A stretch of DNA of 36,782 nt from an uncultured Desulfobacteraceae bacterium. GTDB taxonomy: Bacteria > Desulfobacterota > Desulfobacteria > Desulfobacterales > SURF-15. Shown one piece after another: positions 1 through 36,782 of the stretch; position 1 is the stretch's first letter; each line of letters starts with the position of its first letter. Below the pieces are notes generated by a model. The model was not told where the DNA came from. It worked only from the letters and a program-made list of their open reading frames with translations, and searched no databases. The stretch spans positions 1 through 36,782 of the forward strand of contig CAYSUA010000001.1 in the NCBI GenBank assembly GCA_964433795.1, written 5' to 3'. The position numbers were made by a program, and so were the translations under genes.

Positions 1-46
1 ACTTGAGGTTTCTGCATAACCGGATTCTTTTAAAAGGAGAGAGAGG

Positions 47-853
47 ATGAGAGTTGCGTTGACCATCGCTGGTTCCGACTCATCCGGAGGGGCCGGGATC
101 CAGGCTGATTTGAAAACCTTTCAAGCTCACGGCGTTTTCGGGATGAGCGCCATTACGGCGGTAACCGTTCAGAATACCCAAAAAGTCTATGACGTGCAGG
201 AAATCGACCCCAAGATTGTAAAGGAACAAATCCTCTGCCTTTTTGAAGATATAACGATCCACGCAGTGAAGATCGGAATGGTTTCCAGCATTCCACTGAT
301 TCAATCCATTGCGGAATCCTTAAGCGAAGTGACGACCCCGCCCGTTGTGGTCGATCCGGTCATGATTTCCAAAAGCGGATACCGGTTGTTGAATCAGGAT
401 GCCCAGGACGCTTTGATAGAGCATTTATTCCCACTTGCGGAGGTGGTGACGCCCAATATTTATGAAGCAGAGGTTTTGATTGGAGAGAAGATTGAAACAC
501 TGGAAGAAATGAAAGATGCGGCTCAAAAAATCCTTACCCTTGGTGCCGGAAAGGTTGTCGTAAAAGGCGGGCATCTCGGCGGAGAGCTGGCAACAGATGT
601 TCTCTATGACGGATCCGAATACAGAGAGCTGGAAAGCCGTCGGTTCGATACAAAGAATACCCATGGAACCGGATGCACCTTTTCATCTGCAATAGCTGCT
701 AATCTGGCACTCGGAAAAGAATTTTTTAATGCGGTAACCCTGGCGAAGCAGTATATCACCGGAGCAATTGAACATTCACTTCCCATCGGGAAAGGGCACG
801 GACCCACGAATCATTTCTATGATTTGTATGCAAAGGCCGGGGTTGTGGAATGA
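47..853 (+). CDS. thiD: Hydroxymethylpyrimidine/phosphomethylpyrimidine kinase
   Basis: 268-aa ORF with the N-terminal '[19 protein letters not shown]' and C-terminal '[14 protein letters not shown]' motifs typical of ThiD (ribokinase fold). A purine-rich RBS (aaggagagagagg) lies just upstream of the ATG. Confidence 0.93.
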
Positions 854-881
854 ACAAACAAGAGAGGAGGGCGAAATCATA

Positions 882-1382
882 ATGATGACAACCAATACTC
901 GTAGTGTGGCGTATGCGGTGGTTCTGGTGGCAATCGGAGTGTCCCTGGCGCCTTACACATCATTTCCGGTGGGTATTGCCAAGATCAATCCCACTCAACA
1001 TTTCGTCAACGTCGTTGGCGCGGTTATCCTGGGCCCGTTGTGGGCGACCGTCATTGCCGCCATCATCGGACTCATCCGAAACGTAATGGGTGTCGGGACG
1101 CTGCTGGCTTTCCCCGGAGGAATGATCGGTGCGTTTCTGGCCGGTGTATTGTATAAGCGGTTTCGCAATCTTTACCTCGGCGGAGTAGGGGAAGTCATCG
1201 GAACCGGCTTCATTGCACCGGTTGTAAGTGCGATGTTTGTCGCTCCGGTATTTATGGGCAGGGCCATTCCTCTTCTCGCTTTGGTACCATCCTTTCTCGG
1301 AAGCACCATTATCGGTGCGATAATCGGAGTTTTAGCCGTAAGACTGTTGGACCGTGCCGATATTATTCAATTGGAAGCCTGA
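882..1382 (+). CDS. thiW: ECF-transporter substrate-specific (S) component, ThiW-like (thiazole/thiamine-precursor uptake)
   Basis: Track ORF 768..1382 trimmed to ATG 882, which is preceded by agaggagg (863-870). The 768 start would overlap thiD by 86 nt. The product is 166 aa, Gly-rich and multi-TM ('VAYAVVLVAIGVSLAP', 'FPGGMIGAFLAGVLYKRF'), and the gene sits directly after thiD and before ECF A/T genes. Confidence 0.8.
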   Translation: MMTTNTRSVAYAVVLVAIGVSLAPYTSFPVGIAKINPTQHFVNVVGAVILGPLWATVIAAIIGLIRNVMGVGTLLAFPGGMIGAFLAGVLYKRFRNLYLGGVGEVIGTGFIAPVVSAMFVAPVFMGRAIPLLALVPSFLGSTIIGAIIGVLAVRLLDRADIIQLEA

Positions 1383-1404
1383 CCCGGATAAACCGGAATT
1401 GACT

Positions 1405-1605
1405 ATTGATTATTGAAAATTGATGGCCTCGTAAAAAGTCCGAAAAACGAGTTTTTTACGAAAGTGTTTAGTATTTGGTGTTTAGTGTTTAGCACACCAA
1501 CAAGCTGATATCACATGGTTTATTTTTCTCTAAATACTAAACACAATACACTAAATACTTGATGAATTCGACTTTTTACGAATTCATCAAAATTGAATAT
1601 TGAAT
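1405..1605. repeat. Long AT-rich imperfect palindrome (about 95-nt arms) in the thiW / ECF-ATPase intergenic gap
   Basis: The left end 'attgattattgaaaattgatggcctcgtaaaaagtc' matches the reverse complement of the right end 'gactttttacgaattcatcaaaattgaatattgaat'. The inner arms are built from 'gtgtttagt(a/g)ttt'-type units on the left and their complement 'ctaaatactaaacac' on the right. Confidence 0.75.
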
Positions 1606-1669
1606 GTATCCCTATATAGTTTTTTTGCCTCAAAATGCACAAAAATAATTACTACGGTACTAAGAGATT

Positions 1670-3322
1670 GTGAGTAACCCGTTTTTTCTCGAGACGGAAG
1701 CGCTGCGATACGCCTATCGTAAACAGGATGATTTCTGGGTCATCAACAATATCGATTTAGGTGTTCGCCAAGATGAATATTTGCTGATTTGCGGCGCCAG
1801 CGGGTCCGGCAAATCGACCCTGTGTCGAACCTTCAACGGGCTCATCCCCCATTTTTACGGCGGAAAGATCGACGGAGATATCCGGGTTGCGGGGAAAACT
1901 ACGCTGAACCAGTCTGTGGGCGATCTTTTCATGCATGTGGGAATGGTTTTCCAAAACCCTGAAACCCAACTCTTCAACAATACCGTCACTCGTGAGATTA
2001 CATTTGGGCTTGAGAGCCTGGGGTTATCTCGGTCAGAAATACAGACACGTGTCAATGGAGTAGCTGACAGCATAAAGATTAAAGATCTTCTCCAGAGAAA
2101 TCCGCATGAGTTGTCCGGTGGAGAACAGCAACTCGTTGCGATTGCAGCCATATTATCCCTGCATCCTCAAATCCTTGTTCTGGATGAACCCTACGCCAAC
2201 CTGGATCCAATAAACGTTCGACGTGTTCGTGAAGCCTTAAGGTCTATACTAAAACAGGGGATCGGAGTGATTGTCTGCGAGCACCGATTGCCATTGACGG
2301 TTGCCGATGCCCACCGCATGCTTGTTCTCAACCATGGCGGTATAGAGTTGGATGGACCGCCTACAACTCTTCTCAACCGGAGCCTTGAATCCTTTGGACT
2401 GGAACCACCCCTATCCGTAAAGGTGGGTGAAAGGATGGGCTTGACCCCGGTGCCGCTTGATATCGAAACATTGAAATCGAGAGTTTCCCATCAGTCCATC
2501 CCTTTAGATCTTAAGCCCGACTTTCCGGTGCTCCATTCTCATTCTGCAGGTACAAAAAGAATTCTTGAGGTAGAAAACATATCTTTTTCCCTGGATAATT
2601 GCTCAATCCTGAAAAAAATTTCATTTGCTCTGAACGAAGGGGAAAGCATTGCCATTGTCGGTGCCAACGGCACCGGAAAGACCGTATTACTCAAACATCT
2701 GAACGGGCTGTATCGCCCCATGACAGGAAACGTCCGCATCATGGGAAAGGATACCCGGGCTTTCAAGGTGTCCCGGCTGGCGAGGCATATCGGCATAGCC
2801 TTTCAAAACCCCAACAGCCAGTTCTTCAAACTCAATGTATGGGACGAGATCACCACAGGTGCAAAGGTTCTTGATTGCTTCGATGCGGAATGGCTTCAAG
2901 ATCTGATTAAACTGTTTCGGTTGGAACCGCTTTTGAAGCGGGCCCCGTTTCGACTCAGCGGGGGAGAGAAAAAGCGGGTGGCGTTTGCTGCTGCACTCGC
3001 CCCTAAGCCCATGATATTAGCTCTGGACGAACCCACAGCCGGACAGGATTGGTATTTTCGCCGTGCATTGGGCAGCCTCCTAAAAGAGCTTCGGGATCGT
3101 GGGCAAGCGATCATTTTGGTAACCCATGATTTGTCTTTCGCAGAACAGCACGCGCACCGGTGGCTGTTGATGGCAGAGGGGAGGATCGTGAAAGAAGGAA
3201 CCCCCTGGAACGTAATGTCTGATAAAACTGCAATGGAAAAAGCACACCTGGAACCCACGGACGCTTTTCGGTTGTTCGGTTATGAAAGTAGAAAAACTGA
3301 AAATGCAGAATCAATCCCTTGA
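1670..3322 (+). CDS. ECF transporter ATPase, fused double ABC domain (YkoD/EcfA1-EcfA2-like)
   Basis: GTG start. It has two Walker A motifs (GASGSGKST, GANGTGKT), two ABC signatures (LSGGEQQ, LSGGEKK) and two Walker B motifs (LVLDEP, LALDEP). Confidence 0.9.
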   Translation: MSNPFFLETEALRYAYRKQDDFWVINNIDLGVRQDEYLLICGASGSGKSTLCRTFNGLIPHFYGGKIDGDIRVAGKTTLNQSVGDLFMHVGMVFQNPETQLFNNTVTREITFGLESLGLSRSEIQTRVNGVADSIKIKDLLQRNPHELSGGEQQLVAIAAILSLHPQILVLDEPYANLDPINVRRVREALRSILKQGIGVIVCEHRLPLTVADAHRMLVLNHGGIELDGPPTTLLNRSLESFGLEPPLSVKVGERMGLTPVPLDIETLKSRVSHQSIPLDLKPDFPVLHSHSAGTKRILEVENISFSLDNCSILKKISFALNEGESIAIVGANGTGKTVLLKHLNGLYRPMTGNVRIMGKDTRAFKVSRLARHIGIAFQNPNSQFFKLNVWDEITTGAKVLDCFDAEWLQDLIKLFRLEPLLKRAPFRLSGGEKKRVAFAAALAPKPMILALDEPTAGQDWYFRRALGSLLKELRDRGQAIILVTHDLSFAEQHAHRWLLMAEGRIVKEGTPWNVMSDKTAMEKAHLEPTDAFRLFGYESRKTENAESIP

Positions 3323-3971
3323 TCCCCGGACAAAACTGCTGCTGGCGGTTATCTGGGCCATCGGCGTGGTTGCAACACACCGGATGCTTACATTGCTTGT
3401 TGCCCTGGGACTGGTGCTGGTGGGGGTCCTCGTCATGGGCAAAGGGAAAAGTTATGTACGATGGCTTCGTCTGGTGTTGCCCATGGCGATATTTTTTGGA
3501 GCAGTCATCTGGTGGTCTGTGGACCGCAATGCCGGATTTTTCGCTGCCTTGAAGTTGTTGGATCTTACCTCTGCTTTTTTTGTCTTTTTTTCCACAACCG
3601 TACCGGAGGATCTCGGAAACTCTCTGGTTAAAATAGGGTTGCCCTATCCCATCGCTTTTGTTTTGAGCACCTCCCTGCAGTTTGTGCCGATCATGGGCCG
3701 GAAGATTAAAAACGTGCTGGATGCCCAGCGTGCTCGGGGCATACCCCTCGAACCCGGCTGGGCTGCACTGAGACATTATCCGGCTTTTTTCGGTCCGATT
3801 CTCATCCAGTCGTTTCAAATGGCGGAAGAACTGGCTGAAGCCATGGAGACTAGGGGATTCGGCCGTTCCGGCAGAACTTTCCTTATTGAATACAGGATGG
3901 TTGTAAGAGATTGGTTGACACTGGCAGCAGCCGGCGCGCTGCTCCTTGCTTACTTGAAATACCTATCCTAG
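3282..3971 (+). CDS. ECF transporter transmembrane (T) component, EcfT/CbiQ/YkoC-like
   Basis: 229-aa multi-TM ORF overlapping the end of the ATPase gene. It carries the conserved Ala-Arg-Gly region 'LDAQRARGIPLE'. The start is uncertain (ATG 3282 or ATG 3303). Confidence 0.85.
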   Translation: MKVEKLKMQNQSLDPRTKLLLAVIWAIGVVATHRMLTLLVALGLVLVGVLVMGKGKSYVRWLRLVLPMAIFFGAVIWWSVDRNAGFFAALKLLDLTSAFFVFFSTTVPEDLGNSLVKIGLPYPIAFVLSTSLQFVPIMGRKIKNVLDAQRARGIPLEPGWAALRHYPAFFGPILIQSFQMAEELAEAMETRGFGRSGRTFLIEYRMVVRDWLTLAAAGALLLAYLKYLS

Positions 3972-3976
3972 CGATT

Positions 3977-5389
3977 CTACCATCCCCAGGTCAGGTACTG
4001 ATGAATGGAATCGGAAGCTTTTCTGCCTGCACCCATGGCCAATATAACAGTGGCCGCTCCGGTGACGATGTCTCCGCCGGCCCAAACCCCTTTCTTGGTG
4101 GATTTGCCGGTTTCAGGATCTGCCAGGATATATCCCCATTTATTCAGATCCATATCCGGAGTTGATTGGGTCAACAGGGGATTCGCACCGGATCCCACCG
4201 CCACAATGACCTGGTCGCTATCCAATCGAAACTCCGACCCTTTAATGGGAATCGGCCGACGGCGACCGGATGCATCCGGTTCGCCCAGTTCCATCCGAAG
4301 ACAATCCATGCCGGTTATCCGCCCATTTTCATTACCGATATACCGGATTGGATTGGTCAGGAGGTGAAATTCGATCCCTTCCTCTTCAGCATGATGGATC
4401 TCCGCGATCCTTGCAGGCATTTCTTCTCTGGAACGCCGATAAGCGATCCGTACTCGATCCGCACCGAGCCGTATGGCGGTTCTTGCGGAATCCATGGCCA
4501 CATTTCCGGCGCCGAGTACTACCACATCCTTACCCCGCGGGATGGGCGTGTCCACTTCAGGAAACTTATAGGCTTTCATCAGGTTCGCCCGGGTGAGGTA
4601 TTCATTGGCGGAGAGGATACCCACGAGATTTTCTCCGGGGATGTTTAGAAACCGTGGCAATCCGGCACCCACACCTAAATATACGGCATCAAATCCCTGC
4701 TCGAACAGTTCGTCCAGTGAGACGGTTCTACCCACCACCTGATTGCATTCGACAATTACTCCCAACCGTTGAAGAAAGTTGACTTCCTGGGCCACGATTT
4801 CTTTCGGGAGCCTGAATTCGGGAATACCGTATACAAGGACGCCGCCTGGTTTGTGAAATGCTTCCAGCACCGTTACATCATGTCCCTTAACGATGAGATC
4901 GCCCGCCACCGTCAAACCGGATGGCCCGGAGCCCACCACCACCACTCTTTTACCAGTTGAATCCGCCATAGGGGGAAGCTCACCCGTGCCGTAGGCTCGC
5001 TCATAATCCGCCGCAAATCGTTCCAGATTGCCGATGGCAACCGGATCGCCTTTTTTACCCAGAACACATAATCTTTCACACTGAATTTCCTGGGGGCAAA
5101 CCCTTCCGCAAACAGCTGGAAGCGAATTCTTTCCCCACAGGTTTCGAATCGCCCCGGTGAAATCACCTTTTGTGATCAAGTTTATAAAACCGGGTATGTC
5201 GACCTCCACCGGACACCCGGCCACACAGTTTGGTTTTTTGCACTGCAGGCACCGGCTGGCTTCTTCTTGTGCCAACTCCACAGTATAGCCGAGTGGGACT
5301 TCATCGAAATTATTGCGTCTGACGCCGGGATCTTGCTCCGGCATGGGGTGCCTGGGAGTTGCTGTCTTTTTACCGGTTTGTTGTGCCAT
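3977..5389 (-). CDS. nfnB: NADH-dependent reduced ferredoxin:NADP+ oxidoreductase large subunit (GltD / glutamate synthase small-chain-like)
   Basis: 470 aa with Cys clusters 'CLQCKKPNCVAGCP' and 'CGRVCPQEIQCERLC', plus two dinucleotide folds 'VVVVGSGPSGLTVAG' and 'VVVLGAGNVAMD'. The RBS aggagagg precedes the ATG. It is paired with a PyrK-like subunit immediately upstream. Confidence 0.85.
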   Translation of the reverse strand: MAQQTGKKTATPRHPMPEQDPGVRRNNFDEVPLGYTVELAQEEASRCLQCKKPNCVAGCPVEVDIPGFINLITKGDFTGAIRNLWGKNSLPAVCGRVCPQEIQCERLCVLGKKGDPVAIGNLERFAADYERAYGTGELPPMADSTGKRVVVVGSGPSGLTVAGDLIVKGHDVTVLEAFHKPGGVLVYGIPEFRLPKEIVAQEVNFLQRLGVIVECNQVVGRTVSLDELFEQGFDAVYLGVGAGLPRFLNIPGENLVGILSANEYLTRANLMKAYKFPEVDTPIPRGKDVVVLGAGNVAMDSARTAIRLGADRVRIAYRRSREEMPARIAEIHHAEEEGIEFHLLTNPIRYIGNENGRITGMDCLRMELGEPDASGRRRPIPIKGSEFRLDSDQVIVAVGSGANPLLTQSTPDMDLNKWGYILADPETGKSTKKGVWAGGDIVTGAATVILAMGAGRKASDSIHQYLTWGW

Positions 5390-5408
5390 TTTAGCCTCTC
5401 CTGCTTTA

Positions 5409-6242
5409 CTAAGAATCTCTTATGGTGCAGTACTCCTCATAGCAGTCTTTTTCTTGCTCAGCATACGCCTCTAATCTGAGCATCAATTCGTCATAGTCCA
5501 CTTGATGACCGTCAAATTCGGGTCCGTCCACACAGGCGAATTTCGTTTCTCCACCGACGGTCACCCGACATCCGCCGCACATGCCGGTTCCGTCCACCAT
5601 GATCGGGTTGAGGCTCACCAATGTTTTCACATTATAATCTTTGGTGACCAGGGATAGGAATTTCATCATGGGAACCGGTCCGATGCCCACCACCAGTTTT
5701 ACATCCTCTTTTTCCAGAACGGTTTTCAACACATCGGTGACAAACCCATGATGGCCGTAGGATCCGTCATCCGTGCACACATGAAGCTCATGGGAGACGG
5801 CGCGTATTTGATCTTCAAGAATCAGAAGATCCTTTGTTCTGGCACCGATAATACCGATCACGTGATTGCCTATATCTTTAAGACCTCGAGTGATGGGGTG
5901 TAACACCGCCACACCGGTACCACCGCCGACACACACCACGGTCCCCAGCTTTTCCAAGTGGGTCGGTTTTCCCAGGGGCCCGATCACATCCTTATACCCC
6001 TGGCCGACTTTCAGTGTTTTAAAAAGGGCGGTGGATTTTCCCACCACCATATAGATCACAGTGATGGTTCCTTTCTCAGGGTCTGTTTCGGCCATGGTCA
6101 AGGGTATCCTTTCACCGGTTTCATTGGCTTTCAAAATAACAAACTGGCCGGGCATGGCTTTTCGTGCGATCATCGGTGCTTCGATTTCATTTAAGATGAC
6201 CGTGCCTTGGGCCATTTCTTCCCGCCGAACGATTGTAAACAT
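5409..6242 (-). CDS. nfnA: NfnA / SudB-like small subunit (PyrK-like FAD, [2Fe-2S])
   Basis: 277 aa with a ferredoxin-reductase-type fold and a C-terminal cluster motif 'DGTGMCGGCRV...KFACVDGP'. It ends 19 nt upstream of nfnB on the same strand. Confidence 0.85.
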   Translation of the reverse strand: MFTIVRREEMAQGTVILNEIEAPMIARKAMPGQFVILKANETGERIPLTMAETDPEKGTITVIYMVVGKSTALFKTLKVGQGYKDVIGPLGKPTHLEKLGTVVCVGGGTGVAVLHPITRGLKDIGNHVIGIIGARTKDLLILEDQIRAVSHELHVCTDDGSYGHHGFVTDVLKTVLEKEDVKLVVGIGPVPMMKFLSLVTKDYNVKTLVSLNPIMVDGTGMCGGCRVTVGGETKFACVDGPEFDGHQVDYDELMLRLEAYAEQEKDCYEEYCTIRDS

Positions 6243-6424
6243 GCCTTCCTCCCATGAAAGTGTGGTGGAATTTATTAGACAAAAAAAGCGGGATAGCTCG
6301 ATCCCGCCATGTTTCGATAATATATTATAGAAGATTGTCTTATGGATTTCAATTCAAAAACTGTTGAGATTCTCCCATTCAGGTGTTAAACGGCAGGCGA
6401 TATTAACAATAGGGGATACACATA

Positions 6425-7216
6425 ATGAAATTGTTCGACAGCCATTGCCATCTGGATGATCGCTCTTATCAAAAGGATTTTGCTTCTGTATTGGATCGGG
6501 CAAGAACGGCAGGTGTGGAAAAGATCATGGTAGTGGGGACGACCGATAAAAGCTCTCACGAGGTGGTGTCCATTGCCGAAGCACATGAAAACCTCTATGC
6601 CTCCATCGGCATCCATCCCCACGATGCCAAAGACTGCTCGGAAGAGAAACTCCTGTCGGTTCGAACCCTGGCCGAAAGCAAAAAGGTTCGTGCTTGGGGT
6701 GAAATCGGACTCGATTTCAATCGAATGTATTCACCAAGGGCGGATCAGGAAAAATGGCTTGAGAGACAATTGGAAATTGCAGCAGATCTATATCTGCCTG
6801 TCATTTTCCACGAAAGGGACAGCAACGGCCGGTTGCTGGAAATATTGAATGCAGGTGCGGATAAGGAACGAAAAGGCGTTGTACATTGCTTTAGCGGAGA
6901 TAGAAATGAGCTAAAGCAGTATCTGGACCTTGGACTGAATATCGGCATTACCGGCATCTTGACCCACAATGAACGGGGGAAACCGCTGCGAGACCTTATA
7001 CAATATATTCCCCAAAACCGTATATTGATTGAAACCGATGCACCCTATCTCACACCGACTCCGGAAAGGAATAAATTTCGGAGAAACGAACCGGCCTTTG
7101 TCCGATCCGTGTTTTTAAAATTGGTTGAAGTGCTGGATGCGGACCCGGAGTCGCTGGCCGAAACGATCTGGGACAATACCTGCCGGTTATTTCATATTGA
7201 CAACCCATCCTTGTGA
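6425..7216 (+). CDS. tatD: TatD-family metal-dependent hydrolase (DNase)
   Basis: Motifs 'FDSHCHLDD', 'GEIGLDF', 'VIFHERD', 'VVHCFSG' and 'ETDAPYLTP'. Confidence 0.92.
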   Translation: MKLFDSHCHLDDRSYQKDFASVLDRARTAGVEKIMVVGTTDKSSHEVVSIAEAHENLYASIGIHPHDAKDCSEEKLLSVRTLAESKKVRAWGEIGLDFNRMYSPRADQEKWLERQLEIAADLYLPVIFHERDSNGRLLEILNAGADKERKGVVHCFSGDRNELKQYLDLGLNIGITGILTHNERGKPLRDLIQYIPQNRILIETDAPYLTPTPERNKFRRNEPAFVRSVFLKLVEVLDADPESLAETIWDNTCRLFHIDNPSL

Positions 7217-7284
7217 TCTACTGTAACATAAAGGCCATTAGCTGAAAGCTGAATGCTCAAAGCATTATAGAAAGGAGATTTACC

Positions 7285-7737
7285 ATGAAAATCAGAATAC
7301 ATTGGCTGGGTTTTGCGACCCTGTTGGTTTTTCTTACAGCCGGCATGGCTGGTGCGCATTGTGAAATTCCCTGCGGTATCTACGATGACGGCATGCGTCT
7401 GGACCAGATTGCCGAGCACATCAAGACTATTGAAAAGTCCATGAATAAAATCAATTCGCTCGGTAAAGAAAATCCCGTCAACTATAATCAGTTGATTCGA
7501 TGGGTATCGAACAAAGAGACCCATGCGAAAGAGATTCAACACATTGTCACCCAGTATTTTATGACCCAGAGGATCAAGCCGGATGCAAAGAAATATGATG
7601 AAAAGCTGAAGGCGCTGCATCACATGCTGGTATATGCCATGAAATGCAAGCAGACCACCGACACCGCAAACACCGAAAAACTCAAAGCCCTTTTAAAAGA
7701 ATTCGAAATCCTGTATCACGGGCATAGTGATCGATAG
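7285..7737 (+). CDS. sodN: Nickel superoxide dismutase precursor (NiSOD) with N-terminal signal-peptide-like pro-sequence
   Basis: The Ni-hook motif 'HCEIPCGIYDD' (compare Streptomyces 'HCDLPCGVYDP') starts at codon 25 (His codon 7357-7359). It is followed by a roughly 120-aa helical body of the right length. The RBS aaaggag lies upstream. Confidence 0.88.
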   Translation: MKIRIHWLGFATLLVFLTAGMAGAHCEIPCGIYDDGMRLDQIAEHIKTIEKSMNKINSLGKENPVNYNQLIRWVSNKETHAKEIQHIVTQYFMTQRIKPDAKKYDEKLKALHHMLVYAMKCKQTTDTANTEKLKALLKEFEILYHGHSDR

Positions 7738-7839
7738 CGTTGAATTTACATAGTAATTTTGATGACGTGGGATTATAAGATTCGGAATATACGGTTAACC
7801 ATTTTTTGAATAATGATCCAGTTTTGTAATTTGACTTAA

Positions 7840-8358
7840 ATGCCATTCCAGTACACAAATAAAAGACATACAACCCACTTCCTTCATGAAGGGATAACGA
7901 AAAAGGGAAATCCCAAATATTATTTCTCCACCAGGACAGGCGGTAAATTGCTGGATAAAATACCCAAAGGATATGAAGTGTATGAACACCCCGCCAACGG
8001 GCAAGTTTTTTTGCGCAAAATACAACCTAAACGCATTACAGATACAGAAAAGAATATTGTAGACAAGAGCCTTGAACGCTTAAACAGACCAAGGCGCTAT
8101 ATTTGTGATATAAAGAAGAGAATTATTACTATTTACGAGTCCAACCAGGATATTGATAGATTAAAAGAGTTGTTCGGTGATTTGGCGGGAAGTGGTTTAT
8201 CCGAGGATGAGTCAGCCCTAATGGCTGTCATTGACAAAGCAGTCAATTATTCTCCTGTAATGCGGTTTATTCTTGAAGACGATGAAAAAAGAACTTTTAT
8301 TGCAGAGCGGTTTTGTTTTCTTGGTTCTATCGATGACTGGACTTATAGAGGGTCCTGA
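7840..8358 (+). CDS. Hypothetical protein (no family recognised)
   Basis: 172-aa ORF in an AT-rich stretch with no recognisable motifs. Coding status is judged only from length and a lack of competing ORFs. Confidence 0.5.
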   Translation: MPFQYTNKRHTTHFLHEGITKKGNPKYYFSTRTGGKLLDKIPKGYEVYEHPANGQVFLRKIQPKRITDTEKNIVDKSLERLNRPRRYICDIKKRIITIYESNQDIDRLKELFGDLAGSGLSEDESALMAVIDKAVNYSPVMRFILEDDEKRTFIAERFCFLGSIDDWTYRGS

Positions 8359-8636
8359 TTCTCTTAAGAAGCTTGTTGGTGAGTATATTGGGCACTTGGG
8401 AAAGGATTCACTATATGAGATTTATTGAGTGTTGTGAGTTTATTCCCTTATTGGCAAATAATTTTATTAAATTAGGCGGTGGATTTGGGTTTTATTACGA
8501 TATTTTCTTTCTTGATCATCGGTGTTATCTTTACGTTTTATCTCAATAGGTCTGTGCTTGAGTAATGTTTGGCTTTCTGGGAAAGTTCCCAACTTTAGGA
8601 GTTCATTCTTTCGCTGACTGTGACTGGGAGGAGATC

Positions 8637-11072
8637 ATGAGAATTCCTGAAAAGAAAATCATTGGGGTCGTGCTGCTGATTGCTGTACTTATGATATCAA
8701 GCCACGCTCCGGCCCAAGAGCAACATCAAGTTGATCAAACCTCCGGTGCTAAATCAGCATTATCCACACCAGCCCCGAATCTATCCGAGATCATACCCTT
8801 GGCAGCAGAATTGTCCGGTCGTCTGTCGATTCTTGAAAATAAGGTTTCGGGATTACTGGATGTTCATGCTTTTGAAAAGAAGTACGCCGGAATCGATGAG
8901 AACCTGAAGGACCCTGCCGGACAACTACAACGTATGAAGGAGTCGAAACAGTACAGGTTCAATAAAATTCTGGAGCTCAGGGAGACAATCGAGCAATACA
9001 ACGAATTATTAGAAAAAACCAGCAAACCTCTTAGCACAGAAATTCGTCGGCTTAGCACCTTGAGAAATGAGTGGCTGACGGAGAAAAAACGTTGGCGTGA
9101 CTGGCAATCTTCTCTGCGCGAAGAGGGGGCATTCGATCAAATCGAATCAACCTTTGCAAAAGCAAAGGGCGCTATCGACACAGCCCTGGATCTCCTTTTC
9201 TCACAGCTTGTGGCCATGCTGAGAGTTCAGGAGAAGGCCGGTAATATCCAGGCGAAAATTAAAGTGCTTGAAGCCGAAATAAGCACTTTAATCCTAGTTA
9301 AGCGGCGTGGGATCATAATTGACGCATCTCCTCTGATGTTCTCGTCTCGATATTTTTCTCAGTTTTCAATCGAGTTGTGGTATGCATGGCAACAAAGCTT
9401 GGATGAGATCTCATGGCCAGACAGCCGGTTCTTTGCTCGACAGGGTTGGATCGTTCTCCTCCAGGGTTTCCTTTCTCTCATCGTGATCATCTCCATCTAC
9501 CGAAATCGACAGGCGTTATATGACTCAAAACGCCGGCGGTTTCTTGCCGTCAGGCCTTTTTCCGCAGGATTATTCTTTTGTACAATAGTGGCAGTGTTGT
9601 TTTTTGAATATCGGGGGGTTCCGGACACGTGGGCATTTGTAAATGCATTTATTGGCGGGATCTCCTTTGCCCGAATTGTAGGGGTCTTGAATGAACACTC
9701 CTGGAAAAGGCATTTTGTCTATGGACTAACTACCGTTTTGATCGTCACCAAAATCATGGAGGTGACCAGCATACCACTTCCACTTTTCAGAATATACATT
9801 GTCTTAACAGCAGTGGTAGGCATTCTCTTCTGTATACGCTGGGCCGGGGAAAGCCAGCGCCTTAAAGAGTCGAACCTTTATAGCTGGTCGCTTTGGTTGG
9901 TTTCTTTCTTTTTGGCCTTCATCATCATTACGGAAATTCTTGGTAAAGAGGGGTTGGCCGAATATCTGTTCAAATCTCTGATTGGTACGATGGTAACTGT
10001 GCTAGCCTTCATGTTATTAATGTTCATGATTAGCGGTATCTTGGAATGGCTATTCCGCAGCTCACCTCTTAGGCGAGCGATAGCGTTGTATCAGGATACC
10101 GATGCTATTATTCGTCGAGTGGGACGCTTCATCAACGTCGCCATGTGGGGATTGATTGTGTTGCCCATTATTCTTGCGTTCTGGGGAGTTTACGATGACC
10201 TGCAGGGGGCGATGAAAGGTTTGCTCACATTTGGATTCAATCTGGGATCCCAACGGATTAGTGTTGGTGTGGTGATTATTTCAACAGGCATCCTTTATGG
10301 ATCGTTTCTCGCATCCTGGATTGTCCAAAAATTGGTCATTGATGAAGTGCTTATCAGGCGTCGAGTAGAAACGGGAGTCCGGCTTTCAGTAGGACGATTA
10401 TTTCACTATGTCCTCATATTTGCAGGCTTCTTGCTGGCACTATCGATACTTGGATTCGATGTCACAAAACTCACCATCATGCTGAGTGCTCTTGGCGTCG
10501 GTATCGGCTTTGGCCTACAAAGCGTTGTGAACAATTTTGTCAGTGGACTCATTCTGTTATTTGAACGACCTGTCAGGGTGGGTGACTATATCGAAATCGG
10601 CGGGGACTGGGCTGAAATCAAAAGGATCGGCCTTCGATCCGCAACCGTCCAGACCTTCGACCAGGCAGACCTGATCATTCCCAACGCCGACTTGGTGACC
10701 AATCCGGTGACCAATTGGACCCTTAGCAATCGTCAAATCCGGCTTAAAATACCGATAGGAGTGGCCTATGGTTCCGACATTCCCCTGGTGATGGAAACGC
10801 TGATGAATTGTGCCAAAGCAAATTCAAGGGTAGCTGAAACGCCCGCGCCTCAGGTGTTGTTTTTGAAATTCGGGGAGAGCGCACTTGAATTCGAGCTTCG
10901 CGTATTTGCAGCGAACGCCGATTACATGATGGTGGTCAGAAGTGAGCTTCACCAGGAAATTGACCGGAGTTTCCGGGAAGCAAAAATCGAGATTGCCTTT
11001 CCCCAACGGGATCTTCACCTGCGCAGTATGGATGAATCGGTCATTTTACAGCCTCAGGAAACTGCGAAATAA
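8637..11072 (+). CDS. Mechanosensitive ion channel, MscK/KefA-like (MscS family)
   Basis: Trimmed to ATG 8637, which is preceded by gggaggag. It has an N-terminal signal peptide ('VVLLIAVLMISSHAPAQ'), a long coiled-coil periplasmic region, about 11 TM helices, and a C-terminal MscS core 'GFGLQSVVNNFVSGLILLFERPVRVGDYIEI'. Confidence 0.88.
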   Translation: MRIPEKKIIGVVLLIAVLMISSHAPAQEQHQVDQTSGAKSALSTPAPNLSEIIPLAAELSGRLSILENKVSGLLDVHAFEKKYAGIDENLKDPAGQLQRMKESKQYRFNKILELRETIEQYNELLEKTSKPLSTEIRRLSTLRNEWLTEKKRWRDWQSSLREEGAFDQIESTFAKAKGAIDTALDLLFSQLVAMLRVQEKAGNIQAKIKVLEAEISTLILVKRRGIIIDASPLMFSSRYFSQFSIELWYAWQQSLDEISWPDSRFFARQGWIVLLQGFLSLIVIISIYRNRQALYDSKRRRFLAVRPFSAGLFFCTIVAVLFFEYRGVPDTWAFVNAFIGGISFARIVGVLNEHSWKRHFVYGLTTVLIVTKIMEVTSIPLPLFRIYIVLTAVVGILFCIRWAGESQRLKESNLYSWSLWLVSFFLAFIIITEILGKEGLAEYLFKSLIGTMVTVLAFMLLMFMISGILEWLFRSSPLRRAIALYQDTDAIIRRVGRFINVAMWGLIVLPIILAFWGVYDDLQGAMKGLLTFGFNLGSQRISVGVVIISTGILYGSFLASWIVQKLVIDEVLIRRRVETGVRLSVGRLFHYVLIFAGFLLALSILGFDVTKLTIMLSALGVGIGFGLQSVVNNFVSGLILLFERPVRVGDYIEIGGDWAEIKRIGLRSATVQTFDQADLIIPNADLVTNPVTNWTLSNRQIRLKIPIGVAYGSDIPLVMETLMNCAKANSRVAETPAPQVLFLKFGESALEFELRVFAANADYMMVVRSELHQEIDRSFREAKIEIAFPQRDLHLRSMDESVILQPQETAK

Positions 11073-11263
11073 CGTTTTGGGTTTGCCGGTTGAAAGATAC
11101 TCATGGACTCAAAGTTTTATAAAGATTGAAAAAAGGAAAGATGGGGTATTGGAGTGATACAACAGTGGGTATGTAGAAAAAGGACCACCTTCCTGTGGGC
11201 CTCTGCTATTGCGAACACGAATGCCCAACACCCCAACAACCCAAATGTTAATAATGTACACTA

Positions 11264-11292
11264 TTGACAAAAGAACCGGTAACGGCTAACAT
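11264..11292 (+). promoter_or_regulatory. Candidate sigma70 promoter for the Phd/PIN module
   Basis: TTGACA (11264-11269), a 17-nt spacer, then TAACAT (11287-11292), about 30 nt upstream of ATG 11325. Confidence 0.35.
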
Positions 11293-11324
11293 GTCTTTAT
11301 ATGTCTTTCGAGGAGGTGGCTTCT

Positions 11325-11612
11325 ATGTCGAAACGTATAAGTGCCCGTGAGGCCCGGAACAAGTTTGCCGATCTAATGGGAAGCGTGCATTACGGGGGCG
11401 AGGAGGTCATCGTGGAGCGGTCCGGACGCCCCGTGGCGGCCGTCATTCCCGTTGATATGTACGAGCGTTTGGTTGTCGAACGCCGTGCCCGTTTCGAAGT
11501 GCTGGACGAAATCCGGTCCCGTCTTCCCGATGTTTCTTCCGAAGAAGTCGAAAAGGACGTGGCCCTGGCCCTCAAGAAGGTAAGGACCGCTCGTGCTGAA
11601 GATCGTTCTTGA
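11325..11612 (+). CDS. Type II antitoxin, Phd/YefM family
   Basis: Trimmed to ATG 11325 (RBS gaggaggtg). 'ISAREARNKFADLMGSVHYGGEEVIVERSGRPVAAVIP' is a typical Phd/YefM N-terminal fold. It overlaps the downstream PIN gene by 20 nt. Confidence 0.8.
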   Translation: MSKRISAREARNKFADLMGSVHYGGEEVIVERSGRPVAAVIPVDMYERLVVERRARFEVLDEIRSRLPDVSSEEVEKDVALALKKVRTARAEDRS

Positions 11613-12027
11613 CACCAACATCTTCATAAGCAGCCTCCTGTCCCGATCCGGTCGCCCTGCTACGATAATAGACGCTTGGCGCGCCGGACGATACCTGTAC
11701 CTGCTTGTCACTTCTCCCTCTATTATCTCCGAGATCCAGCGGGTTCTCGATGCCCCTCGTATCAGCAAAAAATACGGTCTCGGTCGCGACCAGATTGAAA
11801 AACTCATCTTTTTACTTAAAAGAGATGCCCTCGTTGTTCCCGGGATTTCGGATGCCGCCGGGACCATTCCGGAAGATCCCGCGGATGAGATGTTTCTGTC
11901 CACCGCCCTGGATGCCGGGGCCGACTTCATCGTCAGCGGTGACCGGCACCTCCTAGATCTTCGCGAATACAAGGGCATTCCCATCCTCACGGTTCATCAA
12001 TTCTCAGTGCGTCTGGAAACCCGGTAA
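11593..12027 (+). CDS. PIN-domain toxin (TIGR00305-like putative ribonuclease)
   Basis: GTG start. It has 'IVLDTNIFISSLL' (first acidic PIN residue) and 'FIVSGDRHLLDL' near the C-terminus. Confidence 0.8.
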   Translation: MLKIVLDTNIFISSLLSRSGRPATIIDAWRAGRYLYLLVTSPSIISEIQRVLDAPRISKKYGLGRDQIEKLIFLLKRDALVVPGISDAAGTIPEDPADEMFLSTALDAGADFIVSGDRHLLDLREYKGIPILTVHQFSVRLETR

Positions 12028-12145
12028 TCCTCCTAATTCTCTTTCTGGAGCAGCCGAAACGCTTCCCCCTTCACTATTATCGATCCGTCGCCCTTCGTCG
12101 TAATATCACTCCCAAAAGATAAGATATTGTTATTTCAAAGTGGAT

Positions 12146-13180
12146 TTACACCGGGATTTCAATTTTCTTTTCTTTTTCGTTGATGGGATGGGCCCAATAA
12201 ATGACCAGTTTTCCGGCACGGAGATCGAACAGGCAGGTTGCCAGTGTTGCGATGTCATCCGGGGGAAGGGCATTGCGGAAGATGGGATAGTTTGAATCTT
12301 TTTGATCGGAGAGAATACTCAATACACTCGATTTATTCGGTTCTGTTTCGGCCTGCATGAGATCGTCTGCCCGAATCACACGGGTTTCACTGGAAGCGCC
12401 GATGGTCTGGAGCATGGGTTCAATATCCAGATAATGGTTGCTCCGGTAGTCGATTCCGTTAATTTCTTTTACCTTGAATTGATCCGGAGTAACTTCCACA
12501 TTGACGATCCGGTTTTCTTTGACGGAACCGATGGAAAAATTAAAGCCTGATGCGCGGTTTTCGGGGGTAATCCGTTTGACGGCATCGTCGATGCTGAGTG
12601 CTTCAAACAACGATCGGGTCAGAAAATGCCTTCCGATACCGATGCGAACATTCGGGGGTCTTACATCATTAATACAGAAACAGATGCCTTCGTTATTGAA
12701 ACCGAACGCGTTACCGCATAAAAATCCCGGATATGAAAAAGCGGTAAATGATGGATGATCCGGGATATCCACTTCCACCACATAGCTGCTATCTTTGTAG
12801 ATGGGCAATCCGTCTTCGTTGTGGCCGATAATGGTATGCCGATCCGTCTTCAAAGAGACCGTTGAGCATCCCTGGTTTACTTTTCCGCCTGTAAAGACCC
12901 GATACTCCCCTCTGAGGTTGATAATAAACAGTTCCTCGAAAGAAACATTTGCTCCGTCGGAAATACCCTCAAGCTCTGAAACATAATGCGGATAGAGCTT
13001 TTTATGCAAAACGAAGAGTTCGCTGAATACCTGCTGTCCCTCCGGGGTTCGATGAAAGGGAAGAAATCTATCCTGCAGGGTCTTGTTTTCCTTTAATCCC
13101 TGGCGAATTTTTTCTGAAAAATGTCGGCCGATGGAAATTCCGATTTCAGCATGTGTACCATTAACCTTTAAGTGATCCAT
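12146..13180 (-). CDS. Peptidase C45 / acyl-CoA:6-aminopenicillanic-acid acyltransferase-like Ntn hydrolase
   Basis: 344 aa. The N-terminus 'LKVNGTHAEIGISIGRHF' and the putative nucleophile context 'NQGCSTVSL' resemble the C45/AAT family. This is recognised by eye only. Confidence 0.65.
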   Translation of the reverse strand: MDHLKVNGTHAEIGISIGRHFSEKIRQGLKENKTLQDRFLPFHRTPEGQQVFSELFVLHKKLYPHYVSELEGISDGANVSFEELFIINLRGEYRVFTGGKVNQGCSTVSLKTDRHTIIGHNEDGLPIYKDSSYVVEVDIPDHPSFTAFSYPGFLCGNAFGFNNEGICFCINDVRPPNVRIGIGRHFLTRSLFEALSIDDAVKRITPENRASGFNFSIGSVKENRIVNVEVTPDQFKVKEINGIDYRSNHYLDIEPMLQTIGASSETRVIRADDLMQAETEPNKSSVLSILSDQKDSNYPIFRNALPPDDIATLATCLFDLRAGKLVIYWAHPINEKEKKIEIPV

Positions 13181-13183
13181 GAG

Positions 13184-14341
13184 TTATTCCCTGTTCTCCA
13201 ATAATCGAATAGGATACATTCCATATTTATTAGCGGCTTCGTACATCCTGCAGAAATTCTCAGGGCTGACGCCTTTTTGGATATTGTGTACGGCTGTGAG
13301 CACATAACCGCCCCCCGGAGCAAGGTCTGCAATCCGCTTTTTTACTTCTTCTTCCACATCATTTGGGGTGCCGAAGGGCAGAACTGACTGGGTATCGATA
13401 CCACCCCAGAACGTAATCTGATCTCCGAATTCGGACTTCAACTGTTTGGTGTCCATTTCCTTTGCAGCGACCTGGACAGGATTCAATATATCCACCCCCA
13501 TCTCGATGAGATCCGGTATGAACCGGGTGACACTGCCGCAGGAGTGAAGGAATAGCTTTGCGTCGGTATATTGTTTGATAATCTGCCAAAGCTTTTTCTG
13601 GTAGGGTTTAACCAGTTCTCTGAAATGCTCCATGGAAACAAGCGGGCCTCTTTCGGTTCCGAGATCGTCTGATGTCATGATCACATCAATATATTCACCC
13701 ACCTGCTCCAGGTAGTTTGTGTAATACCTGATCTGGAGATCCGTGAGTTTCTCAAAATAGGCATGAATGAAGTCGGGGTTCAGCGCCATATCCATGAAGA
13801 ATTTTTCAGGGCCGCATAACAACACCCACCCGGTTTCGAAAAGACCTAGAACCGGCTGATCGCCGATAACAGCATAATCCGTCTCTTCCTTCAGTCGTTT
13901 GGCTTCTTCCCGAATCCCCTCATACCGCCCCGGATCATCCGGGTCCGGCCAGGGATGAGCTTTCAGATCTTCTATGGTTGCTGATTTTAATGGATGGTCC
14001 ACCGGATCCCAGTACAGGCTGGAGGGCGGCTTTTTCCATCGGGTTCCCCACTCATCCACATAGGAATTGTCCGGATCGATTTTGGTTTTGAAATTCTTAG
14101 GCGGTTTTATATGGATGTAGCGGGTGTCGATGTTGAATTTGTCCAGAACTTCCGGATGCGGCATCACATGATCCCTGAGAAACGCTACTGACTCCCCTTT
14201 GATTCCCAGATATTCCTTTAGTTCCTCATAGGGGTCTGTTTCAATGGTCGTGGACAGGCCGCCAAGGTCCAGAGGAACCCGATCCGGTTCTTCATGATTC
14301 AATGCCGTCAATACTCTTTCCCTGGGTGTCATGGTTGCCAT
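13184..14341 (-). CDS. Uroporphyrinogen-decarboxylase (URO-D) family protein (MtaA/CmuA-like methyltransferase or decarboxylase-like)
   Basis: Trimmed to ATG 14341, which is preceded by aggagg. 'TPRERVLTALNHEEPDRVPLDLGG' is a typical URO-D-family N-terminus. The stop lies 3 nt before the C45 gene start. Confidence 0.78.
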   Translation of the reverse strand: MATMTPRERVLTALNHEEPDRVPLDLGGLSTTIETDPYEELKEYLGIKGESVAFLRDHVMPHPEVLDKFNIDTRYIHIKPPKNFKTKIDPDNSYVDEWGTRWKKPPSSLYWDPVDHPLKSATIEDLKAHPWPDPDDPGRYEGIREEAKRLKEETDYAVIGDQPVLGLFETGWVLLCGPEKFFMDMALNPDFIHAYFEKLTDLQIRYYTNYLEQVGEYIDVIMTSDDLGTERGPLVSMEHFRELVKPYQKKLWQIIKQYTDAKLFLHSCGSVTRFIPDLIEMGVDILNPVQVAAKEMDTKQLKSEFGDQITFWGGIDTQSVLPFGTPNDVEEEVKKRIADLAPGGGYVLTAVHNIQKGVSPENFCRMYEAANKYGMYPIRLLENRE

Positions 14342-14429
14342 GTTTGGAATCCTCCTGTGTGGATGAATTGATGATAGCATAGGAATAATCAAACAGTTGC
14401 GAGAATGTCAACCAAATGGACGCTCATTT

Positions 14430-14461
14430 TTCTTGACAACTTGTCAAGAAAACGTTAATGT
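14430..14461 (+). promoter_or_regulatory. Candidate promoter with overlapping palindromic operator for vapBC
   Basis: Perfect 10-bp inverted repeat 'ttcttgacaa c ttgtcaagaa' (14430-14450). It embeds TTGACA (14433-14438), followed by a 17-nt spacer and TAATGT (14456-14461). Confidence 0.5.
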
Positions 14462-14497
14462 GGCACTTATTACTAATTCCTGTCTTAGGAGACCACC

Positions 14498-14737
14498 ATG
14501 CAAACACTGTCCGTCGGGGAGCTAAAGGCGAATTTTTCCGAAGTCCTCGAAAAGGTAAAAAAGGGGGAAGAAATAGCCATCAGTTATGGGAAAAAGCGAG
14601 AAAGGGTTGCGGTTCTTCTTCCGTATTCTCGTTATGGCCAAAAACAGCCCAGAAAACTGGGACCCCTTAAAGGGCGTGCCGGTTGCATCATACACAAGGA
14701 TTTTAAAATAACTGACGAAGACCTGCTTTTATCATGA
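14498..14737 (+). CDS. vapB: Type II antitoxin (Phd/YefM-like, VapB partner)
   Basis: 79 aa. 'LSVGELKANFSEVLEKVKKGEEIAISYGKKRERVAVLLPY' is the prevent-host-death pattern. RBS aggagaccacc. It has a 4-nt ATGA overlap with the downstream PIN gene. Confidence 0.75.
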   Translation: MQTLSVGELKANFSEVLEKVKKGEEIAISYGKKRERVAVLLPYSRYGQKQPRKLGPLKGRAGCIIHKDFKITDEDLLLS

Positions 14738-15132
14738 AATATCTGATGGATACCCACGCGCTCCTTTGGGCTATTTTTGAACCTGAAAAAATGAGTAAAT
14801 CCGCCAGGGAGTTGATTAAAGACCCTCAAAATGAAGTGTTTGCCAGTATTATAAGTTTCTGGGAGATTTCCCTAAAGTTCTCCATTGGAAAACTTGAACT
14901 GATAAATACCACACCTGAAACGCTGCCGAAAATTGCCGAAGAAATGGGTGTTGAGATACTCCCGGTAGAAGCAAATGAGGCTGCGAGTTTTCATAAGCTA
15001 CCAAGAAAGAGACATAAGGATCCCTTCGATCGGATGGTAGCGTGGCAGGCGATTTCAAGGAAAATGACGCTCATATCCCGTGATCGGGAATTCAAACAGT
15101 ATAAGCAATTCGGACTCCGCCTTGTTTGGTAA
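14734..15132 (+). CDS. vapC: Type II toxin VapC (PIN-domain ribonuclease)
   Basis: 'YLMDTHALLWA', 'ISFWEISLK' and 'DPFDRMVAWQA' supply the conserved acidic PIN residues. Confidence 0.85.
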   Translation: MKYLMDTHALLWAIFEPEKMSKSARELIKDPQNEVFASIISFWEISLKFSIGKLELINTTPETLPKIAEEMGVEILPVEANEAASFHKLPRKRHKDPFDRMVAWQAISRKMTLISRDREFKQYKQFGLRLVW

Positions 15133-15147
15133 GACAATAAACGCCTG

Positions 15148-16428
15148 CTATTCCTCCAATAGTTTTTCTGCACTCGCCAGCAGAATGCAGACGGTCACCA
15201 GCTCCATGGCGGTTTGGACCTGATCCTCCGGAGAAAACGTCGGCGCAATGCGGATATTTCGGTCTCTGGGATCCCTGCCGTAAGGGTAGGTGGCTCCGGC
15301 AGGGGTCAGTTTGACCCCGGCATCTGCGGCCATTTGAACCACTTTTTTCGCACAACCGTCCATCACATTCAAGCTGATGAAATATCCGCCGTTTGGGCGA
15401 CTCCATTCCGCGATGTTTTTATTTCCAAGCGCTTCTGCTAACACGTTCTGAACGACATCGAATTTCGGCTTTATGATGGCCGAATGTTTTTTCATGTGGC
15501 TTTCTATGCCGGCCATGTTTTTGAGGAAACGGACATGCCGGAGCTGATTGATCTTATCCGGGCCGATGGTCTGAACGGACATCAGCTTCCGGGTATGTTC
15601 CATGTTCTTAACGCTTCCGGCCATCAAAGCAATACCGGCTCCGGCAATACTGATTTTCGAGGTGGAACCGAAAATGAAGACCCTTTCCGGATTCCCGGCC
15701 TGCCTGCAGGCATCCAGAACATTTTTCAAGGTGTCGGGTGTATCCGTCAGGTGATGGGCGGTATATGCATTGTCCCAGAACATTCGAAAATCTTCGGCCT
15801 TTGTATTCATGCTTGCGAGCCGGTCCACCACCTCATCCGAAAAGCTAATTCCTGTGGGGTTGTTGTATTTCGGGGTACACCAGATGCCCTTGATGGCATC
15901 ATCTCCGGATACCAGTTCCTCCACCCGATCCATATCCGGTCCGTTGCCGTCCATTTCAACCGGAATCATATCGATGTCCAAATACTCACAGATAAAAAAG
16001 TGCCGATCATAACCGGGGCTCGGACAAACAAATTTTATCTTCGGAAGTTTTCCCCAGGGAACTTCGCTGTCCACTGTGCCATGGAGAATGGCCCGCACAA
16101 TGGCATCATGCATGATAGCGAGGCTGGAGTTTCCGCCGATAACGATTTCTTCGGGAGCGACTTCGAGAAATTCGGCAAACAGCTTTTTGGCTTCCGGAAG
16201 ACCGTCGAGCCCTCCGTAGTTTCGACAATCAATGCCCTCAGCCGATTTATAGCTCTCTCCATCGATGCAGTCGAGCATTCCGTTGGCAAGGTCCAATTGC
16301 TCTGCGCAGGGTTTACCTCGTGTTATATCGAGGCTCAAATTTTTCGCTTTAAATTCCTGATACTGATTCTGCAGATCCCTTTTGTGCGCCTCCAGTTCAC
16401 TTACGCTGAGTTTGGTAAAGTCCGTCAT
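15148..16428 (-). CDS. PLP-dependent aminotransferase, class I/II fold (AspT-like subgroup)
   Basis: Trimmed to ATG 16428, which overlaps the upstream stop as ATGA. It has 'LSLDITRGKPCAEQLDL' and the PLP-lysine context 'FGSTSKISIAGAG'. Confidence 0.8.
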   Translation of the reverse strand: MTDFTKLSVSELEAHKRDLQNQYQEFKAKNLSLDITRGKPCAEQLDLANGMLDCIDGESYKSAEGIDCRNYGGLDGLPEAKKLFAEFLEVAPEEIVIGGNSSLAIMHDAIVRAILHGTVDSEVPWGKLPKIKFVCPSPGYDRHFFICEYLDIDMIPVEMDGNGPDMDRVEELVSGDDAIKGIWCTPKYNNPTGISFSDEVVDRLASMNTKAEDFRMFWDNAYTAHHLTDTPDTLKNVLDACRQAGNPERVFIFGSTSKISIAGAGIALMAGSVKNMEHTRKLMSVQTIGPDKINQLRHVRFLKNMAGIESHMKKHSAIIKPKFDVVQNVLAEALGNKNIAEWSRPNGGYFISLNVMDGCAKKVVQMAADAGVKLTPAGATYPYGRDPRDRNIRIAPTFSPEDQVQTAMELVTVCILLASAEKLLEE

Positions 16429-17405
16429 CTTTTTTTCTCCTGTTTTGATGCTGCAACCGTTTCGGCCAGCAGACATAAGATTTCATACATGATGGCAGCA
16501 CCCACAAGTGCGGTGTTGCCGCTCGGGTCATATGGGGGCGCTACCTCCACCACATCTGCACCGATTAGATTCAATCCGCTAAGGCCCCTCAACAGCGCCT
16601 GGGCATCGATGGTGGTCAAACCACCCACTTCCGGAGTTCCTGTACCGGGAGCATACACCGGGTCCAGGCCGTCGATATCAAAAGAAATGTAAGTAGGCCC
16701 TTCCCCTACCACGCTTCGCGTTTCCGCGATCACTGCCTGCACACCGAGCCTTACGAATTCTTCGATAAAAATGACTCGCATGCCATTCTCGTGCGAGTAA
16801 TCCCAGCCCTCGGTTGAGTTTTGAGGCCCGCGAATACCGATCTGCACCGTACGTTTCGGGTCCAGCAAACCTTCCTCAACAGCCCGGCGAAACGGTGACC
16901 CGTGTGCGAATTTAGAGCCAAAAGACCCGTCCCAAGTATCGGTATGCGCGTCGACATGAATCAATCCGACGGGCCCACCTGAAGCAAACGTGCGGAGAAT
17001 CGGAAGGGTGATGGAATGATCGCCGCCTGCAGCCAGGATGACGACGCCGGCGGAATGAATGCGTTTGAAGAATTGAGTTATGTCCTGATGAGCAGCCTCC
17101 ACATCGTATACGTTTGTGAAAGGGACATCGCCTGCGTCACCAATTCGGCACAGGGAATAGGGATTTACTCGCGTCACGTGGTGAATGGATCGCATCATGC
17201 TGGATGCGTTGCGAATTTCACGCGGACCGTGCCGGGCGCCGGGTCGGTTTGTCACCGCACCATCATAGGGGACACCGATCATGGCAATGTCAACGTCGGA
17301 CGGATGGGTGATCAGCGGGGTTCTCATAAATGTTGGAATTCCCATATACCGCGGGGCTTTCATGGTTTCTGAGGGATCTTTTTTGATAGAATCTTGTTCT
17401 TTCAT
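16425..17405 (-). CDS. Ureohydrolase of the agmatinase/guanidino-acid hydrolase family
   Basis: Mn-binding motifs 'GGDHSITLPILR', 'IHVDAHTDTWD' and 'SFDIDGLDP'. RBS aggtga. The substrate (agmatine or another guanidino compound) cannot be decided from the sequence. Confidence 0.85.
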   Translation of the reverse strand: MKEQDSIKKDPSETMKAPRYMGIPTFMRTPLITHPSDVDIAMIGVPYDGAVTNRPGARHGPREIRNASSMMRSIHHVTRVNPYSLCRIGDAGDVPFTNVYDVEAAHQDITQFFKRIHSAGVVILAAGGDHSITLPILRTFASGGPVGLIHVDAHTDTWDGSFGSKFAHGSPFRRAVEEGLLDPKRTVQIGIRGPQNSTEGWDYSHENGMRVIFIEEFVRLGVQAVIAETRSVVGEGPTYISFDIDGLDPVYAPGTGTPEVGGLTTIDAQALLRGLSGLNLIGADVVEVAPPYDPSGNTALVGAAIMYEILCLLAETVAASKQEKKR

Positions 17406-17572
17406 TGTTCACCTATGTCTGTCTTCCCTATGGAGTTGACTCCTTGTTTCCGAAAACGGATTCTGTTGACTATCCGGTTTTTGTTCCTGTAAAAAACAGT
17501 ACTCGATTCTTTAAATCAAACGATATATGATTTCAACAAGCATTTCCGAAAAACTGAAACGGGGGTAATTCC

Positions 17573-18715
17573 ATGGCCTTTGATCTATTGTTGAAGGGAG
17601 GGACGTTGATCGACCCGTCTCAAGGTATTCACGGGGTAAAGGACATCGCTTTTACGGACGGAAAAGTTGCGGCTGTGGCCGACGATCTCGGACAACCGGA
17701 AACCAAGCAGATTATCGACTGCTCAAACCGGTTCGTCTCTCCCGGATGGGTCGATCTGCACGTTCATGCATTTTGGGGTTGCAGTCACTACGGCATCGAG
17801 CCGGATCCTTATTTTATCACAAACGGTGTTACCACCGCGCTGGATGTGGGGTCTGCCGGCGCTGATACATTTGCGGGGTTTCGCCGATATGTCATCGAGG
17901 CCAGCGACACCAGACTGTTTGCCTATCTCCACATTTCCTCGATGGGTATGCTTTCCGGAGAAATCGGCGAACTGAAGTACATGGCCTATGCTGATGTGGG
18001 AAAGGCGGTGGAGACGGTTGAACAGCACCGGGATATTATCTTGGGTATCAAGGTCCGTTTGACCAGAGATCTTGTGGATCAGACGGCCGGTATTCAACCG
18101 CTTTATCTCGCCCGAAAAGCTGCGGATGAAGTGGGATTACCGGTCATGGTGCACCCGAATGACGCCTGGTCGGATTCCCTCGACGATATTTTGTCCGTCA
18201 TGCGAACGGGAGATATTCTGACCCACTGCTTCCATGGGTACGGCTGCGGGATCTTGGATTCAAACGGCAAGGTCCGGAATACCGTCCTTGAAGCAAGAGA
18301 ACGGGGAATTCTTTTCGATGTGGGACACGGCAGGGGGAGTTTTAAATGGGAGGTGGTGGATCAAGCCATTGAGCAGGACCTGCTTCCGCAGACTATCTCA
18401 AGTGATTTGCATATATACAGTCTTAACGGACCCGTGTTCGATCTTGCCACCACCATAAGCAAATTTTTGCATCTGGGTTTATCCCTGGATCAAGTCATCG
18501 AAAGGGTTACCCAGAACCCCGCAGAGGCTATGGGTATGTCCGGAAGGATCGGAACACTCAAGGATGGGGCCTGTGGAGATGCGGTTGTTTTTGATATGGA
18601 AGAGGGCGAATTCGATTTTTACGATGCTCATGATCATTGCCGGAAGGGGCAACAGCGAATCGTACCCGCCACGGTGGTTCGGGCCGGACTTGTGTATGAT
18701 TCGTCTTTCATTTGA
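17573..18715 (+). CDS. Amidohydrolase/deacetylase-family metallohydrolase (dihydroorotase-like fold)
   Basis: 380 aa with 'LLKGGTLIDP', the HxH motif 'VDLHVHAF', and later His/Asp positions ('VMVHPND', 'THCFHG', 'SSDLH'). Confidence 0.78.
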   Translation: MAFDLLLKGGTLIDPSQGIHGVKDIAFTDGKVAAVADDLGQPETKQIIDCSNRFVSPGWVDLHVHAFWGCSHYGIEPDPYFITNGVTTALDVGSAGADTFAGFRRYVIEASDTRLFAYLHISSMGMLSGEIGELKYMAYADVGKAVETVEQHRDIILGIKVRLTRDLVDQTAGIQPLYLARKAADEVGLPVMVHPNDAWSDSLDDILSVMRTGDILTHCFHGYGCGILDSNGKVRNTVLEARERGILFDVGHGRGSFKWEVVDQAIEQDLLPQTISSDLHIYSLNGPVFDLATTISKFLHLGLSLDQVIERVTQNPAEAMGMSGRIGTLKDGACGDAVVFDMEEGEFDFYDAHDHCRKGQQRIVPATVVRAGLVYDSSFI

Positions 18716-19475
18716 TCGTAAAATTGAAATAGGTTTTCGGAAATGGTTCGTTTCTAAATGTGTAATGCCACCATTCTTTTCTGTAGTTTCTGAAACCGTA
18801 TTTTTCCATGACAGCTTTCAGCATTAAACGGTTTTGGCGTTGTATGGGGCCGACCCTGTTGCTGGCTGTCCATGACAGCGGATGGAAGCAATCGAATCCG
18901 GTCCCCATATCGATACTGTTGTCTTTAAATCTCTTCTCTGCCGGTTTGTGACATTCACACATCCCCTTTGCATAAGGCTCCTGGGGCGGCAAGGGAAGCG
19001 GCACAATGGTCAGATCCACCGCACTGCCCCTGCTGTGCGCCGATTTTTTCGCAATATACCCTTTTCGGAAAAGTTCTGCTTTGCGAATGGTGGAATAGAA
19101 TTCTTTTTTCATTTTGATATCATTTGCGTCTTTTGCCCATCTTATAAAATGGTTGACTGCCCGTTGAGGCCGGTAACCATCATAGATCTTCAGCGACATG
19201 GAAAATTTCAGAAGCTCGGCTTGAACTTTTTTTAATGCCAGGGCCGCCGTACGGGTGAGCAGGCACTTCGGTGCTGAATATCCATCGATGGGCGTTCCCA
19301 CAAAGTTGTGTGAAGAATAATATCGAATATCCAGGACGATGGAAGGGATGACGGTCTTGACGTCCACAAACCCTTTCTGCGTTTCCGCCCGGCAAGGGGA
19401 GATAAGGTATAAACACAAGATGGTTAAGCAGATGCCGAATTTTATAAATAACCGACCAGCCATATCGGTTGGCAT
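18708..19475 (-). CDS. ddpX: D-alanyl-D-alanine dipeptidase (VanX/DdpX-like, peptidase M15D) with N-terminal signal sequence
   Basis: Zn/catalytic motifs 'SAHSRGSAVDL' and 'EWWHYT', plus 'YDGYRPQRAV'. The hydrophobic N-terminus 'FGICLTILCLYLISPCRA' looks like a signal peptide. Confidence 0.82.
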   Translation of the reverse strand: MPTDMAGRLFIKFGICLTILCLYLISPCRAETQKGFVDVKTVIPSIVLDIRYYSSHNFVGTPIDGYSAPKCLLTRTAALALKKVQAELLKFSMSLKIYDGYRPQRAVNHFIRWAKDANDIKMKKEFYSTIRKAELFRKGYIAKKSAHSRGSAVDLTIVPLPLPPQEPYAKGMCECHKPAEKRFKDNSIDMGTGFDCFHPLSWTASNRVGPIQRQNRLMLKAVMEKYGFRNYRKEWWHYTFRNEPFPKTYFNFTIK

Positions 19476-19492
19476 TTCTCAATTGCCTCGTT

Positions 19493-20200
19493 TTATATGA
19501 ACAGCTCTCTTAATTGCAGCAAGCTCTTGATTGTTCGGACATCCTTGGGTTTTGATGAATCGCTGTTTCGATTGGAAGCATCTTTCGATTCATCCAAATC
19601 AAAGTCATAGGCGTATCCGTTTTTAACCGGCACCCTTCTTTGAATGAGTATCGGAACGATGGATGCCGCTTGCGCGCCCGTTACATCTTCATCCGTGTCT
19701 CCGATGTAAACAACTTCGTGGGGCTTAAGGTCGGTCTTTTCAAGAGCGATGTTAAAGATCCCGGGGTCCGGTTTTTTTAATTCCACCTCGCCGGAAATAA
19801 CGACCACATCCAGAAGGGGTTCCAACCCCTTTTCTGTAATAAGCGTATAAATATGGGGGGGATGATCGAAGTTGGTGATTAGGCCGACAACTTTCGATTG
19901 TTTGATTTCTTTAAGAACAGTAATAGCATTCGGGGCCAATGAAATCTGCTTTTGCCAGATGGCAGCAGTGGTTCCGGCGATTTTCTTTATCTCTTTCGGT
20001 TCCACCGATAAATCCAAGTCATTGCATTGATCCTGTATTCTAAGTTCATAAACCGTTAGATTGTCATTTTCTTTCTTGGGCGCTTTTCTACTGAAAAAAC
20101 CGTTACAGCATCCGGCAAATTCTTCCTGGGGCATTGTCAGCCCGTTATGCTTCAATAGGGAATGAAATTCCGAAAGCCAGTCCGACCAGGCCTGCTCCAT
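19493..20200 (-). CDS. HAD-superfamily hydrolase (subfamily IA-like); N-terminus unresolved
   Basis: It has motif II 'GLITNFD', the motif III Lys 'KKPDPGIF' and motif IV 'YIGDTDEDV'. Motif I with the nucleophile Asp ('VFFDLFGTLL') is encoded in the same frame upstream (20201-20272), where there is no ATG/GTG/TTG start (see findings). Coordinates given are the minimal ATG-started ORF. Confidence 0.7.
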   Translation of the reverse strand: MEQAWSDWLSEFHSLLKHNGLTMPQEEFAGCCNGFFSRKAPKKENDNLTVYELRIQDQCNDLDLSVEPKEIKKIAGTTAAIWQKQISLAPNAITVLKEIKQSKVVGLITNFDHPPHIYTLITEKGLEPLLDVVVISGEVELKKPDPGIFNIALEKTDLKPHEVVYIGDTDEDVTGAQAASIVPILIQRRVPVKNGYAYDFDLDESKDASNRNSDSSKPKDVRTIKSLLQLRELFI

Positions 20201-20272
20201 GTCCCCATAAATGAGCAGCGTGCCGAATAAATCAAAGAAAACCCCTTTGACCGTAATTTTTCTTCCCCCCCA

Positions 20273-20776
20273 TTACCCAGTTTTTCCGGTGGCATCCAAT
20301 GGTTTGATCATCCGCAATGCGTTTACTTTCCGATTCGGGAAATGACAGAATGCTTCCCCCTTTGGAACAAAGCCGACACTTTCGTAAAATCCGCTGTTGT
20401 ACTTGGGAATTATTGTGTCCACGATAATTTCTTCTGTCCCCGGCCAGTGGGTGACAATCCATTCTTCCATGAACCGAATACAGAGTTTTCCGATGCCCCT
20501 CTGGAGATGTGTCAACCTGACAAACAGTAGGGGAAGTTCCGCTGAACGATTGTTTATTTGGTTGAAGGTGAAAAAAGCCATCCGCTCGTCTTTTTCCGTT
20601 ACGATAAAAAAGGGTTGTTCCCCGGCCATCTGAACATAATCGCCTGGCATGAAAGCGTTTACGCATTCGGCGATGATTTCGGGTTCGAGTTCATCTCGAA
20701 ACTTCACAATGTAGGCTTCTGCTCGAGTTTTAAGGCAAAACTCGGCATCTTTCGGTTCAAAGGGACGGATGATCAT
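20273..20776 (-). CDS. GNAT-family N-acetyltransferase
   Basis: 167 aa with the acetyl-CoA binding motif 'LQRGIGKLCIRFMEEW' and typical GNAT length and topology. Confidence 0.85.
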   Translation of the reverse strand: MIIRPFEPKDAEFCLKTRAEAYIVKFRDELEPEIIAECVNAFMPGDYVQMAGEQPFFIVTEKDERMAFFTFNQINNRSAELPLLFVRLTHLQRGIGKLCIRFMEEWIVTHWPGTEEIIVDTIIPKYNSGFYESVGFVPKGEAFCHFPNRKVNALRMIKPLDATGKTG

Positions 20777-20844
20777 ATTACACTTTCCCGGTTATCAACT
20801 CTACGCAAGTTAATATTAGCGCCGGCACCTGACACCCGAAACCT

Positions 20845-21819
20845 TTATCCGACCAATTTCCCGTCTTCTATCAGAATTTTCCCATCCAAAAATACGGTGG
20901 GGTTGGGGATGATCACATCGTAATGGGTAGATGCTTTGGTGGTTCCACCGAGGTTGGAACTGGTCCCGATTCCGATATGAATGGTGCCCAATACCCCCTC
21001 ATCGTTTAGCATGACACCGGTGAGTTCCGTGCAGAGGGGATTCAAGCCGATGGCGAACTGGGCGATGTTATAGACAAACTTGTCGTTTTGATCCGCCATC
21101 AGGTTGCGGATGACTTGGGCCTGGGCGCCACCGTCAATCTCGTAAATGAAGCCGTCTTTGACCTTGAAGGTGACGGGTTCTGTGAGAACTCCGATATCAT
21201 AATAGGGTATGCTGCCGTCTGAGACGATGACGCCGTTTGTCGTTCCCTCAACCGGGGAGGTGTTAGCCTCGATATTCGGTACCGCAGTGAAGCCTGGAGA
21301 ATCGACAATGCAGCAATGAGAGTTTCCGTCTCTTCCCTCAACACTAAATGTGAGATCCATTCCGAGTTGAGTCGTTACCCGTATTGTTTTGGCGTCTGTC
21401 AGGCGTTTAGCCACGCTGTCACATACCGGTTTTTCTTTTCTGAAATCTGCGAAAAGACCGCCGTTCATCATCTGTTCTTCCGTAAAGGCGGTCATTGATA
21501 TGACACGGGCGCCCCCTTCGGTTATGGCGATTCGGGTAGCATCGGTGTGGGCAAGGGACTTTGAAACCGGCATGATCACACAATCTGCCGCTTTCATTGC
21601 CTCGGCTACCGGAATCGGGGGTTCCGCCCCGTCGATATCGGTGGGAGATATGACCATAATTATTGCTTCGGCATCCAGTTCGGTTACTGCAGAGGCAATA
21701 GTCTCGGCGATATGGACTTTAAGAAAATCGGTAACGATCAGCACGGTTTCTTCGGGCTTTACGGATGCACACTGTTCCGCGAGAATCCTTGCCCCTTTGG
21801 CCATTAATATTTGTTTCAT
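20845..21819 (-). CDS. M29 (AmpS/aminopeptidase T)-like or NicX-like metalloprotein
   Basis: 324 aa. The N-terminus 'AKGARILAEQCASVKPEETVLIVTD' and C-terminus 'NDEGVLGTIHIGIGTSSNLGGTTKASTHYDVII...LDGKILIEDGKLV' resemble the M29 family end motifs. This is recognised by eye only. Its ATG overlaps the upstream stop (ATGA). Confidence 0.55.
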   Translation of the reverse strand: MKQILMAKGARILAEQCASVKPEETVLIVTDFLKVHIAETIASAVTELDAEAIIMVISPTDIDGAEPPIPVAEAMKAADCVIMPVSKSLAHTDATRIAITEGGARVISMTAFTEEQMMNGGLFADFRKEKPVCDSVAKRLTDAKTIRVTTQLGMDLTFSVEGRDGNSHCCIVDSPGFTAVPNIEANTSPVEGTTNGVIVSDGSIPYYDIGVLTEPVTFKVKDGFIYEIDGGAQAQVIRNLMADQNDKFVYNIAQFAIGLNPLCTELTGVMLNDEGVLGTIHIGIGTSSNLGGTTKASTHYDVIIPNPTVFLDGKILIEDGKLVG

Positions 21820-22316
21820 TCGTACTCCTGAGTCTCGTGGTATTTGTATTCAATCTCGATCCCGGCCTGTTCGAACATTTCCTCCGACTCTTTTGCCTGG
21901 TGGTATCGTCGTTCACAAACCACCCGTGTGATACCGCAGTTGATCAACAGCATGGCACACGTTCGGCACGGCGTCATGCGGCAATAAAGAGTGGCACCCT
22001 CTATGGATATGCCGAGCTTTGCGGCCTGGCATATTGCGTTCTGCTCGGCATGAACGGTTCGCACGCAGTGTTCGGAGATTTCCCCGTTTTCATGGGTCAT
22101 TTTTTTGATTTGATGTCCCGCATCATCGCAGTGGGTGAAACCCATGGGTGAGCCGACATATCCGGTCACAAGGATTTGCTTGTTCCTTGCGATCACGCAA
22201 CCGCTTCTTCCGCGATCGCATGTCGCCCTTTTGGAAACGGCATGGGCCACTTCCATGAAATAATCATCCCAGGTCGGACGTTGGTATTTTTCTGAACCAG
22301 TATCTTCAGCAGCCAT
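21816..22316 (-). CDS. Deoxycytidylate (dCMP) deaminase / CMP-dCMP deaminase zinc-binding protein
   Basis: Trimmed to ATG 22316 (RBS gaggag 8 nt upstream; the track TTG 22331 is less likely). It has the zinc motifs 'VHAEQNAI' and 'TPCRTCAMLLINCG'. Confidence 0.88.
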   Translation of the reverse strand: MAAEDTGSEKYQRPTWDDYFMEVAHAVSKRATCDRGRSGCVIARNKQILVTGYVGSPMGFTHCDDAGHQIKKMTHENGEISEHCVRTVHAEQNAICQAAKLGISIEGATLYCRMTPCRTCAMLLINCGITRVVCERRYHQAKESEEMFEQAGIEIEYKYHETQEYE

Positions 22317-22390
22317 GGTGTTGCTCCTCAAATGTGTGTGTTAACAAACCAACCTGGACAAGCCGGTTGGAGCGAAGCGATTCAATAAGT

Positions 22391-22593
22391 CCCGATTTAT
22401 CGGGGAAATTCCAAATCACAAATATCAAATTCCAAACAAATCACAATGACCGAAATTCAAAATCCCAAACATGCTCATGACATTGAAAAAATAAACATAT
22501 CAAAAATGTTTTGGTCATTGGATATTGTAATTTGTTATTTATTTGTAATTTGGTGCTTGTTATTTGAAATTTTAATCCCGATTTCATCGGGAT
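22391..22593. repeat. Long AT-rich imperfect palindrome capped by GC hairpins, between ddl and the dCMP-deaminase operon
   Basis: The terminal mini-hairpins are 'cccgatttatcgggg' (22391-22405) and 'atcccgatttcatcgggat' (22575-22593). The arm 'aaattccaaatcacaaatatcaaattccaaacaaatcacaatgaccgaaa' matches the reverse complement of 'ttttggtcattggatattgtaatttgttatttatttgtaatttggtgcttgttatttgaaatttt'. Confidence 0.75.
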
Positions 22594-22669
22594 GTATTAG
22601 TTTTTTACTTAAGATGCAAAGAAATGACAATTTAGACTCTAATAGTCATGCGGCTAAATGTAATCGGAG

Positions 22670-23767
22670 TTATAAGTAGGCGGTCTTAAGTTTTTTCTCC
22701 TTTTGATATCGATCGATGGCAAGTTCAATCAGTCTTCCGATCAGGTCGGTGTAGGAAATGCCGCTGGCTTCCCAGAGTTTCGGATACATGCTGATGGATG
22801 TAAACCCGGGAAGGGTATTGATCTCGTTTACAATGATTTCATCACTGTCTGTGAGAAAAGCATCCACCCGTGCCATGCCTTCACAGGACAGGACTTTAAA
22901 GGTACGGATTGCCATATCTTGGACGTTTTCGATTATATTACCCGGAAGGTCGGCTGGAATTTCAAGACCCGCCCCGTTTTCATCGATATATTTTGCCTCA
23001 TAGGAATAGAAATCATGGTGGGGGATAACTTCCCCCGGTACAGACGCGATGGGGTCTTCATTTCCCAGAACCGAACACTCTATCTCCCTGCCGTTGATCG
23101 ACTCTTCTATGATAACTTTCAGGTCATATTCGAAAGCTCCTTCGACTGCCTGTGTATACTCCTCCTGGGTGTGGACTTTATACACGCCTACGGAAGACCC
23201 CATATTTGCGGGTTTAACAAAGAATGGACTACCGAAGGCTTCGATTACGTCAGCATAATCGGGCACGGGTTCTCCGGATCGGGCCACCATAAAATCTGCG
23301 ATGGGAATTTGAGCGTCCCGCAAAAGCCGTTTCATGACATCTTTGTCCATGCCTACTGCCGAACCCACTACTCCGGCGCCGACAAATGGTATATCCGCCA
23401 ATTTCAATAGACCCTGGACGGTTCCGTCTTCACCGAACGGCCCGTGAAGGATGGGAAACACCACTTCCACCGCCTGGCTGAAGTCGCTTCTGGACAGGTT
23501 TGAAATCTCTCCCTCGCTCTGGGGGACAAGGGCCACACTGTCGCTGGCCTGATTGAGGCGAATGAGTTTCGGATTGTCGGAATTCAACAGGAAATTGGAG
23601 CTTTCATTCAGCAGCCATTTCCCTGATTTATCGATACCGATCAGCACGGGTTCATACTTGTCCCTGTTGATGGCATCGATCACATTTTTTGCAGACTGCA
23701 GGGAGACTTCATGTTCTGCAGATTTTCCTCCGAACAATATGCCGACTCTGATTTTTTTCGTTTGCAT
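22670..23767 (-). CDS. ddl: D-alanine--D-alanine ligase (DdlA-type, ATP-grasp)
   Basis: 365 aa with 'VGILFGGKSAEHEVSLQSA', 'HGPFGEDGTVQGLL', the omega-loop 'FYSYEAKYIDENG' (Lys-Tyr retained) and 'NEINTLPGFT'. Confidence 0.93.
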   Translation of the reverse strand: MQTKKIRVGILFGGKSAEHEVSLQSAKNVIDAINRDKYEPVLIGIDKSGKWLLNESSNFLLNSDNPKLIRLNQASDSVALVPQSEGEISNLSRSDFSQAVEVVFPILHGPFGEDGTVQGLLKLADIPFVGAGVVGSAVGMDKDVMKRLLRDAQIPIADFMVARSGEPVPDYADVIEAFGSPFFVKPANMGSSVGVYKVHTQEEYTQAVEGAFEYDLKVIIEESINGREIECSVLGNEDPIASVPGEVIPHHDFYSYEAKYIDENGAGLEIPADLPGNIIENVQDMAIRTFKVLSCEGMARVDAFLTDSDEIIVNEINTLPGFTSISMYPKLWEASGISYTDLIGRLIELAIDRYQKEKKLKTAYL

Positions 23768-23802
23768 GCTTTCGTCCTTTTATTTTGTAAATTAATAGTC
23801 CA

Positions 23803-24141
23803 CTATCTCCCTATAATTTCATTCAATCCTTCGATGACAAGAGTCAATTCTTCTTCTGAAGCGCTTGCAATTCTCTTTCCAACGCGTTTGACAGAAAGCG
23901 TGCGAACTTGGCTTATTTTAACCCAAGATTTTTTTGGAAGCTTTGACTCGGTTAACTCCAGTGTCAAAGGGAATCCAGCACGTTGTTCTTGGCTGGTAAT
24001 GGCGACGGCGATGACGGTACCTGATCTATCGTTAAAAACATTGTGGCTTAAAATAAGAACAGGGCGCGAACTGCCCTGTTCACTACCAATTACGGGATTT
24101 AGATCAGCCCAATGGATATTGCCTCTCAGTATTCTGGCCAT
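23803..24141 (-). CDS. mazF: Type II toxin, MazF/PemK-family mRNA interferase
   Basis: '[32 protein letters not shown]...VIAVAITSQ' is the canonical MazF/PemK pattern. It overlaps the upstream antitoxin gene by 16 nt. Confidence 0.88.
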
Positions 24142-24368
24142 TCTTCCAACTCCAGTGTAAACCCCTCTTCAGCTATAGCTTGTTCAAATTTTGGATCAAG
24201 CTTCGAACATTCTTGGGCGAGACGGCTTTTTTCCATACGCGTGAGTTTTTCTCTAACAGCTTCTTGGATAGCCTTGCTCCGGTTGGGAAAAATATCGGAT
24301 CGAACAAGATTGTCTAAACGTTTCAAAAGGTTATTATCAATAGTTATTGCAATTTTATGTGCTGCCAT
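24126..24368 (-). CDS. Ribbon-helix-helix (CopG/MazE-like) antitoxin
   Basis: 80 aa. The RHH pattern is '[18 protein letters not shown]...[14 protein letters not shown]', with an acidic C-terminal tail '[14 protein letters not shown]'. RBS gaggtga. Confidence 0.75.
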
Positions 24369-24385
24369 GGGGTCACCTCAAGTAA

Positions 24386-24404
24386 GTATGATAATATATC
24401 ATAC
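24386..24404 (-). promoter_or_regulatory. Candidate operator palindrome upstream of the RHH antitoxin/mazF genes
   Basis: 8-bp inverted repeat 'gtatgata ata tatcatac', 18-36 nt upstream of ATG 24368. It is AT-rich and overlaps a possible -10 region. Confidence 0.35.
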
Positions 24405-24508
24405 CGCCCTGGGTTGCAAGCATAAATATTTATTACATCATTTAAAAGGAAAGCGCTAAGTAGTATAGAATTTATTTGGATTGTCTGGAATGGTAAATAC
24501 ATGGATTA

Positions 24509-24546
24509 TTGCTATGCACGGTTCATGAATGAACCGTGCATAGCAA
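24509..24546 (-). terminator. Strong hairpin downstream of the hemerythrin gene (possible terminator)
   Basis: Perfect 18-nt inverted repeat 'ttgctatgcacggttcat ga atgaaccgtgcatagcaa', 27 nt after the stop at 24573. There is no clear U-tract on the minus strand, so confidence is moderate. Confidence 0.4.
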
Positions 24547-24572
24547 ATTTTCAGTTGATCAATATGGAGTTG

Positions 24573-24980
24573 TCAGTGCAGGCCGTTTTCGTTGAAGCAT
24601 TGGGTATAGTCTTTGTCGATGCCTTTGATATGGCTCACCAGCCACTCTTTTAAAAAAGACATGACATCCAAAGAGAGCATCATGTGACCGTTGTCGAACC
24701 CGTCTTTGAAAGCCAGCACATTTTTTACGAATTTTGCATGCTCCTTCTTATGGGCAAACGACTTGAGGTAATTAAACTGATCAAAATATTTTTCTTCCAG
24801 AGCAAAATGAACGGCGGCATAGTCCACCATACCGTCGAGGATGCCACCCATTTGGTCCTTGCTTTTTCCCGTCTTCATCGCATCATTCAGGTTGTTAAGC
24901 ATGTCTACCAGTTCATGATGCTGGTTATCGATTACTCCAACCTTTACACTAAGACTATCATCCCATTCAAGAAAAGCCAT
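24573..24980 (-). CDS. Bacteriohemerythrin (hemerythrin-like metal-binding protein)
   Basis: 135 aa. 'FLEWDDSLSVKVGVIDNQHHELV', 'HFALEEKYF', 'HKKEHAKF' and 'WLVSHIKGIDKDY' provide the diiron His/Glu/Asp ligand pattern. Confidence 0.88.
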   Translation of the reverse strand: MAFLEWDDSLSVKVGVIDNQHHELVDMLNNLNDAMKTGKSKDQMGGILDGMVDYAAVHFALEEKYFDQFNYLKSFAHKKEHAKFVKNVLAFKDGFDNGHMMLSLDVMSFLKEWLVSHIKGIDKDYTQCFNENGLH

Positions 24981-25111
24981 TCGTTATCCCCCTTTTTTTC
25001 GCATTATTCGATCATATCTGAAATGATCCGACAAGATTATGCTTAATGTAGTGTTCCCCCCATTATTAATATCGGCCATTGAATAATTTTGTTTAGTAAA
25101 GTAGTTCCTGT

Positions 25112-25334
25112 GATTGAAAATATATATGTTAGCCGCAGACACACACAGACATACGCAGACAATAAAGATTTTTTGCCTGGGCGACTTGCCCAGGCAAAAG
25201 CTTCAAATGCCTTTCAGGCATAAGCGTAATTATTATCGCGAAGCGATTGACTGTTTTTGCCTCCGCAAGTCGCGGAGGCAAAAGGTCCGTGTCCGTCTGT
25301 GTGTGTCGAGCGAACAAAGTGAGCGGGCGGCTAA
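25112..25334 (+). repeat. Structured MITE-like repeat, copy A (206-bp core 25129-25334 plus 16-nt leader)
   Basis: The core starts 'ttagccgcagacacacacagacatacgcagac' and ends 'gtccgtgtccgtctgtgtgtgtcgagcg...gcggctaa'. This gives an 8-bp terminal inverted repeat (TTAGCCGC/GCGGCTAA) and complementary CA/GT-rich arms. It contains four internal hairpins and is near-identical to 32492-32763 and 36746-36782. Confidence 0.85.
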
Positions 25335-25497
25335 TAAAAAACGTTTCTCTAAGAATCAATATCTAACATGCTTGAATCATAAAGATTTTTTTCAACTTCA
25401 AATCAATTAATACCAACTAAATCGGAGAAGAACCAAAGTTAAAAGTCGAAGAAGCTGGTAGCTTAAGACTGAACTCCCAGGGGTCATTTGAGTCAAT

Positions 25498-27237
25498 ATG
25501 TTGTTAAAAGAGACTGAAATTTTGATTGTGGACTGCCAGGCAACCGGAGCAAAACCTCAAAACGGGCATCTGATTGAAATCGGTTGGATGCGGTGTCAGC
25601 GGGGTCAAAAGGGTATTTTGACACCAACAGCGAGTAAGACTCTTTTGATTCAGCTACCGGAAGATGTCCATATTCCGAAACAGGTTGAACGAGTGACCGG
25701 GATTTTATCTGAGGATTTGTCTGATTCCATTCCCCTGGCTGATGCCTGGGCAAGACTGTTAAAAACGGCTCAAAAGACGGCGCAGGCCAATGAAACTTTT
25801 CGATGCCCGACAATCATCCATTTTGCTAGGTATGAGACACCTTTTCTACGGTTTTTGCACCGTCAGTTTGCACCGAACGCTCCGTTTCCATTTGAGATTG
25901 TTTGCACTCATGAGATTGTTAAAAGACTAGTGCCGGGGCTCCCGAGAAAGGGCCTGAGGGCGGTTGCCGGCTATTTCGGCTTCAGTACTTCGGAAAAAAG
26001 ACGATGCGAGCATCATTTGAAAGCCACCCTTTCCATATGGAACCGGGAAATGGAATTGTTGGAGCAGGACCATGACATCCAAACCCTTGATGACCTTATA
26101 TTGTGGCTTGAGCGCACGGAGCAAAACCAGAAACAGTGCCGTGTATATCCCATGGATCGGGAATTGCGTCTTAAACTGCCGGATGTTCCGGGGGTATACC
26201 GTTTCTTGAGATCGAACGGAGATTTGCTCTATATCGGTAAGGCAAAATCATTGAAAAGCCGCGTTAACAGCTACTTTCAGCAAAACCGAAAGCAGCCGGA
26301 GCACGTGCTGGAAATGCTGTCTCAAGCCTGCGACATCGATTATACGGACACAGACTCGGCCGTTGAAGCCGCTGTACTCGAAACGGACGAGATCAAGAGG
26401 CATTCACCGCCGTATAATATCGCATTGAAGCATGGAAACCGTGAAATCGGATTCAGCACAAGAGACTTCGTAAACCAAGCGCTGAAGCCGAATAAAACCA
26501 AACCCCTCGGCCCCCTTCCTTCACCGGGCACCTTGGTTCCGCTTTCCTTATTGAGCGAATTGCCGGCGTCTCGACAAGCACAAGCGGAAGACGTTTCCGC
26601 TGCATTGAATATCCCGGACGAATATGCTCCCGCCCTTCTTGTGTTCAGAGAGGGATTAGCCGAGTTTTTTCAAAGACACGAAACCGAGTTGAGATTCAAT
26701 TCGGCGTATCGGAATTTTATCCGGTTGGGCGCCATGTTTTGGAAAAAAGGGCTGGAGGAGTCGGATGAGGCTATTTTGGAAAAGGATGATCTGATAGAAG
26801 AAGGAATCGATGAGATCGAAGATGAAGAATGGGAGTGGACTCCGGATGCCGTGGCAAACGCCGTTGAAGGTGTTGTGCGTAGATGCGTGCATCTGATTCG
26901 CCGGGCACGATGGTTTTGCTTGATATCCGAATCGTCCCTGGTTTGGGAAAGAGGGTATAAGGAAAAGGCTGGTCGAAATTTTTTAGTATTCCACAAGGGG
27001 AAACTGGTGGAGAATGGGGTTATGAATGTTGGGGAGGATATACCCGTTCCATCCGGTTATAAGAGAAGCACGTTATTGAGACAGCAAAGCTTTGATGTGG
27101 CGACTTACGACCGCATGCGGGTGGTCACCACCGAAATCAGAAGACTGCTTTCCGAAGGGAGAGATATTGAACTCTGTCTGAGACCCAACACGGTGTTGAA
27201 GAACAAATCGCTTAAACGGTTTTTACAATGGGTTTAG
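25498..27237 (+). CDS. DnaQ-like (DEDD-fold) exonuclease domain fused to a GIY-YIG (UvrC/Cho-like) nuclease domain, plus a C-terminal region of about 270 aa with unknown function
   Basis: The N-terminus 'ILIVDCQATGAKPQNGHLIEIGW' and 'IIHFARYETPFLRFL' align by eye to Exo I/II of epsilon-like exonucleases. The GIY-YIG motifs are 'PGVYRFLRSNGDLLYIGKAKSLKSRVNSYF' and 'ETDEIKRHSPPYN'. Confidence 0.7.
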   Translation: MLLKETEILIVDCQATGAKPQNGHLIEIGWMRCQRGQKGILTPTASKTLLIQLPEDVHIPKQVERVTGILSEDLSDSIPLADAWARLLKTAQKTAQANETFRCPTIIHFARYETPFLRFLHRQFAPNAPFPFEIVCTHEIVKRLVPGLPRKGLRAVAGYFGFSTSEKRRCEHHLKATLSIWNREMELLEQDHDIQTLDDLILWLERTEQNQKQCRVYPMDRELRLKLPDVPGVYRFLRSNGDLLYIGKAKSLKSRVNSYFQQNRKQPEHVLEMLSQACDIDYTDTDSAVEAAVLETDEIKRHSPPYNIALKHGNREIGFSTRDFVNQALKPNKTKPLGPLPSPGTLVPLSLLSELPASRQAQAEDVSAALNIPDEYAPALLVFREGLAEFFQRHETELRFNSAYRNFIRLGAMFWKKGLEESDEAILEKDDLIEEGIDEIEDEEWEWTPDAVANAVEGVVRRCVHLIRRARWFCLISESSLVWERGYKEKAGRNFLVFHKGKLVENGVMNVGEDIPVPSGYKRSTLLRQQSFDVATYDRMRVVTTEIRRLLSEGRDIELCLRPNTVLKNKSLKRFLQWV

Positions 27238-27245
27238 CCAACCGC

Positions 27246-27635
27246 TTATCTCCGAAATCGGTCCTCCCAGTCAAACTCCGGTGAGGTTACAATATCTTCC
27301 ATCCGCTGAATCCGGCGTTTGAGATTTTGATATTTCCTTTTGAGCCGATTTACGCCCTGACGACTGGAGTGGGCATAGCTATCGTAGAATTCCTGCTCTT
27401 CGTCAGAGTGGATGGGAATTACCGGCTCAAGTTTCATGAGCAAGGCTGCCAGCAGGTACAGGGCGCCTATGGGCCAGAATCCGGTGAACAACAGCAAGGC
27501 CAGAATGATCATCCTTACCCAAAAAACAGAGAAATCGAAATATTCTCCAATCCCACGGCACACCCCTAATATCACACCATTTCGGGATCGGTACACACCG
27601 ATGCCCCGTCGAAGTCTTTCTAATCTATTTATCAT
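27246..27635 (-). CDS. pspC: Envelope stress response membrane protein PspC
   Basis: PspC domain 'LYRSRNGVILGVCRGIGEYFDFSVFWVRMIILALLLF'. It overlaps the pspB end by 11 nt. Confidence 0.85.
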   Translation of the reverse strand: MINRLERLRRGIGVYRSRNGVILGVCRGIGEYFDFSVFWVRMIILALLLFTGFWPIGALYLLAALLMKLEPVIPIHSDEEQEFYDSYAHSSRQGVNRLKRKYQNLKRRIQRMEDIVTSPEFDWEDRFRR

Positions 27636-27876
27636 TTCTATTCCTCTTTTCCCGGTCTAATAAGATCGTTTCAAGTGTTTCAATCCGTTCTTCCAGATGG
27701 CCCAGGCCTTGATAAATCTCCTGCACCATCCCGGCTTCATTGGATAGTTTTTCTCTATCTTTGCGGGATACGCCCCCTTTTATAATTTTAATGGCCATGA
27801 GAATGGTCCCGCTGATGATGGCCAAGGCCAGCACAATTCCCGAAAAAACAACGGTTACAATCATAACGGTATGCAT
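27625..27876 (-). CDS. pspB: Phage shock protein B
   Basis: 83 aa with a single N-terminal TM helix followed by 'EAGMVQEIYQGLGHLEERIETLETILLD', the typical PspB C-terminal helix. It is positioned between pspA and pspC. Confidence 0.8.
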   Translation of the reverse strand: MHTVMIVTVVFSGIVLALAIISGTILMAIKIIKGGVSRKDREKLSNEAGMVQEIYQGLGHLEERIETLETILLDREKRNRNDK

Positions 27877-28004
27877 GGGAGGCTCCGCTCGCTTTCTATT
27901 ATGGTTTTGGGATCCGTTTGACTCTCTTCTCTACCTGGATCTTTATTTCATGAAATCGGATAATTTTCAAACTACAGAACCGGTATCAACAAGAGTGATA
28001 ATAG

Positions 28005-28700
28005 TCATTCCATTGTATGCGGGTGATCATTTGTATCTGTATCTGATGCGGGCTTCTTCTTCAGTGCCTGCAGCTCCTCTTCAATTTCATCATCCGAGTT
28101 CAGTTTATCGAGCTCTTCCTCTAGTGTGGTTCGCCTTCCATAATTGACTAAATCTGCTTCTGATTCCATCCGCTCGATTCGGTTTTCGAAATCATCGAAT
28201 TTATGGACGGCGTCCGCACTGTCCATTTTCCGAATATCTTCCTGAGCCTGTCTCTTCCTTTTGGCATGAATATGCCGTTGAGTCAGCATTCGTTGTTTGT
28301 TTCGGGCGGTTTTGAGTTTTTCCTCCAGTTGACGGATGTCATCCTGATACTGGTCGACAAGTTGGTTGAGGTCGGCGATTTCAGACTCTAGGACGTCTAT
28401 CCTTCGTGTATATCGACGTTTTTCATGAAGCGCTTCTCTTGCCAGGTCATCCCGGCCCTTTTGAACCGCCATGCCGGCCTTTTCCTCCCAATATTCCGAT
28501 CTTCCGGTCATTTCCTCGAGTTGACGCTCGGTTTTTTTTCGCTCTGCCATAACACCGGCGCAGGACGCCTTAATTTCAACCAGCGTATCTTCCATTTCCC
28601 GTATCATCAGCCGGATGAGTTTTTCAGGATCCTCTGCTTTGTCCAACATTGAGTTGAGGTTGGAACTGACGATGTCTCGAAATCGTGTAAAAATACCCAT
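28005..28700 (-). CDS. pspA: Phage shock protein A (PspA/IM30 family)
   Basis: 'MGIFTRFRDIVSSNLNSMLDKAEDPEKLIRLMIREMEDTL' is the canonical PspA N-terminus, and the rest is coiled coil. RBS ggaggtg. Confidence 0.92.
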   Translation of the reverse strand: MGIFTRFRDIVSSNLNSMLDKAEDPEKLIRLMIREMEDTLVEIKASCAGVMAERKKTERQLEEMTGRSEYWEEKAGMAVQKGRDDLAREALHEKRRYTRRIDVLESEIADLNQLVDQYQDDIRQLEEKLKTARNKQRMLTQRHIHAKRKRQAQEDIRKMDSADAVHKFDDFENRIERMESEADLVNYGRRTTLEEELDKLNSDDEIEEELQALKKKPASDTDTNDHPHTME

Positions 28701-28734
28701 GACTCACCTCCGTTTTGGTTTTGCCTTAATAGAT

Positions 28735-28750
28735 AGCATCATGCGTGCCA
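28735..28750 (-). promoter_or_regulatory. Sigma54 (-24/-12) promoter of pspABC
   Basis: The minus strand reads TGGCACGCATGATGCT. The GG and GC dinucleotides have the canonical spacing, with one mismatch to TGGCACG-N4-TTGCW. It lies 35-50 nt upstream of the pspA ATG, with the bEBP gene pspF divergent. Confidence 0.7.
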
Positions 28751-28795
28751 AGTGTTATTTCTTATTTAACATCAAGGAGTTACTTCAATTTGGAC

Positions 28796-28825
28796 TTGAC
28801 AGGGCAAAAAATAAAGTGGTATAAA
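28796..28825 (+). promoter_or_regulatory. Candidate sigma70 promoter of pspF
   Basis: TTGACA (28796-28801), an 18-nt spacer, then TATAAA (28820-28825), about 45 nt upstream of ATG 28871. Confidence 0.4.
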
Positions 28826-28870
28826 AGGCTAAAAATTAGTAAATATAACTATTATAGTGCAATAATAACC

Positions 28871-29944
28871 ATGAAGAAACGAATAAGAACATACCCCCAG
28901 CCTTCGGAATCCAAATCTCCTGTGGGAGTGGCAGAGGCGTTGGGTCAGTCAGAAGCTTTTTTAGCTTTTCAAGAACGGTTGTCTCGGGTCGCACCGGTCG
29001 ATCGTCCCGTACTGCTGCTGGGCGAGCGGGGAACCGGCAAGGAGCTTGCCGCCTCACGGTTGCATTACCTGTCTAGCCGATGGCAAGGACCATTGGTGGC
29101 GCTGAACTGTGCAGCGCTAACCCCCTCTTTGATCGAATCGGAGCTGTTCGGTCATGAAAGAGGCGCATTTACCGGGGCGCAGCAGCGACGTGGGGGACGG
29201 TTCGAAGCGGCAGGCGGCGGCACCCTTTTTTTAGATGAGATCGGAAATATCCCCGTGGAGGTGCAAGAAAAGATTTTGCGGGTTGTGGAATACAATACGT
29301 TTGAACGCGTGGGAAGCTCCGAGACCATTGAAGTGGACGCCCGAATCATCGCCGCCACCAATGCCGACCTGGTTACTATGGCCGGGGCAGGGCGATTCAA
29401 ACAAGACCTTTTGGATCGCCTGTCCTTTGAGGTCCTCTTTTTGCCTCCTCTGCGTGAACGGAAGGGGGATATCCTATTGCTGGCCAACCATTTTGCAGCC
29501 AGGATGGCTTATGAATTGAAATGGCCGGAGATTCCGGAATTCAGCTCCGCAGCCGTTGAATCTCTTCAAAACTATAATTGGCCGGGTAATGTCCGTGAGC
29601 TGAAGAACGTCGTTGAACGGGCGGTTTATCGATGTGATGCCATGATCATTGAGGACATATCCTTTAACCCCTTTACGTCTCCTTATGAACCCAAACGGAT
29701 ACCATTCCCTGAACCGCCTGTGCAGCAGGATTTTGAGTCTCAGCCGGATGATGAATCGGATATCATGGCGATGACGTTGAATGAAGCGGTCTGGGAGGTG
29801 AAAGTGCGAATGCTGGAACAAGCACTTGTGGAATCCAAATATCATCAAAAGGAAGCTGCTCGCCGCTTGGGGTTGACGTACCATCAGTTTCGGGGGCTTT
29901 ATCGACAATACAGGAGCAAGAGTGATGAATCCGGATCGGGTTGA
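28871..29944 (+). CDS. pspF: Sigma54-dependent transcriptional activator PspF (AAA+ bEBP without a receiver domain)
   Basis: Trimmed to ATG 28871, because the 28745 start would overlap the sigma54 promoter. It has Walker A '[14 protein letters not shown]', the sigma54-contact loop 'ERGAFTGA', Walker B 'LFLDEIG' and the C-terminal HTH '[19 protein letters not shown]'. Confidence 0.88.
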
Positions 29945-29958
29945 ATGAAAAGGGAAAT

Positions 29959-29985
29959 GGGCGGTTCTTTAAGAACCGCCCTTTG
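29959..29985. terminator. Bidirectional intrinsic terminator between pspF and hsp20
   Basis: GC-rich hairpin 'gggcggttc tttaa gaaccgccc' followed by 'tttg', with 'aaa' on the other side. It sits between convergent genes. Confidence 0.6.
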
Positions 29986-30015
29986 ACCGAGGTATGAGAT
30001 GACGACGCGTGCTGT

Positions 30016-30459
30016 TTAATGGATCGTGATTTGTTTGGGTTTTTCCTTTTCCGACTTCGGGATTTCAACGCTGAGCAGACCATCTTTATAGTCGGCCTTG
30101 ATTTTTTCTGGATCTAATCCGTCCGGCAAGGTAAATGATCTCTCAAATTTTCCGTATGCTCTTTCTCTACGGTAATACTTATCACCTTCCGTTTCATTAT
30201 CATATGTGCGTTCACCTTTGAGCGTCAGAATTCTGTCTTTGACATCGATTGTGATATCTTTCTTCTCCAGCCCGGGAAGTTCGGCCTTGATGACGATTTC
30301 TTCATCCCTATCGTAAATATCCACCATGGGTTGCCAGTTGGTCATTTCAATTTCACCATTGTTAAATTCGGCCCTTGTATAAGAATCATCAAAAAACCGG
30401 TTAAAAAAATTCTGCATTGTTACTGTTTCTCTCCAGGGAGACCATCTTACGAGTGTCAT
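30016..30459 (-). CDS. Small heat-shock protein, Hsp20/alpha-crystallin family
   Basis: 147 aa. 'WQPMVDIYDRDEEIVIKAELPGLEKKDITIDV...LTLKGER' and 'GLLSVEIPK' form the alpha-crystallin domain. RBS aaaggagga. Confidence 0.92.
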   Translation of the reverse strand: MTLVRWSPWRETVTMQNFFNRFFDDSYTRAEFNNGEIEMTNWQPMVDIYDRDEEIVIKAELPGLEKKDITIDVKDRILTLKGERTYDNETEGDKYYRRERAYGKFERSFTLPDGLDPEKIKADYKDGLLSVEIPKSEKEKPKQITIH

Positions 30460-30539
30460 TTTTAGTTCCTCCTTTATTTTTAATGATTTTAATCTTATGA
30501 TACCTGTTCCAATATTTTTATTTGTGTTTCATGATAGAT

Positions 30540-30567
30540 ATGTTAATAATGAAACGAGTTATGTCAA
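30540..30567 (-). promoter_or_regulatory. Candidate sigma70 promoter of hsp20
   Basis: The minus strand reads TTGACA (30567-30562), a 16-nt spacer, then TAACAT (30545-30540). This would give a 5' UTR of about 70 nt. Confidence 0.3.
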
Positions 30568-30768
30568 GAAAAAAATATTATAAATCTTTGCATTACTAAA
30601 TATAAATATTATATTGAAGTAATGATAAGGGAAAATCAATTTAAAACAATGCGGTTATGCATTAAGCTCAAGTTGCTTACAGGAATCGGCTCACCTTCAA
30701 AGCCGCAAGTGCTTGACTTGAAAAGGTTTCTGCAGAATCGGATAAAACAATTATAAGGATGGACACAA

Positions 30769-31365
30769 ATGGCAAAAAATGAAGATGAAAATGGATTTGA
30801 AGGGCTACCGCTTCCAGAACCGACATCGGCAGAACTGAGAGGGCGGCAATCGGTTCGGGCTACATTCCGGATATCCGAAAGAGCCATCGATGCACTCAGT
30901 ATCGTTTCGGTTCATCTGGGTATTAAGCAGAAATCGCTTTTTGACCATCTTATTGAAGACAGCGACACACTTCGGCTCATTGCAAGGGAAATCGAATCCT
31001 ATGAATTTCAACAGCTGAACCGGATTCAAAAAACCTATGTTCTGAGCCGAAAAACACTCTCTTCCCTGGACAGAGCAGCAAGATCCCAGAACGCCCCGAG
31101 GGATGCTCTGGTTGAATATTCGATTCAACGGTTGCTGCCGATCATATTAAAAGAGCGAGAAAAGCACCTCATGCGGAAAGAAATCCTGGGAGACTTGACG
31201 GAGTTCTTAAAAGAAGGTGAAAAAATTCTTAGAAAATCGAAAGATTCACTGGGTTCGGATGACCCTGTTTACGACAGGCTCAGGGCAGCCATGGTCGGCC
31301 TTGTGAATGCATATCGCCATATAGATAGTTATGTGGAGAAGGGGAAGATTATCGAAGAATTTTAA
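30769..31365 (+). CDS. Hypothetical protein with two ribbon-helix-helix-like repeats
   Basis: 198 aa. RBS aaggatgg. No family was recognised. Two segments, 'VRATFRISERAIDALSIVSVHLGIKQKSLFDHLIE' and 'QKTYVLSRKTLSSLDRAARSQNAPRDALVEYSIQRLL', look like beta-strand/helix/turn/helix RHH units. Confidence 0.5.
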   Translation: MAKNEDENGFEGLPLPEPTSAELRGRQSVRATFRISERAIDALSIVSVHLGIKQKSLFDHLIEDSDTLRLIAREIESYEFQQLNRIQKTYVLSRKTLSSLDRAARSQNAPRDALVEYSIQRLLPIILKEREKHLMRKEILGDLTEFLKEGEKILRKSKDSLGSDDPVYDRLRAAMVGLVNAYRHIDSYVEKGKIIEEF

Positions 31366-31383
31366 TACCGCTTCTAACCGTTT

Positions 31384-32460
31384 CTACAGGTAGCTGATGG
31401 GGTTGAGCCCTTTCTTTCGGCGGATGGCTTCCAGGAGTCCGACGGTTCCTGTCATCATGTTGTCGCCCAAGGGAGCACCCAGCGTCATGGTGAGTTTAGA
31501 ATTCTCCACCAGCTTGCGTTTGGGTCCTGTTGCCACGATGAGTTCTGCTGCATCGAACCCAAAAGCCTTTCTTGTGTAAGCGCCATGCCCCCCTTCCTTA
31601 AGTATCTGTTGATGCTCCAGATTTCCATTCGCCAACTCCGGTATCAGAGCATCCAGCTTTTCCACAGTGATGTCATGGGTGTGGTATTCGAAAGATCCGG
31701 CAATTTCATCTCCAATCAATGCTGCTCCTACCGTGTGAGATGTTGCCACATCCAACACGATTATCTTCTCCTTTGCACGTGCCTGCGGATCCATGGATGC
31801 GCCGAGAATTGCGGCCATCCCGCTGTCCATCACGTAGACTTCATCGGCCGGGAGATCATCGGCAACCATTGCAATGGAACTCAAGCGATTAAACGTCTCT
31901 GGAACTTCATTCCTTTCATAGAGCAGGGTGTGCGGGTAGGGGTTTTTATCCAGTCTTTCTTTGAAAAGATAATGACGATAATCCAAATGGGATCGACCAT
32001 CCGGGGGAACACCATGGTCCTGGGCGCAGACCCCCACGCTTTCGAAAGAAAAGGGGGCACCGAATCCTTCTACAATTTTTTCCAACCGAGGAATATCCAA
32101 ATCTCCGAGCGTAAATTGATTGAAATCCGACCGGTCGATGTACGCTTTGGTATCCGAATCTTTGATAACAATAATCCCGGTAGCCCGAACTTTCTCCAGA
32201 TTGTGATGGAGGGTTGCAGCGGCGGATTCGGTCATGACCACCTGCGCTTCCTTTGTTCGTTCTTGCAGGGCCTGGGTAATGGGCCCGCCTCCCATTTCAT
32301 TTCCGACCACCAGCAGATTCCCTGGAAGATTCTCCACCTCTCTAGCCAGGGTTCGAACCGGAGATTCCACAACCGCTTTATAGTGGATGCCGGACGCATC
32401 GTCATAGTAAAGCACGTCCATGGTACCGGCACCGATATCGATCAACAAATAACGACTCAC
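31384..32460 (-). CDS. ASKHA (actin-like ATPase) superfamily protein, DUF1786-like
   Basis: Trimmed to GTG 32460, which is preceded by aagagagg. The track start 32712 lies inside repeat B. The phosphate-1 motif is 'YLLIDIGAGTMDVL', with later 'VLDVATSHT' and 'ATGPKR' segments. The DUF1786 assignment is by eye. Confidence 0.6.
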   Translation of the reverse strand: MSRYLLIDIGAGTMDVLYYDDASGIHYKAVVESPVRTLAREVENLPGNLLVVGNEMGGGPITQALQERTKEAQVVMTESAAATLHHNLEKVRATGIIVIKDSDTKAYIDRSDFNQFTLGDLDIPRLEKIVEGFGAPFSFESVGVCAQDHGVPPDGRSHLDYRHYLFKERLDKNPYPHTLLYERNEVPETFNRLSSIAMVADDLPADEVYVMDSGMAAILGASMDPQARAKEKIIVLDVATSHTVGAALIGDEIAGSFEYHTHDITVEKLDALIPELANGNLEHQQILKEGGHGAYTRKAFGFDAAELIVATGPKRKLVENSKLTMTLGAPLGDNMMTGTVGLLEAIRRKKGLNPISYL

Positions 32461-32491
32461 GATTAAACCTCTCTTTATTAACAGAAGATTA

Positions 32492-32763
32492 TTAGCCGCA
32501 GACACACACAGACATACGCAGACAATAAAGATTTTTGCCTGGGCGACCCGTCTTCGCCTGAGGCTTCGCCGCGGCAAGCCTTGCCCAGGCAAAAGTTTCA
32601 AATGCCTTTCAGGCATAAGCGTAATTATTATCGCGAAGCGATTGACTGTTTTTGCCTCCGCAAGTCGCGGAGGCAAAAGGTCCGTGTCCGTCTGTGTGTG
32701 TCGAGCGAACAACTTGTCGGGTCGTAGCTCGCAGAGCGAAGCCTGAAGTGAGCGGGCGGCTAA
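32492..32763 (+). repeat. Structured MITE-like repeat, copy B (272 bp; copy A plus two insertions)
   Basis: Its termini and internal sequence match copy A. Outside two insertions (32548-32580 and 32713-32746) I saw only two differences: a T5 versus T6 run and one c/t change. Confidence 0.85.
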
Positions 32764-32844
32764 TTAATAGAGTGATGTTGATAAGCCGTGTATTTACATT
32801 TTAAGTCGGTTCCACCAACCAAATTGGAGAAGAACCAAGAAAAT

Positions 32845-33930
32845 TTATGGTTCGCACGTCACATGACACACCCCGGTGGGTGTCTCAACGGTAAAAGGAA
32901 AATATTTGCTCTTAAATTTCAGGGCGACATTGACCATGCTGATCAGCACCGGAACTTCCACCAGGGGTCCGATCACCGCTGCAAATGCCTGCCCGGAATC
33001 GATGCCGAAAACCGCGACCGCCACTGCAATGGCAAGTTCAAAATTGTTCGAGGCTGCGGTAAAACTTAAAGTTGTCGATTGTTCATAGGTTGCCCCCACT
33101 TTCATGGAAAGAAAGAAAGAGACGAAAAACATCAACACAAAATAGATGCACAGGGGAATGGCAATGCGAATGACGTCAACGGGTAATTGTACGATAAATT
33201 CGCCTTTTAAAGAAAACATCACCAGAATCGTAAACAAAAGGGCGATCAAGGTGATCGGGCTGATTTTCGGGATGAATTTTTCTTCATACCAGGTTTGGCC
33301 TTTGGTTTTGATTCCGATGACACGGGTGATGATTCCCCCGATAAACGGTATGCCTAAATAGATAAACACACTTTCCGCGATCTGTCCGATGGAGATATCG
33401 ACCACTGCACCCTTCATCCCGAGCCATGCCGGTACCAGGGTAATGAAGAAGTAGGCATAAACGGAAAAGAACAGGACCTGGAAAATAGAGTTGAATGCCA
33501 CAAGGCCCGCGCAATACTCCCGGTCTCCTGCGGCGAGATCGTTCCAGACAATGACCATGGCAATGCATCGGGCCAAACCGATCAATATCAATCCCACCAT
33601 GTATTCGTGATGACCGGAAAGAAACGATATGGCCAGAAGAAACATCAAGATGGGGCCGATCACCCAATTTTGAACCAGGGAAAGCCCAAGCACTTTGAAA
33701 TTTCGAAAGACCTGCCCGAGCTGCTCATATTTTACTTTTGCAAGCGGTGGGTACATCATCAGAATGAGGCCGATGGCGATGGGGATGTTGGTGGTGCCCA
33801 CCTGAAAGTAGTTGATCACTTTGCGGATGCCCGGGAAAAAATATCCCCAAAAAACGCCGATAAACATCCCGAGAAAAATCCATAACGTCAGATAACGATC
33901 CAGAAACGACAGCCGCTTTACATCTTCCAT
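32845..33930 (-). CDS. acr3: Arsenite efflux permease, ACR3 family
   Basis: '[20 protein letters not shown]', '[24 protein letters not shown]', '[10 protein letters not shown]' and '[21 protein letters not shown]'-type motifs, including the conserved Cys in 'RCIAMV'. The RBS aaggaa and start lie 27 nt after the upstream VWA gene stop. Confidence 0.92.
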
Positions 33931-33957
33931 ATGACCATTCCTTTCTTGAAAACCGCT

Positions 33958-35148
33958 CTATTTGATCATCAATTGTTTCACAGCGCTATCCAAACCGTCC
34001 AGGGACAGTTCAAACATGGGAAAGATATCTCGGATGACCTGAATGGTGCGGGTATACTCCCACCGGATTTGGGAGATCGGATTCAACCACACGGAATGCG
34101 GGAACAGGTCCGCCAAAAATTTCAACCGTTCAATACTCGGAACATAGGTCCTTTCCTCGACATGGATAGACCCGTCTGTCATCATCAACTCATAAGGGGC
34201 CATGCTGGCATCGCCCACGAGGACCAGCCGGGTATCCGGATTCATGCGAGCGAATTCTTCAATTCTGCGGGGTTTTCGAAATCGTTCCGGATCCTGCCAG
34301 AGATTGTCGTATATGGTATTGTGAAAATAGTAAGTCTTAAGATCTTTAAATTGATTCCCGGCATAATCAAAAATGGTTTGCACAATGCGAATATACGGGT
34401 CCATTGACCAGCCACCGTTATCGATGGCCAGAATAACCTTCAACCGATCTTTCAGGTTCCGGTCGAAGACGATTTCGATCTCGCCTCCGTTTTTAACCGT
34501 TTGATACAGGGTCTCATCGATATTGATTCGATCTTTGGGCCCGGAGGGTATCATGTGCCGCAGCCGTTTGAGTGCCTCGCCGATCATCGGTTTTGTCAAG
34601 GGACCCTGATGGGAATAATCTTTGTATCGCCTCTCCATGGCGACTTTTACGGCGGATTGACCCCGGGAGATGCCCCCCACCCTGAGACCTCCGGGATGGT
34701 AACCGGAATGCCCGACAGGAGAGGTGCCGCCGGTGCCGATCCACCTGCTTCCCCCCTGGTGTTTTTCCTGCTGCTCTTCAAGCGTTTTCTTGAAATATTC
34801 AATCAGTTCTTCGGGAGTCATCTGGCTCAGTTCAGATTCATCCACACCCAGGAGTTTGGATAAGGTTTCGGGGTCTTTGAGCCATTCTTCGAGTAGTGCT
34901 TTGGCGGTTTCCGTAATTTCAAGACCCTTATCGTCCGGCAATTCAGCCCCTTCAAATTGATGGGCAAACAACTGATCAAAAAGGTCAAAATACCGCTCGC
35001 TTTTTACCAGGATGGATCGTGCGGCAACGTAGAAATCATCCAGCGAGTCGACCAGACCGTTGCTCAATGCCCGCTGAAGCGTAAGAAAAGACGTTGGGCT
35101 AACCGGAATTCCGATATCTTTCAGTTTGTAGAAAAAATCGATAAACAT
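33958..35148 (-). CDS. VWA-domain protein, CoxE-like (MoxR partner)
   Basis: 396 aa. The N-terminus 'MFIDFFYKLKDIGIPVSPTSFLTLQRAL...SLDDFYVAARSILVKSERYFDLFDQLF' is typical of CoxE-like VWA proteins. The C-terminal VWA-like region includes 'KVILAIDNGGWSMD'. The start overlaps the moxR stop (TGATG). Confidence 0.78.
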   Translation of the reverse strand: MFIDFFYKLKDIGIPVSPTSFLTLQRALSNGLVDSLDDFYVAARSILVKSERYFDLFDQLFAHQFEGAELPDDKGLEITETAKALLEEWLKDPETLSKLLGVDESELSQMTPEELIEYFKKTLEEQQEKHQGGSRWIGTGGTSPVGHSGYHPGGLRVGGISRGQSAVKVAMERRYKDYSHQGPLTKPMIGEALKRLRHMIPSGPKDRINIDETLYQTVKNGGEIEIVFDRNLKDRLKVILAIDNGGWSMDPYIRIVQTIFDYAGNQFKDLKTYYFHNTIYDNLWQDPERFRKPRRIEEFARMNPDTRLVLVGDASMAPYELMMTDGSIHVEERTYVPSIERLKFLADLFPHSVWLNPISQIRWEYTRTIQVIRDIFPMFELSLDGLDSAVKQLMIK

Positions 35149-35999
35149 CAGATTAATCCGCGACGGTGATGGATATTGCTCGCCCTTTCATAATCCTGGC
35201 TTTTCTTAAACAGCACCCCTAAAAAAGGAACATCGCCCTTTTTCAATTGTTTGGGTTTAAAATCCGGGTCCGCATTCAGGGCCCGGATCCAATTGATCAA
35301 TTCCCGGGTCGCCGGTTTCTTCTCGATGTTATCGATTTCCCTGAGGCCGTAGAAGGTTTCGATGGCGTTTCCGGCAATATCGGAATCGATATCCGGAAAG
35401 TGAGCGTTGATGATTTTCCGCATCATGTCGGGATCCGGAAATGCAATGTGGTGGAAGTTGCATCGGCCGAGAAAAGGATCTGAAAGGTCCTTCTTGGCAT
35501 TGGATGTAATGATGATGACCGGTCGATGTGTTGTCTGTACGGTTTTATCGATTTCCATGATATCAAACTCCATCTGATCCAGCACATCGAGCATATCATC
35601 TTGGAAGTCCGTATCCGCCTTGTCGATCTCATCGATGAGCAGCACCGATCTGACCTCCGAGGTGAACGCCTGGCCGATCTTTCCCATTCTGATGTACTCT
35701 TCGATGTTGCTCACATCTCTATTGGAGTCTGCAAACCGGCTATCGTTTAAACGGGTAAGGGTATCGTATTGATAGAGGGCGTCCACCAGCTTCATGCTCG
35801 ATTTGACGTTGAGCACAATCAGCGGCATTTCAAGGCTTTCGGCAATGGCATAGGCGAGCATGGTTTTACCGGTGCCGGGTTCCCCTTTCAGCAACAGCGG
35901 CATTTCCAGCGCCATGGAAATGTTTACGATCTTGGCGAGTTCATCGTCCAGTACATAAGTTTGTGAACCTCTGAATTGACTTGTAACCTTTTCCAGCAT
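35148..35999 (-). CDS. MoxR-family AAA+ ATPase (CoxD-like)
   Basis: 283 aa with Walker A 'LLLKGEPGTGKTMLA' and Walker B 'VLLIDEIDKAD'. The length is typical of single-AAA MoxR proteins, and it is coupled to a VWA protein. Confidence 0.85.
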   Translation of the reverse strand: MLEKVTSQFRGSQTYVLDDELAKIVNISMALEMPLLLKGEPGTGKTMLAYAIAESLEMPLIVLNVKSSMKLVDALYQYDTLTRLNDSRFADSNRDVSNIEEYIRMGKIGQAFTSEVRSVLLIDEIDKADTDFQDDMLDVLDQMEFDIMEIDKTVQTTHRPVIIITSNAKKDLSDPFLGRCNFHHIAFPDPDMMRKIINAHFPDIDSDIAGNAIETFYGLREIDNIEKKPATRELINWIRALNADPDFKPKQLKKGDVPFLGVLFKKSQDYERASNIHHRRGLI

Positions 36000-36224
36000 C
36001 TTTGTCTCTCCATATAAATAGAATGATTAATTTTAAAAACGGGATCGACTTTATCATAACTGATGTCGATAACCAACCTTAGATCTAATGGAATTTATTC
36101 GGAATTCCGGCAGCTATTCAGGTTTGACCTTTTGGCCATTGACAAATCGAATTCATGTGACTAACTTAACAGGAATTCCAAAAATCCGGAATGACCCAAA
36201 GATTTGATCCACAAGGAGGATATA

Positions 36225-36530
36225 ATGGTAGAAGTTACAGTATCAGCAACAGAACAGATTTCTGAATATTTCAAAGGCAAGGATATCCAGCCCGTTCGGG
36301 TTTTCCTGAATGAGGGCGGGTGAGGCGGACCATCGCTTGGCTTGGTTCTGGATGAACCCAAAGACGACGACAGTGTATTCGATGTTGAAGGTTTTCAGTA
36401 TATTATCAACAAAGATCTGATGGAAAAAGCCCAACCCATTAAAATCGATTTCCTGCAGATGGGTTTCAAAATTGATTCCGGCCTCGAGTTTGGATCCGAT
36501 ACCGGTTGCGGCGGCTGCTCCTGCGGCTAA
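36225..36530 (+). CDS. HesB/IscA-like A-type Fe-S scaffold protein with in-frame TGA (candidate selenocysteine, codon 33)
   Basis: ATG 36225 is preceded by the strong RBS aaggagga (36213-36220). A single frame is open to TAA 36528-36530 except for TGA 36321-36323. The translation is ...VRVFLNEGG-U-GGPSLGLVLDEP...GCGGCSCG, and the TGA falls at the position of the first conserved cluster-ligand Cys of IscA/HesB ('GGCxG'). The track only lists the downstream fragment 36342..36530. Confidence 0.72.
36324..36360 (+). promoter_or_regulatory. Candidate bacterial SECIS hairpin(s) downstream of TGA 36321
   Basis: There are two mutually exclusive stems. The first pairs GGACCA (36327-36332) with UGGUUC (36343-36348) around a 10-nt loop 'ucgcuuggcu'. 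The second pairs GGUUC (36344-36348) with GAACC (36354-36358) around the loop 'uggau'. Both loops contain G/U and start within 6-23 nt of the UGA. No folding energy was computed. Confidence 0.45.
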
Positions 36531-36554
36531 TCAAAAAATTCATTGTCAAACCAT

Positions 36555-36597
36555 ATCAGGCGGTACATTCGGTAGAGTGTGCCGCCTGATTTTTATT
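36555..36597 (+). terminator. Rho-independent terminator after the HesB-like gene
   Basis: The stem 'atcaggcgg' (36555-36563) pairs with 'ccgcctgat' (36582-36590) and is followed by 'ttttatt'. Confidence 0.7.
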
Positions 36598-36728
36598 CGC
36601 CTTCGCCTAAATACCCTGCTGCTCTCCTCAAAATCCTAAATCGCCAATCACAATTCGAAAATAGTTTGACCTTTTCTCCGCTTTCCAGCTATCTTACCTA
36701 TCGATTTCGGCCGGTTAGCCCTGATACC

Positions 36729-36782
36729 GATTGAAAATATATATTTTAGCCGCAGACACACACAGACATACGCAGACAATAA
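36729..36782 (+). repeat. Structured MITE-like repeat, copy C (truncated by the window end)
   Basis: The 16-nt leader 'gattgaaaatatatat' plus 'ttagccgcagacacacacagacatacgcagacaataa' is identical to the start of copy A. Confidence 0.8.

Follow-up and report, generated by a model that had tools for sequence, protein, structure and literature searches.

Correia elements (CREE/NEMIS) of Neisseria are non-coding sequences of about 100–270 bp that are bounded by inverted repeats, occur in high copy number in intergenic DNA near gene starts and can form long hairpins once transcribed. A TA duplication is typical of them and, to our knowledge, no classical transposase has been assigned to them. The repeat described here is like Correia elements in size, non-coding character, inverted ends, copy number, proximity to gene starts and hairpin folding, but it is unrelated to them in sequence and host phylum, its ends consist of three units phased at 10 bp and followed by conserved GAC-loop hairpins, and its family includes gene-bearing versions that encode a GxxExxY protein. 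Comparison with REP/BIME sequences and their RAYT (Y1) partners gives a similar picture: both are dispersed palindromic units that build mosaics, and each comes with a low-copy protein gene framed by units that also occur throughout the genome, whereas the partner here is a predicted PD-(D/E)XK protein rather than an HUH/Y1 enzyme and the units are longer and composite. The host genome has six Y1-type genes (PF01797 matches), none with adjoining termini of the repeat. MITEs that arise from insertion sequences by internal deletion show the same relation between a gene-bearing form and a shorter gene-less form with both ends kept, although the gene here is not a known transposase and no target-site duplication was detected.

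Two further systems share the combination of a small gene and a confined site. Intervening sequences of 23S rRNA hold a small ORF in a long inverted-repeat stem and are suspected to be selfish; they and the elements studied here both enclose an ORF of about 120 aa in long inverted repeats that would pair into an RNase III-type stem, but our elements lie between protein-coding genes rather than in rRNA and their ORF belongs to a different family. Free-standing homing endonuclease genes are known from phages, and I-Ssp6803I is a homing enzyme of the PD-(D/E)XK type. Like homing genes, the genes described below are small nuclease genes (here predicted) wedged between conserved genes with minimal spacers. 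We know of no homing gene with flanking phased-unit inverted repeats or hundreds of gene-less copies, both of which accompany the present cassettes.

The window, a stretch of 36,782 nt, is contig 1 of the metagenome-assembled genome G000 (6.1 Mb in 803 contigs, 48% GC, 88.5% completeness, 6.3% contamination). A sequence-only reading had reported three near-identical copies of a structured repeat of 206–272 bp in it, and a sequence check and repeat listing place copy A at 25129–25334, copy B at 32492–32763 and copy C at 36746–36782, exactly as it had them, in the same (direct) orientation within 12 kb and between protein-coding genes (Table 1). Its anatomical description also stands, including the 8-bp inverted ends TTAGCCGC/GCGGCTAA, the CA-rich left and GT-rich right arms, four internal hairpins, all of which form in the minimum-energy fold, a 16-nt leader common to A and C and absent from B, and a window in which no transposase was found. 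Its count and dimensions needed revision: the three copies are real, but the repeated unit is larger, extending in copy A through a tail to 25436, and the core has matches at 63 loci rather than three. All ORFs that overlap the 206–272-bp element are spurious extensions, so the element is non-coding.

Table 1. Features of the three repeat copies in the window (positions are those of the window)
Feature	Position	Strand	Description
Leader of copy A	25112–25128	+	GATTGAAAATATATATG, repeated along with the core; repeat family D2
Left terminal array T, copy A	25129–25160	+	TTAGCCGC, then three ACAGAC/GCAGAC units at 10-bp spacing
Hairpin 1, copy A	25171–25199	+	12-bp stem, loop GACTT
Hairpin 2, copy A	25207–25221	+	ATGCCT TTC AGGCAT
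Centre of copy A, 13 nt	25222–25234	+	Position of the GxxExxY gene in full-size relatives (compared with C447, L185 and L174)
Hairpin 3, copy A	25235–25247	+	ATCGC GAA GCGAT, includes GCGAAGC
Hairpin 4, copy A	25255–25283	+	Loop AAGTC; mirror of hairpin 1, with GACTT on the opposite strand
Right terminal array T′, copy A (GT-rich arm)	25284–25334	+	19-nt bulge at 25308–25326 before the closing GCGGCTAA
Tail module of copy A	25335–25436	+	About 100 nt, repeated with the core, about 20 copies; terminal box ACCAACTAAATCGGAGAAGAACC
Copy B	32492–32763	+	Architecture as in copy A
Mini-module insert 1	32547–32579	+	About 33 nt, GTCTTCGCC...GCCGCGGCAAGC; located in hairpin 1 of copy B, within its GAC loop
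Mini-module insert 2	32713–32746	−	34 nt, in the bulge of the right arm of copy B; a diverged relative of insert 1 in inverted orientation, kinship judged by eye
Variant tail of copy B	32764–32838	+	Same terminal box, 32814–32838
Copy C	36729–36782	+	Leader and first 37 nt of the core, then contig end

In the folded form of copy A the ends pair as a closing stem (TTAGCCGC and AGACACACACAGAC with GTCTGTGTGTGTC...GCGGCTAA) with the four hairpins inside. Folded as RNA, copy A reaches a predicted −102.6 kcal/mol (z −10.3), and folded as DNA −65.1 kcal/mol (z −11.7); 0/200 dinucleotide-preserving shuffles were as stable. Copy B is longer than A solely because it carries two small inserts of 33–34 nt. 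Its sequence is identical in nine other assemblies, and its left end lies 28 nt (32464–32491) from the GTG start (32461–32463) of a minus-strand DUF1786 gene. Copy C is complete in a longer public assembly (L231), where the element measures about 240 nt and is followed by a tail that stops 5 nt upstream of the ATG of the next gene; the tail of copy A faces the start of a DnaQ-like/GIY-YIG gene at 25498. Leaders reach up to about 80 nt in other copies (flanks of 93 termini).

The repeat is dispersed across its host genome and beyond. Genome-wide BLASTN with the core, the check that the earlier reading had proposed, found matches at 63 loci on more than 50 contigs, of which 13 are full length, 30 span 60 nt or more of the core and 18 reach the end of a contig; about 27 additional blastn matches are restricted to the first 35–60 nt or so. 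The shared terminus consists of TTAGCC(A/G)C followed by ACAGAC units at 10-bp intervals, and this ACAGAC terminus is common to other repeat families in G000, including a minimal hairpin of 80 nt and a one-ended unit of 110 nt. With one mismatch allowed, a 22-mer of the terminus occurs 91 times in G000 and is present in 12/30 relatives (29 times in G015 and 8, 7, 6 and 6 times in four others), against none for a reversed-pattern control in every genome. An exact-pattern scan with one genome per species found the terminus on at least 107 contigs, and terminus-bearing metagenome-assembled genomes among the matches listed belong to Desulfobacterales, Desulfatiglandales, Syntrophobacterales, SEEP-SRB2, Ca. 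Desulfatibia, Ca. Desulfacyla and similar groups. Inverted terminus pairs 59–450 bp apart are common in the other terminus-bearing genomes, and across genomes we counted 41 clean pairs with spacings of 59–800 bp.

Copies have A/T-rich flanks and can lie close to gene starts. Copy B is one of 19/136 termini that lie 14–35 nt from an outward-facing ribosome-binding site and start codon, against a control value of 20% over an interval of 150 nt, which scales to roughly 3% for an interval of the size of 14–35 nt. Tails mostly face a gene start 10–115 nt away, and the orientation of the element relative to neighbouring genes varies, A being co-directional and B opposite. Dispersed hairpin repeats of this kind fragment metagenome assemblies, as the 18 family loci at contig ends illustrate, and repeats beside start codons can alter expression.

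The ends of these elements have a conserved anatomy that is symmetrical at the level of DNA. Reading inward from either end, the order of parts is a three-unit array, a large GAC-loop hairpin and a mini-hairpin with a GAA/TTC triloop, whose TTC loop is GAA on the opposite strand and which in copy A includes GCGAAGC, a sequence known for its exceptionally stable mini-hairpin in DNA. Directly after the array, 100/255 ends from the host and other genomes have a hairpin with a stem of 8 bp or more, compared with 8% of random windows. By manual count about 60/100 of these end hairpins have loops that start with GAC, most commonly GACTT, GACAT or GACCT, compared with 3 of about 240 hairpins from random windows, and a GAA/TTC triloop on a 4-bp stem is present at 56 ends, compared with 1.6% of controls. 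The GAC loop is borne by 39 distinct stems, and outer stem positions, which were not used in selecting the hairpins, are 85–97% paired with 2–4 pair types each; the end hairpins are thus maintained by structure. At either end the conserved GAC loops are found on the strand that reads inward, giving the DNA a two-fold symmetry. Since the loops are on opposite strands at the two ends, one transcript would show two different loops, and the symmetry is that of transposon ends and not of a single RNA.

The repeat is a gene-less member of a hairpin-rich element family that is widespread in Desulfobacterota and whose full form carries a GxxExxY gene. The GxxExxY gene is the sole protein-coding gene that we found between terminus pairs (L100 and L103 of other genomes, and C447:4100–4680 of G000). 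The C447 element has ATTGAAAATCAATTA at the leader position and runs through an array, hairpin 1 (GACCT loop), hairpin 2 (TTC loop), the gene, hairpin 3 (GCGAAGC), hairpin 4, an extra hairpin and an inverted array. Gene-bearing elements of this layout come from four taxonomic families (C447 in the host genome and L185, L174 and L171 elsewhere). In C447, L185 and L174 the gene takes the place of the 13 nt that separate hairpins 2 and 3 in copy A; L174 also has the bulged right-end variant of copy A, and L171 has a second right end in direct orientation after the gene. By genome, this order and gene position are found in G018 and G012 besides G000, with a variant in G020. Since full-size relatives carry the gene at the very centre that is 13 nt long in copy A, we interpret the window copies as gene-less, MITE-like derivatives.

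The encoded protein is a predicted nuclease. The C447 protein of 128 aa scores 146.8 bits with TIGR04256 (cut-off 35) and 142.5 bits with PF13366, and its PD-(D/E)XK motif is intact, with E27, D66, E76 and K78 invariant in 28 homologues. For a structure model of mediocre quality (pLDDT 67.6) the best fold matches are Cas4 SSO0001 and archaeal Hjc resolvases, which are PD-(D/E)XK nucleases of about the same length; each match is weak (E > 0.001). A sequence search of solved structures with the protein returned no relative, a PADLOC search gave faint similarity to the Cas4-like core only, and a PHROGs search gave nothing. The function of PDDEXK_3 was entered as 'Unknown' in a superfamily survey of 2012 (PMC3424549), and in the literature that we searched we found neither these repeats nor the surroundings of GxxExxY genes described.

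Association with phased arrays extends well beyond the host lineage. Comparable arrays, each of about three phased units, frame GxxExxY genes from at least six phyla. In 30 relatives, as well as in plasmid records of Bacteroides, Bernardetia, Prevotella, Persicobacter, Treponema, Gemmatirosa, Sphingomonas and a fusobacterium, the units are phased at 9–10 bp and mostly inverted, sometimes direct, and their cores include CACAGAG, CACGGAT, CGCGGAT, CACAAAG, CACGAA(A/G), CGCGAAG and CAGGATT. Plasmid-borne GxxExxY genes with flanking arrays come from Bacteroides, Bernardetia, Gemmatirosa and Prevotella, and three plasmid records (L224, NZ_OY725952.1; L226, NZ_CP147018.1; L230, NZ_CP155749.1) have phased CACAGAG or CGCGAAG units in the flanks. 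Related arrays, with CGCAGAT-type or TAATCAGCG-type units, also flank the other three GxxExxY genes of G000. Exact arrays of at least three units phased at 8–12 bp were found in the flanks of 16/36 GxxExxY genes, compared with 1.1% of 643 control genes. The genes sit tightly between housekeeping genes of the same orientation, separated from them by a few to about 60 nt; in Bacteroides, for example, the neighbours are radA and the gene of an FAD-dependent protein, in Bernardetia they are ade and a mannose-1-phosphate guanylyltransferase gene, and in Sphingomonas fabD and fabG. To judge from the searchable literature, this link between GxxExxY genes and phased-unit inverted repeats in several phyla has not been described before.

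Unit type also follows the protein. On the GxxExxY protein tree unit type requires 13 changes, compared with a mean of 23.7 after shuffling (0/200 shuffles as low), a result that reflects clustering rather than co-evolution as such, since near relatives share unit labels. The CRCAGAC group forms one clade (support 90/86), as does the CAGGATT group (100/98), which unites a Bacteroidota plasmid with three families of Desulfobacterales. A GxxExxY gene is present in 11/12 terminus-bearing and 6/18 terminus-free genomes (P = 0.0024, Fisher's exact test); this test and the tree shuffles overstate the case, since related genomes are not independent. Two terminus-bearing genomes depart from the pattern: in G015, with 29 termini, no GxxExxY gene of the matching clade was found (the genome is 83% complete), and in G002, with 2 termini, no GxxExxY gene was found.

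These observations suggest that the 206–272-bp repeat is probably a non-coding, MITE-like derivative of a small selfish cassette whose full version encodes the 128-aa GxxExxY (PDDEXK_3) PD-(D/E)XK nuclease. The sequence-only reading had offered a non-autonomous MITE-like element as one of two options. Its copies are shorter than about 600 bp, non-coding, numerous and bounded by terminal inverted repeats, and dispersal and gene-bearing relatives fit that option as well; the part that did not hold is the customary partner and trace, as the partner is not a known transposase and no target duplication or polymorphic site was found. The transposase with matching ends that the same reading asked for likewise has only a partial counterpart: no known transposase was recovered, while relatives with the same ends and hairpin order encode the GxxExxY protein, a predicted nuclease for which a transposase role is putative.

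The best-supported mechanism, which we infer from comparing the elements, is one in which the GxxExxY nuclease drives the spread of the repeats. The phased units and GAC-loop hairpins would be DNA-level recognition or cleavage sites for the cassette nuclease, which would act in trans on gene-less copies, and elements would have spread into A/T-rich spacers beside ribosome-binding sites. Cut-and-paste movement, homing-like break-induced copying and resolution of extruded cruciforms are candidates for the chemistry. More tentatively, GxxExxY proteins at large (PDDEXK_3, TIGR04256; many thousands of small bacterial proteins) could be the mobility nucleases of undescribed tiny selfish cassettes, each bounded by nuclease-read arrays of about three helically phased 7-mers whose type co-evolves with the protein; in Desulfobacterota such cassettes would be the source of large families of gene-less hairpin repeats and of a 33-nt module that inserts at GAC sites. 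We consider this wider proposal possible rather than probable. If true, it would supply a bench-testable hypothesis of function for the GxxExxY/PDDEXK_3 family. In one phylum GxxExxY genes are accompanied by hundreds of gene-less copies, and the association also suggests a possible new route of repeat proliferation, one that would rely on no DDE or HUH transposase.

Of the competing explanations, the one that fares best, though we regard it as unlikely, is a structural or regulatory element that the host keeps for its effect at the RNA level, as for REP/BIME or Correia sequences. The 30-bp terminal stem and the hairpins, once co-transcribed, would serve as RNase III sites or as stabilisers or insulators of mRNA segments, and the link to GxxExxY would be merely historical. 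Such a role would accord with a fold that is very stable on either strand and with the placement of termini and tails beside gene starts, but it is harder to square with two different loops per transcript, with orientations that vary relative to neighbouring genes, and with the finding of no promoter-like site and weak terminator-like matches. Population data also bear on it. Near-identity of the copies had been read as a sign of recent mobility or homogenisation, with polymorphic insertion sites as a corollary, yet the three tested sites are fixed in the assemblies recovered: every metagenome contig retrieved by neighbour protein (21, 17 and 16 contigs in the three look-ups) carries the element at its site, be it copy A, copy B or the gene-bearing one on C447, with no empty site among them, and no synteny at sites A, B and C was found in genomes of the same genus or family. 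Fixation counts in favour of a host-kept element. An RNA-level role in RNase III processing or mRNA stabilisation is possible alongside a selfish origin, with which it is compatible.

We think it improbable that the repeat is a conventional MITE moved by a DDE transposase, for instance of the IS630/Tc1 type that duplicates TA, with the enzyme missing from an incomplete assembly and GxxExxY a passenger. The assembly is indeed 88.5% complete and breaks at repeats, and the invariant TTA...TAA at the ends could conceal a TA duplication. It is the only remaining duplication candidate and is indistinguishable from the inverted repeat itself: a search for variable target duplications of 2–5 nt at 7 boundary offsets found none, with observed matches equal to those of shuffled pairings. 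On the side of the enzyme, the single DDE_3 element of G000, which is IS630-like (C732), has unrelated ends, termini do not flank Y1 transposase genes, no ORF or protein family recurs inward of the 136 termini, and distant terminus pairs enclose no transposase, only ordinary genes (OmpA-like, LolA-like and YebC). GxxExxY, by comparison, is the sole gene found between terminus pairs and recurs there in several genomes, and flanking unit type tracks its phylogeny, which would be unexpected for a passenger.

A multi-copy gene for a discrete structured RNA of about 200 nt, the other option of the sequence-only reading, has very little probability left. The strong fold and compensatory stem changes across genomes would suit an RNA gene, but a search of the window against Rfam gave no match at gathering thresholds (the best score, for AniS, is 21.5 bits against a gathering score of 50) and nothing usable at permissive ones, no promoter-like site was found, orientation varies, and the element is near-palindromic with two-fold DNA symmetry in its loops. 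Moreover, the centre accepts a gene of 390 bp, AT-rich fillers of about 100 nt and small inserts, which fits a pair of element ends better than an RNA core. Simple local duplication, the fallback of the earlier reading to which three direct copies within 12 kb lent some colour, is refuted by matches at 63 loci on more than 50 contigs and by the spread of the terminus and related elements through many other genomes. The TTAGCC/GGCTAA ends also brought integron attC sites to mind, which we rejected since the copies are singly dispersed and differ in internal anatomy.

The unit amplified most recently may have been larger than the part between the terminal arrays. The tail and the long leader have related boxes at their outer edges, in inverted orientation to each other: ACCAACTAAATYGGAGAAGA at the end of the tail (reverse complement of the end, GGTTCTTCTCCGATTTAGTTGG) and GGATCATCTCCAAAAGAGTTGG on the leader. 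By manual count, 17/22 positions match between the leader box and the reverse-complemented tail end. G000 has 41 such tail or leader boxes (in the window at 25412–25436 and 32814–32838; elsewhere, for example, at C64:6486 and on C222, C548 and C578). The composite at C68:2959–3366 is the sole one with both ends readable and has TTAATTAA on both flanks. Since the copies nearest A share leader and tail with inverted boxes, the last burst may have copied a composite of about 330–400 bp made up of leader, core and tail, and since this unit extends past the terminal arrays, the arrays may not have been the working ends of that burst. About 10 boxes stand alone as 30-nt hairpins (GGATCATCTCCAAAAGAGTTGGAGTGATCC).

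The inserts of copy B belong to a mini-module with a strong preference of site. It measures 31–34 nt (GTCTTCGCC...GCCGCGGCA(A/G)G), has about 20 good copies in G000 (besides the window on C5, C16, C51, C141, C235, C326, C445, C447, C483, C555, C559, C576 and C684) and is also present in elements of other genomes. Nearly all copies lie directly after ...CAGAC in terminal arrays or in a GAC loop, so that the mini-module behaves like a site-specific insert within the larger repeat. These positions suggest that GAC may be a site at which the DNA is opened.

Several other repeats of the host genome resemble parts of the element. A unit of about 110 nt with the ACAGAC terminus at one end only occurs in G000 at C4:9251, C65:271 and C426:4440, on C58, C83, C199 and C406, and at about 25 more places; it closes with AAAAAGGAAATTCCTATACTATCAAGTTA, a module that also trails short two-ended hairpin elements (C61, C133 and C232). 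Low-copy three-unit phased arrays with other cores (TTAGGACG, TTAGACCC and CACTTTA) lie at C275:5640–5800, C179:9050 and C539:2230, those of C275 as an inverted pair about 110 nt apart. No gene was found near these arrays, which may represent further element types.

Three smaller observations concern the window itself. At site A, ATCCCGATTAATCGGGAT replaces hairpin 3 (ATCGCGAAGCGAT; 25235–25247) in other assemblies of the locus (L194–L198 and L200) while the flanks are otherwise identical, which reflects either gene conversion between copies or chimeric assembly across them. Another palindromic repeat, AT-rich and unrelated to the first, occupies 22355–22640, between an ORF ending at 22331 and ddl, and has 58 blastn matches in the host genome and dozens in G001, a genome of the same genus. 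Just upstream of copy C, at about 36225–36530 on the plus strand, a small ORF with an in-frame TGA (...NEGG*GGPSLG...) and the end CGGCSCG may encode a selenocysteine-containing protein, and a terminator-like hairpin lies downstream of it at about 36556–36595.

Follow-up and report, generated by a model that had tools for sequence, protein, structure and literature searches.

Near the 3' end of the window (the whole stretch of DNA analysed here, 36,782 nucleotides) lies a small gene whose reading frame is interrupted by a single TGA codon. From ATG 36225 the frame runs for 32 sense codons, meets TGA at 36321-36323, and continues for 68 codons to TAA 36528-36530. The features of the locus, with the promoter and Shine-Dalgarno sequence read directly from the DNA, are these:

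36139..36167, plus strand: candidate sigma-70 promoter (TTGACA 36139-36144, a 17-nt spacer, TAACTT 36162-36167)
36213-36220, plus strand: Shine-Dalgarno sequence AAGGAGGA, 5 nt upstream of ATG 36225
36225..36530, plus strand: predicted selenoprotein coding sequence, complete; 101 codons including one Sec codon, then TAA
36321..36323, plus strand: in-frame TGA, predicted Sec33 in the motif GG-U-GGP, aligned with the first ligand Cys of A-type carriers
36344..36358, plus strand: predicted bacterial SECIS core hairpin, GGUUC-UGGAU-GAACC, overlapping the V-L-D-E-P codons
36507..36524, plus strand: C-terminal Cys cluster, C95-G-G-C98-S-C100, counterpart of the IscA/SufA CGC ligand pair
36555..36598, plus strand: intrinsic terminator; a 16-pair stem-loop at 36555-36590, then a T-run

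The original prediction described a 101-codon frame opening at ATG 36225 behind a strong ribosome-binding site and reaching TAA through one TGA; coordinates and translation proved identical. The terminator stem-loop begins 25 nt 3' of the stop codon. Since the coding sequence is flanked by its own ribosome-binding site and terminator, the gene stands alone and is monocistronic. The upstream sequence at 36139..36167 might be a promoter of the sigma-70 type: its candidate −10 element, TAACTT, matches only three of six consensus positions and went unreported by a consensus scan, and this promoter is not conserved in relatives. (Palindromes of the GGAATTCC type upstream of the gene were considered as a family-wide operator and rejected, as they were not found upstream of homologues.)

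The list of open reading frames resolves the locus into only two pieces, one of 39 residues (36204-36323) and one of 62 residues that starts at a TTG (36342-36530). The latter had been suspected of being a fragment, initiated in the middle of a strand with no ribosome-binding site, and both parts of that suspicion hold. A strong Shine-Dalgarno 5-mer precedes the N-terminal ATG in 84 of 84 homologous loci and the start of the 62-residue fragment in none of the 84; moreover, the fragment begins at residue 40, within a beta-strand predicted from a homologue model (residues 37-42). (A second TGA-split reading frame, on the minus strand at 22306-22587, was rejected as AT-rich, low-complexity intergenic sequence.)

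Public annotation fares as had been anticipated, with the gene missed or truncated by standard gene calling. The ENA annotation of a 99.98%-identical scaffold (L101) calls no gene at the locus. Protein-database entries for the family are of three kinds: full-length proteins with 'W' at the TGA column (P0001-P0011, P0026, and P0027); 62-residue fragments; and true Cys forms. The locus gives a clear instance of a genuine gene that standard pipelines drop or mistranslate, and the case shows how even known selenoprotein families are undercounted in metagenomes.

With U written as C, the product matches the NCBIfam model NF038090 ("IscA_HesB_Se") at 116.8 bits, against a curated cutoff of 85 (E = 4.4e-34), through residues 1-97 and profile positions 1-101 of 101. 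The same model is matched by 31 of 31 relatives tested, Sec and Cys forms alike. The match to TIGR01911 (HesB_rel_seleno) reaches 33.6 bits over residues 4-75, below the cutoff of 66.35; that to TIGR02011 reaches 35.6 bits against an equivalog cutoff of 150.6, and A-type carrier models generally score far below cutoff. Alignment to Pfam, which had been proposed as a check, does reach PF01521 (Fe-S_biosyn; residues 2-86, E = 7.9e-5), although at 23.3 bits, just under the gathering threshold of 26.3, so that family placement is carried by NF038090 instead. A precomputed PF01521 match is present on several Cys-form relatives.

Structural comparison points the same way. A profile built from the family finds solved chains of A-type carriers: Aquifex Aq_1857 (1NWB, 1.4e-13); E. 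coli IscA (1S98 and 1R94); HI1723; SufA (2D2A); and T. elongatus IscA (1X0G). In the profile alignment residue 33 falls on the first ligand Cys (GGCSG or SGCSG; Cys35 in E. coli IscA, GGCSG in Aquifex Aq_1857), and the tail Cys residues fall on the C-terminal CGC region. The fold was modelled with AlphaFold on a Cys-form homologue, P0012, which is 62% identical to the window protein with no insertions or deletions before the tail. This model (pLDDT 85.1, pTM 0.74, with the Cys-rich tail disordered) has ten significant PDB matches, mainly IscA, SufA, Aq_1857, HI1723, and the IscA-like DsrR; the top matches are 1X0G (IscA with [2Fe-2S]), 1R94, 2D2A (SufA), and 1S98 (IscA), with TM scores up to 0.70 and a probability of 1.00.

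Of 83 complete homologues, 82 have at least three Cys among their final 22 residues, and residue 33 (U or C) together with the tail supplies the sole Cys-type residues in 72 of 76. The tail Cys columns are invariant in one alignment (A5), and the tail pattern across the family is CxxCxC or variable, not CGC. The UxGP motif is present as U33-G-G-P36, and recurs across almost all 85 TGA loci described below. Profile matches and the homologue model thus support the product as an A-type-carrier (IscA/HesB) homologue of the NF038090 family, in agreement with the A-type Fe-S scaffold layout that had been read from the sequence.

Scans of genomes and metagenomes identified 91 related loci, of which 86, including the window, encode the motif. 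The first-ligand column holds TGA in 85 of these 86 and TGC in the remaining one. The protein is conserved on both sides of the codon (GG-U-GGPSL...LDEP), and the window copy is about 62-72% identical to its nearest homologues from genomes or long contigs. Carriers of the TGA include Desulfosarcina alkanivorans PL12, Desulfocarbo indianensis, metagenome-assembled genomes (MAGs) of Desulfarculaceae and Desulfobacterales, a MAG from the Myxococcota, and many metagenomes, so that the TGA-bearing loci span Desulfobacterales, Desulfarculales, and Myxococcota. In D. alkanivorans PL12 the gene occupies roughly 1,874,274-1,874,561 of NZ_AP021874.1, reverse strand. Judged from the alignment, the recurrence of one in-frame TGA column with conserved flanks is far beyond chance.

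The original prediction placed the TGA exactly at the first ligand Cys, and asked for Cys-containing orthologues and for conservation across the codon. The column is indeed that of IscA Cys35; Cys-form homologues exist (P0012, P0014-16, P0021, P0024, and P0029-33), and they carry Cys at precisely this position; and the orthologues retain their sequence to either side of it.

A hairpin lies 3' of the TGA, within the coding sequence. Published criteria for bacterial SECIS elements specify a stem of 4-16 bp, a loop of 3-9 nt with G in its first two positions (usually as G[G|U]), a UGA-to-loop distance of 16-37 nt, and a minimum free energy (MFE) of −7.5 kcal/mol or below (PMC13188914, Fig. 2). 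The hairpin at 36344-36358 falls within all four bSECIS limits: its loop, UGGAU, is 5 nt long, with G at positions 2 and 3; its stem has 5 bp; its spacing is 25 nt; and its MFE is −11.5 kcal/mol. In the window its pairs have probabilities of 0.83-0.98, and it can be extended to 36341-36363 with a 2-nt bulge, giving 8 bp. An MFE of −7.5 kcal/mol or below is found in 85 of 85 homologues.

Comparison of 82 distinct TGA-form sequences provides the stronger test. The RNAalifold consensus contains the helix of hairpin 36344-36358 alone, with no conserved lower stem. Standard pairs occupy 99.5% of the pair cells, versus at most 52% in a control in which the 3' arm was slid. One pair is compensatory, being C-G in 77 sequences and U-A in five (about three lineages); the U-A carriers are the window, which has the GUU/GAA version, three Desulfarculales loci, and the Myxococcota locus. 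G-U wobble changes account for 17 cells, and the remaining support for the stem is invariance or wobble.

Codon usage within the stem is frozen. The Ala codon at +8 is GCU in 76 of 77 sequences (0.10 of 2.0 bits), versus 5 of 76 for the Ala codon at +6; the Leu codon at +9 is CUG in 80 of 82, versus 27 of 82 at +5; and the Glu codon at +11 is GAG in 77 of 77 sequences when +8 encodes Ala and GAA in five of five when +8 encodes Val. Codons flanking the stem have near-maximal synonymous entropy. Cys-form homologues use GCC for the stem Ala, and only one to three of the five pairs are left in seven of nine lineages; compared with the TGA forms, this loss of the stem gives a Fisher p of 1.5e-7, a value that ignores phylogeny. 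The stem still forms in two Cys-form homologues (L094 and L099), of which one has lost the loop GG. Their stems are plausibly remnants of recent Sec-to-Cys conversion, by analogy with the conversion reported for the HesB-like family (PMC1794560).

Taken singly, the window sequence is less eloquent. The fold of 36315-36385 is no more stable than that of shuffled sequences (z = +0.57), and an Rfam scan at gathering and permissive thresholds returned no SECIS or credible RNA family, only chance matches with E above 5. Because the fold energy of the window is unexceptional, the case for the hairpin rests on comparative evidence rather than on thermodynamics. That evidence supports a conserved, covarying SECIS-type hairpin at 36344-36358 that appears to be under selection. 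Hairpin-forming sequence had been predicted to follow the TGA immediately. A SECIS-type hairpin is present and conserved, but it starts 20 nt downstream; a small hairpin directly 3' of the UGA in the window was rejected as the signal because it is not conserved in homologues. The proposed folding check likewise gave a divided answer, with values inside the four bSECIS limits on the one hand and an unremarkable energy relative to shuffles on the other.

These features suggest selenocysteine as the inserted residue and SelB as the reader of the hairpin. From its start at ATG 36225, translation would proceed to UGA 36321-36323; at that point SelB carrying Sec-tRNA(Sec) would bind the mRNA hairpin at 36344-36358, whose apical loop, UGGAU, lies 25 nt past the UGA; selenocysteine would be inserted in place of termination, and translation would run on to TAA 36528. 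An intact monocistronic gene, encoding a 101-residue IscA/HesB-type selenoprotein of NF038090 with Sec inserted at the UGA, is thus very probably what the locus contains.

Sec-decoding capacity in the host, an uncultured deltaproteobacterium, is assumed from its lineage, by analogy. The nearest named relatives of the gene belong to the Deltaproteobacteria/Desulfobacterales, a lineage rich in selenoproteins, HesB-like ones included (PMC1794560). No tRNA was found in a search of the 36.8-kb window, and selA, selB, and selD were absent from the approximately 37 window reading frames scanned with Pfam and from the roughly 1 kb of additional sequence in scaffold L101. The flanks of 58 related loci contain no sel gene, tRNA-Sec, or selC*, only tRNA-Pro and tRNA-Leu. 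(A host aminotransferase is 65-67% identical to those of MAGs labelled 'Deltaproteobacteria bacterium'.)

Could the TGA simply be a stop codon, leaving a pseudogene, or a 32-residue peptide and/or a 62-residue fragment with a start of its own? The reading-frame list and public gene callers give just those fragments or nothing, and the single-sequence fold energy is, as noted, unremarkable. Nevertheless this is very improbable, given that 85 loci across several orders keep the TGA with its flanks conserved, and that the strong Shine-Dalgarno sequence precedes the N-terminal ATG only. Further, the fragment would start within a beta-strand of one compact domain, neither fragment alone holds the complete ligand set, and the frozen synonymous sites and covariation 3' of the TGA point to an RNA element with a function. 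Scarcely credible at all is the idea that TGA is a sense codon throughout the genome, read as Trp or Gly (tables 4 or 25). The database proteins with W at the TGA column might seem to say so, but homologues with a sense codon there carry Cys, not Trp. TGA ends 12 of the 30 other Pfam-supported full-length genes in the window, and 32 of 83 homologues terminate at TGA after passing the internal one. The same internal TGA occurs in the cultured Desulfosarcina alkanivorans and Desulfocarbo indianensis, whose lineages use the standard bacterial code. Since TGA serves as a stop elsewhere in the window and in the homologues, its decoding is local to this codon and a reassigned code is excluded; the 'W' entries are artefacts of gene calling with code 4.

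A subtler rival accepts the hairpin and changes the amino acid. Desulfobacterales and Syntrophobacterales are described as having a parallel system: a selC* tRNA-Cys whose anticodon is UCA; SelB*, an additional elongation factor; and CysRS*, dedicated to the system (PMC7609411, PMC5389517). The UGA might then be recoded to Cys, or to Sec or Cys according to selenium supply, with the hairpin read by SelB*. Desulfobacterales is the lineage of the closest relatives; these two papers name no target genes for the system; and nothing in the window indicates which tRNA reads the codon. Even so, recoding to Cys seems unlikely here. A plain UGC would suffice for Cys, yet 85 of 86 loci keep a costly UGA and SECIS, and the hairpin decays once a Cys codon is fixed. 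In other organisms the status of HesB-like proteins as selenoproteins is established (PMC11097638, PMC1794560), and the vicinity of the loci examined showed no selC*, selB*, or cysS*. Genomes with selC* are reported also to encode the full Sec apparatus (PMC5389517), which leaves Sec decoding as the default. As read from these alignments, the near-universal retention of UGA and SECIS, together with decay of the hairpin in Cys forms, argues for Sec as the selected product. It is a long shot that the NF038090 UGA and hairpin form a natural target of selC*/SelB*/CysRS*, with selenium supply deciding between a Sec form (selenium available) and a Cys form (selenium lacking). Were that so, a single gene for a metal or Fe-S carrier would act as a Sec/Cys switch, and it would be the first identified client of the system.

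As a predicted selenoprotein, the product has close company. Lists of prokaryotic selenoproteins have included the HesB-like proteins since the mid-2000s (PMC1794560, PMC1088965, PMC13188914), and 75Se labelling has established one archaeal HesB-like protein as a selenoprotein (PMC11097638). With the curated NCBI model NF038090 already available, the original prediction was right that the family is not new: the gene is a further member of a described, curated family, and its anatomy does not depart from the known kind. It shares with other NF038090 members their length, the GG-U/C-GGP and LDEP motifs, and the C-terminal Cys-rich tail; the SECIS stem of the window copy is of the less common GUU/GAA version, and its gene neighbourhood differs; the defining features are all shared.

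Classical HesB-like selenoproteins (TIGR01911; for example, Methanococcus maripaludis MMJJ_08070) share the superfamily, the fold, Sec at the first-Cys position, and the UxGP motif (here UGGP). They also occur in similar anaerobic hosts, many of them Deltaproteobacteria and Clostridia (PMC13188914, PMC1794560, PMC11097638). The TIGR01911 match, however, misses the C-terminal CxxCxC tail of the window protein and falls below that model's cutoff, which places the window protein in a sister subfamily with a Cys-rich tail. The IscA/SufA/ErpA carriers (PDB 1S98, 1R94, 1X0G, 2D2A, 1NWB, and 2APN) have the same fold, with TM scores of 0.60-0.70 to the homologue model. They differ in having Cys as the first ligand and a C-G-C tail, in place of the predicted Sec and the CxxCxC or variable tail found here, and the window gene lacks their isc or suf operon context. 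The RNA element, for its part, shares with the bSECISearch model and the E. coli fdhF archetype an in-coding stem-loop 3' of the UGA and a small loop with G then G. In contrast to the bacterial SECIS consensus, the conserved stem is short (5 bp), begins 20 nt after the UGA, has no conserved lower stem, and corresponds to no Rfam family.

What the protein does can be approached only by analogy. Sec33 would take the place of the first of the three thiolate ligands of A-type carriers, and, with the flexible C-terminal Cys cluster (C95, C98, and C100), might bind iron or an Fe-S cluster where the two subunits of a dimer meet. On this view the protein most likely serves as a carrier of metal or Fe-S (or of selenium or sulfur), with a selenolate as its key ligand. 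The function of HesB-like selenoproteins has been stated to be unclear, and a M. maripaludis mutant disrupted in its HesB-like gene has no nitrogen-fixation phenotype (PMC11097638).

Genomic context was considered as a functional clue and rejected. The window gene is divergent from a gene for a MoxR-type AAA protein and an unannotated 396-residue gene, and no isc, suf, or nif genes were found in its neighbourhood or around related loci. Neighbours in related loci include genes for FmdB zinc-ribbon, nitroreductase-like, enoyl-CoA hydratase, epimerase, and FmdE proteins, all of them absent from the window locus and unrelated to Fe-S biogenesis. Clustering of the neighbours of 85 loci yielded in part shadow ORFs, and the neighbourhood is heterogeneous rather than conserved.

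Nearly all of the closest homologues, about 99%, retain the costly combination of UGA and SECIS. The alignment of approximately 85 sequences, with a compact 15-nt SECIS lying over the LDEP motif, offers a well-defined substrate for experiments on this retention and on the role of a selenolate at the first ligand position.

Public gene calls for this selenoprotein family (NF038090) are systematically wrong. On the ENA scaffold L101, which is 99.98% identical to window 25309-36782, the HesB gene has no public call at all. Database entries called with the TGA=Trp code show 'W' at the Sec position, and further entries comprise only the 62-aa C-terminal fragment. The miscalled entries are P0001-P0011, P0013, P0017-19, P0022, P0026, P0027, and P0028. 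The full 5-pair SECIS-like stem is still formed in two homologues with a Cys codon at the TGA column: L094 (410-463) and L099 (2286-2339; loop UUGAU). These stems likely are remnants of recent Sec-to-Cys conversion.

At about 38 related loci (within L013-L091), the HesB gene is preceded on the same strand, at a distance of about 0.3-1 kb, by a gene for an FmdB-family zinc-ribbon protein (PF09723). The genes on the 3' side differ among related loci, and include nitroreductase-like, enoyl-CoA hydratase, epimerase, and FmdE genes. None of these neighbours is present at the window's HesB locus, which is flanked by the following features:

33958-35999, minus strand: MoxR-type AAA ATPase (283 aa), then a 396-aa protein; divergent from the HesB gene
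36092-36108, 36163-36182, and 36184-36192, intergenic, 5' of the HesB gene: GGAATTCC / CGGAAT palindromic and direct-repeat motifs

The 396-aa protein has no Pfam match; an ACR3/SBF-type transporter adjoins this gene pair. The upstream motifs could constitute an operator; none was found in the upstream regions checked for homologues of the HesB gene. One further context, in a Proteobacteria MAG (L100, 3001-6351), contains an IscA/HesB-like gene followed by genes for rhodanese and a 2-hydroxyacyl-CoA dehydratase (HGD-D) with a BcrAD/BadFG-type activator. The encoded IscA/HesB-like protein is a distant Cys-form homologue. Among the contexts observed, none but this one gives a hint of sulfur or Fe-S enzyme maturation.

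The window ends just 3' of the HesB terminator, within one copy of a dispersed short repeat (about 130-350 nt; at least three copies, 85-99% identical to one another):

about 25112-25434: repeat copy
about 32580-32712 and about 32490-32530: repeat copy
36729-36782, continuing in L101 1028-726: repeat copy

This location probably accounts for the contig break. The 5' extension of ORF 31384-32712 overlaps one of the repeat copies; in the ENA call, this ORF is cut to 358 aa.

Elsewhere, a TGA-split ORF candidate proved to be spurious, lying in an intergenic stretch. This and two other features are:

22340-22600, minus strand: intergenic, AT-rich; contains two hairpin-like palindromes, CCCGAT(G/A)AAATCGGGA
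7840-8358: 172-aa ORF, after the nickel superoxide dismutase gene
7285-7737: nickel superoxide dismutase gene (PF09055)

The 172-aa ORF has no family match. The organism that carries the nickel superoxide dismutase gene seems to be an anaerobic deltaproteobacterium.
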